Of a stretch of 64,000 bases of DNA, positions 1 to 64,000 are shown one piece after another. The position numbers were made by a program, and so were the translations under genes. Within the stretch, counting starts at the first letter, position 1. Each line of letters starts with the position of its first letter. The notes under the pieces are model-generated. The model worked only from the letters and a program-made list of their open reading frames with translations, searched no databases and had not been told where the DNA came from. Source of the DNA: Trichoplax adhaerens (Eukaryota; Animalia; Placozoa); the NCBI RefSeq assembly GCF_000150275.1, contig NW_002060944.1, positions 1,226,911-1,290,910 of the forward strand, written 5' to 3'.

Positions 1-75
1 TATTCAGGTCATAGGAAATTAGCAGCATGTTATTCATACTCGTATAGTAGTGCGAAGGTGTAGCCCATTTCTTAC

Positions 76-405
76 CTCATCTTTAGAAAAGGAATCATAA
101 ACAGTATTGATAATGGCAACGAAATGGGTAGACAATCTCAACGCTTGAATGATACAACTAATATAGCAGTTATTGGCATCATTGACTAAGCCACAGTAGC
201 AAGGCAATGATGATTGCTTGTTCTCTCCTTGATGTGAAAAATGTTCCACACTCGTATAAGCGCTGCTCCGCTGACCATGATTATCTTGCTGATGCTCTTT
301 ATCGTTATCGCGTGATCTTTTATCATATGCAATTATGGTATTGGCGCTACTGTCTGATCTTTTACGTTTTAATTTCAAGCATAATTTTTTACCAAAGACT
401 GACAT
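76..405 (-). CDS. First coding exon of a ubiquitin-specific protease (USP/peptidase C19, possibly USP1-like); gene continues beyond the left edge
   Basis: Translation MSVFGKKLCLKLKRKR...YCGLVNDANNCYISCIIQALRLSTHF contains the USP Cys box (GLxNxxNxCY). ATG at 405; phase-0 GTAAG donor right after 76; 330 nt = 110 codons. Subfamily assignment is tentative. Confidence 0.85.
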
Positions 406-1329
406 GTTGTCATTGCAGCATCTGCATGATGGCTTTCTTGTCTGGCGCAATCAGCTCACGGCTTGACGATATACGTCCAATCAAATCAATTCAGAGAGTA
501 TCTACCCTTGGTTGTCTTGTATCTCTATCAACGAGCAGGAGAATTCAATCGGTGCTGTGCATTTGAATCCAAGGTCTATTCTCTTTGATCGATATACCTG
601 CCATTTATCTACCAGTGGAGGACTAAAATAAGCAACCAAGTCGCAGTTTGCAAAGTGGAAACGAGCGAGATCACAAGGACGATCGCAACATCGCTGCTCA
701 ATCGTGTATTGTAGCTTAATTTGGATCCTACAATTGCAGTGTCGTGCAGCTAAAATGTGTTGAAATTGAAGAGGAACGTTGGCAATCTATTCCTGGCTTT
801 ACAATCATGAATATCGGATGCACAACTTTCTTAACTGCTAGCCATCGACTACAGCCTGGATCGACGGCAATGCATGAATTGGATGGGAATATACAGCTTG
901 AAATGGCAGTTTGGATACAGGCATCCACTACTGCGGCATCAATTTATTTTGCTGGCGATTGATTCTACTATACTGTCAATGGACAGTATAGTAGATAGTA
1001 TCATAGTCCAGGCTGTGCCACTCCCTGTTCCATGGCCATATAGTATTGGCCATGGACTACTGCAAAACTTTTTGGTGCAAATTTGGAGTAGTCTATGACC
1101 ACTTGACCAGTGAGCAGACTGACTCCAGACACCTGCAATCCTAAATCCCTAGCTGTCACTCTCTTTTGCAAAGGGACATTTCTACCATGGATTCCTCAAT
1201 GCTATTCAATACTAGTCGCTCGTATGGAATAGTCCATGCATTCCCTGTATTCCTTTTACAGCCTTTACTCAATATCCTGTTGCAAAATCAACCCGAAACC
1301 CGATTTGAACTCGACTCGAAGGCGGGATT

Positions 1330-2175
1330 CCCCGCCTTAACTTGCTTTTGCTCACGTAGAAAGAGTTTCAAAAGTCCTGAAAAGACTAAGTATGAAATAG
1401 TCCACTATTCCATGCAACATTAGTCCCTAGAAGTATTGAAACAGCGCTTATTTTCATTGATTTTGGGCTTCTGTCAGTCTTTTTTGGCAGTGTCAGACTA
1501 TTCCATTTCCAGTACCGTTTTTAGACTCTCTAATGTCATACCAGTCCCTACAAGTACTCCAACGGTGACTAGTTTGGATTTTGGGCTTCTGTCAGTCTGT
1601 CTGTTTGGCAGTGCCATACCAGTCCCTAGAAGTATTCCAACGGTGACTAGTTGGGATTTTGGGCTTCTGTCAGTCTGTCTGTTTGGCAGTGCCCTACTCA
1701 ATGTCATACCAGTCCCTAGAAGTATTCCAACGGTGACAAGTTTGGTTGGTTTTTTGGCTTCTGTCAGTCTGTCTGTTTGGCACGTTAAGACTCTCTAGTA
1801 ATACTGAGTAGTTGGACTACCCAATGCCATACTAGTCCCTAGAAGTACTGCATTTGAACAGCGAGTTGTTTTGATTGTTGGCTTCTGTCAGTCTGTCTGA
1901 CAGTGCCAGACCGGTATCGTAGACTCCCTAATAATATGGAGTAGTCCACCATGACAGGAAATGCTATGCGGGGACTACTCAAAGAAGAAATTTGGCTTCA
2001 TTTTTGTCTCGCCCCCCCCCTAACTTTTGTTTGGTCATATAGAAAGAGTTGAAAAAGCCCTGAAAAGGCTAAGCATGGAATAGCCCACCACTACTCAGTG
2101 TCATACCAGTCTCTAGAAGTATCTGAACAGCGATTTGTTTTGATTGTTGGCTTCTGTCAGTCTGTCTGACCGTAT
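1330..2175. repeat. Composite repeat: ~78-90 bp tandem units plus a ~80 bp direct repeat
   Basis: Unit cataccagtccctagaagtattccaacggtgactagtttggattttgggcttctgtcagtctgtctgtttggcagtg recurs at ~1537, 1615 and 1705, with degenerate copies near 1420, 1830 and 2100. The block agaaagagtt..aaaag.cctgaaaag.ctaag.atg.aatag.ccac occurs at ~1358 and ~2041. Confidence 0.85.
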
Positions 2176-2944
2176 CAAACCATAGTCTACAGTACAGTAC
2201 AGCACTTTGGCTTCGCTACTCCTTGTCCAGTATGAACTGTATGAACTGTATGGAATGGTGACTTATTCATGCGATATCACGCCTATTCCCATACAAAAGC
2301 TTATACTGCTATCAGCAATGATGGCCATCTAGGCTTCAAGGTATACAAGTTAATGGATGTTGAATGGATGAAAATGAAATCGTTCGTCCCTTAACCGTTG
2401 ATAAAAGGACGTCTGCTTCATTCAATGATGGAGAACCACCGGCCTTGCTAAGCCTTGCATCAATAAGACGGACGGACAATTCCTGTAGAACCCAGCAGGT
2501 TCCGCTTGCAAAACTGAGTCAAGAAAAGACTCCGTTGATCAGAGTGTATACAATAGTCTGTCTCCGTGATTACTGTATGAAACAGTAGACTGTCGAGAAC
2601 TGGGATGATGACAGCACCCTCCCACCAAATTCCAACCCTCCAATTCCCCAGAAATCGTCTTAGTGTCTGTCAATCGATCCCCACTGTCATTGTCCTACTG
2701 TAGCCTAGTCCTATCGAGCATTGTATGAAACAGTAGACTGTCTACGAAAGTGGACCGTAACGGATCTTCTCTATTGTCTTGCCGTACCAATGAGCACGTA
2801 ACGTCATCTACCGTTCCAAGCCAGTGGAGACGAATCATCTAGCCTTGAAGATCTTTCAAGGTCCCCTAAATAAATACCTAATGTCCAAGCTATCCAACAA
2901 TCACTTGCCGATTAAACACCGTTGCAATTCCTAAATATTTCCCT

Positions 2945-5900
2945 ATGGACAGTAAGTGGTGGTAGATTGTACTAACGTCTCAATAAAATCAACTTATCCA
3001 TAGCGATGATGATGGTTTCATTTCTTGATTAGGGTATGAGAGTGAACGAAAACATTTAAGAGATCGATTGTTAGACGCGATTAAGCAGGTAAGGCAAAAG
3101 ACGATCAACTAAAATGAACTTTGCCATCAATGGAACGGTTGAAGGATTAGCAATGGCTGCAGTTGTAGTAGGATTTGCCATAAAATGGACGATATTGGAG
3201 CCTTAGCTTCTAGGCCAACTTACTTCAATCCTTGTACAAGGTGTCCATCCATTTTCCATACCTACCTGTCGACTTGTTTGCATTCTTCATTCAGTAAAAA
3301 TGACACAACCCAGAGGCCAGGCGATGAAAAGCAAAATAACAATACTGTACAAGGTGGTGTTGGCATGGATTTAGCCTCTGCCTAAAGAGGAGTTTCCATC
3401 CATAGAGTACACATTGTTGCTATAGATAGGATTAGGGCTTTGAAATACATCACATTATCCTAATGCTATTCCATTTGTTGTGCTATCAAGAAGACAACAA
3501 TCTTCGTTGTGCAATAGGAAAGATGGACAAAGAGTCGTTCAACGATACACCTGGCCATAGTGTTGATCATCATGATTAATCATACTTGTCTGTTTAGTAG
3601 TCAGTCAAATGGCCACTGCAATCATCACTTTATGACTTCTTTTCCAAGGATGACTTCAATTGGTAGTGGTAGTATCACAAACACCAAGCATGACTACCGT
3701 AATTGACATGGATAGTTTGTACATACGAGTATGTACAGTATGACAGGAGTCGTTGATGGATGTTGATCCATAGTATCATTTTCTGGTCCATGAAATCCCT
3801 GCAAAAATTAGCTATGAGGATAAACATAGTCGATGCAAGATCCAACGCCATTGGGTATAAATTGGACTCCGTAGACTTTACTTAAAGATAACATAGTTTA
3901 CACTAGCTTATCTTGCTTCAGTGGTTATCAGTTTACATAACGCTACTTGGGCTTTAATTATGATGCAAACTTGCGTTTTATTTGCATGGGTTCAACTGAG
4001 TCCTGACCATACTGTACATTTCCATAACATGATGATACTCTCCATCATTATGTCAATATACATTACAATCCTACTTCTACCTTGGGCGTGCACAGCCAGA
4101 TAATTTCAACTGCTTTGCTGTCAAATTGAAGGTAACCATTTTACTTTTTCTAGTGCCAGATACGATTTAAAGAAGGCCAAGATATCGCTACTGACAATGA
4201 TAGCACGTAAGTTCAATAGCCGCCAATCATTCTTGGACGATGATAGTAATGTATTTAAATCATGATTATCAATGTCGATCCGATTCAATCTTAACATGGT
4301 CTGATACCTTTAGCAATGGAAGGATTGTACAATATTGACTAAAAGATTTGTTTACTCTATCAATACTATACTATCAATACTGTTGGTAAACCAATGCATA
4401 ATGACGACTCGATTTTACTACCATAGGATTGACTATACAATGTAGTGGCTATTGCTATAATTGACCGCTAGAATCATTTCTGATACAATTAAGTAAAGGA
4501 AACTGATCGTCTAAAGCATGGATCTTCAGTCTAACCCAGTCATCGTTACAAATCACTATTACATTATTCTATCATGCTTCATTTCTACTCACTTGACTCA
4601 AGTTGTAATCATGCAGGAAATATCCAATATGTCATGCATGGTAACCTACGTCAATTGTGATTTCGAATCAATAACGTAAAAGATTAATCGTCCTGCATGC
4701 TTCAATCCAATACTGTCCATTCATCAAGTCAACATTATATTATTCTGTAATGTTAATTTCCTACCAATTTTACTAGTGTTATTTGCCTCTGTATTCAACT
4801 GGAAGCGGTTTTACAACATGGTTTGAAAGTCATCAAAAAGAAAGATTCATTTGCTTGGTAATTAAAACAATTTTGAACTTCGACATTGCTTTGGTTGCAA
4901 AATTACTTTCTGTATACATGTGTATTAAGAGTCTACCAATCAAGTAGAAATAGGCAAAGTTAGTATTACTCCTATAGAATTCATGCTAATATTGATTTCA
5001 ATATTGATATGGATAGGCCGGTCAAGAATTTAATGAGCTACATTAGCCCAGAACCAGAACCAGAACCATGTAAGCCATTGGATGTTTTTTGTCAATACAC
5101 TTTTGTTTCTTAATGATAACAACGGTCCTCGATATCAATAATATAAACTGTAAAACTGCATAACTTTACTTTCAAGTTAACTCTTAGTCATATTCACTTA
5201 GGCTTTTGGAATTGGGTTAAAAAGTATCTTTCTGAATTGGAATTAAGTCGACTTGATTCGTTAACCAATATCTCCAGTGATATTGGCAGAGGTTAGTATT
5301 ATTAATCACTTTTCTAGTGCCAAAAACACGATTTAGTTGCCACAATGATGATCATCTACTGTAAATTAATATCTTTCACTACAACATGGATTTGGTTATC
5401 GGCTTTTATTTTATATTTATAAAGAGAATAACATTAGACCAAGTAGCACAATCAAAATTCTAGTGTAGCCCCCTGTTTGAATTTTCTTGCATACAAATTC
5501 ATCATCTTTAAAGGCTGTAATCTCTTCATAGTTTATTGATATCCTAGAATGATCATACAAGCAAAGCAAAATTCAAGTTGCATTCCAGTTGTTACTTTCG
5601 TATTTCTTATATTGCGGAGTAAGCTCTATTGCGAAAATTGCTGTCTCTAGAATTGCAAAACAATAAAGTTGCTGATTTATCATTTCCTATTCAATCAATC
5701 TCTTAGGGGCTTTCTATTTCCTTCTGCACTAACTCGATACTAAAAATTGCGCCCAATCTATTACAGTAAAGCCATTTAATAATTCAACACTTGTCATCCA
5801 AATATGTCTCTTCTATCTGCAGCATACATACCATAAACTAGAACAATAGTAATTAGCATATAATGAAGGATAACATTGGATAGTAAAAAGACGATTAAAA

Positions 5901-8900
5901 TGTCATCAATACAGTACATACTAAAGCGGACAAGATATGTATGAATAAGCTTTACAGCAAAAATTTTCTAAATAGCAACTATCTTACACAATTTATTGAA
6001 CGCTGCCAGGACGTGCTTGGCTACGGTGTATGCTAAATGAAAGATGCTTAGAAAAATTTTTCGGAAAAGTTGTTGCTGATCCAAGTATAATACGGTAAAA
6101 TCACCATTTTGGATAAATTTATTTTTAATATTGGCTACACTTGAAATTTTATTCAATCTGCTCATGTCGTCATAAAATAATTTTTCCTTCATACAAATTT
6201 TAGAAAGTTTTACGAAAGCTATGCCTTCATGTTGGATACTGAACTGAATTCTCTATTGTTAGATGCATGTGCTGGTCAGTTTTTTAACTTGTTCGTTTTA
6301 ATGTAGCTGTTGGATATAACAAATCGAATGTGCAAGATGAACTTAATAGCCTGAAATGTACTAATCGATGATAACTATTTTAGGTCTATCATCTATCGTT
6401 TTCGCAATCACATCGAACAACACTCAGCTAAATTCCGCAAATAAGCTAGTTCGTATTATTTGATAGCATATCAAAATATATTCCATGACTTGTTAAAATT
6501 TGCATTGATGGTGGATTTGGAAGAGTAAACATTCACATTTTTGATAGACTGCAGTATCATCTACTTCAGCCAGCCCACCTCCATCCGTCTTAAAGGAAAA
6601 TGTTGCCAGTAAAACGCAACATGCAGCTACCAATATACCTGGTATTTTATTTAGTAAAGTAGTGAATCATGTCACAAATACTAATCTACCAATTGGTTAG
6701 ATTCACTGTATACTTTTTCGATTATAACATGCTTTATTTTGGCTTACTATAGTAGCAGCTACTGTAAAACGCAAAAAAAAGAGACAGAAACAAACTGCAA
6801 CTATTTCACCCGCTAATACTATCGATGAAGACCAGGACAGCATTATCTCTTTTAGTCCCTCAAATAATTCATACACAATTAATGAATCCAATGGAACTCA
6901 GCAATTACAGGATTCATTGACCTTGAATACCTCTACAGATGCAAGTAGTACTTTCAATGACGAAGCAAATTATCGAAATGCTAATAGTTCAATTTCTTCG
7001 AAAGTAAGACTATTATGAAACAATTTTGGAGATGGAATGATTGCACTCTATTCTAAAATATATATTCTTACATCCTATGTTTTACCATTTCAGAATATTG
7101 ATTTAATTACTAATTTAAACTCCGACCTAAATGATGCAATAACAGCAGCATCAGCAGCAATGGAAGCCCCGGTATTAGCTGATACGGCCAGTGATGTTAA
7201 GGATCCCTTAAGCGATGCCAATAAGCCGCAAAGTGAAGAACTAGACAGCTCCTCAGTGGATAAGATTGTTAACGATAATATTACTGGACAGCAAAATTTA
7301 TTAAAAGATGCTGATCTAACTCCCGATACTTATGATACTGAATTTCGCTCACTTGATAGTCTGTATACCAAACAAATGGCATGGAATTCCGTTTTTCAAT
7401 CGGCTTTTGTCGATCCTAGTCTTGATTTGAGCGCAATGAAGGAATCTTCTACAAATACTAGATTGTCTGAGCAAATAGATCCTGTGGAAGAGTCCCAGCA
7501 GAAATTGAAAGTTTCAGTTGCAGAAGGGGATATAAAAGGTACAAAATCTGCTACTACTGACATTGCGATGCTGGAAAATAATAATAAAGTGATAGAAGCT
7601 AAGCCAGAAGGCGATTTCACCAAAGCATCAGAGCCTACTAATATCATACTTAAAACAGCGACAATCAGTAATCTGGAAGGAGTAGAACAAAATGCAGTTG
7701 TAAAAGATTCTAATCAAAAACTTTTAGATACTAATTTGTTGAACACGAAAGGGCCGATTAATGAATTAAGTGATGAATCTTCTTCACAAGAAGATCATAT
7801 AACAACGGAAAATATGAGCACGGAATGTACTACTCAAAGTACTGCGAATATCGGCGAAACCAAAGACTCTATAGAAACGATAATTAGCCAAGATGAAGAA
7901 AGAAAGGCGAACAATATTGGATTCTTAGATGCAGTTAGCTCACAGCAAGAAAACAGCCGCGATATATGTACGAAATTAACTAATTTAGCGAACGATATTC
8001 ATATTTACAACTATCAAGAGATTAGCGACGTTGTAATTAAAGAAAACGCTTATGATATAGTCGAAAAGAGCAAGTCTGAACACCGGCACGAGTTACCCCA
8101 AGTGGAATCTCATGATTCGCTTTCGAGTTTAACTGATACTACAAATAAGGTTGCATCTGCTAGTAATGAAATTAATAAAAATCTTGCGACATGTAATAAT
8201 CCTGCATTACAATCAAGTAGGTAGAATGATTTTAAAAAGTGTTTGTGATTAGCGAAAATGATCATGTAAGGGTGTCAACAAATGGTTTAACTATACACTT
8301 TTTTTAATATGTTAGATAATCTCACTGTATCAAAACTCAGTTATGATGTCATCACTTCGGAAGATTCTCATTCAGTAGACTCTGACTCCAACAGCACTGA
8401 CTTATCATCTCGGGGTCAGAGGTAATGAATTGAATTGTTAACTGATTTAACGTTTCTAAAATACTACCTATACAGCTATACCTATGCGCTTCTTTCCTGC
8501 AATAATTGATAACCGCATTTTCTATTTGCTTCTCCTAGTGCTCAGCATGGCTCCTCAGATACGACAAGTTCGGAAGTGAAGGTGACTTTATGCTGATTAA
8601 TGTCTACAGTTTCTATGCAGTCCTAAGACTTTATAGTATGATAATATACCACTATATCGACATTTTTGTTACAAATAAATTGATAAAATTTCTATTACAT
8701 TAGCTCGAGGTGCACTTTTTACAATTCAAAACGTAGTAAGATATCGTTATTTTTCTAGGAATTTGAAAAACGATTACATCAAATGTCTATAGGTCAGACT
8801 GATCTCAATTAATTCAAACTTATATTATATTTATTGGCATATGAAATCATTTTCAAAAGTAGTGGCTGTTATTAATTTTGGTGTCAAATATTTATAGAGG

Positions 8901-11004
8901 AACTAAGGGAAGTTGCTTTATCTAACCATTGCGAGAGAACAAGAATGCGAGAAAATATCAAGTTCGTAAATCCACATTGCGTAACACTTGATCTTAAGCT
9001 CATTATTATGAGATCAATACTTTGGAAATATTTTATACTTTCGATAGAAACTGTTAGGATGTCGTAGTAAATTGTTCTTTTATGATCCTTAACTTATATT
9101 GTCTCCATTCGTAGATCCTTGAGGAAATCTTATCACGAAGAAGTTGATAATTCCCTACGTTTAAGAGGTGAACTAGAAAAGGCCACAGCTACTTCTAGTC
9201 TAACCGAAGAAATGCAGACTAAGCGTGTTACCTCATTAACTCGGTAAACCAATTAAATTAACCTTAAAAATGTATCTTATAAAAATGCGAGTGTAACTAA
9301 TTATGATGGAAAATATTTTATTACAGAGAAGTAGAAATGCTAAAAAATCAACTAAAAAAATATGTTAGTGCTGTACAACACCTTCGTCGAGAAATTAAGG
9401 AAGAAACACCAATAACAAAGCAAGGTTACAGATAAAAATGTGCATTGTGCATATGGCTAGTCTCTACTATTACATTTGATATTACGACTGAATTTAGTTT
9501 CTTGCCCCTTTGCGGAATGAATGCGTAAACTCTTTTAATATTTTCACTATTTTCATTTAGCTCTTACTGGTATTCGACAAGATACACCAATTTCAGTACC
9601 CGAGACACAGCAGTCTACTGTCTATAGGTATAACTTTTCTAAGCAACATCCGTATGATTAATATAAAAATAGTAACTATTTTCAAAAATTAAAATTTGAA
9701 TACAGTGTTGAACAGGACTCGTACGAACAGAAACTTGTGCAGGTACATTACCTTTGTATTTCATAGCTTTTGAAGAGTTTAAGCTAATTTATTTACATCA
9801 TAAGCTTGATCGTAACTTAAAGCATCTTTTGTCTTTGCATTGTGTCGTTCGTACTTTAGGTTGCTGAAATGTGCGGAGAACTTTTGGAGTTTAATGAAAT
9901 GCTCCAACGGCAAATTCAACGTAAAGATATTAGCATACATCGTATGAAGGAGGAATTAATAAATTTACGAGGACCGGTAGTTAGAAATGCTTTTAGTTAT
10001 TGAATTATCTGTTATTCATGGTAGCTCATCAATTGTAAATACAAAAAATGATTAGATGCCACTTAGCCAGGAGTCAGAAGACCCAGAATTACAAGAATTG
10101 GAAGTTAAGAGGTATGAAACTGGATTAAACTTAGATGCATTGCAATCTATAAAGTTAAAAGAGAATGCTTATTGAATGATCGCTATATTGTAGTGTAACT
10201 AGACCACTAGTGAATATCTGGATTCCGTCTGCATTCTTAAGAAAGCTTGGTTCCGAAACTTACTACGTTTACCAGGTACATTATCGATGTTGTTATGGAT
10301 GTTATTTCAAGTTTAGCATGTAAGTTCTTCTGAATCGAGATGTTTCTATTTGCATTAAGGTCTATGTCAGAATTGGTGATGAAGAATGGAATATTTACCG
10401 AAGATATGCGCAATTTTATAAATTTTGGAAAGCGGTTTGTCAACTTGCAATAATTGATGGCGTATTGTGATCTATATTTAGCTTGTGTAGTATGCAGGTA
10501 ATGCTATTACTTACCGTTTATTTTCATTTGGCCATTACCACGATACTACAGATGAAACGAACTTATCCCAGTACAGCAAAGTTGGATTTTCCACCTAAGA
10601 ATGCACTGAAAAAAATGGTATAAAAATCCTTTAATCGCAATTCAAAAATGCTAAGAAGTTCTTGTGGTAGTAGTTAATTGGTTATCCTTAACATTACAGG
10701 ATCCACGGTTCGTTAAAAATCGTAAGGAGAGATTACAACAGTATCTTCGCACAGCAATCAACACGGTCATAGCAGAACATAGAGATTTGGCCCAGGACGT
10801 ATGCAAGCGAAAGTTTATTGAAGTTTTATCTTTCTTTAGGTAGGTTTCTTAATCATCTCACGTTCCTAGTTCGTATTTTCTGATTTCTTGGCAGCAAAAT
10901 TAGTTTGAATGTTTTATGCTACGAATATAATATATAGGGATACTTCTGATTCGGAAAACAGCCGTGAGCCTGAAATTACTGCTCAAAATTATGCTGGTTT
11001 TTGA
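2945..11004 (+). CDS. SNX29: Sorting nexin 29 (RUN domain - acidic low-complexity linker - coiled coil - PX domain), multi-exon
   Basis: Spliced exons give MDRYESERKHLRDRLLDAIKQ (2945-2951, 3033-3088), CQIRFKEGQDIATDNDS (~4154-4205), VICLCIQLEAVLQHGLK (~4778), FWNWVKKYL..SDIGRGRAWLRCMLNE, KFYESYAFML..GLSSIVFAI (RUN domain). A large acidic exon follows (~7094-8216), then coiled-coil exons (QVAEMCGELLEFNEMLQ) and a PX domain (RPLVNIWIPSAFL..IRIGDEEWNIYRRYAQFY..FPPK..RKERLQQYL). Stop TGA at 11002-11004. Order and motifs match SNX29/RUNDC2A. Confidence 0.92.
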
Positions 11005-12258
11005 TCTGAATTTATTCTTCCTAATTTCACAATGAATCCTGGTAACCATGGATTTCTACTCTCCTACAATGAACTATTAACTTAGTTTTCTGATAAGTAA
11101 CTCGATTACTTATGCAATATTATAAAGCATCGTCGAGTGCTCGTTGTTTGTATATATCTGTCGATACTGAACATTCACAACGTCAGTATGCATGGCAAGT
11201 ACGAGAGCATTTCGACGATAAGTGGTTGTTTCGATAGCGCCTTTTTGGCAATTTATGATTGGTACACTGATGAAAACTTTGTTGTAGCACCTACAGTACT
11301 CATTTAGTCCTCTTACAACAACAACTTTTTGCCAGTCTACATTTGTAGATAGATGTTTATTGTGATATATGTTTAGTATAAACTTATTATGGAATGTAGC
11401 ATTGTCTTTATTTTTCTTATTTTGATATCAAGATTTTAGCTAATTATTTTAGCAACAAAATTCTGTGTAGGAATTGATTAAAAGGATACGAAGAAAGGTA
11501 TTATTTGGAATTCGAAGTTTTGGTTGACCATGACATGCAAAGTCTATAATTTTTTAATAGATAATAACGCTTGTAGAAACTGTAAAGTTCAGTGTAAATC
11601 ACAATCTGTCATTTCTGCAGAAGTGTTAGCTCTCGCACGTAAAAGATTGTAGAAAAAACATAAGGCTGTGTTTTCATTTCCTTGAAACTCAAACCAAATC
11701 ACTAAAATGTAATAAATGATACGTGTTGTTTGCTGCTAGCAAGACTTAATTAATCGCGCTAAAACCTATCATGTTGGCTAATTTTACGTCACTGGATATA
11801 AATGCTGTATATTATAAAAGATTATACTGAATATGCGGTAATTCGTGACACGCGTATACTACGTCTACAATAGTTTATAAGGTACTGGTAAGTCGTATCC
11901 AAATAATCGGTTTCAAAGTCTCCCAAAAAGTCATTCAACAATCAGTCGATTTATAAAAATGTACCCATTTATTATAATTTTCCTAAGATTATGGTTTCTC
12001 ATATTCTAACCAAGTATGATTAACCGAGGAATTTGTAAAACTTAAAAGATCAAACAAACAGTCGACATTTACGATTATACTTGAATGAAGATCTTTTTAA
12101 AAAATTTCAGGCAAAACATCTTATTATATACTAGTATATAGCTACAAGTAGCAATCGGGAGCTTCTATAACTGGTCGTTTGAGCTATTACAATCAAGTAT
12201 AAGAAAACTACATTATTATAGATTAGATCTTATTGCATGGTTCCATTGATCCATCGAA

Positions 12259-13922
12259 TTACTCAATCGATGCAGGAATATCTAAGCAAACCACTTTCTT
12301 CCCGGCTGAATTTTTCAATTCCCATCGAACGATTAACGTTACCTAAATAGTATAAAAATTAACAAGTTCAAATTGGAGATACGTTAATCCTTTGGGGCTA
12401 ATTTACCACGTCAAATGCAACTTTTGTTGAATTTAACTTTATAAGCGTGTACTCTGTACGATTAAAGATTAGACTACACTATGATTTAATATTCGCGTTA
12501 TTTGCGCTTGTAGTTTCTACTCCTTACAGCTGGATAGATTTTCTTGACAGGGATGATAGAGTGATACTTGTACATAGCACTCTTCTCCAAGGGGCACTTA
12601 ACGCCACTATTGCTACATCCGTTAGGATTGGGAAGTGGAAAAGGTATGGGCACACCTTCTAAGACTCCAAATACGACCGCTTGGATTTTCTTGATGCTCT
12701 CAGCTAGAGTAAAGAAATAGATGTATTACTTTCATAGTCCTATTTACCTATCTTAAAAATTCATCTCATTTTTTTAAGACTATAATACTACAGTGTACTA
12801 TCTATAAATGCATTTAACATCATATTATACACTAAGCCAATTGCATTTTCTACAGTATGGTTTATTCAAGAAGTTGAACTTTGGTTTAAAATTACTTACA
12901 AAGAATACATAATCTCAATACTAAAGTTATGGATTAATGCAGCTATTTATTCGATCGATTTTGGATTCACTGTCATTGTACCGACAGTAAAGGATTTAAG
13001 TTAACCATCAATGATTCTACTTTTACTAACTGATTAATACAATCGTCCTGCTGTCAATACAAATTTAACTTACAGTCGTTGCATAATTATTATTATTACT
13101 GATCAAGAATGAAACAAGTTATTAACAAAATTGTAATCCAATCAGCTAATCCTTTGATGTAAAAATGTACCGTAATTTTTTAACAAATAGTAATAGAACT
13201 GTAGCGTAGTAGTTGATATTGTACTTGTCCTCTGTAAAAGTACTTTGACTATACGACTAAAAAATAGTACGAGTACAGTGTGTTCAACTGTCCGTTTAGT
13301 ATTGGTGCTGGATCATTGCATTGCTCCTTTGCGTTTTGATTACATATTATTTTACAATCCATGATCCTTATCGTGTTCTACGTACATGGTGAAAAGTTGA
13401 TGGTAACGGTGACATTAGTTCCACGTTTCAAGATACAAGGTTGAGAGGTGCATGGATTAATTGAAAGCGATTTGACTTTTCCCACTTGAGAACCTGTGGT
13501 TGAAACAAAACATCAATTATAATTATGCAAATACCCCCAAATGATGATACTGTTGCCTAAAATGCTCCTTCCATGACTATACTATTACAGCACTGACAAT
13601 ATACTCCAATAACGAATACTCTAATTTCAATGCTAAAGTATCAATGACAACTTCTGCATATTCTTGACTACAGACAAGAAATGGACAATCATCCATATTA
13701 GCAGCATGACTATTGAATGCCACTTTGGATTGCAAGAATTTCAAATCGACTTGAGACAGAAATGGAAGCTTCTCTTAACCCTGCTCACAGTATCAAATGG
13801 ATGAACAAGACTAGTTGCTCTTTCTCCTTACCACAATCTCTATATCGAACATTATCTAATGCATAACAACTGCTAATAACCAAGATGATGAACAAGAACG
13901 AGCTAGCCATTCCTTGCGCCAT
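12259..13922 (-). CDS. NPC2: NPC2 / ML-domain sterol-binding protein, 4 exons (13922-13832, 13493-13386, 12703-12528, 12342-12259), 152 aa
   Basis: Not in the ORF track. Spliced translation: signal peptide MAQGMASSFLFIILVISSCYA, then YRDCGSQVGKVKSLSINPCTSQPCILKRGTNVTVTINFSP, VFGVLEGVPIPFPLPNPNGCSNSGVKCPLEK..IPVKKIYPA, VTLIVRWELKNSAGKKVVCLDIPASIE*. Has the six ML-domain cysteines; all introns are GT-AG with consistent phases. Confidence 0.95.
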
Positions 13923-15428
13923 GATTGCTGCCGACCAATACTATACTGACGTCACTTTCGAATGTAACACTTGTAGTGGAAGAGAGTCATCTGACGTCTC
14001 CCACGGCTCCCATTCAAGCTTCACCACTTCAACGTTTCAACCACTGTGACCAGTCAGCCAGTCATGGGCGACTCTGCCTGCACCACGTACCACCGTAAAC
14101 GTACTGTACGATGACATCATTTTCCTGGTAGGACCATAGTGTTGCTGCTGACAGCACCATCACCCTACTGAACCTAGTCACACGCAATGATGATCGAGTT
14201 CGCATTTTAGACCTTTACCGTTGTAGGACACGGATACAGTGAATTGTACTGTACTATACCAATGGGTGTACTGTACACTGTAGCCAATTATGATCAAGCT
14301 GCCATGGAGTTATTTGGTGGGGAAATATTCTATTCCTAGACATCGGATGATATCCATGGCCTGATTTAAAACAATGCCCAACTTAATACCAGCATGTGTA
14401 ATGGAAAGTACTGGCCAGGCTACACCAAGTAAGAGCTACAATATTGTAGAAGAAGAAGTCTTAGAAACAGCTTCTTCTATGTTGAAATGTGTGAAGTGAA
14501 AAACTGCTACGACGCTGTTGCTGGTGACAGCGTTGTTTATCTCGCATACTTGCTGCAGTTGTTCTACCCATCATTGATTGATTTTTTGAATTGATGTCTC
14601 TACCTCCCTACACTATGTCTCTACTCTATCACCAAACACTCATCTCTACTCTCCGCTAAAGTACTCACGATGTATTCAACATCAACATCAACTTTGGATG
14701 ACTGTCATGTGATCCAGTTGCTACGGACAGAAAAATGGATGACAATTACTGCACTGTACTGCACAGTATACTGATTGAAAGTTGATCAGCAGTAGTGTTA
14801 CCTTTACAGTATTCATTCTCTTTCAATTTTCAACATATTTTACTTGAAACTTCAGTCAAGTTTCACGCAAATAGATCATTACAATGTTGAGCCATCGCCT
14901 CTTGATGTTATTGCTAATTCTTACCGCAGTATTGAGTTATTTTATTTCTTTTTCGAAAATTCTTAACACAGTACAAGCTACTAGTACAAGCCATCTCTCA
15001 GTCACTTGTAACAAGGCTGAAGGGACAGTCAATAAGAGAAGTCTGTACGTCTGTACATCTGTACTCTGTACCATGATCCTAGATAGACGTACGGATGGAT
15101 GCTTCCTGAAGAAAAAAGCCTCTGCCAGCGGACAGCGGACAGCCGACAGCATGACACAGCATGATGGACCAGTCTGATATTGAGGGTCCTCCCTCACTCT
15201 TCTTGACCGGTGATATTGTGTTCGCTCTCTATTTGTGCTAGGCAAGATATGATTAAGTACTGTACCATGGTTTTCTTTTACTGTACTCGCTAGCAAAAAT
15301 GATGATTTAGTAGTGCCTGCCGCCAGTTGAAATCATAGAGGTAAGAAAAAAAACACAGAGTGGCTAATTTACCCTACGCAGTAATGGTTGAATTTGCCCT
15401 TCTACCGTTCTGTGTAGGGCCAAGCATA

Positions 15429-15579
15429 TTGCGCATGCTCTAGAACGCACTCCTTCTCAACTGCGCACTCGCACAAAAATGGACTATAAATGCTTCGTCT
15501 TAGATCTTATACTCTTCCTCTTGTACTGTACATGTAGTTGACGGCGGAGCTCCTAGTGTGGTGGCGATATCAATTTTAG
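15429..15579 (+). promoter_or_regulatory. RPL10 core promoter and non-coding first exon (NRF1-like sites, TATA, polypyrimidine TCT/5'TOP start)
   Basis: TGCGCATGCT (~15430) and TGCGCACTCGCA (~15462); TATAAA at 15485-15490; CTCTTCCTCTT at 15512-15522, ~27 nt downstream; GTAAG donor at 15580; plausible acceptor AG at 16547-16548 upstream of the RPL10 ATG. Confidence 0.6.
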
Positions 15580-16590
15580 GTAAGCTGTTAAAATCCTAAT
15601 GGAATCTTCAATCTGTCGATGCATCCATGATTGATAGCGTAAAAAAGATTTAGAGAATAGAATTTTACATCAATTTGTCATGTTAGTTTCCATTGATCGG
15701 AATAATCAGCAAAGTTCGTTCTTGAATCAAATTCATCATTGAATCGATGCATACACCACCACACCGGTAGGCATACAGTAGGACTTGATACAAATCAAAG
15801 TGCCATAGACTGAAAGTTAGTTAATCCACACACGTCGATGTCTTCTTCAACGGCAAATTATATCTACATGTCGACACTAGATTTTAGGAAGGCAAAGTTG
15901 ATATTATTTTCTAGAGTTATCTACAGTATATAATGTTATCATGGATACCAAATCACTTACGAGCGTCGCTTGTAACCAATGCTCACTACAGTCACTATGG
16001 ACGGCACTTGTGCAATATCCTTTTCTTGCTCTATCGTTCAGTATTCAAAATATGATGAGTCACGGATGAGTCAGTAACTTACAAAGTCGAATGTTGTGAT
16101 ATTATAGCCAGAAAGTGTGCCATCTGCGTATCATTTCATCTACTCGGACTTGTTGTCTGCCAATCCACAGAAATTGACAATTCTCCAATTAGTTATCAAC
16201 GCTAAAACGTAATTCGTATCAGTAAGTTTCCATGCTTGTTGTATTCTACTGTACTGGAATGATTTGTAAAATGGCATCCAAGTACATTGATTTTTTTGAC
16301 TTGATTTATTTATAAACAGGAAAGGTATCGAGATAGTTTTACTTATTCACAACAGTTGATAGGCTAAAAGTTGCTGGTGCTCTCATCCGTTTAGCAGTGG
16401 ATGACATCAATGTATACTTTGCAGTATTATTTTCTTGTAGACTCGAGATTTATAACCACAGTTACATTGCTGACTTTGAAACGAAAATTTTTTTCAATGA
16501 ATTCTGTTGTTGACGGCAAGATGAACTCAACATTTCTAATTTCAATAGGTTCTACGTCCAAAAGTTTTTTTATAATACTTGCCTATCAAG

Positions 16591-18243
16591 ATGGGTCGTC
16601 GTCCAGCCCGATGGTAAAGGAATGATTGCTAATATTACAATAATTACCTTTTGCTATCATACCGTAAACTCTGCTTCTTAAGAAAATCTCAATAGACGAA
16701 AAAATACTGTGCTGAAATGGTTATGAAGCAGTTTGTAAAGTGTTACTAACAAGTTGATTTCGTTTGCAGCTATCGTTATTGCAAGAATAAAGCATACCCT
16801 AAATCGCGTTTCTGTCGTGGTGTCCCAGGTGAGTGATCGTCTATGATAAGCTCAACGGTAATAACATCTGCATAAACATTTATTTTTTTTCAATACGTTA
16901 CTGCTTGCTTATGTAGTATCTAACATTATGTCGTAGTAGTGCCAGCGATCTATGCGTAAAGTAGTACTATATTGTACTGGTAGTTTTCCATCAGATTACA
17001 TTCTTTGGTAAGATGATCGTTTTTATTGACTGGAAGAAGCAATGCATATAGCAGGCCAATGTTGTTCTGTAACCCACTTTTAAGATTTTGTCAATATTCG
17101 GAAATTGCTGCAAGCGAATGCAGATATTAAGATATTATCATATACTCTTATGTGCTCGTTGATATTTTGTGCCATATTAATAACCTTATGCAAAACGAAA
17201 TAACTATTAATCATTGTAATCCGTTATTTATGAACCTCAATAGATCCCAAAATTCGCATCTACGATCTGGGTCGTAAAAAGGCTAATGTAGAAGACTTTC
17301 CAACATGCATCCATTTGGTATCAGATGAGTTTGAGCAGTTGTCAAGCGAAGCGTTAGAAGCAGCTCGTATCTGTTGCAACAAGTACATGGTAAAGTACAC
17401 CGCGAAAGATCAATTTCATATCCGTATACGTGTCCATCCTTTCCATGTTTTACGTATTAACAAGATGTTGTCGTGCGCCGGTGCCGATAGGTAGGAATCT
17501 CCTTCCAAAATTGACATACACCTATAGATCGTAGTAGTCTCTTACCATCAGAAAGTCTACTTGGCATGATAACGGAAAAGTCATGCCGCACTTTCTCAAA
17601 GTTTTAGCAATATAAACTCTCATGAATGGTAATCGTTAGTAGTTACACTAGTGAAAGTGAAATAGAATTGTCCGGACTATATTAACATTAGCCCGATCTG
17701 TTGGTCTTTGCCTACTAAAATCATAGATACTCTAATTTAGTTAATGACATGGTGTTTATTCCATTAGATTGCAAACAGGTATGCGTGGTGCCTTTGGTAA
17801 ACCTTACGGCACTGTAGCTCGTGTAAAAATCGGACAGCCTCTTATCTCAATCAGGACAAAAGATAATCACCAAGCTAAGGCTATTGAAGCTTTAAGACGT
17901 GCTAAATTTAAGTTCCCTGGACGCCAAAAGGTAACAATCTCCTCGATTATAAACAAATAACAACAATAGTTACCGATCATCCGTTTTTTGTTGTTTAATC
18001 TACGAGTATCTGTATAAGCTGATTGAACTATCAATACAGATGACATTGCAAGTATGGTTATTTATTAAATCCTTCTTTGATATTTTAAAGATTTATGTTT
18101 CTAAGAAATGGGGATTTACTAAATGGGATAAAGAAGACTATTTACAGATGCAGCAAGATGGTAAATTGCTATCTGACGGTGTTGGTTGTCAGTATTTGAA
18201 GGATCATGGTCCCTTATCTGCATGGATGGCTCGCCAGCATTAA
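16591..18243 (+). CDS. RPL10: 60S ribosomal protein L10 (uL16), 5 coding exons (16591-16613, 16770-16828, 17244-17490, 17768-17930, 18091-18243), 214 aa
   Basis: Translation [41 protein letters not shown]...[28 protein letters not shown]...[20 protein letters not shown]; 645 nt including stop; AATAAA at ~18317. Confidence 0.98.
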
Positions 18244-19708
18244 GTGAATGGCTGTTAACCAGTTTTACGTCATTCCGTGAAGCTATCGAAAATTGTTGTA
18301 AAAATGCATCGGTTACAATAAAGTTTACCTGTTAAATGAAGATACTCTATGTTTATTAATAGCAATTAGATGACATGAATGCAATACTAGTGGTTACAGC
18401 TAGCAACTTTGTACTGCATGTCGGATATTGTTGCTTTACTGCATACTTTAGTAATGGTACAGGAAAAGAGACCTTCGTAAGATATTTACAAGTTAAAAGC
18501 TCAGTTAGTTTCAAACTATATTGTTCGTGTAATTTAGTGAGCCTACGCACAGTAGAATACTGTGTCCAATCAGGATTAGTGAGTAAAGTTCTACTGTGAT
18601 AGGATATCGCAGAAGTATTAGTACTTTCGATTTAGGTACTCCAGCGAAGTTGCAATAGCACGAATTAATACCAATATGTTTGTACTTGATGGAAAATTCC
18701 AATGGCTGAATGACCCTAAATGCTCGCTACTTTGCATGATGTCTTTAGAGTCCAGTGTAGGTGCTACAGTACATACGTAAAGAAAGAAGAGAGTTACTGT
18801 TAAACGCAGGCTGCTCAAGCTAGATCTGTGAGCCCACGGCAATTATCTGTATGAGTCTGAGTCTGACTGCAAGCATCAAACAAATAGCCAGGAAAGTGTC
18901 TGGCAGTCAAACTTGGCAGAAATAGAAACTCTACAAATTTGGTCACACATTTTCCAAGGAATAGCCACAGATTTACTTTCCTTGGGTGCTGCAACTCTAG
19001 AACTACTGTACTATACTTTATACAGCCTGATGTATTCTCAGCTAAGCCGTACATGACTACTAAGACGCTAACACGCCTGGCGTGTAAGCCCGGCTATAAA
19101 GTGATATCAACAATCTTTATAGCTTACAACTTGTATTACCGATCTGATCAATCCTAGGATTGTCAAAAATTTCCAGGTTGACTTGTAAAGCCTTTAAGGT
19201 TCGAGGTTGAGCATTGACCATCACAATATCATTGGAGTCAGGAGAGCATGCAGATTACAAATTTACTTTTGAAAACTTATTCAATTTCAGTAACTTCCTA
19301 ATGCGATATTTTCATGAAGCGCTATTGGTAGCTGTCGACAGCTAGCCTAACCAGGAACTTCAAGGAAAACTATTTCTCTTTAGAAGTCCCTATCGCAGCC
19401 ATAGAGGTGTTTTTCTTTAGCTCTGCAGTAGTCCTCGATGGGTGTAACACTGCTACAGTATCGACAGTATATATGTTCTAGTATAGCACTATTTCATTTT
19501 TTTGAAGTATCAAAAATCGAAATGGTAATATGGACAGGCTTAATTAATGGGAAATCAGTTTGCGCTGAGTTGAAAGGGCTTAATATTGCCAATGGACGGA
19601 TACCAATTGATATTGGTCCATTTATCGGAGGTAGAAGTTAGCCTATGATAGAACTAACAGGGACTACTGTAGAATAAATTCTACCCTAAAACTCCCACCT
19701 CCACATCC

Positions 19709-20685
19709 CCTACTCTTACTTTAGAACGCATATCTCTACACCCCTTCTCTTACTTTAGAATGCACATCTCGATATCCCTACTCTTACTTTAGAATGCACA
19801 CCTCGATATCCCTACTCTTACTTTAGAATGCACATCTCGATATCCCTACTCTTACTTTAGAATGCACATCTCGATATCCCTACTCTTACTTTAGAATGCA
19901 CATCTCCATATCCCTACTCTTACTTTAGAATGCACATCTCGATATCCCTACTCTTACTTTAGAATGCACATCTCGATATCCCTACTCTTACTTTAGAATG
20001 CACGTCTCGATATCTCTACTCTTACTTTAGAATGCACGTCTCGATATCTCTACTCTTACTTTAGAATGCACGTCTCGATATCCCTACTCTTACTTTAGAA
20101 TGCACATCTCGATATCCCTACTCTTACTTTAGAATGCACGTCTCGATATCTCTACTCTTACTTTAGAATGCACATCTCGATATCCCTACTCTTACTTTAG
20201 AATGCACATCTCGATATCCCTACTCTTACTTTAGAATGCACGTCTCGATATCTCTACTCTTACTTTAGAATGCACGTCTCGATATCCCTACTCTTACTTT
20301 AGAATGCACATCTCGATATCCCTACTCTTACTTTAGAATGCACATCTCGATATCCCTACTCTTACTTTAGAATGCACGTCTCGATATCCCTACTCTTACT
20401 TTAGAATGCACGTCTCGATATCCCTACTCTTACTTTAGAATGCACATCTCGATATCCCTACTCTTACTTTAGAATGCACATCTCGATATCCCTACTCTTA
20501 CTTTAGAATGCACATCTCGATATCCCTACTCTTACTTTAGAATGCACATCGCCACATCCCTACTCTTAATTTAGAATGCACATCTCGATATCCCTACTCT
20601 TACTTTAGAATGCACATCTCCATATCCCTACTCTTACGTTAGAATGCACATCGCCACATCTCTACTCTTGCTTTAGAATACACAT
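19709..20685. repeat. Minisatellite, 34-bp unit, ~29 copies
   Basis: Head-to-tail CCTACTCTTACTTTAGAATGCACATCTCGATATC with variants (cacg/caca, tctac/cctac), no spacers, degenerate edge copies. Confidence 0.97.
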
Positions 20686-21261
20686 ATGCAGTATATTATA
20701 TAAAGTAAGAGTGAGGTAGAAGTGGAGATGAGAGTTTACTCTAGGATAAAATTGCTTCTTGAGCAGTCCGTGGACCTAATGTACAGTACTAGCAGTAGTA
20801 GTCCTGTATTCCTAAACAGCCACAGAGGTAGTCATCGTGTACAGTACACTAGCGTACACAAGGATGCACCATGGTCTGCAACTCGACTGTCCGTCCGCGA
20901 GTCCGGTAGAGTTCCTTGCACACCTGATGACACGGAGAAGGTCTAGGGTACTGCGTAGAACTATATCTAATGAGGTATACGATTCTCTAATATTTATGCA
21001 ATAGTACGGCGACTCGCTTAAAAAGCGCTTCACGGACCTAAACGGCCTGGTGTGATGAGGTAACCTTGGAGTTTTATTCACCTACCTCTGGATACTGGAG
21101 TGGATGCTAGGATAAAATCGCGTTTTAAGCTCATTTGGCTTCTTTCTATTGTAATTCTAGTACTATTTGATGTTTCAAGTTGAGTGAATACTTCAGGGGT
21201 ATTGGTTACAGTAGAAGCAACTTCTTCCTCATCGAGGATCAATGCTCTATCAAGTGGAAAT

Positions 21262-21812
21262 ATGGTATTACTGAATGGCAACCAAATCCATGATGGCCTA
21301 CTTTTTGTGGCTATCATGTTGCTATTCCTAACCTTTACGTTATCCATGTAAGGCAACAAAAAAACATAAATAGTAATATTAAGCAGCACTAATTATATGG
21401 ATGGAGCTGTCCATTTGAATTGGATTCCAATTCTTCTTGCTCCTTTTCAATTTTAATTGGATAACAATGTTGTCCATTTCTTCATAATATAAACAGTCGT
21501 ATCCATCTACTCATTGGTTTATGGGTCGCTGGGCTTGGATTTTATGCTAGTCTATCATGTTACAGGTATGCTCTTAAAAGTACAACTACTGATTAACTTT
21601 CATAGTCAAGAAATATTGACCTTGTTCACTCCTTGTTTTTGCTGTCGTAAATGATTATTCACACCTTCTATGCTTGATTTATCTTTTCCATCGTCTTTCT
21701 CTAGCACATACCGACATTTAACTGAGGTGATCATGCTAACGAGAAAGAAGAAGGTAAGCGTACAATACCTTTTAGTGCGATCAATGTTGGCAGCCTTGAT
21801 TAATACGCCTAG

Positions 21813-21843
<31 letters not shown>

Positions 21844-24800
21844 CTGTATATATTTGGAAAATAAATAATGATTGTAAACCTAATATCAGTGGATGCAATT
21901 GGCATAGCATTATCTTTGTTATCAATTCTGGTGATAAAACAACTCAATTTGTCTATTTGGCCATATATTTTGAACTATAGCCTAGAAAGCGAGTCGATAG
22001 TAGCGTGTGCAAAGTTTGTGACACCCCTGGTTGCAGAAGGCATCGGTATGCAAAGAAATAGGATTGAATACGTACATTCATTCGTATTCTGATCCTTAAA
22101 TATTGTTATGATGGAAGCCAGCCTAATCATGAAAAACGTTCAAAAATTAACCTTCATGTCTATTACATTCATGCATATTGTATGCTAACGTGCTTGTACA
22201 ATTCTGTATTCCAATTGATGAAACTGTTTACCACAATACAAACTGCTTAAAAACATTCTTTCATTGCATCCTACTCATAATATTAAAATATTCTATTTCT
22301 GTTAACCATTAGACCCATGTCAACCGTTTCCCAGCTAGAGGTGAATTTTAAACGACACCATCATTATTTATATTCGTACATCCGTAACTACCTCACTATA
22401 TTTTACAACAATTTGTGCCTGAATGATATCGTAGTAATGCGTATTTCCTTTCTCATTTGCCAATTCCCTTTATAGCCTTGGATAAACACTTCGGTAACGG
22501 AAAAAGTCGATGACGCCTTAACGGAGGTAGGCAACTGCTTCTCGGTATATATTTACACTGAATTACATCATAATATTTCTTTGCACTAACGGTGGTTCTA
22601 CTGCTAGTTTTTCAATTTACTTTTGGAGAATTATGTCTATTATTGGTACAGGTATGCTTTTACCGTAGAAGCAAGATAACGTTCTATACTTTCATCAATC
22701 ATAATCTGCAACAGCTACCATACAATGCAGTATGTTTGTATAGTAACATATTCCATCCAATTTATTTGTAGCCAATTCAGCTCTCATGAAGGCCTAGTGA
22801 ACAGCATCAGAGAGTCGATTCGATTTATTGTTTCCAGCCTTACCGTTAGAGCTATAAGGGTAAAATATCGCATAAAATGCTCTAGTTTTACTGTATACCT
22901 TCTGTGATTACTGCATATTTATTTTTTGTACAGCAATGATGGATATTTTTTATATTTTCTTTACAATTTCAAACACTTTCAGATCGACTTAACTTCAGTA
23001 CTAATGGAAAAAGTATTTAAGGCCTCATTTCAGCAACTAGATGTTTTTGTGAAAGCAAAACAGCTCTGTAAGACTATGCTTTATTTATCATTATCACCGC
23101 AGAACTAATTATGTGGGGTATAAAGGCTGAAATTTGACTATCAGTCAAACTTAATTAATACGCAACAATTAATGTATAGGCGATGGTAATGAAAAAGATC
23201 TTGAATTAGAAACTTTACGTTTATTGGGACCGAATTTACATGTTGCCATGAGAAGTAAAGAAAAAGAAGTGTTTTATTTACGATCTCTAGCAAATTCAAT
23301 CGTAACAATCGTTATTCCCGCAGATCTAGAGAATTGCAGGTACACTAGTTGAAGTCTTGCTCTTGTCATATTTGATTATTTTTCAATACTGGATATCGCC
23401 GAATATATGGCAATCTGTAACCTCTATCTACTAATTCGTAAAGGTCACTTCGTACCCTCTTCAGAGAAATTTTTTGCTGCACGATTTTGCATAAAGCTCT
23501 ACATACTGTATCTGAACCGGTATGGATCGCAAAATATCATGTTTATAATAATTAATAATTTTTATTCAAAATGAAATTATTTTATTTTTATTTAGTGCCA
23601 TAAGTTGTGTAGGTTATTGATAAGAATTCTTACCTCCTATCGTAAATTGCTAAACTAAAACTTTTTTCGTTGTATTTCAATTTCATGCATATGTACTTGA
23701 TGTAGAATGTAATCAACACAGCCATATATTCATTCTGTGATCCAACAAAGGTAAACTAGACAACCGATGTTTAGCAAACTGTTAGGCTCCTTCCCATGCA
23801 TTTATTAACTATATTGAATTTGGCGTATAAAATAGATCGATTGTCCTGATGATTCTCACTTACCTCGAGTGCCCATTCTATCAGCGTTTCAAAAGAGGAA
23901 AACTGTATCGATCTGCCATGTAAACGCATATGCATCATAATTTTTTGAGTACCTTTTTTAATTTTTAATCTATGACCTATTCTTTCCCTATTAGCCCTTC
24001 CATACGTCCTTGCAGAAAGCTATGTCAGAGCCAACGATGTTATTTCCTTTTCAAAAATTTATGCAACGAAGAGGCGTCATTCATCTAGTTAGTTTTTGCA
24101 GGACTGTAGGTAAGATTAGACTTACAAACCGTCCTTGCATATCTATAGCATTAAAGATTTCGTGACGTGCAATGTTAATAAAATTACTGTTGCTCAATAC
24201 AATAGAGGATTTTACTAACCGCGGTTCCAAAGTAAATTCGGCATCGAATGAAATTGAAGACATAAATAGACAGGCTCTGCAAATATATGCAGAATATTTC
24301 GCGCCTGATGCTCCCAGTAAAATTCCGTGTTCCCGAGGTATCGTCTCTGAAATAGAAAAGCTTATCGCCAACAAGAAAGATGCGCTACTTTACATTCGTT
24401 TAGCAAATCCACTGTATCGTGCATACGGATACATAATGGCAACATTAGAAAATGTATATTTGCCAAACTTTTATGAGTCGGAAGAGGTACTATCGGATTG
24501 GGTTCGGCTGCAAATATGAAAATTACAACAGCAACAAGGGTTGCTTTCCATGCAGTATCTAGACGGTCTCTTAGTTCATAATACGTTTGCGTTTGTATAT
24601 TTTATTGTAGTTTTACAAAATCAAATTTTCTCAAAAAACTAATGAAAATAAGGATAAGAGAATTTCGTGGGGTAGGAAGAGTTCAGCGCACAAGATGCCA
24701 GCTTCTAAAAAAAAATCAATGCCCGGATTGGGTACGGACATGTTATAATTACACTATTTTGACCTATCATATTAACCACAGATTTTTGTTATGCTTTTAT

Positions 24801-27800
24801 TTTAACTTGTGAAAATAGTGGAAGGGTCAAGCCGTTCAAGTATAATCGATGATAAAGAGGTGGTAATTGATAAAGATAATCCCATTCTAGTAGTTACGCA
24901 TCGTTAACGTTATTATGTCAGGAGCAAGATTTATGCCAGATTTATTACATATTTAGGAAATTGGCTCACACAGCAATTCACATGATGGAATTGGCGAAAC
25001 AGCTTATGGTAGACAGAAGTCTGAAAGCAACGCTTCGGAGTTATTATTCGATCAGAATTACGACATAAGCAAGTGGTTTATCGAAGTTCCTGAAGCAACC
25101 GTTAAAAGCGATAGTAATGGAAGACAGGTACCAATTTGCTCGTTGATATTGGGAAACTTCAATGTTTCAAACTTGATAATTTAACGACATGGTGTATTTA
25201 TCTTTCTGTAGATTTCTGCTTATCACATTTCTGTTTCAAGGAGAGAAGAATCGGAAGACAGTACGATTTAAGATTACCATACAAGTTAACAGACTGTACA
25301 CATTTAACATCTTTATCTTTTTATGTGATAACAGGCAATACTGCTGATGAGCGTGCATGGACTGTCAGAAGGTTCACAACTATGCGGCCTTAAATTGCTA
25401 ATTAAGTAGTTGCTTGTATGACAACAAGCAAGCATTTGTAGTTAAACCAAAAAATTTAAGTCATTGCCCTACATTTATAAGGGAAATAGTTGTATTTATT
25501 AGGCTTGTATATCCTATCATTTTTCGTAGGGGATTGATGGAATTCTACGTTCTCCATAATAAGCTAAAGGAATTTCATGAAGGTAACTTCAAAAGGCAAA
25601 TAATCGTAACTTATATTCCTATTCAGAAGAGATGTTATTGATAATATTTGAATCTCATAGTTTAGACGTTTATAATTGCAGAGAATCTGGATGATAGTTT
25701 ATTACCGAACAGGAAAGCGTTTAGTAATAAATCCTGGGAATTTTTCGAATCTAGGAAAATGTTCATGGAGCACTATTTACAAGTTAGAGTTGTAGCATAT
25801 TTTAACAAGGATATTTCAGTGCGTTACAGTAAAAAAACTGTACACATAACCCAACTGTTTATTTATCAGGATCTTTGTTCGAAGCCTTTCCTAACATCAA
25901 GTGGTCTACTATATGCATTTCTGTCACCTGATGAAAGATTCGAACACATGTTCGAACCCGATGTAATCCTTAAGAAAGCAGGTACTGCTCTCTACGGTAA
26001 TATCATTTACTTATTTTTCCAGATCTTAATCAAATATTTATCATCTGAAATGGAATATGTCATATTGCTTACTTCTTCCAAGATAAATTTTTCAAGCAGG
26101 TCCCAACAATGTTTAAAAAGGAGGTAAATAGATTTTTAAGTTTCATTAATTAATATGTATTCGTTCTTATAACAATAAATGATAACTATTGCAATTATTA
26201 CTAACGCCATATAGAAAGGGCAGTCCATCGATATCTTCCTTCAGAACTTCGCTCATACGGCCATTGAAGCAGACAACGATAGTGGGAGGTCAGTTGAAAA
26301 CCTCATAAGTTATACAATTAAAACATTAGCTGAACAATTATGGCCGACCCGTGTATGAATTGTAGCATGCAATATACACGATTCAGTTCGTAATATATTT
26401 TATTCCATCTGTTATAGACTAAGTATATCACAAGATACAGAAGTACCTGAGGTCAGTAGATTACAATATTTCTGATTAACAGTTTACCTATGTGTCATTT
26501 ACCAATATCTTTTAATCAATCAGTTTCAATTAGCTCCTGAGCCTGAAATTGACTTATGTGATCTGTTACAAATGTAAGCTAGGCAAAATCAGCCCTTCGC
26601 AGCTGTTAAATATTGCTATAATTGTGAAATCATTTTTAACTATAGTAAATATTGATTAATTGCCTGGCGGCTTTAATTTAATGTCTAACAAATACCAATG
26701 TCCTTTCGTTGCCGTAATTTATTATCACAGACACTCTTTCGAGGATGTGAAGGAGTCAGACGGTAATATTATTACTATAGAGCTTTATGATTTAGATACA
26801 AAATGGCCCGGCTAATCTTTCATATTTTTCTTAGACAATAAAGTAATCCCGTTCACAAAGATGACAGATTACTTCATCTACTTAGGTGCGCTCAGTTTTG
26901 ATATATTTTCTATATATATTTAATAAAGTAAGCGATAAGCTGGCATTAATGCTAATTTCTTAATATGATTAAAAAATGCAGCACATCACGTATTTAAAGC
27001 CAGTGGAATATCAAAACTTCTTTTATTAGTATTGAAAGCCTTACCAGACAGCCTTTTAGAAAATATTCTAGATAGGTAAGCTAATAATAGATTACGTTAT
27101 AGCTGAATAAACATTTAGGAGTAGAAATATGTGATAGCCACGAATTAAAATCCCTCGTTTGCTTCAAATTTATTGGTATAATAAATGCTTTAACCTAGGT
27201 TGATAACGGTAAGGTTAGCGAAGCTGGAGAATGAGTATTACCAAGTAACTATAATCAAGTTGTTACAAGGTATTATATATCTCATGTGGATAATTATTTT
27301 TAACCAACGTCATATGAATAAATACCGTGACTTACATTCGTTGTAACCACTAAATTCATAAACTTTTTAGATGCCATCTTCGGTCCTCCGGATTCTCCAA
27401 AGTATGATGAAACATATATTATAATTTATATCAATAAAGGAAGTGAGGATTACAATATATCTTTCAGTTAAGTGACACGGCTTTAATTTTGACATTAAAA
27501 TAGGACACAGGCTGAAATTGAGGCAAAAAAGACTGAGGCGTTTGAGCGTTTTATAAGCTTTCTTCCAGGTAAAGAATCTATATTTTGAAATGTACATTAA
27601 ATCGCGTTAAAAAGCAATACAGCAAATAGAGTAATAATTATAAACGCTATGTATGAATCCCACACCAACTATTATATATGTAGACCTTCTACCAAAATGG
27701 ATTGGTAAATCGAAATATCGTGATGGAGTCGGTATTGCATTTCAAATGCTGCAGTATCCCAAATTAAACCGGCAGGTAATTATTCAACAGTATTTTCTAT

Positions 27801-27928
27801 TTCACGTAGGAATTATAACTGGATAACACTGCATTGCTAATGAATTTTAAAATACACTTCTTTTATAGCTCCTTTATGTTTTACTGGATACGTTAATAAC
27901 TGAAATTTTTCCGGAAATTGAGAATTAA
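21262..27928 (+). CDS. SNX14: Sorting nexin 14 (TM-PXA-RGS-PX-PXC), many short exons
   Basis: Two N-terminal hydrophobic segments (MVLLNGNQIHDGLLFVAIMLLFLTFTLS|IRIHLLIGLWVAGLGFY), CKVCDTPGCRRHRP, PXA (PWINTSVTEKVDDALTEFFNLLLENYVYYWY..LHVAMRSKEKEVFYLR), RGS (MLFPFQKFMQRRGVIHLVSFCRTVEDF..IYAEYF), PX (WTVRRGLMEFYVLHNKLKEFH), C-terminus LQYPKLNRQLLYVLLDTLITEIFPEIEN*. Start codon less certain than the internal exons. Confidence 0.92.
21817..21843. repeat. (AT)n microsatellite in an SNX14 intron
   Basis: About 13 AT dinucleotides in a row. Confidence 0.9.
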
Positions 27929-29997
27929 AGAGATATTATTTGTGTAGTGCAGTATTGTATAAAAGAAAATATCGATATCAAATATATCAGATGTTAAGAA
28001 TTTTTAAAATTCCGCATAGGCTATACTTCTTTAAATTTTATGACGTAGAATGAGTTTTATGTCCTGCTTTTATAGTATATTAATGTTTGTATAAATTTCT
28101 TGTAATATAATCTTACTTCTCCTTTGGCTAAGCAAACATTTTCTATTGCGATAAATCTCCAAGCAGCAATGAGATAAGTTGTGCGACCTTGGTATTTTGA
28201 ATTTTAATTACGAATGATGTTCAAGTGTAGAATTTAAGTGCGTGTTCGTCTTCATTTCTGTTTGACTAGCAAAAAGTGCTATAGATTAAATATATAAAAG
28301 CTTATGATTATGTCTCACTAAAGATGAAACATCGAATGCAACTGATACAGTTTTCTCATTATTGCTAATACGAAGTTAATAATTGTTAACTGTTCGATTG
28401 TACTGTCATGACTCGTACCGCCTAGCAGAGTCATGACCCTGTAAGTTATGATAAGATTGTTTCCACGATATTACCGTCATGTCTGAAAACTTGAAAAATA
28501 AGTGTTGTAATGTCTCACCATCTTAGAAACATAATTTGATTAAAAGTAATTATGATACAAAGACTCGTTCTTACTTAGTTTATAAAATAATCAATTTTCT
28601 TCAGATAATTGAACTCAGAAATGATCCAATTCACTGCATATGTACGGCAATGGCGATTTGCTACCTGAATTAATAAGATTAACAATAAATTTTACTGTTT
28701 TAGAATACATCTAAGCCTCTGCTATACTAGAGATGTAAAATTATCGTTTGACTTGAGTTCATTTTCATGTTTGGTATTCATACTCAAAGATGTCTGCTTC
28801 GTATATTTAGATTAGTTATAGACATCACACAAGACATGATTTACGGCTCATATCCGGCTTGATAATGATGCAAATATTTGATGAACAGTGTTATGCTATT
28901 TTTACGATAAATATTACGTTAAAATGAGCGTATTAATCTTTCTTAATTCTATTTTCAACTTTCTACAAGTTCATTCAGCATATTATTGCACTTTACCAAT
29001 AAAGAAATAGATACAAATAAATTTATGAAATAATGCTTTATTAATAACTCAAATAAAGAGTTTCGAGTGCTTTCATGAGATTATTACTAATATGAGGTTA
29101 TGATTCAAATAAAAAATACTGTATATAAATCAAGTTTATAAAGAAAAGAACAAATATACATACACGTATACGATAAGCATTTAATCAACAAGATAACAAA
29201 TAATTTAAGATTGATCTTTTACTCAAGATTTGGGATCTGTAAGCGGAAATCTGGCTGATGTCATTGGCAATCAACGTCTTTAGAATTAGATAAAGCTGTA
29301 TAACACACTTTACAGAAATTTCGAATTAATTTACTTCCGGATAAATTCTCTGGCTAGAAATAGCGGTAATATTTTGTATTATAAATTATTCAAGAGAACA
29401 GAATAGCCGTTAAGGTAATCGATGTTTGTTACTATTTATTTTAACTACAGTATAATGACAATAAATTACATTAATTAACGATTTGATCGAATTATTAACT
29501 ATTTATCTTCAATCTTCGTCTCTTTCTCGTTATACTAGCATAAATTGGATAATGTTTGTCATCACTATCATCTCTGTTTACGAGTACGATGGAAATTATA
29601 ATTATTTTGCAAGTCCTTAGTAAATTATTTATTACTTTACGAAGCAGCAGATTATTTACCATGTTCTATTGATACTAATAATAAACAGAGTTATAGTAAA
29701 GACATACGGTCATTGTTCGCTAATTGGTAATATAGTTTATAAATATAACTATCCTAGCTTGATTTATCTAGACCAGATCATATAAATAGCAGTATAAGCT
29801 TTAGACTTATTAGTTGTTACATTCTACTTTTTGATATTAGCTATTTTTACAAAACTAGTAATCAGCACGTTGGAACTCATACTGTAATCAAAACGTTTCC
29901 TAATCACTTACGGCTACGAAAAGTTGATGGAGTAGAGATTTATTTGCAAGGAAGTAAGCGGTAGAGAAAGTAGTTCTAATTTCTTAGTCGATTTTGC

Positions 29998-30240
29998 AAG
30001 TAATTTATACTCTCAAACTTAAAATGCTTCCTAGCTATTTTTGATTATCCGATCTATTGTCGATATAAGCTTTTGTTCACAAGAGAAAAGGAAGTAGAAA
30101 ATTATATAATTTTAATCTCTTGTTTAATATTTGTAGGTAATTTATATAGCAAAACTTAAAATCCTGCATGTTCTTCTCTTATTCATCATAACCTATTGTC
30201 GATTGAAGATCAAACTGCCAAGGAAAGGAAAGAAGTAAAA
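29998..30240. repeat. Degenerate ~138-bp tandem duplication upstream of the GPCR
   Basis: gtaatttata..caaacttaaaat..ctattgtcgat..gaagta.aa occurs at ~30000 and again at ~30137. Confidence 0.6.
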
Positions 30241-30313
30241 GAAATCACTATTCACACCCTGACTAATACAAATACATACGGTAGCATAGGATCATCAAGC
30301 TACTTAATTTATC

Positions 30314-31453
30314 ATGGCGATTAAGAATTCAACTGATGATGTCGCCATTTTTATAGGGATTTTTTTTCCATTCTCTTGCGTAGCAATTATTGGTAACTTA
30401 TTTATCTTAATTACCATACGTACGACTAAAACTTTACATAAACCAACATATTATCTGATAGCCAATATGACTCTTGCGGATGCCATTTGTGCAGCATCAA
30501 TTTTAATATATACTATAGCTTTAGGCGTCTTTGAATCCATGGACTGGCCAATATCATCATTGCGTATCGTTTGCAAGTTCTTTGGGCCATGCCAGTTAAT
30601 TACTTATATTACTGCAACACAAACTCTAACTGCAATGAGCATCGAAAGATATAACGCAGTAATCCATCCTCATCCAAAGGTCACCAAAAAGAAAAATATA
30701 CATTTGATAATAATTATAACTTGGATAATTGGAATAATAATGTCGATCCCTTTTATCCAGATTATTACCGCTGTGCCTCAGATGCATCTTCCATGCGAAG
30801 TTATCCAATATAAGAATTCCACTTATAATCAAGTTTATGCTGGCATCATAATTACCACTCAATATATAGTACCGTTAATTATTATGTTTTATACTTATGG
30901 ATACCTCATAACTCGTTTACGCTATCGCCGTCGCCATTCACAGATTTTTCGTAGTAAAAAAATCATGCCAAATAATCAAAATGAACTTAAACGAACGATA
31001 GCCTATGCACTACCCTATATAACTATTCCAACTCACCTACAGCAAATACGCCGAGCGAGACACCCTGGTAAATATATCAGTGATGTTATTAAGATGGCGG
31101 TTCTTGTTACCATTGCTTTTATGATACTGGCTTTGCCTTGGACTATAGTATTAGCTTGGATGACTATTCAGCGTCAAAATTTAAGTAAAATTTATAAACA
31201 TAGTAAAGGAGTGCTCATCTATCTTGTTCATCTATCGCAAACTTCATTTCTCCTAACAAGCTTATATAATCCTATACTTTTTTGTGTTTTTAATCAATAT
31301 TTTCGACAGCGACTGCAACAAATCTTTTATCTACTATTTAGAAGAGTTACTGATCATTTCCGTAATTTATTCCATCGCTTCCAAGAGCATACACCGCTTA
31401 AAGATGACGATGAAAGTTCTAGTATTTCATCGCGCTGTACATCCAATTGCTAG
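30314..31453 (+). CDS. Intronless rhodopsin-like (class A) GPCR, peptide-receptor-like, 379 aa
   Basis: Seven hydrophobic helices with GN (TM1), NMTLAD (TM2), C at the top of TM3, SIERY, TM4 W..P, YIVPL (TM5), F..xxLP (TM6) and YNPILF (TM7). Confidence 0.93.
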   Translation: MAIKNSTDDVAIFIGIFFPFSCVAIIGNLFILITIRTTKTLHKPTYYLIANMTLADAICAASILIYTIALGVFESMDWPISSLRIVCKFFGPCQLITYITATQTLTAMSIERYNAVIHPHPKVTKKKNIHLIIIITWIIGIIMSIPFIQIITAVPQMHLPCEVIQYKNSTYNQVYAGIIITTQYIVPLIIMFYTYGYLITRLRYRRRHSQIFRSKKIMPNNQNELKRTIAYALPYITIPTHLQQIRRARHPGKYISDVIKMAVLVTIAFMILALPWTIVLAWMTIQRQNLSKIYKHSKGVLIYLVHLSQTSFLLTSLYNPILFCVFNQYFRQRLQQIFYLLFRRVTDHFRNLFHRFQEHTPLKDDDESSSISSRCTSNC

Positions 31454-31789
31454 CATGATAAAGACACTAGTTGTATCCCTTCATAAGTAACTATCTTGTC
31501 ATACAAAGTGTCTTGTTCTATCGCCTAATAGGATCAAATACATACGATAACCAATAACAGAAAGAGATATCATTGTGATCAATAGTATCATTGTACTATC
31601 TAAATCAGCTATTAAAGATTTATTTAATTTTAACTACCTTATAATTTAATTATTTCCAATATTAGCGTTGATAAAATATTATGCAGAAACATAGCGGGTT
31701 CTTTTAATTTTAAAAAATAAATGAAGATTTAGCCAACTTTAATAAGAATTAAAAAATAATGATCGCTTTTCTATAAATACAAGTTGGAA

Positions 31790-32400
31790 GTAACTATCTC
31801 AGCTAGCAGTTGTTAGTATACATACGCAAATTATTGACCATAGCGCGTTATTGACGTATCATTGAATGTCTACTAGGATAGAGTATCCATCCATAAATCT
31901 CTTGTAGTAAATTACGAAGCTAATCATTACTCGTATGTTAAAGTTAAATGAATTATCTCAATCAGCAGTTGTTACTGACGTGCTCAATATATTGATCGTA
32001 GCATGTTATTGATGTATAGTTAAATATTTAAGATAGATTATCCATTCATGAATCTTTTGCAGTAACTTACAAAGCTAATTATTCCTCGCATGTTACAGAT
32101 AAAAGTAGTTACTTCGACTAACAATTGTTAGTCTATTGCTCAACATATTGATCATAGCGTGTTATTGACGTATAATTAAACGTCTAGGATAGAGTATCTA
32201 TTCATAAATCTTATATAGTAAATTATGAAGCTAATTATTTCTCGGATATTAGAGTTAGAAATAATTATCTTAACTAGTAGTTGTTGGTATATGTGCTCAA
32301 TATATTAATGATAGCGCGTTATTGATGTACTGTATATTAAATATCTAGGATAAAGCATCCATTCATAAATCTTATATAGCAAATTACGAAGCTAATAATT
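31790..32400. repeat. Degenerate tandem repeat, ~157-bp unit, 4 copies
   Basis: tagcgcgttattgacgta...tctaggatagagtatccattcataaatctt...aaattacgaagctaat at ~31841, 31999, 32155 and 32312. Confidence 0.85.
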
Positions 32401-32524
32401 TTTCTGATATTAACTTACTATAAATTACAAATGATTATTATCAGTAACAGATCAGATTCTTTATTCTACTACAGTATTTTTTATATACACATCTTATCGA
32501 GCAACAGATACTAATAAACCAGGA

Positions 32525-33560
32525 TCTAGAATACATGAACATAACACAACAGAATATTATTATTATCTGCATCGATATTTTATTGCCTACTGATAAGCCT
32601 TATTTCAGCAATCTTTCATTTTCGATTACTTTTATTAATTATACCGTTGATCGACAGACTAGATATTTATTAGTTATAAATAATATTTAAAGTATGAAGA
32701 TTGGTGTGTATATATATACATGATTGCTATTACGAATCAAATATTGTGTGATATATTTCATTGGGATTAATTATCTTAATATTAAATATAGCCATCGGCT
32801 ACTCTTTGTAACACCTTGAGCCTACAAATACCATAGGACAGTTGTAACAAAACCTGTTCTACTAACTGTAATAAGAGTATAAATCAAACAAGTAATTTTA
32901 TAACAACAGATTTTATTACTGATTCTCTATCGATTGTGATATTGCGTAATGGTACAAGAACTCTGGCAGACAAGGAAAACTTCCTATAGCAGCAGATCTT
33001 AGAAAAGAAGGATTTAGAACAACAATGACAGGAAAGCGTAGCTACTTACATACATTATCTAACTTGCTTACAAAAATAACAATAGCGAAAAACATAATTC
33101 CATCCTTACAGAACTTAGTAAGAAAATAAGATTCTATAATTAGTATCACATTCTACGAAGCTGAAATCAACATACTTGAATTATCACAAACATTACTTAT
33201 ATATACCTATTATTGTCAACTGCCCTAGGTTTTGGTATTATTTTTAAGTGATATCTAATTCACTTCTACATAATATGTTGACAACAATAGCTTATCTAAC
33301 AGCTTCACTACAGCAGAATACTATTATTTATCTAATTCAGCATTTGATATCTTTAAAATCCTGATTTCAGCAATCTTTCAATCTGATCAATTTTATTAGT
33401 TACTCAGAATTTTGATCAAAAGACTGGATATTTGTTATAAATAATGCTTGAAGTATGAAAATTACTGTTTATCAGGTTACTATTTTGAATCAAATATTAT
33501 TTTGATGTTTTGTTGGAAATCATTACCTTAACATTAAATACAATTATCGGTTACTCTTTT
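32525..33560. repeat. ~270-bp diverged direct duplication (~32530-32805 and ~33310-33560)
   Basis: Shared blocks cagaata.tattatt, atttcagcaatctttca, agact.gatattt, aagtatgaa, gaatcaaatatt, attaaata...atcgg.tactcttt in the same order in both copies. Confidence 0.75.
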
Positions 33561-33779
33561 TGAATCTACTACAATAGTTGTCTATGCAAAGTTTTATAGC
33601 AGTACATAAAAGTATACTTGTTGTCACGCTAATTCATAATAGTGATAGATTTGTCATCTTTTCTATACAAAAATGGAGAAAGAGTTATCTTTGGGTATTC
33701 TTTAAGATGAAAATTAGCAATGACATACTCGCAAGGACTAGGGTGCAAAAATATAATTTCAATTCATTCTTCCCTGGTT

Positions 33780-34810
33780 AATATAGAACTTGAAAAGAGA
33801 ATCATCGGCCAGCCTTTATTATGTTGACTAGAGTAAAATTGAAGCACAATTACTGATTAGTCTATAAAATGTTGACTAAAGTAGCTCTACTTGTTAAGGT
33901 CTATATGCAGAAAAATATTGCGATAGATTTCTCACTCTTTTTTATAAAAGTAAAATTATACATTCACCGACTACGATATTCTTTAACGTATTTATAAACA
34001 GGAATAGCCCTAGAGAGGTTCTTTGCATATAAGATGTAATAGCAGTAGATTTCCCGCACGCTTATTAGCAAACTGAAAACACAATCGCCGGTTGCTCTTT
34101 GATAAATTGACTAGAATACCCGTACTTGAAAGTCTTTTATATAAAAAATACAGTAGCGACATATTTTTCAACCGTTTGTGCAGAAGCTGAAAAAAGAAGC
34201 GTTGCCCAGGTTTCAAAAATTGAGTAGAATAAACTCCTCTTATAAGACATTTTATCTGACATACAAAGGCGAGAACTTTTCTACCTGTTCATCAGAAATT
34301 GAAAGACGCAATCATCGGTTGCTCTTTAATGTATAAACTATAATAGTTTCCCTGGTAATTTTCATTTATAAAGTACTGTTGGAATAATCAGAAGTCGAAT
34401 AGATTTTTTAGCCAGTAATATACTATAGATATTGAAGATATACAATAGCGACTAGTTAACGGTCATTTCAATCATATACCTATGAATACTTGTAAATAAA
34501 TTTTCTACCCATTTATGCGGAAATCGCAAATGTATTCATCAGTTGCTTTCCAAGCCTATAGGATGCTTGTGAAATCTTTACACAAAAACATCCGCCATGT
34601 AGAAATTAGTTTCAGTTAGTTTTCAGCCATGTATAGATTACAATTCCAAAATCGGCAATTGTTGTAAATTCCCTACACGCTAATGTAGAAATTTGCACCG
34701 ATAATGATTAGCTATTCTTCGGTCTTATGCAAATTCAATCCTGAAAATCGGATATCACAATTTACTTTTCTAGTCTTTCATGTAAAAGTTGAAAATTTTG
34801 TCATCAGCAT
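33780..34810. repeat. Highly decayed tandem repeat, ~220-270 bp spacing
   Basis: Motif gaaa..caatcatcggttgctcttt at ~33791, 34075, 34301 and 34520, weaker near 34690 and 34790. Confidence 0.5.
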
Positions 34811-37079
34811 ATAGTAAATAGATTGACTAAATAATGATCCTTATGGGAAAGGTTTTTTGTACGGAAATAGTACTTCGATGATTGACAATTGCGACATTAT
34901 CTCTACTTTGATACAAAAATAGAACATCAGTTTAACATCAAGGATTCATACAAGTATATTACTTTGTAGACTGATACGACCGAAATAAATTCGATATCAA
35001 TTTGTGTAGCGGTATACATTTCTAACATACATTATAATTTATTCTCTAATTTCTCGGTTTTGATTTCCATAGCAACTGTTAACAAAGAAACGCTATTTTC
35101 TAGCACCAAATGGAGCTCTGATTTAAAAAACCGCTTTTAGATAAAGAAGATATTCTGATTACATGAAGGAGGAAACCAAAGCTGCATACTCGTAATCTAC
35201 ATTAACTTGAAAAGACTACAGTGCAAGCAATATTGCAGTATTGTAAAACTGTGACAGCTTTGATTATATGTATATATTTGTTACGGAACTACGTTTCCAA
35301 TTTTCAGCTTGTGTTACAGTAGTTCTCTCATACTGATCATCGCATTATATTTATTGGTATTAAAGGTCTGTTGGACAATGACGGGCTACCGTTATATTTG
35401 TAATTTAAGATATGTATCTCGAATGAGTCATTAAGTTGGTATAATATGAATTCTGTCAATAATATTAAATGACAGTAAAGAAGATACGTGTTCAGGTAGG
35501 AATTCTTGCTTAGATCATACCATGAGCTATATTTTAACTTGTCATAATATCTTATAGTACTTAAGTTAATAATACGGTTTGACCAAGTAACAATCTGTTA
35601 TGTTTGTAATGCTTTAGCTGCGTTGCCCTCCTTTGATTGGATGTCTGCTGTTCACTTGCTTTATGCTATCTTATTTTAAGTCTAAGCAGAAAAGCTAGTT
35701 ATTGTTGCTTGCTATTACTTTTTCTTTTTTGTTATAGACTGCCAGTGAGAACTACTAAAATAATGTCGTAACCTAAAGCAAATTGTATTTTTAGCGACTG
35801 ATCTTTTGAGTATATCTACGAGGGCAGTTGTAGATAGTTTATGCCACTTAGACAGTGGTGATAATATTATATATCTCTAAGTTGATGAAAACATCCTAGC
35901 TTCTTTACACTATAATAATGATGTTGTTTGGTAATTGCTGAGTTGAATCTACTAATAGATGAGAAGCTGCAGATTGAAATTTAATTAATCAATAGCGAAA
36001 TCAATGAATTCATGTCATTTCTATTACTTACAAAGTAAAACCTAAGTCTATTATAATCGCTTATTTGTTTTCTATAGATTACCTGCTATGTCACCTTTAA
36101 TCGTCTGTAAATCCTAGTCTTGATATTAATACTTCAACTACTATCATTTAAATTTTAAAAATTGAATAATGGAAAGAGAAGATTATTATGCGAATAACTA
36201 TCTCATGGAACTTCATTTATGCTTAGGATACATACAGCACCTGTCCATGTAGCTAACAAGTATGGGTGGCTATCAAATAATTGTAATTCTATTTGACTGC
36301 TATGGGATCTTTTAATATATACAGTTAATGACAATTTTGCATCCGTAAAATCTCGTAAAGCTCAAATGAACGTAAAAACAATAATTTCAACTAAAATGAC
36401 ACAAATTTTTGTATGAATAAGAACATCTTATTCGGTATCTACATAGAACTCATGCTTCCAAAGTCTAAAGCCTTTCATTACAGCCAATTTATATGGTACT
36501 TTATCGAAGGTATTTGTTGAGAAAGAGTAAAGCATTTCCTGGATGATTCTCAAAGACATGAAATTTCTATTTTTTGTGTCAATGGAAGCAAACAGTAGCA
36601 TAGATAAACATATTCTCTGAGTCTATCCATATTCACCAAAGGCTACTATCCAATTAATCAACATTTAATTTTCGACTTGTTCTAATAACTGTCAATTAAA
36701 AAATTAAATGTTGCATATCGTGGTGCAAATGTATTCAAGATCGTTATCTAATTGCAATTTTTGGCCCTACTCTTAGCTTTTAACGCCAAATGAGAGTTTG
36801 TCTTATACCTTCAAAAGTATCTGTTGTCGAATTTGTTTTTTATGTAAAATATAAATCAATCAATGATTATTTTATTGCGTACAAATACGGTATTGAATTG
36901 CCGCTATAAGAATGCTGCAATACAGATATATTGGGTAGAATCAATACGAAACCACAATTGCAATCATGAATAAAGTAATTCAATCAACAAATAAAGAAAG
37001 AAAGAATATTTAGTAAAATTATTTTTGCCGATTTACAATGAGGATCGTTAGATATTCATGCAGGAAGTCCTCATTTCTA

Positions 37080-37560
37080 GCTAATATTTCAATTTAATGT
37101 ATTTTAAATTTTGATACTATTAATAATTGAATATTTTGATTACGCAGCTTTAATTTGGAATGATATTTCTGACAGAATATTTAAATTGGATGCAGCTTAA
37201 CAATATACTAATGTATGCCATTCCTGATAAATTTAACGCTGTTTAATTTCTTGTGCTATTATAATTGAATATTTCGATTAGGCAGCTTTACTTTTAAATG
37301 ATATTTCTGACAAAATACTTAGATATAAGAGTGTATACTATTTCTAGTAATATGTACAAATATGACTCAGTTTAATATTCTATGCTACCCGTGGTGGGAT
37401 AATCAGATTTGACGCAGTTTAAATTTCTTATTTCCGGTCGAATATTTTTATTAATGCAGTTGAACTCGTATGTTATTTCTCATTCAAAATGTAGATATAA
37501 CATAGCTCAAATTGATACTATTTCTGGCTTAACACATACATTTGACGCAGTTTAAATTTT
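37080..37560. repeat. Decayed AT-rich tandem repeat
   Basis: ataattgaatattt.gatta.gcagcttta..aatgatatttctgaca at ~37122 and ~37261; tttgacgcagtttaaattt at ~37407 and ~37541. Confidence 0.6.
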
Positions 37561-38111
37561 ATATCCTTATTGATTGAGCCGTTATGAATAAGTAAGGTAC
37601 CGATATTCAAAGACTTGAATCACCGGAAAGAAATTTTCCAACAGTTTCTTCAAGCAATCTATGATGTTGCCTATAAATTAAGATAGCATTGCGTTGACAG
37701 GAATTACTTTCTTTCCTGATGTACAGTAGTTTTATTTCCGCTGTAGCTGCATTAAATGAGAATAAACATGTGGTAGTACCGGGCAACGTACGTATATAAA
37801 TAGAAATCAACATTTACTTAACCATTAAACTTTTCGATTCCTCTTCCTGAACAATCGCTGATAAGTTAATTGTGACATAGATGGGATGCTTTAACTTAGT
37901 GCCTTAATCGATTCCAAGTAGACAGGGTTATCTAATTTAACGACCAACCTTGCAAACTGGATCTAAGCGTAATCACAATCCCCTCTATCTTAAGAAATTT
38001 ACTTTCCGTATGATATTATAAGCCAATTGAACTAAGAATCCAAGTAAGTGACGAAAAATGATGACCACTAATCATAATCTATCTGTGATACCGAACACTA
38101 ATCCAGTATGG

Positions 38112-38863
38112 ATGGAATCCAATGGATTACCACAAAGTAATTTTGCTACTTTGAATCAAAATACATCAGCGAGATTGCCATCCATAAAAAAGAAGGTATG
38201 TAGGGAAGCATTGGAATAAATGTTTAGATATCAGTTACTATTTCCTTAAAAGTCTTGGCATAAAATCTTATTTCGCAAACGACATTATATTATATTTTTA
38301 ATGATCATTGCATGATTTTCATAAAGTAATAGCCTCTAGTCAAATTAAAATAATATTTTAAATTTTTATTGAAACCTTTCATGGTTTTCATTTCTAAACC
38401 TTATGGCTATCTTCAATGGTACTAGTTGTCCTTATTATTAGTTGTTTCATTTCAATGAAAATAATTTAATTTATTAAATTTCATATTTTTTACGTCATAT
38501 CTTGAATCTATTGATCAGCTAACTTGAAATGAAATTGTTTTGATCTAGATCGATTATTCTAAATTTGCGATGATGCCTATCGAAAAACCAGTTAAGAAAA
38601 TCTTACAACCACTATCGCAGTTATCCCCTAAAGCAAGCATCAATTCAACCGATCATAAAATTAGCGATGATACCATTGACGATGAGTCTTGTTTCACTTC
38701 AATGTGGGAGCAAAATACCATTAAGATAAAAGAAGAGTTTCTGGCTGCCTATCTAATAGAACTAGAAGCTGAAATTGCTAAGTTATCAGCTGAAAATGAT
38801 GTTTTACTCAATCGATTACGCCATTGGCAGTTCTACCAAACTCGTATGCAGCAAATGAAGTAG
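38112..38863 (+). CDS. bZIP-derived leucine-zipper protein lacking a basic region, 2 exons (38112-38195, 38549-38863), 132 aa
   Basis: Exon 1 MESNGLPQSNFATLNQNTSARLPSIKKK ends at a phase-0 GTATGT donor; TAG acceptor at 38548 joins in frame. The C-terminus KIKEEFLAAYLIELEAEIAKLSAENDVLLNRLRHWQFY aligns without gaps to the zipper of the 53537 gene (KLKDNQVASRATWLEEENVKIKAENAALREELACWRYY). Confidence 0.75.
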
Positions 38864-39059
38864 TAATGCCAGATATCCAAGTCCTTTTAGGCTGGTGAAA
38901 ATAATCTTCAAATCGCTGATGATAGCCCTTCAGTATCTACTATTATCACTATATTACTGATATTGTTATAAAAGAGAAATTAAAGAATACATGGAACTTA
39001 TTTTCATGATCTTCTCGCAAAATTGTAGTTAACGTATATTAAATTCTTTTCAATTTTAA

Positions 39060-39800
39060 CTAATTTGTAACATGTTACAGATAACTTTCAGTAAAGTTTA
39101 AATGCCTATGTAGTGAGTACCTTAAATTGGGTATGACATTTGCTTGTAGATGTTATATTATCGCTATAAAGCATAAGAAAATGTAGTTTTCCTACTATCT
39201 GTGATGTGTGTAATGAAGAATTATGTTCTATTATTTCTGTCTACGACGGTAAACCACTTTCAGCAAAGGTTAATAATTATGTAGTACGTATCTTAAATTG
39301 CGTATAATATTTGCGATTAGATGTTATTTTATCGCTTTATAGCATTTGAATATGTAGTGTTCCTACTATTAGTGGTGTATGTAATAAAATAATTATGTTC
39401 AATTATTTCTCTCTACCATTGTTTAAGTTGAGTAGTGTTCATCTTAATTGAGAGAAAGGAGCAAGAAAGAAACGTAAAGAAAGGCACTACTAAAACTGTT
39501 ATCTCTGCCGAAAAGATGGATAGATCCAACTGAGAATCGCGCAGACATAAGAGTCACCACCCTCAGTTAGAAATAAGTGTAATAAAATAATTATACTATG
39601 TTATTTCTCTCTATGTCGGTAAACATTGCGATAGTCCACGTCTTAAAATAAAAGTCAAGAGCAAGAAAAAACGTAAATAAAGGCACCAATGAAATTATTA
39701 TCCCTGCTAAGAAGATGGATAGATCTATCAGAAAACTGAATACAGATATAGCAGCCGCCATCCTCAATTAGCAATGGGAAGTGAGAAAGTAATAGAGGGT
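39060..39800. repeat. Overlapping ~175-200 bp diverged tandem duplications
   Basis: cttaaattg.gtat.a.atttgc..tagatgttat.ttatcgct..agcat..gaa.atgtagt.ttcctactat at ~39121 and ~39292; gagcaagaaa.aaacgtaaa.aaaggcac..aagatggatagatc at ~39459 and ~39659. Confidence 0.75.
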
Positions 39801-42219
39801 TTAATGAGTCGACACTCAACCGGAAATAGTTGCCACACACAGGTTAACATAAATTACTTAGAAGAAATGGATTCTTGATTATAGATTATAAATCTTAGAA
39901 CTCAACGATAAGTACATTTAGAGCTACAAGCAGGCCTTTAGAAGAACGATAGCATTAGAGCGTTATTAGCGTTACCGCCATAATATTTATTGAGTTCTAG
40001 AGTGGAAATGAGCAGCATTTACAGCTTAAAAGATAGAATACTGTTGCGATAGTGTTGGTATCGTAAAGCTTATACCTTTTAGCTCAGCAATTAAAATGTA
40101 ATAAAGTAGAGGTTTGTCCTCACATCGAGCATATTTAGATACTTATATGTAGTTGGCTATGTACCTTATTATCGCTAAATTTAGTAGAAACTATTCTTAG
40201 TATGCTTCATACTGAGGATATAATTGTATATTTCATATTAAGACCTCAAAGCGGCGTTTTCAGCCACGAGAAGTAGAAAAAGGTAGAATAATGTAGGATA
40301 ACTTGTTTGCATACTTACTTGTGTTATGAGCTCTAAGCTAGGAACAGTGTTAACGAGAATAACTTGATTTCCTAGGTGATTTTCCATATATATAGTTTGA
40401 ATCTATTTATGAGATTGACAGTCGCTAAGAGTATATAAAAATATTCATAGCTGCGATTTTTAATCCTGCATTTAATAGTGAATAATTGCATTATCAGTTC
40501 ATGTTATAAGATGTTGATGAAATCAGTGTGATCAAGCTCGGATAATATTCCTATATTCCCATTCATATGAAGTTCTTTGATCGTAGAGCGTAGCACATGA
40601 TAGTACACTACCTGCTTTTTCTTTCTCATTTCTATATAACTCTCTTCTACTATGTATTCTATATTCTAAAACAATTCTCAATCATTTATTTTTGTTAGTT
40701 AGTTCTGCGACTTACCCGTGTTTTCGTTAAGTTATTCGCTGTGTCTGTTCTGTTCTACTCTGCCTACTCAATTCAATTCAATCATCACGTTTTTCCACGC
40801 TTTAGCCTTACAGAGTTTTTTATAACACTGACAGCAATCAAGAATATTATATCTCTTTATTATGTGTATTTTTTTGCTGTTATGATAGGCTGATAATTAT
40901 TCCAAACATCATCCGTTACATGCTATATACTACGGTATAGTTAAGGTGGCATATAATGTCTAAAAATAATATTTACCAATCTATGAAGAATTTTTTACCA
41001 GATATGAAAGGTATTATGCAAGAGCACTAACTTTCTATTTACTCATATCAGATGTTCTGTTATTGTAAAGATTCTATTTACTTTTGTGAACAAATGGCTT
41101 ACCTCTTCAATGAGGATGGTTTATATCTTGTCATTAGCTATGAGTAAGACAAGATTGACTGATTATTAGCATACCAAAGGAATAATCTTTCACTGCTTGT
41201 TATGTTTAAATCAAGAAGAGTCTTAGCGATTAGCTAGCCCAACAATCTTCTCCTTGATAAGAGGATCGACTAGGCAATGGAACTTAAAAGTCATCAAGCA
41301 TAGCCAACAAGTTAGAGATGATGGGAGTCAGTACACAGCGAAAAATACGCATAAATACTTCCAAAATGTTACCGACTAATCCTATTTCCTATCCTAAATA
41401 TGTCAAGCATGTAAAAATGTATATAAAATTGTAGAGTAGGATTTTTATTGAGCCTAAGTGAGAAAAGACAGCCAGTCTACAATAAAGTATGCTCTTTTCT
41501 AGTCTGTTACATAAAATGATGATGATTCATAGTCCGGCATCAAAGTTTAATAAACTATAAAGTGGATCTACAACTTCGAAGGAAGTTCGAGTAGAGTAAC
41601 CATTAATTAACATCCTTGTAGAACTTCTTCAATCATATAAGTGCAGTTAGTTCTACAGAACCATTAGAAAGCTCATAAAGACCTGGCAGTCCATTGCCTA
41701 TCATTATACATTAAAACAAGACATCTATAACTCTACAAATATTAACAAGAATTCAAGAAAAATTTTCGATATAAATTATCTACTTTATGGACGTACGCCG
41801 TTCTGCAATAAAACAAATTTTCAGAAGCCTACTGATCATGATATTACAACTACTACTATTAATAAAAAGCCTTTCTATTGAGTTTGGTAATAATGATTAT
41901 AATCCGTTCAACTAGAGAGTTAACACTCTAGGAAAGGAAACGTTCAGTTCAGTTATGTTTTTAATTTCTATTCCTTCTATTTACTTCCTTAAGATGAACG
42001 AAATCTGTTAGATTTCAACCTTAACCAGAGTAATAATAGATAACTATACCATTAATTGCGGTAATTTATGAAATATCTATCTATCAAGGCATTACCGAGT
42101 ATTCCTTTCTGGACGTCGACATACAATATTGATTCCGTTAATATTTACCTTATATCCTTAGACTAAGAGAATTGATTATTTAATATTACAGTCTCCATTT
42201 CCGGCATAGACTGTAGAGT

Positions 42220-43190
42220 AAAATATTGCTTTCCATGCTATATTGATTTTACTTTCTCAATTTGAAGTTATTTTAAATATACTTTAAGTTATCATAACTC
42301 ATCATTGCTTTGCAGATACTTTCATCCACTCGGAGGATAAAATATACTTTGAAGCATGAGGTACTTTCAAACATTGAAAAATTATCAATATATTTTCACT
42401 GATTGTTTAGTATAAATATAAAGGAGATTGCTTCCTTGTCTTGACCCAATGAAGTGTAAAATCAAAATTTTACTTTCAAGCATAATTAATCTTATTGACT
42501 GTAAAGTTAAACTATATTGCTTTGCATGCTGTATTGATTTTGCCTTCATACTTCAAAGTCATATTATGTTGTCACAAACCAGCTTCGTGACAAGGATAAC
42601 GTAAAACAAATCTCTAAATTACTATAGTCTTCCGGAATTCAGTATCCCTTAATTACCTCACAAGAATTTAGACGCCTTTGATTCTACGTTAAACTCAACT
42701 AGACAATTGAGAACTGCTTTATTCAACTATCTGACGGGCTTATATACCCTTCTACAGCAGCTAACATTCACAAGCCATCTTATAAAAATACTTAGGTGAG
42801 ATAACTAGTTTTTCACAGTCGGACTACAATATGTCCATTCACAGAATCATTTCAGTGCACATTACAGCACAGCATTAAATATACTGTAACACATTTATAA
42901 TTAGAGTAATTCTTATAGCAAGTAACTAGTTTTAATATAATATCACTATATTATATTAACCAAATTTAGATAGCTATTTCTTCACGGTAGTTCGTACCGT
43001 GACATATGTATGTTATGCAACATAGTCATATATTGTTTTGCAGATTCTTCCATCTACTCCAAGGGTGAAATATACTCTAAAAATATTATGATCACTAACT
43101 GTGCAGTATAAATGTGAAGCAGATTTCTTTCGTTGTATTGACTCAATGAAGTATAAAGTGAAATTTTACTTTCAAACATAATTTGTATCG
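42220..43190. repeat. ~300-bp diverged tandem duplication interrupted by the LTR-like element
   Basis: tattgctt..catgct.tattgatttt at ~42223 and ~42514; ttg.tttgcagat.ctt.catc.actc..aatatact..agtataaat..tga.caatgaagt.taaa..aaattttactttcaa.cataatt at ~42305-42488 and ~43032-43183. Confidence 0.75.
42570..43004. mobile_element. Solo-LTR-like element, copy 1 (435 bp, TGTCAC...GTGACA, 5-bp TSD TATGT)
   Basis: Starts TGTCAC and ends GTGACA; TATGT at 42565-42569 and 43005-43009; homologous to 58525-59089; splits a local tandem duplication. Confidence 0.8.
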
Positions 43191-45678
43191 TACCGCAAGG
43201 TAAAGCTGTGTTTACCAATTTATAACTAACTGCAAATTTCTTCCTTCCGTCGGCAGTAAAGTGGAACTTTATTATAGAACGTAACTTATCTTTCTACACC
43301 AAAGTACAATTTATCTTCCTTGATTATACAGTTTAATACAGATTGCTTCCTCTCATCCACTATAAAGTAAATTTATAAAATATTTTTAAACCATAACGTA
43401 AAATTATGTTTATTCAGCATATTTTTGTATTTTAGAGCTTCGACCAGATCAGCAGATTAGGTAATATGTATTTCATATTGGTATCTGCTATTTTTAGTTT
43501 CTATTTAGCATCTTATTTGAAATGCAAATCCTATCTTATGAGCACCTAATTTCTAGTTTCGGATGAATTAATTAAAGCATTTGCTCAAGTAATAAAAAGA
43601 ATTTCTATTTAACCTAAACTTTTGTGTATAATATAAGCATATTTTGTTTGACTTTGATATTTCTGTAAGTATAATTCTCAGCAACGTAAGTGCCTGAGCA
43701 GCATATCAGCAAATACAATTCTGTGGTTAACGAAACTATTCGAATTACTTTTATTCATTTAAAAACAATTTTCTGCAGTCCTTGAACAACTAAAATCAAT
43801 TAACTTCTGCTAAACTGGATAGGAACGTTGAAAATTGTAAAAGAATGAAGTAAGTTGGGAAGAAAACATTTATTAATCACATTGTCGTAACACAGGTTAG
43901 AAAAATATCTGATAAAAATAAAAAATTAAGATACAAATAGATAATTAGGCCTAAAGAAAGGGGAAATAAAGTAACTTTGCCCATGAGTTCATTGCAAAGT
44001 AAATTAAAGCAAAATAGTTTCCATATGAAATTTGTAATTAAAACACAGTTATCCGTAAATGAAGAGTAATCTATTTCTTGTACGATAGTTAGCATTTAAT
44101 TAAAGTAGGCAATGGTAGAGATTCTGTAGTGACTGTAACTTTTGATATACGTATCTCTCTTCAGAAATTTTGTGTTAATTGGCTTAAGACGGCTGTAGTA
44201 CGAATAGCACACTAAGATTTCTAATTAACATATTTTTTTACCGAGTGGCTAAAGTATTTCATGTATAGAGTCCGTAATGAAATGGATTATGTTGTAAGAA
44301 AGTTTGATCAAAAATTTTTTATTTCTTAAAGTTAAATAAGATAATCAATATAACATTTGTTTATGGCGAATGGAAATCATTATGGCCTAATCTTTTATGG
44401 GCTATAATGCTAATTGTTAGCAAGGATAAAACACAATTGTGCCATATCCTATAATTTGCACATTATTTTCATGGTTACTTTTGCTACGGTAATCATGGTT
44501 ATAGTAAAATATTATGCATCAAGACAGTTAAGACTTTCAGAAATAGAAGGAAATACAATTAGATTGGCAATAATGACCTTATACTGTATTTTTAGTACTT
44601 CATTATTACTATCAATAATATTAAGAAATATATTTGCTATTGACGATGGACGTTGTTCTAATGTAACTATTATTTTAAATGGTAATTCTATGCTAACAGT
44701 AATAACTTGGTATATTAACTTTACAGGTACTTGTAGACTTTAAAAGGCATTATAATACTACTGCCAACGTCAAAACTTATATCGAATCAGCAACTCTATT
44801 CCTAATTTCAAATACTATGGTCATAGCTCTCTCTCAATTGAATCATAGCTTATATACTGATTCTACCTTAACTTTATGTATGATAGGCTAAATATATGGG
44901 ATAAAAAAGTCAAATATTCCAGGATAGCGAATAAACTACCATAGATATTTGTTAAAAGTTATTATAATTGAATAGTATAATTATACAAGTGATAACAACA
45001 TCGAATCATCCTCTATGCTTTAAATTTAAATGCTAAATTGAAACCACTCAAATTTCAATTTAAAATACCGTTCACACGTTCTACTGCAAATAACGATAGC
45101 AAAAGAATTAAATTTTTCAATAATAGCAAGAATACGGTTATCCTCAATAATTAATGAGACGTTACACATGAACATGATAATACAGTTAGGCAAGAAATTT
45201 ATATTGACTATTTAAAGGAAAGCATACCAAGCAAACCTCTAGATGGCATAGATAAAGTGATGTTGGATCACTCATTTAGCGCATATTCTACGGCATAATG
45301 CGTTAATATGAACGCTATATGAAACCGTAGTCAGTTAAGTTAAGTATCCGCTGAAAATATCACTTCAAACTTGAAAGAAAATAATGTAATAAGTTTTCTC
45401 TGATTGTAGAATGGCATTTAGAGAATAAAATTGATTGCATTAGTTTTGAAATTGAAAAATAGCAAACAGCTATTAATATTACTCCAACTGATTTAGCGTG
45501 AGATTTCATAATTTAAGACCGCAATTAGCGATAGAATTATGATTTAAGGTCAGTATGGAATAACTAGAATAAACAATTTGATAAGTTTTGCGACAATAGC
45601 AATAGGCAATTGATTTACTCTAATCAATTTATTCTTCAAATTTACATTTTTAATTTTGACCATCCTATAATTGGCTAC

Positions 45679-46321
45679 TTAGGCAAGTGGAAGGTAATTG
45701 GAACGAACAACTTGGCTAGTTTTAGGATAGTAATAAACAGGCTGTTGATAATAGTGAACCAACTCATTCTTCAATTTCACATTCTGCACCTTTAATGTTC
45801 GATGAAGTCGTTCCAATTCGATTACACGATTAATCATCTGAGAATTGAGCAATTTCTTCTTGACACGGGATCGAGCTGCAGATTCATTATTACGCTTTCT
45901 TTTATTCCAATATTTGGAATCTTTCTGCTCACTTGGTACAGGAATTTTGCTTTTTCGAATGAATGATGATTTAATAATTGTGCTATTGGCAGAGTAATGA
46001 CATGATGGCTCGATAGAGCTATTAGATGCAGTTTCTTCCTTCTGCATTGTTCTCATAAGATTAATATTGTCTGGTCGGCTGATCTAGTCATAAAAACGAA
46101 GTTATAAAATTGAAATTTTTTAACTATTTATATTGTAGAAATTACTTTCGAACGAAATACATGATCAGACCAGAAATTAATTTTTAGCCATAAGTCAAGG
46201 AGTTATTCTATCATGTACAATTAATTAAAATTACATTTTTCATGCTTGGGTCTACTAACGGAGCTTCGGTATCGGCGTATAGAGTCGACTCCGGTTGATA
46301 GTTTGAGGAAGAATTTACCAT
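45679..46321 (-). CDS. PAR/NFIL3-type bZIP transcription factor, 2 exons (46321-~46260; ~46080-45679)
   Basis: KSKIPVPSEQKDSKYWNKRKRNNESAARSRVKKK (PAR-type extended basic region with invariant N and R) followed by a leucine zipper. Upstream exon MVNSSSNYQPESTLYADTEA with GT donor; two in-frame splice solutions exist, so the junction is uncertain. TA-rich TATA-like run at ~46373-46383. Confidence 0.88.
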
Positions 46322-49300
46322 CGTCTTGATAAAGATTTATGTGGATATACGTCGCCTGTTATAGGTGTCGGGATATATATATAGTGTATTTATTACCCTT
46401 ATTGTATTTCAGATATATTACCTTGACTAACTGGCATTTACTGTTAATCTCGCAATAAAAACAAGCATGAGTTTGTTGTAGAGAACACAATAACATAACT
46501 TTCTAGCGGTGTATTACTAGATGTTTATTTAGATTTATGACCTTCAATCCAACCATTCATGCTTGATTACCAATTCTGTAGTTGTATGTCAATGTGCAGA
46601 TCCATTTAATTATAGTCCAAAAAGGTAAGATAATATATAATTATTCATTAATTATTCATCAATTGCATGAACAATATTGTTAAAAGCATGTTCACATCAA
46701 TATCTAATGTTTAACATTAGATTACAAATAAATCAATAGTAAGTCATTTTTTAATATTTTACCTTAATAATAATAGTGATAATATTGTAAAATCAAAGGG
46801 ATAACGGAAGTCGTTTTATTCAATAGTTACATTGTGTACTATTTAAATCATCTTTTCAGTCGGATTATTGAAATTATTAACTTGTTTGTATAATTCTCCG
46901 TAACTTTAGTCTGCTACGGCAGCCACCATGCAGCCGTTTATTAAGCTACTTAGGTCCACTTTAACAAAGCGACATTGATTATATAAAATCATAAATAGTA
47001 ACTGCCATTATTTAACAATTTACAACATGATATGATTATAGATTGATAAATATTTATGTTTACGTGCTTTAATCTTTATTTAGCTACAGCACGGTAATGG
47101 CCGAAAAATTGTAATAGCAATAGAACATACGTAAGTTAAACGCAATAGGTTGTCCTTTTTATTACGTCTCCTTGCTTATTCTATTGTTGGAGTTCCCAAA
47201 ACCTGTACACGAATATCAAGCACCAGCGTATCGTTAATATATATTTACAGTTGTAAATTAGCTAGAGACTGTTTAGACAATAATACAAAGATATCGACTA
47301 TTTGATAATTAGGAATATTCAGATCAGTGTTTTTTGGATGCCCCAGCGTTATTTATTTTTATTAAACATTGTCAAAACTATAACAAAATCATTTATTTAA
47401 ATAGGCAAAAAATAAAATTTCCATACTCTATTTAGGTATCTTAAGTAATCTGTTACTATTAGATAGTGAAGATAGCGTCATTTGTATCTCAGCTATTGCC
47501 ATTAAGGTCTAAATTTAAAATTTCTTCAACTAATTTATGGCAGATCTAGTACTTTTAGTCAAAAATAAGCTAATGTAAGACATATAATTTATCGGTTATT
47601 TTTGGACTGAAAGTTTCAGACAAGGTCTGTTTATCAGATATATACTTGTATTTTGCTAAACCTTTTATAAATAAGATTGCGTATATCAAAATAAAGGACT
47701 TACATATTCATTAAATTCATTCAAAATCATATTAAAAAGTTGTTTTGATTGCTTGATCGATTCCTTCGGGTCGGATAAAGTTGATACTGTTCATTTTCGT
47801 GACTCAGTTCATATGACAAATAGCGTTTCGGAATAATTCAAAATACAAGACGTGATACTCTATCACTTATTATAGGGCTAATGGTATAGATGTACACTTG
47901 TTTCATAAAGCAAAAGGTTATTTTTAGTTCACTTTCCTCTATTGGTACACTAATTTCAAACATTTTAAACAGTCTTTTATTACAACGATAAAATTAATAC
48001 TTCTGATTCCAAAATTTAAAGAACTTGCATTGCAACAATGTTATTGTAGCATGGATATTAAATGGAAGGAATACATCTAATTCCTAAATTTAATGACGCT
48101 TTATTGCAAAGACTTTAATGTACCATTTATATAAAGGAGGAATGTTTCTGATTTTAAAATTTAATCATGCCAGTAATTACACTTTTAAAAGAGCGAGCCT
48201 AAAATCTTGAGTAGCTCTAGCCAACCATGCAAGTTGTAATAGACTTACTCGCTTGACTAAATTTTAATGGCTATAGTATTTAGTATCTTTATCCTCATCA
48301 CCTGTTCGCGTCCATACTCAATAAAGATATTTTGATCAGTTAAAGAGATTTTACAAGCTTAAAGGTTGCAAATTATTATTATCACCATAATTTGTATAGT
48401 CGATGTTTACGCTCTCAATTTTCCATAGAGACCGTTTTAAAAATTAACAATTCTAATTATTCTTAATTGTTAGTTTTCATTATGATTAAAAGTGACGTCG
48501 TTCTCAATTGGGTGTTAAATTAAGCGAGAGAATTCGGAGATTAAATGAACCATTGTTGAATAAAGACGTTAAATCAAATTTAACATCATCTATCGACTAA
48601 TTTATTAATTAAGCTATCTTCACATGGATGGTATATATCATCGACAGTCTAAAGCTGCTGCTACAAATGCGGCTGTGCCGTTATAAAACGCTAAAATGGG
48701 ATTCGAATATTTACCAAAATTACGTGATCCTCAACTTTAGTCCTAGACAGAATCAAAGCGAGCAATCAGCGTATCCTGTTATCTGAAGCATAAAATTACT
48801 CTTAGCAATCTAGGTACCTATTTACATATTACATAAGTAGTATATGAAATGAAGATTCCTAAAGGCATATAAATCATCATTAACCTCCTCGTTAGTATAG
48901 AATTATGTCTTTGTTACATTATAACAACAATCGGTCATGTAACTTTGTGTTATTGTCTCTAATTTTATTTTACTTCATAACAGGCGACAGGATTACCAGC
49001 TGTTATTTCCATTTAATTGTCTATAATAGTTTTTCAAAAACTATTGTGCGCAATTTCAAATTTGATAGCGTTCTGATACTACACATTTCAAAATAAAGTG
49101 CTCTTTTTAACATTGTCAAGATTAAGTAGAAGAATATAGATATTAGTATAATTTAAAGTGACAGTATTCACCATTCTTAATCAAATTGATAGGATGATTC
49201 TGACTAGTAGACAGTATCGTAGTAAGAGAGGTGGGAAAATAAAAGAAGAAATAATCATTGCAACGGGAAATGTTTATAGTTTGCTTTTCTTCAATAGGAT

Positions 49301-52300
49301 TACATTATAATTGAATAACGATAGTTATTTTACCTTAACGATTGCGTTACTATAACTGTATACCATTAAAATGCCATAGAGCTGTATTCGGGACGTTGAT
49401 AAAATTAGATTTTATTCAATATTATCGGAATTAACCGTTATGAAAGCCTATTTGCGCATCGCGATTTATTAAGTAATGGATTGTTGGAAATGGTGTAATA
49501 CCGTCAAATAACTAGTCCCTTTACTTAAGTAATCATCAACCTGGCAACAAATAAGCCATTACAGCGATAGAATATTTTTGAGAATAAAAGAAAATGATCA
49601 GAAATAGCTGATAGGATACATCGGAAAAATCATTGTTAGAATAATAAAAGAAATTAAAGAAAAGATATCAAATATGCTTATTAATGTAACCGCCGGAAAA
49701 TAGAATGAAAAGAAATTGAATCTGCTCGACGAAGGTGATTATGAAGAAAAAAGATGATCTGCAGACGTCTATTACTCAATACTATTAAATATGATAAATT
49801 TGTTGACTAGAAGATTAAGTATTATCAATGGATCATTATCCAGTGAATATTGGATATTATAGATGAATTAGGGTAATTTTTTCGTATTACGTCGGATGAC
49901 ACCGAGTTGTAATTGCTTCCAATAACTCTGTCTACTTTTTCATCACGATATCATGCTATTTACCAGTATGCATTTTGATACGGTGTTAGGTAAAAAAATA
50001 ATATCTCAAGGACTCCTATTTGATATACTTCCATCATTCTTGACTATGCTGATTGTATATTAAGTCATACCCTACATTAGAAAGCCATACTGTTTTTTTA
50101 TTATGGATTAAAAACACGAGATAGCAGCTTGATCATCAAGGTAGTCTGTGTCTAGTAAATGACGTATTTTCTTCCCCAAGTAATTAACGTCAATCCTGGC
50201 TAGAAAAATTATCAAAAGATTCAATCCATAGGGTTATATAACACTTTGCAATGATCCTTTCGTGACATAACGTGAGTTATAGTTGGAAGTGGTTTGTTTT
50301 TGAATTAATATTGTGCAAGATAATAGATGGCCACGCGTCCCATTAAATTAGACCTGCTGTCATTAACCAAATGGCGTAGGTAACAAGAAAAATATCTTAA
50401 CTGTTGTTTTGTTTGGAATTTGATTGATAACAATACAGTTTTATATCCGTACTTGAGTTTCCTAACTAAGAACTAGATTGCCTCAGGCAATCTGTTGTGG
50501 TAATGTATCTTTTAATAAATTGAAACAAAACTCTCTCCCAATCTCTATATACTGAATAAGTTCAATGTGCTTATTATGGAGACAGTAGATTGGATGATGA
50601 GAAGAAGCCGACATAAACTCATCCATTTTCAATAATTTTTTTTCGCAATCATCTTTAATTATACCTTTAAAATGAATTAGCTTATCCATGATATGAAGTA
50701 GCCTAATCATAGGTGAAAGGCGATGAAAGATGTTAATCATGATAAAAGAGATCGTTGCTAATTATCGAAGCTGATCATCTATTCTTTTATCTTTTCTAAC
50801 GGAATAAAGTAATTACTGCGATAGTCGATCATATCTTTACTTACAATAAACAATTTTCATCGATGATCAATCTACGCAAATGATTGATATAATTGTAAAT
50901 TAGTTAAGACAGCTTTGCTTTTGTATACATGATACACATTACTGACCTAGTTTGTAAAGAGTAAGGATAGAACAGACCAGCGGGTAGTCCACGACAAACA
51001 AAACAAAAAATCACGTCTAAGTTATTAATAACTGCAGTTATTGTTAATTAGCGTATGTTTGTTTTGCCAAGATTCTTTGTCAAGTGTAAATAAACAATTT
51101 CAAGGGCTCTTAATTAGTATTAAGTCAATATCATGACAGCTTCTGTTGCGTAACAGTTAGAATAACTCTAATGTAAAATTAGAAAACGATAGATGAAGTA
51201 AACGATTAATCAATATTTTTTGTTAAATCTAAGATGCACTATTGAAGAACAACGTATGAATTGATATAGTATTAAAAATAGGGAAAGAATAAAATAGTTA
51301 GTGTAGAAAAAGTCCTTTTGCAATAATTAAAACTGATGCGATGATGTATCAATGTTGGTTAAAAGGATAATAAAGGGTAGTCTTATTATTGATTAATTGA
51401 CTGTAGTTAAGGTAAAGAACACGATAGTGTTGATTTCTTTTCCGAATGAAATTAATAATTATTTTATATGCGCATAATAGAGTCAAAGAGATGATAAAAG
51501 GCCATTACAACAAGTTGACTCTATAAATATATGCCTGTAATTACCTATCAAGTATGTGTTAGTATCGACAAAAGAATGATTAAATCATCAAGCCTAGGTT
51601 ACTTATAGCTTCTATTAAATATCTTCTTTAATTCTCTATATTGATTCCGGCCATTGATTATACTTGATCATAAAAACAAGATCAAATTATGTATATCTAT
51701 CGATTATCTGTTCTAGTTATTCATGAAGTATAAACATTGCTTTGGCTTAGCTGCAATTGATTTTTTCTGCTCCTTTTCATTAATCATTTAGATACATTGA
51801 GAAATTTTAAAGTGTCTTTAACCACTGTATTGAACCCATACAGCTGTATTTCGATGGCTTATAGACAGCACAATGTACTATTTCAAGATAGTATATTATT
51901 GTCCATTATTACGCTATTTTATAAAAAATTAATGAAAGTTTTCATCGCAGTTAATTGTCGTCTACATTTGACACTTTATTATAATAGCTAATTCATTATT
52001 AAGAAATGTAACAAAGTATCCAAGATCAGATCTCTATTTTGCTCCAAGAATAGTTTATTATATTAGTTTTATCTCTTCGGTATATCAAAAATATGTAGAA
52101 AAATATCATAAACAATGGAAAGGAAATTTATTTTTGATAATGACGATGTCGATAAAATATTAGCTTACGGATGTGCTACTAAATTAAAACAGTATGATTA
52201 AAAATTATGAAAAAGCATGTAATCACGGTAACCTTAGCTTTTTGTTAGCTCTATAATGGTTACGGTGATGTTGTTGGATTATATTCATATTTTAAATAAA

Positions 52301-53156
52301 AAAGTAATCACACTATCTATTTGATTAGATTTAAGATATCGATATCATGGTAAACGAATAGCTCCTGGTTCCATGTTGTTTCTGTTTGAATAGACGAATA
52401 TTTACAGACTGTCAAGTTAAATTCTCACATCTTGGTGATATGTCTTGATAGTTTGTACTAAAGCAAATAATATGGAGTATGCAGATGATAAAAAGCACCT
52501 ACAAGGTCTAAACCTTAAATCAACAAATACACGATAGTTAATTAAGATAAAGTTCAAGGTAATACATAAATGATCGTATTTGCGGGCATATCGATTACTT
52601 TTGCATGGCGGAACTATCGTCTAGTTATAAACACTTTATACTCTACTCTCTAGTCAGCTCTTTAAATAAAAATAGATATTAATGGCTTATTTTAACCATA
52701 TTAATAAATCATTTTTGAAGACATTCTCATACAGAGAGAATATTGATGAAGAATTTATTTTGTCACAACCTAGACTATAATAAAGAATGAATTCTAATCG
52801 ATGGACACAGTGATTTTCAATTAACCATATGTCTCGATAGAAATACTAATAAATATTATGGGTCAATAAATAGACGATAAAATAAAAAAGAAAAAATAAC
52901 TTTTAACGAACTTAGATATGCATATTGAGTTATTCTTTGGGTGATTGCGTAATGAAATATCGTAATATTGTAATGAAGTGAATTGAAATCTTTCGAATCA
53001 AGATCATCTTGTCAGCTGGATATATTGACTGTCGTTATCTATCAATTAGTCTTCATATCCTTGATTGGGCAGAACAATTAATGTTTACAAATAACCGCCC
53101 ATCGAGCGACAATTTTAAAATTAAATAAGAAGAATTGTTTAACAATTGATCCCTAG

Positions 53157-53165
53157 TATATAAAA
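53157..53165 (+). promoter_or_regulatory. TATA box of the third bZIP gene
   Basis: TATATAAAAGG ~380 nt upstream of ATG 53537, followed by a candidate 5' UTR intron (GT near 53241/53258, polypyrimidine tract and TAG at ~53368). Confidence 0.55.
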
Positions 53166-53536
53166 GGCACCTAGATACATATGCAAAGACATCATTTATA
53201 CAACAGCACGACAGTGCGAGGTGATCTAGTCTGAGAAAAGGTTCGTCTTATCATTAGGTGATTTTATTAGTATTGATGTAACTAAGAATCAACATCATCA
53301 ATAATTTTAGAGTGATAGTCTGTCCATTTGATGAAAAATTAATTCTATTTTTTCTTCTGTTTTCGTAGCTAAGACAGCCTTCTTTCCTTTGGAAAAGAGA
53401 TTTTACCAATATATATCGACATTAAATAAATAAATTAATCACTTGGCTATACTTGGATATACAGGATTTAACCAATTAATCTGTTCAAAACCTCAATTCT
53501 ATACTTGAATTAATCATATTTCTTAATTGATTCACT

Positions 53537-55505
53537 ATGACGGATCGTAACCAACAAAATTGTCTGTCTTGCAGTACACTATCACCTGAGGTAAGCAGTT
53601 TTGGACTACATCTTAAATTAGTAAAAAATCTCTTACGTTAAGAATATTTGTATTAAAAATTTTTACATTTGACGATGATCATGTTGTTGATATCTATAAT
53701 TAATCAAAGCATGCTTTTAATTAACCTTACTTCCAAAGTTAACATTATGTATTTTTTGGCTTTCCTTAATAAGCTTAACAAAATAAGTAGTTCGTAAATC
53801 ATAATTGTATTTAAAATTGATTTGTCTCGAGTCAGCGAGTTAAATTTCTTACTACATGCTTGCTCAATATATTACTGTATCCTGTTGAGTTGCTTCAGAG
53901 CAATAAAAATTGCTTAGTTCTCTATTCAGTGGCTCGGAATGTTCTAAGCTACTTTATTCTTAGCGGCTAGTTTTATACATCAACTTTCTGAATCAATTTA
54001 TTGAGTTAATTACTTAATACTCTATTTGAATTGCGATAACTTATAACACTTGCTTCATCAAATCTGTTCCATGCTATTCCATCGGACCTTATAAAGGTCT
54101 AAATTTGGGGTACAGCCTTTCGTCTGTTCAGAAATTGCTAGTTTTTACATGGCTTCCATAGATAGTTACGTTATTGCTCATTGCAAAATACGCAACAGTA
54201 ATCTATGAATCATAATTATTACAGTGTCACTACTAGAACATAATGAATGATTACGATACAAGTTGCTTGCACCCAGCTATCAGATATTGCTAATTCAGGC
54301 GCTCATCATTTTTTTACCATAAAATAAATTTGATACTTAATGATGATTAAGTATCACCATAAGTTTTCTGACGAGTAATTGTTATCATTGAGAAACATTG
54401 TGTTAATGAAGTAGAATATTTAAATTATCGAATAGTAATGATAGGCAGATAATATTTAATTAATTGGAATATTTGTAAAAAGAAACATTTATCAAGTCTG
54501 ACAAAACATGAAAGATATTAAACAAAATCAATCATTGGTTTAAGTTGATTGATTCGGCATTCCAATTAACAAGTTGGCAATTAATTAAAACAACTTTGAC
54601 CTGTCATTGAGTAGACGTTAATTTATTCAAATTATGCCATTTAAAAATATAATATCAATGCATATACATAACAATAAGAAGTAGTTTGCATACATATGAT
54701 TGTTATTTTAATGTCAGACGACGTAACTATTAAAGTAGGACACGATGAAGTAAACGGTTGCATAAATAAAAATAGATATTAAAAAATGATCACTTAAAAC
54801 ACGCAATTGCATCATAGACAATAAAGCAATAGAAAGCATTGCTGCTACATTTGTATAGCGCGTTAGTATAATCATAAACTATTCGATAGCACTAATGAAT
54901 GTAGAAAATACTATCTATTATGGGTAAAAAAATTGCAAAACGAACTTGTATTTGAAAATAAAGATTGATCAATTTTATGTCGATATTGCTATTTTAACAA
55001 GTTTTTATTTTTGATGTTTTAGTATTGCTTTATGCATAGAATGGACGTCATGTCACAGAAATGTCTATCAATTAATCCACTTCACAACGGACAAATTTAT
55101 CCTACATTGAAATCTAATTTATATCCAACCTTACCATCTCATGAGGGTAACATGGACAACGTCAGGATTGTTGTTGGAGCTCTAGATAAGAAATCAGCAA
55201 ATCTGTCTGCCAGCAAGAAATCCAAAACGCCGGTCCCAAATGATCGCAAAGATGACAAATATTGGGACAAAAGGAAACGAAATAATGAATCGGCTAAACG
55301 CTCTCGCGAAGCAAGAAAGTTAAAAGATAACCAAGTTGCCTCACGTGCTACTTGGTTAGAAGAAGAAAATGTTAAAATAAAAGCAGAAAATGCCGCTTTA
55401 CGTGAAGAATTAGCTTGTTGGCGTTATTACTTTAGTCAGCCTTTTTCAGCTCAGTCCAATCCTAAGCCTATTTCTGGTATACCGCTGAAACCTTATCTAT
55501 TTTAA
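53537..55505 (+). CDS. PAR/NFIL3-type bZIP transcription factor, 2 exons (53537-53590, 55023-55505), 178 aa
   Basis: Exon 1 MTDRNQQNCLSCSTLSPE ends at a phase-0 GTAAGC donor; acceptor at 55022 in frame. KKSKTPVPNDRKDDKYWDKRKRNNESAKRSREARKLK plus zipper LEEENVKIKAENAALREEL is typical of HLF/TEF/DBP/NFIL3-family bZIPs. Confidence 0.93.
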
Positions 55506-58500
55506 TTGTAAAATATATAGACATTTCCAGCGTATGAAATATATAAATTGTTCTTCAAGTTTGCAGCTATTACAGAGTTGTGGAGGGTAGAAAGGAAAGA
55601 AGAATGAAATCATTCGATTAGACTGTTTCTGCGTGATTACTCATTCACTAGAATATCAGATTGGATAATAATTCTAGATAGAATGGGATAGTATTAAAAT
55701 ACCAATTGTATCTTAGCTTAGATGGTAACATTAATTAATGCATTTTAAATATTTCCTGCTACTGATTGATGCTATCCTACTGTAGATAGACAACTTATAG
55801 TGGTAATGTATGATTTGACACTTTGTAAATTAAACTCTAGAAATTGATATCATATTGACAAAGTTAACAAGTTTTTAGACCGCTTTATTTAAAATTGAAA
55901 CTATTTTATTTGTACTACATTCTTTGATATTACCTGTCATACGACCATATTCATATCTGAAACAATTATGCGCAACAGTGATAAAAATTATCCAGAATTA
56001 GAAGACAAATAATCTCTTTAGTCACATTTCTTCCTTATTCAGGCTAAAATACAATCATCATGGAACATTTTATCATAATCAATAGTTTATTTCTTTGTTT
56101 TGTATCATTTGCTAACTGACTATATCAACCTATAGACTTTAGTAGCATTAAGATAGCCGTCTAGTTAATGTTAATATTAATTACATTGCCATTAAAATAA
56201 GCGAAGTTAAATTCTTGTCTTTGTCATTGTTCTTATTTCGTTCCGTTGTTTTGTTTGCAGAAAATGATTATCTTATATTAAAGTATATCCATCAAAATAA
56301 ATAAATTATGTAAGTTTCTCTACTTAAGCACTAAAATGATGGTCTAATTTAATGCGTCATAACACGAAAAATTGTTCCGTAAAGCTATTACGTAATTAAA
56401 ATATCTATTACAGTACGTATCAGAAAATTACTGGGTAGATGTAAGGGATATTATTATAGAAATAAAATTTTAAATTCTTTATCGAAATAACAGCATACAT
56501 AAGTAGATAGTTATTAATGACACAGCCATGATCATGAGAGAATTTATATTTTTCTAAATATTGATTTATAATGATCAAATATAATCAAGCCATCAAAACT
56601 GAAAAATATTTTAAGGCAAGATATGCAGATTCTTCAATGATGTCCTAGTGTAGTGTTGCTAAATTAATGTATATTTATAGCTGTTACATAGCCATATAAA
56701 GTGAAAGAAATACAATTTTAAAGAACTGCAACCAAGATAAAGCTGTTCATATAGCATGTTTTCTAACACTAGCAATCAGCAGCAATACTCTTAGCCATGA
56801 AACTACGATCAGGACTTTTTGTTAAGGTTTTTTCATAGCCACTATCAGCAAATATACCCGAGTGCAGGCCCATCTATGATGCCATTGGTAATCTATTTGC
56901 AATATGAGTATATTTGAGTTAGCGACCTATAAATGAAGGAGAAGAATTATGCGAGATCGCTGAATATCTTTAAAACTGATAAGAAAGTATATTAAAAGTC
57001 TAGTAACTAGAATAAAAATTTACAAGATTCATTGGTTGCTTACGCCCTGGAAATTTGGTATGGAGTATTAGTTTATAAGTCAATTCATCAGTTCTAGAGT
57101 TTAATTTAGAGAGACAGTACGAAATTTTATATTTATGTAATATTTCATCTGCAAAGTGAAAGCATTCAATGTAAGTTTATGGAGCTAAGAATTCGTCAAA
57201 AAATTATCGATTACTTTTAGATCATTAATTTTATACTCTTTGTACTTATTGTCGTTAGATTAATTATTGTGAAATTGGCTATTGATTTTTATAACCTCTT
57301 CATTAGAATTTGTTAGTATTTGGAATTATGTATTATGTATACGTGTGTGAACTTGTATTTAAGTATGAAAAATGACCACTCCATGTTTTAAATATTGGAC
57401 AAAGAATGATAGCCACAAGTAGCAAGAATATAGCCACAGTTGTTGATATCAAATATAAATGAATTACTGAGTCATAAACTATTAAATCATATCAAATCTA
57501 CCGAGATCTTTGATCTTAGATCTTATCAATCGTATCATACTCGTATAACCCCTTTAACAATTTTCTTAACACTTGCTGCTAAAAGCATAGATGCATTAGG
57601 TATCAGATCAAATGTAAGCTAAAATTAATTTTATTCATGAATTACTGTATTACATAATACCTTCATCATGAGCGCTATGAAATTTTTCCATGTAAAGTGA
57701 ATCTAATGTTTTTCACGTACATGGCCTCATACGGAACTTAAGAAATACCCTTAAACAATTTAAAACAATCCTAACCTAGTAAATGATCTATCAGTACTGC
57801 ATATTGTTTTAATAGTAAAGGAGCATTCAAATTCACTCATCATACTCTCATACCAAGATTAGAAAGTGATTTTTCACAAATGAATGCAAACTTAAGCTGA
57901 CTAACGTCTCTTAATAAAAACTATTATCATAGTATAAGTAATCAAGCGGTGATAAGGCTACTACAGTAAACTAACTGATATTAAACCGCTATAATCCTCA
58001 TAACCTTGAGCAGTATACGTAATGCATCCTACTATTTCTAATAGATTAAATCATATTATCGTTAATAAGGTTCATGCTAACTGGTGTAAGATAGTTAACG
58101 ATATTCCGAAAAGCTATTATCATATGGTTATACCAACACGACATTGTTACTATCTTAGCACCACCTAATAAATAACTACAGTATTATCCACTTGGTATTA
58201 ATTGCTAGACTGCTAGACGTATTGACCATTTCCTTCATCTTTAACAATAGTACTATTGGCTGCTTTTAAAATTTAGTCTGCTTTATCTAGTACTGTAAAT
58301 CACTTAAGACATAGTTATCATCCTCCATATCCTGCAGATGAAAAGATTTACGATATAGCAAGAAGTATTCGAGGAAACCTATTCATCTGCCAGATTTATT
58401 ATTAAATGTAAGAATATCGTATTAACCTATTAGGAGAATAAAAAATAAAGAAAAACTGTCATCATAAAGACAGATTTACAGTCAAATTAGTCGGTATGAT

Positions 58501-58524
58501 TACTAAGATAATTCAGAGAAACTT

Positions 58525-59089
58525 TGTCACAAACCAACTTCGTGACAAAGATAACGCAAAATAAATCTCTAAATTACTATAGTCTCCGGGATTCAGTATT
58601 CCTTAACTACCTCACAAGATTTAGACGCCTTTGCTTCTACGTTAAAACAACTATAAAACTCTTCTTTTATTCAACTATCTATTGAGCTTAAATACCCTTC
58701 GGCAGCAGCTATCATGTATGAGTCATAACAGTTCACGAAATTTAGCTCATATTGGATGCCTAAATCAATACAGACATTATTCATAATTTTGGACTTTTAC
58801 TAAACGATTCTAGATAATTAGACTACAGTATGTCCACACACAGAATTATTTATATTATCATGTATAATTGAATATCTTCAGGATATTCATCACAAGTGTT
58901 ACAAGACATAACACTATCAATTAATATTAGTTACCTTATGAGAACTCTTACTACAATACAGTATAATTTACAGTAACAAAATAATAACTACTATAGTTCT
59001 TACTGTAAGTCATTATAAGTTATCTCTATATATAAATGTTAAGCACTAAATTTAGTCATTTACTCTTCACGGTGGCTCGTACTGTGACA
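58525..59089. mobile_element. Solo-LTR-like element, copy 2 (565 bp)
   Basis: tgtcacaaaccaacttcgtgacaa.gataacg.aaaa.aaatctctaaattactatagtct..ttcagtat..acctcacaaga.ttagacgcctttg is nearly identical to copy 1; ends cttcacggtggctcgtactgtgaca; same orientation; no exact flanking TSD. Confidence 0.75.
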
Positions 59090-62000
59090 CTGAACTTTTA
59101 TACCGAAAAGAGTAATATATCCTTAGTGCAGTACATTTAAACCTGTTCATATTATATTGGATATGGTAAATCATGTCCATCTATTTTTATTTTCAGGACG
59201 TTACAAAATAAAAACCTATAATTTAAACTAGTAATCCCACTTATAAAGATTGATAACAGTGTCATTTGTGTTGTATTTGAATAATATATATGAGCGTAGA
59301 AATAAGATAAAATATTAAGGCATTCGACAGGTTTTAAACACCAAGACTAGAAATTAGCTTAAACATAAGATATTAAATCAAATGTATGATTTATAATTAA
59401 TCGTGGCTAAAACAGACTTACTCACTATAGCGTAATCAAAAATTGCATTGATCTGTCAATTGGATAATATATTTCTCAAATAGAATTATAAAAGCAACAA
59501 TTGCACTATGTGACAAGCTGTAGCAGTTGGCTGATTACAGTAGGTAAAAAGATTAAATTAGCACAGTACTATTAATCGATTCGGCTACTTTAAACTGATT
59601 AAATAGAAGCCTAAATCGGCCCATAAATACATTCACAGCATAAAAAATAGTTAATTCTTAGGATTGATAATAGCAATGGCACGCTGCGGTATATCAACGA
59701 TGATAGTTTTTGCCCTTTACATCATCTTCAAAAATCCAAATGAATCAAATTTGATAAAACTGGATAGATAATACAAATATGGATAAATCATAAGGATAAA
59801 AGCTCTATTTACTTTCTCTCACGATCAATAAATTTACTTTCGATAGAAGATTAAGTAAGAAGAATAAATAGCTACATTTAATTACAAATCAAATCGAAAT
59901 AAGGCCTTATATCATCAAAGTTTTATTCATTAATATAATACACCTTTCAGGCCATCTCTCATAAAAGAAGGAGGAAGCTAATTTTCCTCTATGTTCACTA
60001 CTCATTATCTATTCTTCTAAGTAACTACTTCTCTATAATATTGCAAATTCCTATTAATTAGACATGTTATAATAAAAAAATTATTTCGTATCTGATTCAA
60101 TTATCAATTAGCTCGACATTTTAATTTTTGATCAACGCTTAGATTTAGTTCGTCACGGGATTACGTAATTAACAGTTCGTATTTGGAGCGCAATATCAGA
60201 GATCTATTCATTTTGAACAGCGGAATTTCAATATTATAACGACAGCTGATATCCTTCATCACCGTTGAGAGACTATCTCTATACTATAATAAAGCGCTAT
60301 AATAATAATTAATTGTAGTCTTTTAAATTGATGATCTATAACACATTTCCTGCTTATTGCAGCATATAATAAGGCTTCGTTATTACTAATAATAAAAAAA
60401 TTTATTTGTTGCCCTCCTGAGCCTTCGCCTATTTTTGTCGAGGGAATTAATGATTATAAAATATTGAATGATTTTACTCCTAGGAAAAAAAAAATGTCGT
60501 TAGTCATCTAAATTAACATCATCATTATATGTTGCTGCTACATTGACGACAAAAGGTAGCCAAATACTATAATATATTAGGGTTAATAATTAATGGTGAA
60601 TTGGATAAAAGTAATAAGAGAATAAAGTTATTGTCTTATTGCAGTATAGAATTTGATATGATAACAATACCTGGATCAGAGATGGAAATGTGTTATATTT
60701 TATATTATATTAAGTATTAGCCTATTGCTTTTAATCATCTTATGATAGTGCGATAAGCAGATTGTTATTGAATCACATGCAAGTAATCATATACAACATT
60801 CAAGCTGAGTCAATAAAATTGGAATATCGCTTCACCAACAATGCCATCAAAACGAAATTCCGTAATGGTCGTGATAGCAACAACCTATTGATAAATAAAT
60901 GATTAATAGATTAAGATAATGATCGAAGAAGTGGAAGAGAGCTAAGGAAGTACCTATATTGGATAAATTAAATCAAATTTTTATGTGTCCTTTAATTCAA
61001 AATCGTCATTAAATTTCATCATCATTATCAACAATCAGACATCGCTCTGTCAATACTATGGTATAAAGTATTTGTATTTAAGCGTATAGTGGTATAACAA
61101 ACAATATGATATTCAAATAGCTTATTAACAGGAATAATAGTAGGAAGTAACTTGCCATTGTAATGAAGAATACAGGTCAAAGATCTGCCATTTGGAGAGT
61201 TTAGTTTAATAACAAGTCAGTAAAATAAATTATTAATAAGCTTATTTCATCCTATAGTTTGCTGTGTTTTACAACCTACGTATTCTACGCTAGGTCAAAG
61301 ATATGAATTAATGAAGTAATTTTTGCTATTTCTACTTTATCATCCCACCAATGACAGGCAACTATCACTTTGCTGACAGTGTTGTTAACTATCAAGAAAG
61401 AGAAGGTAAACTCTCAGGTATTTAGAACAGCTAGCCAACCAAGTTGAATATCCTTCAGCTTACTTATTTCTTACCATAAAGCACCACTACATGAATTAAG
61501 CAATTGTACCTTATTTTTTGCTATTATATTTAGCATTGGAAATGAATCAAAAACCTTCATAATACTCTTTCTCTTTAAGGTAAGTGATGTTTCAGCTTAT
61601 TTACAATAGAAAAGAGATTGGAGCAATATCATTCATAAATCTATTTCGGCCGATGTTCGGCTAGATTCTACGCTATAGTTGATCACACTGCGTAGCGGTA
61701 TTTCGTGGTTTTTATTTTAGCATTATTGATAATCAGTGGTTGAATTATAGGTTGAATTTTATATCTGCTAATAGCATTTATATAGTGCACTAATTTTACT
61801 ACATTTATTAGTGTAGTAAGGATTGACATTTTTTCGCTACGTGAACGCATGAAATACTGTATTCAATAATGAAATCATTTTGCATTAATGAATTCAACCG
61901 TAAAATGATGTTGATCGGGTTTAATTCGTTATTACGTCAAATGAAGTTAACAAATAGACAATTTCATTATCATTTGCTTTACTTTTACGATAAAATAGAA

Positions 62001-63012
62001 TAATATAACCATTGATCGTATAATTTTGAGAGTAAAATAATCATGGTACCTTCTCGTATTAATATTATGGATTTTTAGTATTTTACCGAATAAGGTATTT
62101 TAACCTAGATCATTCTGATTTCATCATAGAATACGACATACTCAAAAAACTTAATTATTAAAATAGTAATTATCAAGTATAAAAAGATGTCCATCGATTT
62201 GATGACTAAGTCTTGATTCAAGTGAGAGGTTACAGCATTATACGTATAATAATAATAGATGGATATGAATAGAAGAGAAAAAGAGTTATCGTTTAGTATA
62301 AGAAATATTGTCTCGGAAATTCGTTATTGATATATAAAGAACATTGCGCAAGATTTTCTCATTATATCCAAGTCTATTAATTTAGCAATTATTTTAAGTC
62401 ATAAAAATATATACATACAATTGAATAACATCTGAATTTTTTTCTACCTGATCATTTTTAACTGCTAGGGCTAGATATCAAGAACTCATAATCAATGAAT
62501 GGTTTTTAAAATTAGCAAAGAATAAAGATATCGAATGTATTCAATTTAAAGCTGGACTACTTCAAAATTCAAACCTCATCTTTATATTTGATTTTTTCTA
62601 CTTCATATAATAACGTCAACATCGAATTCTTCTATTTTAGAAAGGTTCAATTTTAAGCGCGTATGATCATGATTGATGGAGTTCATTTTAAACTCTGGCA
62701 TATGACATTGTTGATTACTTCCATAAGAAATCAAGGTGAAGATACGTCATGTTCGCAAGACGAGATCTTTAACAAGGTCGTGTGAAGTTGTTATTAAAGG
62801 CAAATCAAGATCATTTTTACTTAGTAGCGTGAATTGGACTTTATTATTATAGCCAGAATTGGTTATCATGAGATGATAGTGTAGAACAATAGATCGGTAG
62901 CATAATTCAAGGCATAGGTATTTTGATCTGAAGATGATCAACACAAGATAGCGGAACTTGAAATTAAGTCTTTGCATTGACCATTTTCTGTTAGAATATC
63001 ATTTCGTTGATT

Positions 63013-64000
63013 ATGGATGTTAATTCAACTACAGATTATAATATTTCTACGCCAGTAGCTGTTATATTCATAATCTATATGTCAATAGCAACCGTTATAG
63101 GGGTTATTGGTAATATCATGGCTTTGATGGTTATCTATCATCAATCGTCATTGCATAATACTGCAGGTATCTTAATGGCCAATCTTGCTGTTGCTGATCT
63201 CTTAATTACTATCTTCAACATGCCCGCTACAATGGTCAGCTTGATTAGTAGCCGTTGGCCACTCGGTTCAATTAATTGCCAGTTCAGTGGTTTTATGATG
63301 ACTTTCGCGACTGGCGTATCTTTATTCACATTAGCTGTTATTAGTATTGATCGTTGTAAATCTATTATCAAGCCATTGCGCTATCAGCAACACTACCCAT
63401 TTCGACAATATATTGCTTTAATATCTTTGTTATGGTTATTTCCATGCTTGATGGCAACGATGCCCTTGCTTGGTTTACAGTCTATTTCACTAGGAAAATA
63501 TCAATACCTTGATTCAAAGGCTTATTGCTGGATTGCTGTCGATCAACATCGCCCTAACCTTGGCTATGTAAGTTTAGTCATGTTGAGCATGACAGCAGCA
63601 TTAGCTATCTTTACCACTTGTTATTTTATGATTTATCGCTCAGCCAAGAAGAGTTATGCTCTAATAGCTTCCCTAACACAACTGTGTGAAATTAATCGTC
63701 AAAAATTTAAATCTAATTTAAAAACAGCTTCAACATTATCTGTTATCGTTGGTGTATTTATGTTTTGTTGGTCACCGTTAGTCCTCATTGATATCGTTTC
63801 CATTTTTGCTCAAGAGCCATTTTATAATGTTGTATCGATAGCTGCACTTCGCTTGGCTTTAAGCAATTCTGCATACAACCCTATCATTTACGGCATATTT
63901 AATCAATCATTTCGTAAAGGTTTTAAGAATATTATGATCCATTGCTGTCTCTTAATGAAAAGAAAGCATAGCAACGAAGTAAAGCAATTTTATGCCGAAG
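63013..64000 (+). CDS. Intronless class A GPCR (melatonin-receptor/opsin-related appearance), truncated by the window edge
   Basis: Open frame missed by the ORF track because it has no stop in the window: MDVNSTTDYNIS..GVIGN..MANLAVADLL..WPLGSINCQFSGFMM..ISIDRC..FMFCWSPL..LALSNSAYNPIIYGIFNQSFRKGF. Confidence 0.93.
   Translation, partial: MDVNSTTDYNISTPVAVIFIIYMSIATVIGVIGNIMALMVIYHQSSLHNTAGILMANLAVADLLITIFNMPATMVSLISSRWPLGSINCQFSGFMMTFATGVSLFTLAVISIDRCKSIIKPLRYQQHYPFRQYIALISLLWLFPCLMATMPLLGLQSISLGKYQYLDSKAYCWIAVDQHRPNLGYVSLVMLSMTAALAIFTTCYFMIYRSAKKSYALIASLTQLCEINRQKFKSNLKTASTLSVIVGVFMFCWSPLVLIDIVSIFAQEPFYNVVSIAALRLALSNSAYNPIIYGIFNQSFRKGFKNIMIHCCLLMKRKHSNEVKQFYAE

What the first reader, a model, noticed from the sequence alone, without database searches (positions are those of the whole stretch)
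38112..38863. Natural 'acidic-zipper' paralog: bZIP with the basic region replaced by an acidic segment, a candidate dominant-negative inhibitor
Seen: the zipper aligns without gaps with both neighbours (K-x-K..LE-x-E..K..AEN..L...L..W..Y with the 53537 gene; IELE and the a-position Asn with the 46321 gene). The gene has the same plan of a short first exon plus a domain-bearing second exon, with an intact frame and splice sites. Where the neighbours have DDKYWDKRKRNNESAKRSR, it has DHKISDDTIDDESCFTSMWEQ: no invariant Asn/Arg and a net acidic charge. Known: engineered A-ZIP dominant negatives replace the basic region with an acidic extension, and natural inhibitors that dimerise but cannot bind the normal site exist (Id for bHLH, CHOP for C/EBP). 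Inference: this protein heterodimerises with the clustered PAR-type bZIPs and blocks DNA binding. Its two g-position Glu residues face Lys/Arg at e positions of both neighbours, but only Ser/Leu in a homodimer, which would favour heterodimers.
Basis: partly seen in the sequence, partly recalled or inferred. Interest (0 to 1): 0.9.

Follow-up and report, generated by a model that had tools for sequence, protein, structure and literature searches.

The report
Zipper-only bZIP paralog in Trichoplax
A small, expressed and evolutionarily maintained Trichoplax gene keeps the dimer-forming leucine zipper of the neighbouring PAR-type bZIP transcription factors but has lost the DNA-binding part, so it most likely pairs with such factors and switches them off; that activity has not been tested.

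Summary
The window is Trichoplax adhaerens. The feature is TRIADDRAFT_52979, an uncharacterised gene of about 150 aa.

**Observation: confirmed.**
- The gene has two exons, and RNA contigs from three runs in two studies carry the 38195|38549 junction.
- Its five-heptad zipper is most similar to that of the neighbour TRIADDRAFT_52980 (14/38 identical; BLASTP E 1e-5; hhalign E 1.6e-5; heptad-preserving shuffles p about 1e-4).
- There is no basic region and no Pfam bZIP hit. The stretch in its place has net charge -6.

**It is not a pseudogene.**
- A deeply diverged placozoan keeps the open frame: pN 0.25 against a saturated pS of 0.85.
- Between the two loci only the coding core aligns as DNA.
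- It evolves about four times faster than its neighbour. The three differences from Trichoplax sp. H2 are all amino-acid changes.

**Interpretation: partly supported.**
- A zipper-only, Id/ZPR-like titrator of the clustered PAR bZIPs is the best reading, at about 0.5.
- The specific A-ZIP analogy is weak, because the acidic stretch is not amphipathic in the heptad register.
- Salt-bridge counting favours pairing with the 45679 gene. The 55032 gene should prefer its own homodimer.
- Complex prediction with the 55032 gene gave only weak support.

This is a new variant of a known regulatory kind. No searchable paper names it, and the one placozoan TF table I could search lists both neighbours but not this gene.

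The parts
37885..38057 (+). 5' untranslated part of the transcript (approximate start); holds a 3-codon upstream ORF at 38010
   Evidence: RNA-run contigs start at 37885 (X5), 37986 (X9) and 37997 (X6); sequence
38058..38195 (+). Poorly conserved N-terminal part
   Evidence: contigs end exactly at 38195
38196..38548 (+). Intron, 353 bases, GT..AG, phase 0
   Evidence: Joint 'skips 353, GT..AG' in X5; loose ends in X6 and X9 match the other exon; no RNA contig inside
38549..38863 (+). Coding exon 2 (104 codons + stop)
   Evidence: (100% to TRIADDRAFT_52979)
38603..38626 (+). LQPLSQLS motif (exon-2 residues 19-26), identical in the deeply diverged ortholog; function unknown
   Evidence: alignment
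38651..38719 (+). Acidic stretch where a basic region would be (exon-2 residues 35-57; net charge -6); its C-terminal half (ESCFTS-W-QNT) is conserved and predicted helical
38720..38839 (+). Leucine zipper (exon-2 residues 58-97): d = I58, L65, L72, L79, L86, W93; a = L69, I76, N83, L90
   Evidence: AlphaFold2 helix over residues 91-148 of P0001 with pLDDT above 90 in the zipper
38864..38991 (+). 3' untranslated part (approximate end)
   Evidence: contigs reach 38896-38991
45679..46321 (-). Neighbouring PAR-type bZIP gene ('n45'; exon 1 46321-46235, exon 2 46083-45679, 163 aa): candidate partner
   Evidence: 163-aa gene in Trichoplax sp. H2; listed as DBP/HLF/TEF-type in PMC10580291 supplement
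53537..55505 (+). Neighbouring PAR-type bZIP gene TRIADDRAFT_52980 ('n55'; exon 1 53537-53590, exon 2 55023-55505, 178 aa): closest paralog and candidate partner

Best explanation
TRIADDRAFT_52979 is a placozoan-specific offshoot of the local PAR-type bZIP cluster. It arose from a duplicate of a gene like TRIADDRAFT_52980. It kept the short first exon, the phase-0 intron and the five-heptad leucine zipper. It lost the basic DNA-binding region, by deletion or by overwriting.

Shown:
- It is transcribed and spliced.
- It has been kept under purifying selection.
- It has no basic region.
- Its zipper carries the cluster's own specificity marks: Asn at the third a position, Trp at the fifth d position, and aromatic residues after it.

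Inferred:
- The roughly 17-kDa protein forms parallel coiled-coil dimers with the clustered PAR bZIPs. Salt-bridge counts favour the 45679 gene most. The ancestral partner was possibly the 55032 gene.
- Such a dimer has only one basic arm and so cannot clamp the palindromic PAR site. The protein would therefore titrate these factors, in the way Id does for bHLH proteins or LITTLE ZIPPER does for HD-ZIPIII.
- The conserved helical stretch in front of the zipper (ESCFTS-W-QNT) may add contacts or charge repulsion against DNA. It does not look like an engineered A-ZIP extension.

My confidence that it is a selected, zipper-only bZIP derivative is about 0.85. The figure below is for the inhibitor mechanism.
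For: - **Identity and expression:** 100% match to TRIADDRAFT_52979. Spliced RNA contigs occur in three runs from two studies, and the intron is uncovered.
- **Homology of the zipper to the neighbour:** BLASTP E 1e-5. hhalign of the two orthologs against nine PAR bZIPs gives probability 79% and E 1.6e-5.
- **Closest relative in register:** the score against n55 is 61, against 27 or less for eight other T. adhaerens zippers. Shuffle p is about 1e-4 or less.
- **No rival family:** the only other hit in 1.8 billion representatives is a repeated bZIP-type zipper fragment.
- **Same gene plan in all three genes**.
- **No basic region**.
- **Selection:** the ortholog from the deeply diverged placozoan has an intact frame. 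pN is 0.25 against pS 0.85, Fisher p 2e-18. In the zipper pN/pS is 0.17.
- **Coding-only conservation:** only 38690-38829 aligns as DNA between the two loci.
- **Specificity marks:** the a3 Asn is shared only by the three clustered genes among the ten zippers read. The deep ortholog has Asn at both a2 and a3, as n55 does. g Glu75 and Glu82 face Lys/Arg of both neighbours.
- **Structure:** AlphaFold2 predicts one helix from exon-2 residue 46 to the end.
- **Complex prediction with n55:** weak support. The score is 0.48 and the best of 3 controls is 0.00. That mark was reached by 51 of 78 solved complexes and 2 of 108 mismatched pairs. At 0.60 or under, it was reached by only 5 of those 78 and by all 4 mismatches that passed (of 180). 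The runs agree in at least 78% of contacts, and the partner's pLDDT is at least 69.
Against: - No binding or inhibition data exist, and co-expression with the neighbours was not examined.
- n55 should prefer its own homodimer: 8 attractive g-e' pairs against 3 attractive and 1 repulsive with the candidate. In T. adhaerens, Ile76 faces Asn at a2.
- The candidate's own core (L, L, L, I, L, N, L, L, W) looks good enough for a stable homodimer.
- The acidic stretch is not amphipathic in register. Its charge is only -3 in the deep ortholog.
- The protein evolves fast. dN is 0.31 against 0.07 for n55.
- All three differences from Trichoplax sp. H2 are amino-acid changes and none is synonymous, at a rate equal to that of the intron.
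- A pass in complex prediction for two zipper relatives may only reflect likeness to solved bZIP dimers.
- No PAR-site enrichment was found near the gene.
Confidence: 0.5

Rival explanations
1. It is a zipper-only protein that works mainly as a homodimer, or with non-bZIP partners, in a new role unrelated to inhibiting the PAR bZIPs. It would be a coiled-coil adaptor that happens to descend from a bZIP.
For: - The a/d core is more hydrophobic than the parent's. Leu65, Leu69 and Ile76 stand where n55 has Val, Ala and Asn.
- There are conserved motifs outside the zipper with no bZIP counterpart: LQPLSQLS and ESCFTS-W-QNT.
- Hydrophobic residues (F49, W53, I60, F64) lie on the outer b/c/f face, which could bind something else. 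This is read from the sequence with the register.
- The sequence evolves fast.
Against: - The zipper keeps the cluster-specific a3 Asn and the d5 Trp. The deep ortholog keeps the double Asn of n55. These are pairing determinants expected to be lost if pairing with relatives no longer mattered.
- A homodimer would have no attractive g-e' pairs.
Confidence: 0.25
2. It is a modulating partner rather than an inhibitor. Heterodimers with a PAR bZIP would still act on DNA, at half-sites or tethered, or in the cytoplasm. The acidic-plus-aromatic stretch would serve as an activation or cofactor-binding motif, much as CHOP heterodimers acquire other targets.
For: - The conserved stretch mixes acidic and bulky hydrophobic residues (D, D, E, F, M, W), a composition typical of acidic activation motifs. 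This rests on my own knowledge and the sequence.
- The stretch is predicted helical.
Against: - The candidate contributes no basic residues at all, so DNA affinity of a one-armed dimer should be very low. This follows from established knowledge of bZIP-DNA complexes.
- Two of the three H1/H2 differences fall in this stretch, including Ser to Pro, and a third allele has Glu to Lys.
Confidence: 0.1
3. It is a true natural A-ZIP. The acidic helix zips onto the partner's basic region and extends the coiled coil, so that the heterodimer is more stable than either homodimer. This is the reader's specific mechanism and a special case of the best explanation.
For: - Net negative charge in all three lineages: -6, -6 and -3.
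- The helix is predicted to continue 19 residues upstream of the first zipper Leu.
- The principle is established for engineered proteins (PMC5662769).
Against: - The a/d positions of the stretch are polar or charged, so there is no hydrophobic seam in register (register).
- The charge is not well conserved.
- The stretch is the site of recent amino-acid changes.
Confidence: 0.12
4. It is a decaying duplicate: a transcribed pseudogene whose open frame is chance.
For: - No Pfam domain.
- 3 non-synonymous and 0 synonymous differences from Trichoplax sp. H2, at about the neutral rate.
Against: - The frame is intact in three lineages.
- pN/pS is 0.30 overall and 0.17 in the zipper, with synonymous sites saturated (Fisher p 2e-18).
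- Flanks and intron are unalignable while the coding core aligns.
- Splicing is correct.
Confidence: 0.03

Closest known systems
PAR-type bZIP factors (DBP/HLF/TEF group), here TRIADDRAFT_52980 and the unnumbered neighbour at 45679-46321
   Same: - Homologous five-heptad zipper, and the same two-exon plan with a phase-0 intron.
- Same chromosomal cluster.
- Shared Asn at the third a position, and a Trp/Tyr-rich zipper end.
   Different: - No basic region, no YW-KRxRNNxSAxRSR signature and no Pfam bZIP hit.
- Evolves 4 times faster overall and about 11 times faster in the zipper.
- Not listed among the transcription factors of placozoans in the supplement of PMC10580291, which lists both neighbours.
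Engineered A-ZIP dominant negatives (A-C/EBP, A-CREB, A-ZIP53; PMC5662769)
   Same: - A zipper of a given bZIP, preceded by a net acidic stretch in place of the basic region.
- The expected outcome is a heterodimer that cannot bind DNA.
   Different: - A-ZIP extensions are Glu-rich and amphipathic, with a designed hydrophobic seam that zips onto the basic region.
- Here the seam is missing and the charge is modest and variable.
Id proteins (HLH without basic region) and plant LITTLE ZIPPER microProteins (PMC9638782)
   Same: - A small protein encoded by its own gene, made of the dimerisation domain of a transcription-factor family without the DNA-binding part.
- It is expected to titrate its relatives.
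   Different: - The family differs: bZIP, not bHLH or HD-ZIPIII.
- It is restricted to Placozoa as far as the searches reach, and sits in tandem with its presumed targets.
- Its activity is untested.
CHOP/DDIT3 (from my own knowledge)
   Same: A natural bZIP-family member that dimerises with relatives and blocks binding to their normal sites.
   Different: CHOP keeps a recognisable, though altered, basic region and is detected as a bZIP. It can direct heterodimers to other sites. The Trichoplax protein has no basic region at all.

Membership tests
bZIP transcription factor (Pfam bZIP_1 / bZIP_2) | Basic region with the invariant N-x7-R signature immediately N-terminal of the zipper | tested here: not met
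   No Pfam hit at E up to 10, while both neighbours score 43 and 52 bits on bZIP_2. The aligned stretch has 1 basic and 7 acidic residues.
bZIP transcription factor (Pfam bZIP_1 / bZIP_2) | Leucine zipper: heptad repeat of Leu at d positions in one continuous helix | tested here: met
   d = L65, L72, L79, L86, W93. AlphaFold2 predicts a helix with pLDDT above 90 over the zipper.
bZIP transcription factor (Pfam bZIP_1 / bZIP_2) | Sequence homology to bZIP domains beyond coiled-coil composition | tested here: met
   BLASTP E 1e-5. hhalign E 1.6e-5 with probability 79%. Heptad-preserving shuffle p about 1e-4.
PAR subfamily of bZIPs | Extended basic region with the two adjacent Asn residues and the upstream YW/Pro-rich flank | tested here: not met
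   Absent from the sequence. Only a possible remnant Trp aligns with the YW motif in hhalign.
PAR subfamily of bZIPs | Closest relatives are PAR-type zippers | tested here: met
   The best in-register match among ten T. adhaerens zippers is n55, then n45. n55 and n45 are classed DBP/HLF/TEF in the supplement of PMC10580291.
A-ZIP-like inhibitor | Net acidic segment replacing the basic region | tested here: met
   Net charge is -6 in H1, -6 in H2 and -3 in the deep ortholog, against +5 for n55.
A-ZIP-like inhibitor | Amphipathic extension that continues the a/d hydrophobic seam over the partner's basic region | tested here: not met
   Extending the register upstream gives a/d residues K37, D41, D44, C48, S51, Q55, I58 and E62. 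The design rule is taken from PMC5662769.
A-ZIP-like inhibitor | Heterodimer more stable than either homodimer; abolishes DNA binding | not testable with these tools
   Only indirect evidence is available. These are the g-e' counts and a weak-support complex prediction, score 0.48 against control 0.00.
microProtein / Id-like titrator | Small protein consisting of the interaction domain of a larger regulator family, encoded by its own gene, without the DNA-binding domain | tested here: met
   149-150 aa. It has its own spliced transcript. The zipper is homologous to the neighbours' and there is no basic region.
microProtein / Id-like titrator | Binds its relatives and lowers their activity | not testable with these tools
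   Needs pull-down, CD, EMSA or reporter assays. The complex prediction is weak.

The most novel reading that the evidence does not exclude
Placozoans evolved, by tandem duplication and loss of the basic region, a natural counterpart of the engineered A-ZIP. Its acidic helix would engage the basic region of the clustered PAR bZIPs, giving a heterodimer that outcompetes DNA. This would be an Id-like off-switch for the bZIP family in one of the simplest animals.
Probability: 0.12. Interest if true: 0.8.

Novelty: new variant of a known kind. Interest (0 to 1): 0.55.

Why it matters
Dimerisation-domain-only paralogs that titrate transcription factors are a recurrent regulatory device. Id does this for bHLH proteins, and LITTLE ZIPPER does it for HD-ZIPIII. 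A separately encoded bZIP paralog without any basic region is not, to my knowledge, a described class in animals.

This case would show the same logic arising independently in the bZIP family, inside a three-gene cluster of an animal with very few cell types. The partners are next door and few: at least twelve bZIP loci were detected in the genome. That makes the dimerisation network small enough to measure completely.

The case also shows that domain-based transcription-factor surveys miss such regulators. The gene carries no Pfam domain and is absent from the one placozoan TF table I could search.

Tried and rejected
- **Pfam scan of exon 2:** no family at E up to 10.
- **PDB sequence search with the two-ortholog profile:** nothing at E up to 10.
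- **ESM Atlas look-alikes:** only unnamed clusters under 0.9, not informative.
- **Own-genome six-frame search with exon 2:** only itself, so no further zipper-only copies were detected.
- **Word-indexed protein searches and the exhaustive representative search:** only the T. adhaerens/H2 cluster and one deep ortholog. One further hit was a 419-aa protein with a four-fold repeated bZIP-type zipper fragment.
- **Metagenome scan with the ortholog alignment:** 128 pattern matches, none confirmed.
- **Rfam on 36000-57000:** nothing.
- **PAR-site motif TTAYGTAA in the window:** 12 found against 12.75 expected. There is no clustering at the gene, so no sign of a feedback loop.
- **Papers:** no text names TRIADDRAFT_52979 or 52980. 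The 'bZIP' hits in PMC12013895 are the dye BZiPAR. The 2018 Trichoplax cell-atlas paper was not found under the id I tried, nor by a search for words of its title, so cell-type expression could not be looked up.
- **Beta-TrCP-like degron in ESCFTS:** considered and dropped, because Trichoplax sp. H2 has Pro at the first Ser.
- **Bipartite nuclear localisation signal across the exon junction (KKK-12-KPVKK):** considered and dropped as a conserved feature, because the deep ortholog lacks it.
- **Exon joining:** Whole-protein steps used the database protein P0001 returned, and exon-wise references were used elsewhere.

Full report
**Where we are.** The window is scaffold C1413:1226911-1290910 of a 105.6-Mb, 1414-contig eukaryotic assembly. 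Exon 2 of the feature is 100% identical to 'uncharacterized protein TRIADDRAFT_52979 [Trichoplax adhaerens]', 149 aa. The nearest bZIP gene on the + strand is TRIADDRAFT_52980, 178 aa.

- The sequence shows an ATG-led first exon that ends AAG|gtatgt at 38195.
- An acceptor tctag|ATC lies at 38549, and the frame is open to the stop at 38861-38863.
- Contigs of RNA runs laid on 36000-41500 cover 37885-38195 and 38547-38991 and leave the intron empty.
- One X5 contig bridges the junction (skips 353, GT..AG).
- An X6 contig that ends at 38195 continues with the first 15 bases of exon 2.
- An X9 contig that begins at 38547 is preceded by the last bases of exon 1.
- These are three runs from two studies. 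All are contigs, so nothing can be said about expression level.
- The transcript reaches back to about 37885. The NCBI models for T. adhaerens and Trichoplax sp. H2 (149 and 150 aa) agree.

**It is a bZIP relative without a basic region.**
- Pfam finds nothing in exon 2 at E up to 10. The two neighbours (45679-46056 on the - strand, 55032-55505 on the + strand) hit bZIP_2 at 4.5e-11 and 5.1e-14.
- BLASTP aligns residues 59-96 of exon 2 with the zipper of the 55032 gene without gaps: 14/38 identical, E 1e-5.
- In a six-frame search of the whole window that zipper is the only non-self hit below E 0.9, at 8e-4.
- A profile of the two orthologs aligned to a profile of nine PAR-type bZIPs gives hhalign probability 79% and E 1.6e-5.
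- I anchored ten T. adhaerens zippers on the invariant basic-region Arg and compared them in register. The candidate scores 61 (BLOSUM62, 39 positions) against n55, 27 against n45 and 26 or less against the rest.
- Shuffling the candidate within heptad positions never reached that score in 20,000 trials, and reached the identity count in 1e-4 of them.
- The similarity is therefore more than coiled-coil composition.
- The exhaustive search of 1.8 billion representatives found no rival coiled-coil family. It returned only the protein itself, one ortholog, and a protein with a repeated bZIP-type zipper fragment.

**All three genes share one plan.**

| Gene | Exon 1 (codons) | Intron (bases, phase 0) | Exon 2 |
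|---|---|---|---|
| Candidate | 46 | 353 | carries the domain to the stop |
| n45 | 29 | 151 | carries the domain to the stop |
| n55 | 18 | 1432 | carries the domain to the stop |

**What replaced the basic region is ambiguous.**
- hhalign instead aligns the candidate's Trp with the YW motif of PAR bZIPs and places a 12-residue deletion over RNNESAKRSREA.
- Either way the N-x7-R signature is gone.
- The 23 residues before the zipper have net charge -6 in T. adhaerens and in H2, and -3 in the deep ortholog. The equivalent stretch of n55 has +5.

**It is not a pseudogene.** The comparison uses two metagenome contigs, L014 and L015.
- *Ortholog.* L014 comes from ENA sample ERZ23499115, and both contigs carry an ortholog (P0002; 63% identical in the best local alignment, 57% over exon 2). 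Its frame extends upstream to an AG acceptor at the position homologous to the T. adhaerens exon-2 start.
- *Same organism as control.* That sample also holds the ortholog of n55 (P0005, 87% identical). This indicates the two contigs come from one other placozoan lineage.
- *Candidate rates.* Synonymous sites are saturated. pS is 0.85 and pN is 0.25, Fisher p 2e-18. pN/pS is 0.17 in the zipper and 0.23 in the acidic stretch.
- *DNA alignment.* Only 38690-38829, the core from ESCFTS to RLRHW, aligns between the two loci (73.6% over 140 bases). The intron and flanks do not align.
- *Control gene n55.* pS is 0.67, dN is 0.072 and dN/dS is 0.04. The bZIP domain has dN 0.014.
- *Conclusion.* The candidate is constrained but evolves about four times faster overall and about eleven times faster in the zipper.
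- *Short time scale.* Trichoplax sp. H2 (RDD39867.1, on L017) differs at three coding sites. All three are non-synonymous (T42A, S47P and A74T in exon-2 numbering). There are also three intron differences, in a region that is 98.9% identical overall. This is compatible with weak constraint or adaptive change, but the counts are too small to decide.
- *Third allele.* A third allele in run X5 adds E54K.

**The zipper read as a pairing code (inference).**
- The d positions are L65, L72, L79, L86 and W93. The a positions are L69, I76, N83 and L90.
- Asn at the third a position occurs only in the candidate, n45 and n55 among the ten zippers read. The deep ortholog has Asn at both a2 and a3, exactly like n55.
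- Since a-position Asn prefers Asn (established bZIP knowledge), this points to pairing within the cluster.
- The full count is less favourable for n55. There are 3 attractive and 1 repulsive pairs in the heterodimer, against 8 attractive pairs in the n55 homodimer, plus an Ile-Asn mismatch at a2 in T. adhaerens.
- With n45 the heterodimer (3 attractive, 0 repulsive) beats both homodimers (2 and 0).
- The candidate's core is more hydrophobic than n55's, so a homodimer is plausible as well.

**Structure predictions.**
- AlphaFold2 on the database protein, without an alignment, gives one helix from residue 91 to 148. This corresponds to exon-2 residue 46 to the end. pLDDT is above 90 over the zipper and about 66-85 over ESCFTSMWEQNTIKIK. 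The N-terminal 90 residues are of low confidence.
- Complex prediction of n55 residues 88-165 with candidate residues 70-149 returned 'weak support'. The score was 0.48 and the best of 3 controls was 0.00.
- That mark was reached by 51 of 78 solved complexes and 2 of 108 mismatched pairs. At 0.60 or under it was reached by only 5 of those 78 and by all 4 mismatches that passed (of 180).
- The runs agree in at least 78% of contacts and the partner's pLDDT is at least 69. No interface was given.
- Close relatives of a true partner often pass this test, so the result shows likeness to bZIP dimers, not binding.

**How it compares with A-ZIPs.**
[quoted passage not shown] This adds 2-5 kcal/mol (PMC5662769).
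- Extending the candidate's register upstream puts K37, D41, D44, C48, S51, Q55, I58 and E62 at a/d, so there is no hydrophobic seam.
- The hydrophobic residues of this stretch (F49, M52, W53, I60, F64) fall on the other faces.
- The stretch is acidic and probably helical, but it is not built like an A-ZIP extension. Its charge is not well conserved.
- The better analogy is the microProtein class, meaning Id for bHLH and LITTLE ZIPPER for HD-ZIPIII (PMC9638782).

**What is known.**
- No searchable text names the gene.
- The bZIP survey that included Trichoplax identified bZIPs by Pfam screening, blastP and HMMs (PMC4736632). A screen keyed to the bZIP domain would probably miss this protein, which has no Pfam hit.
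- The transcription-factor table of the four-species placozoan atlas lists Tadh_TriadT52980 and Tadh_wf_g1735.t1 as DBP/HLF/TEF-type. It lists the H2 genes 008292 and 008293, and adjacent pairs in two Hoilungia species. It does not list 52979 or TrispH2_008294.
- A third lineage (Logan contig L018) keeps the n45(-)/n55(+) arrangement.

**Verdict.**
- The identity as a selected, expressed, zipper-only bZIP derivative is well supported, at about 0.85.
- The inhibitor mechanism is the best reading but is untested, at about 0.5.
- The specific A-ZIP mechanism is unlikely as stated, at about 0.12.
- This is a new variant of a known regulatory kind, and of moderate interest until binding is shown.

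Noticed in passing
window 39090-39700: Two or more tandem-like repeat units of about 185 bases lie just downstream of the gene. One RNA-run contig (X7, 39093-39625) covers them at far higher word depth (91.7) than the candidate gene (6.2). There is no Rfam match. It could be a repeat family or a separate abundant transcript.
   Followed up: partly
window 45679-46321 (- strand): The middle PAR-type bZIP gene (29 + 134 codons, 163 aa) appears to have no TRIADDRAFT model: the flanking genes are numbered 52979 and 52980. It is annotated in Trichoplax sp. H2 (163 aa, L017:17630-18272). It also appears to be Tadh_wf_g1735.t1 in the supplement of PMC10580291.
   Followed up: partly
window about 54713-54751: The Trichoplax sp. 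H2 model of the n55 ortholog (P0013, 197 aa, named 'Hepatic leukemia factor') begins with residues that match an ATG-led stretch here. This lies inside what is the intron of TRIADDRAFT_52980. It is either an alternative first exon or a model error.
   Followed up: no
window 38672, 38687, 38708, 38710, 38768: Coding polymorphisms seen in RNA-run contigs are all amino-acid changing: T42A, S47P, E54K (two bases in one codon) and A74T. Run X5 holds two alleles side by side.
   Followed up: partly
L014:86-124: In the deep placozoan ortholog a 13-codon ATG-led stretch resembles the start of the T. adhaerens MESNGL segment and ends at AAG|gttttg. Reading on hits a stop, so exon 1 would be much shorter there. 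There is no RNA evidence.
   Followed up: no
L017:2239-3378 (about window 30300-31450): A rhodopsin-type GPCR gene (7tm_1) lies about 7 kb upstream of the candidate in Trichoplax sp. H2. By the collinear 98.9% alignment it also lies there in the window.
   Followed up: no
P0003 (419 aa, not in the window): The only distant hit of the exhaustive protein search carries four copies of a bZIP-type zipper start (AYTVELEAEVAQLKEENEQLR) in a low-complexity protein. It is probably a mis-assembled or repeat-expanded sequence.
   Followed up: no
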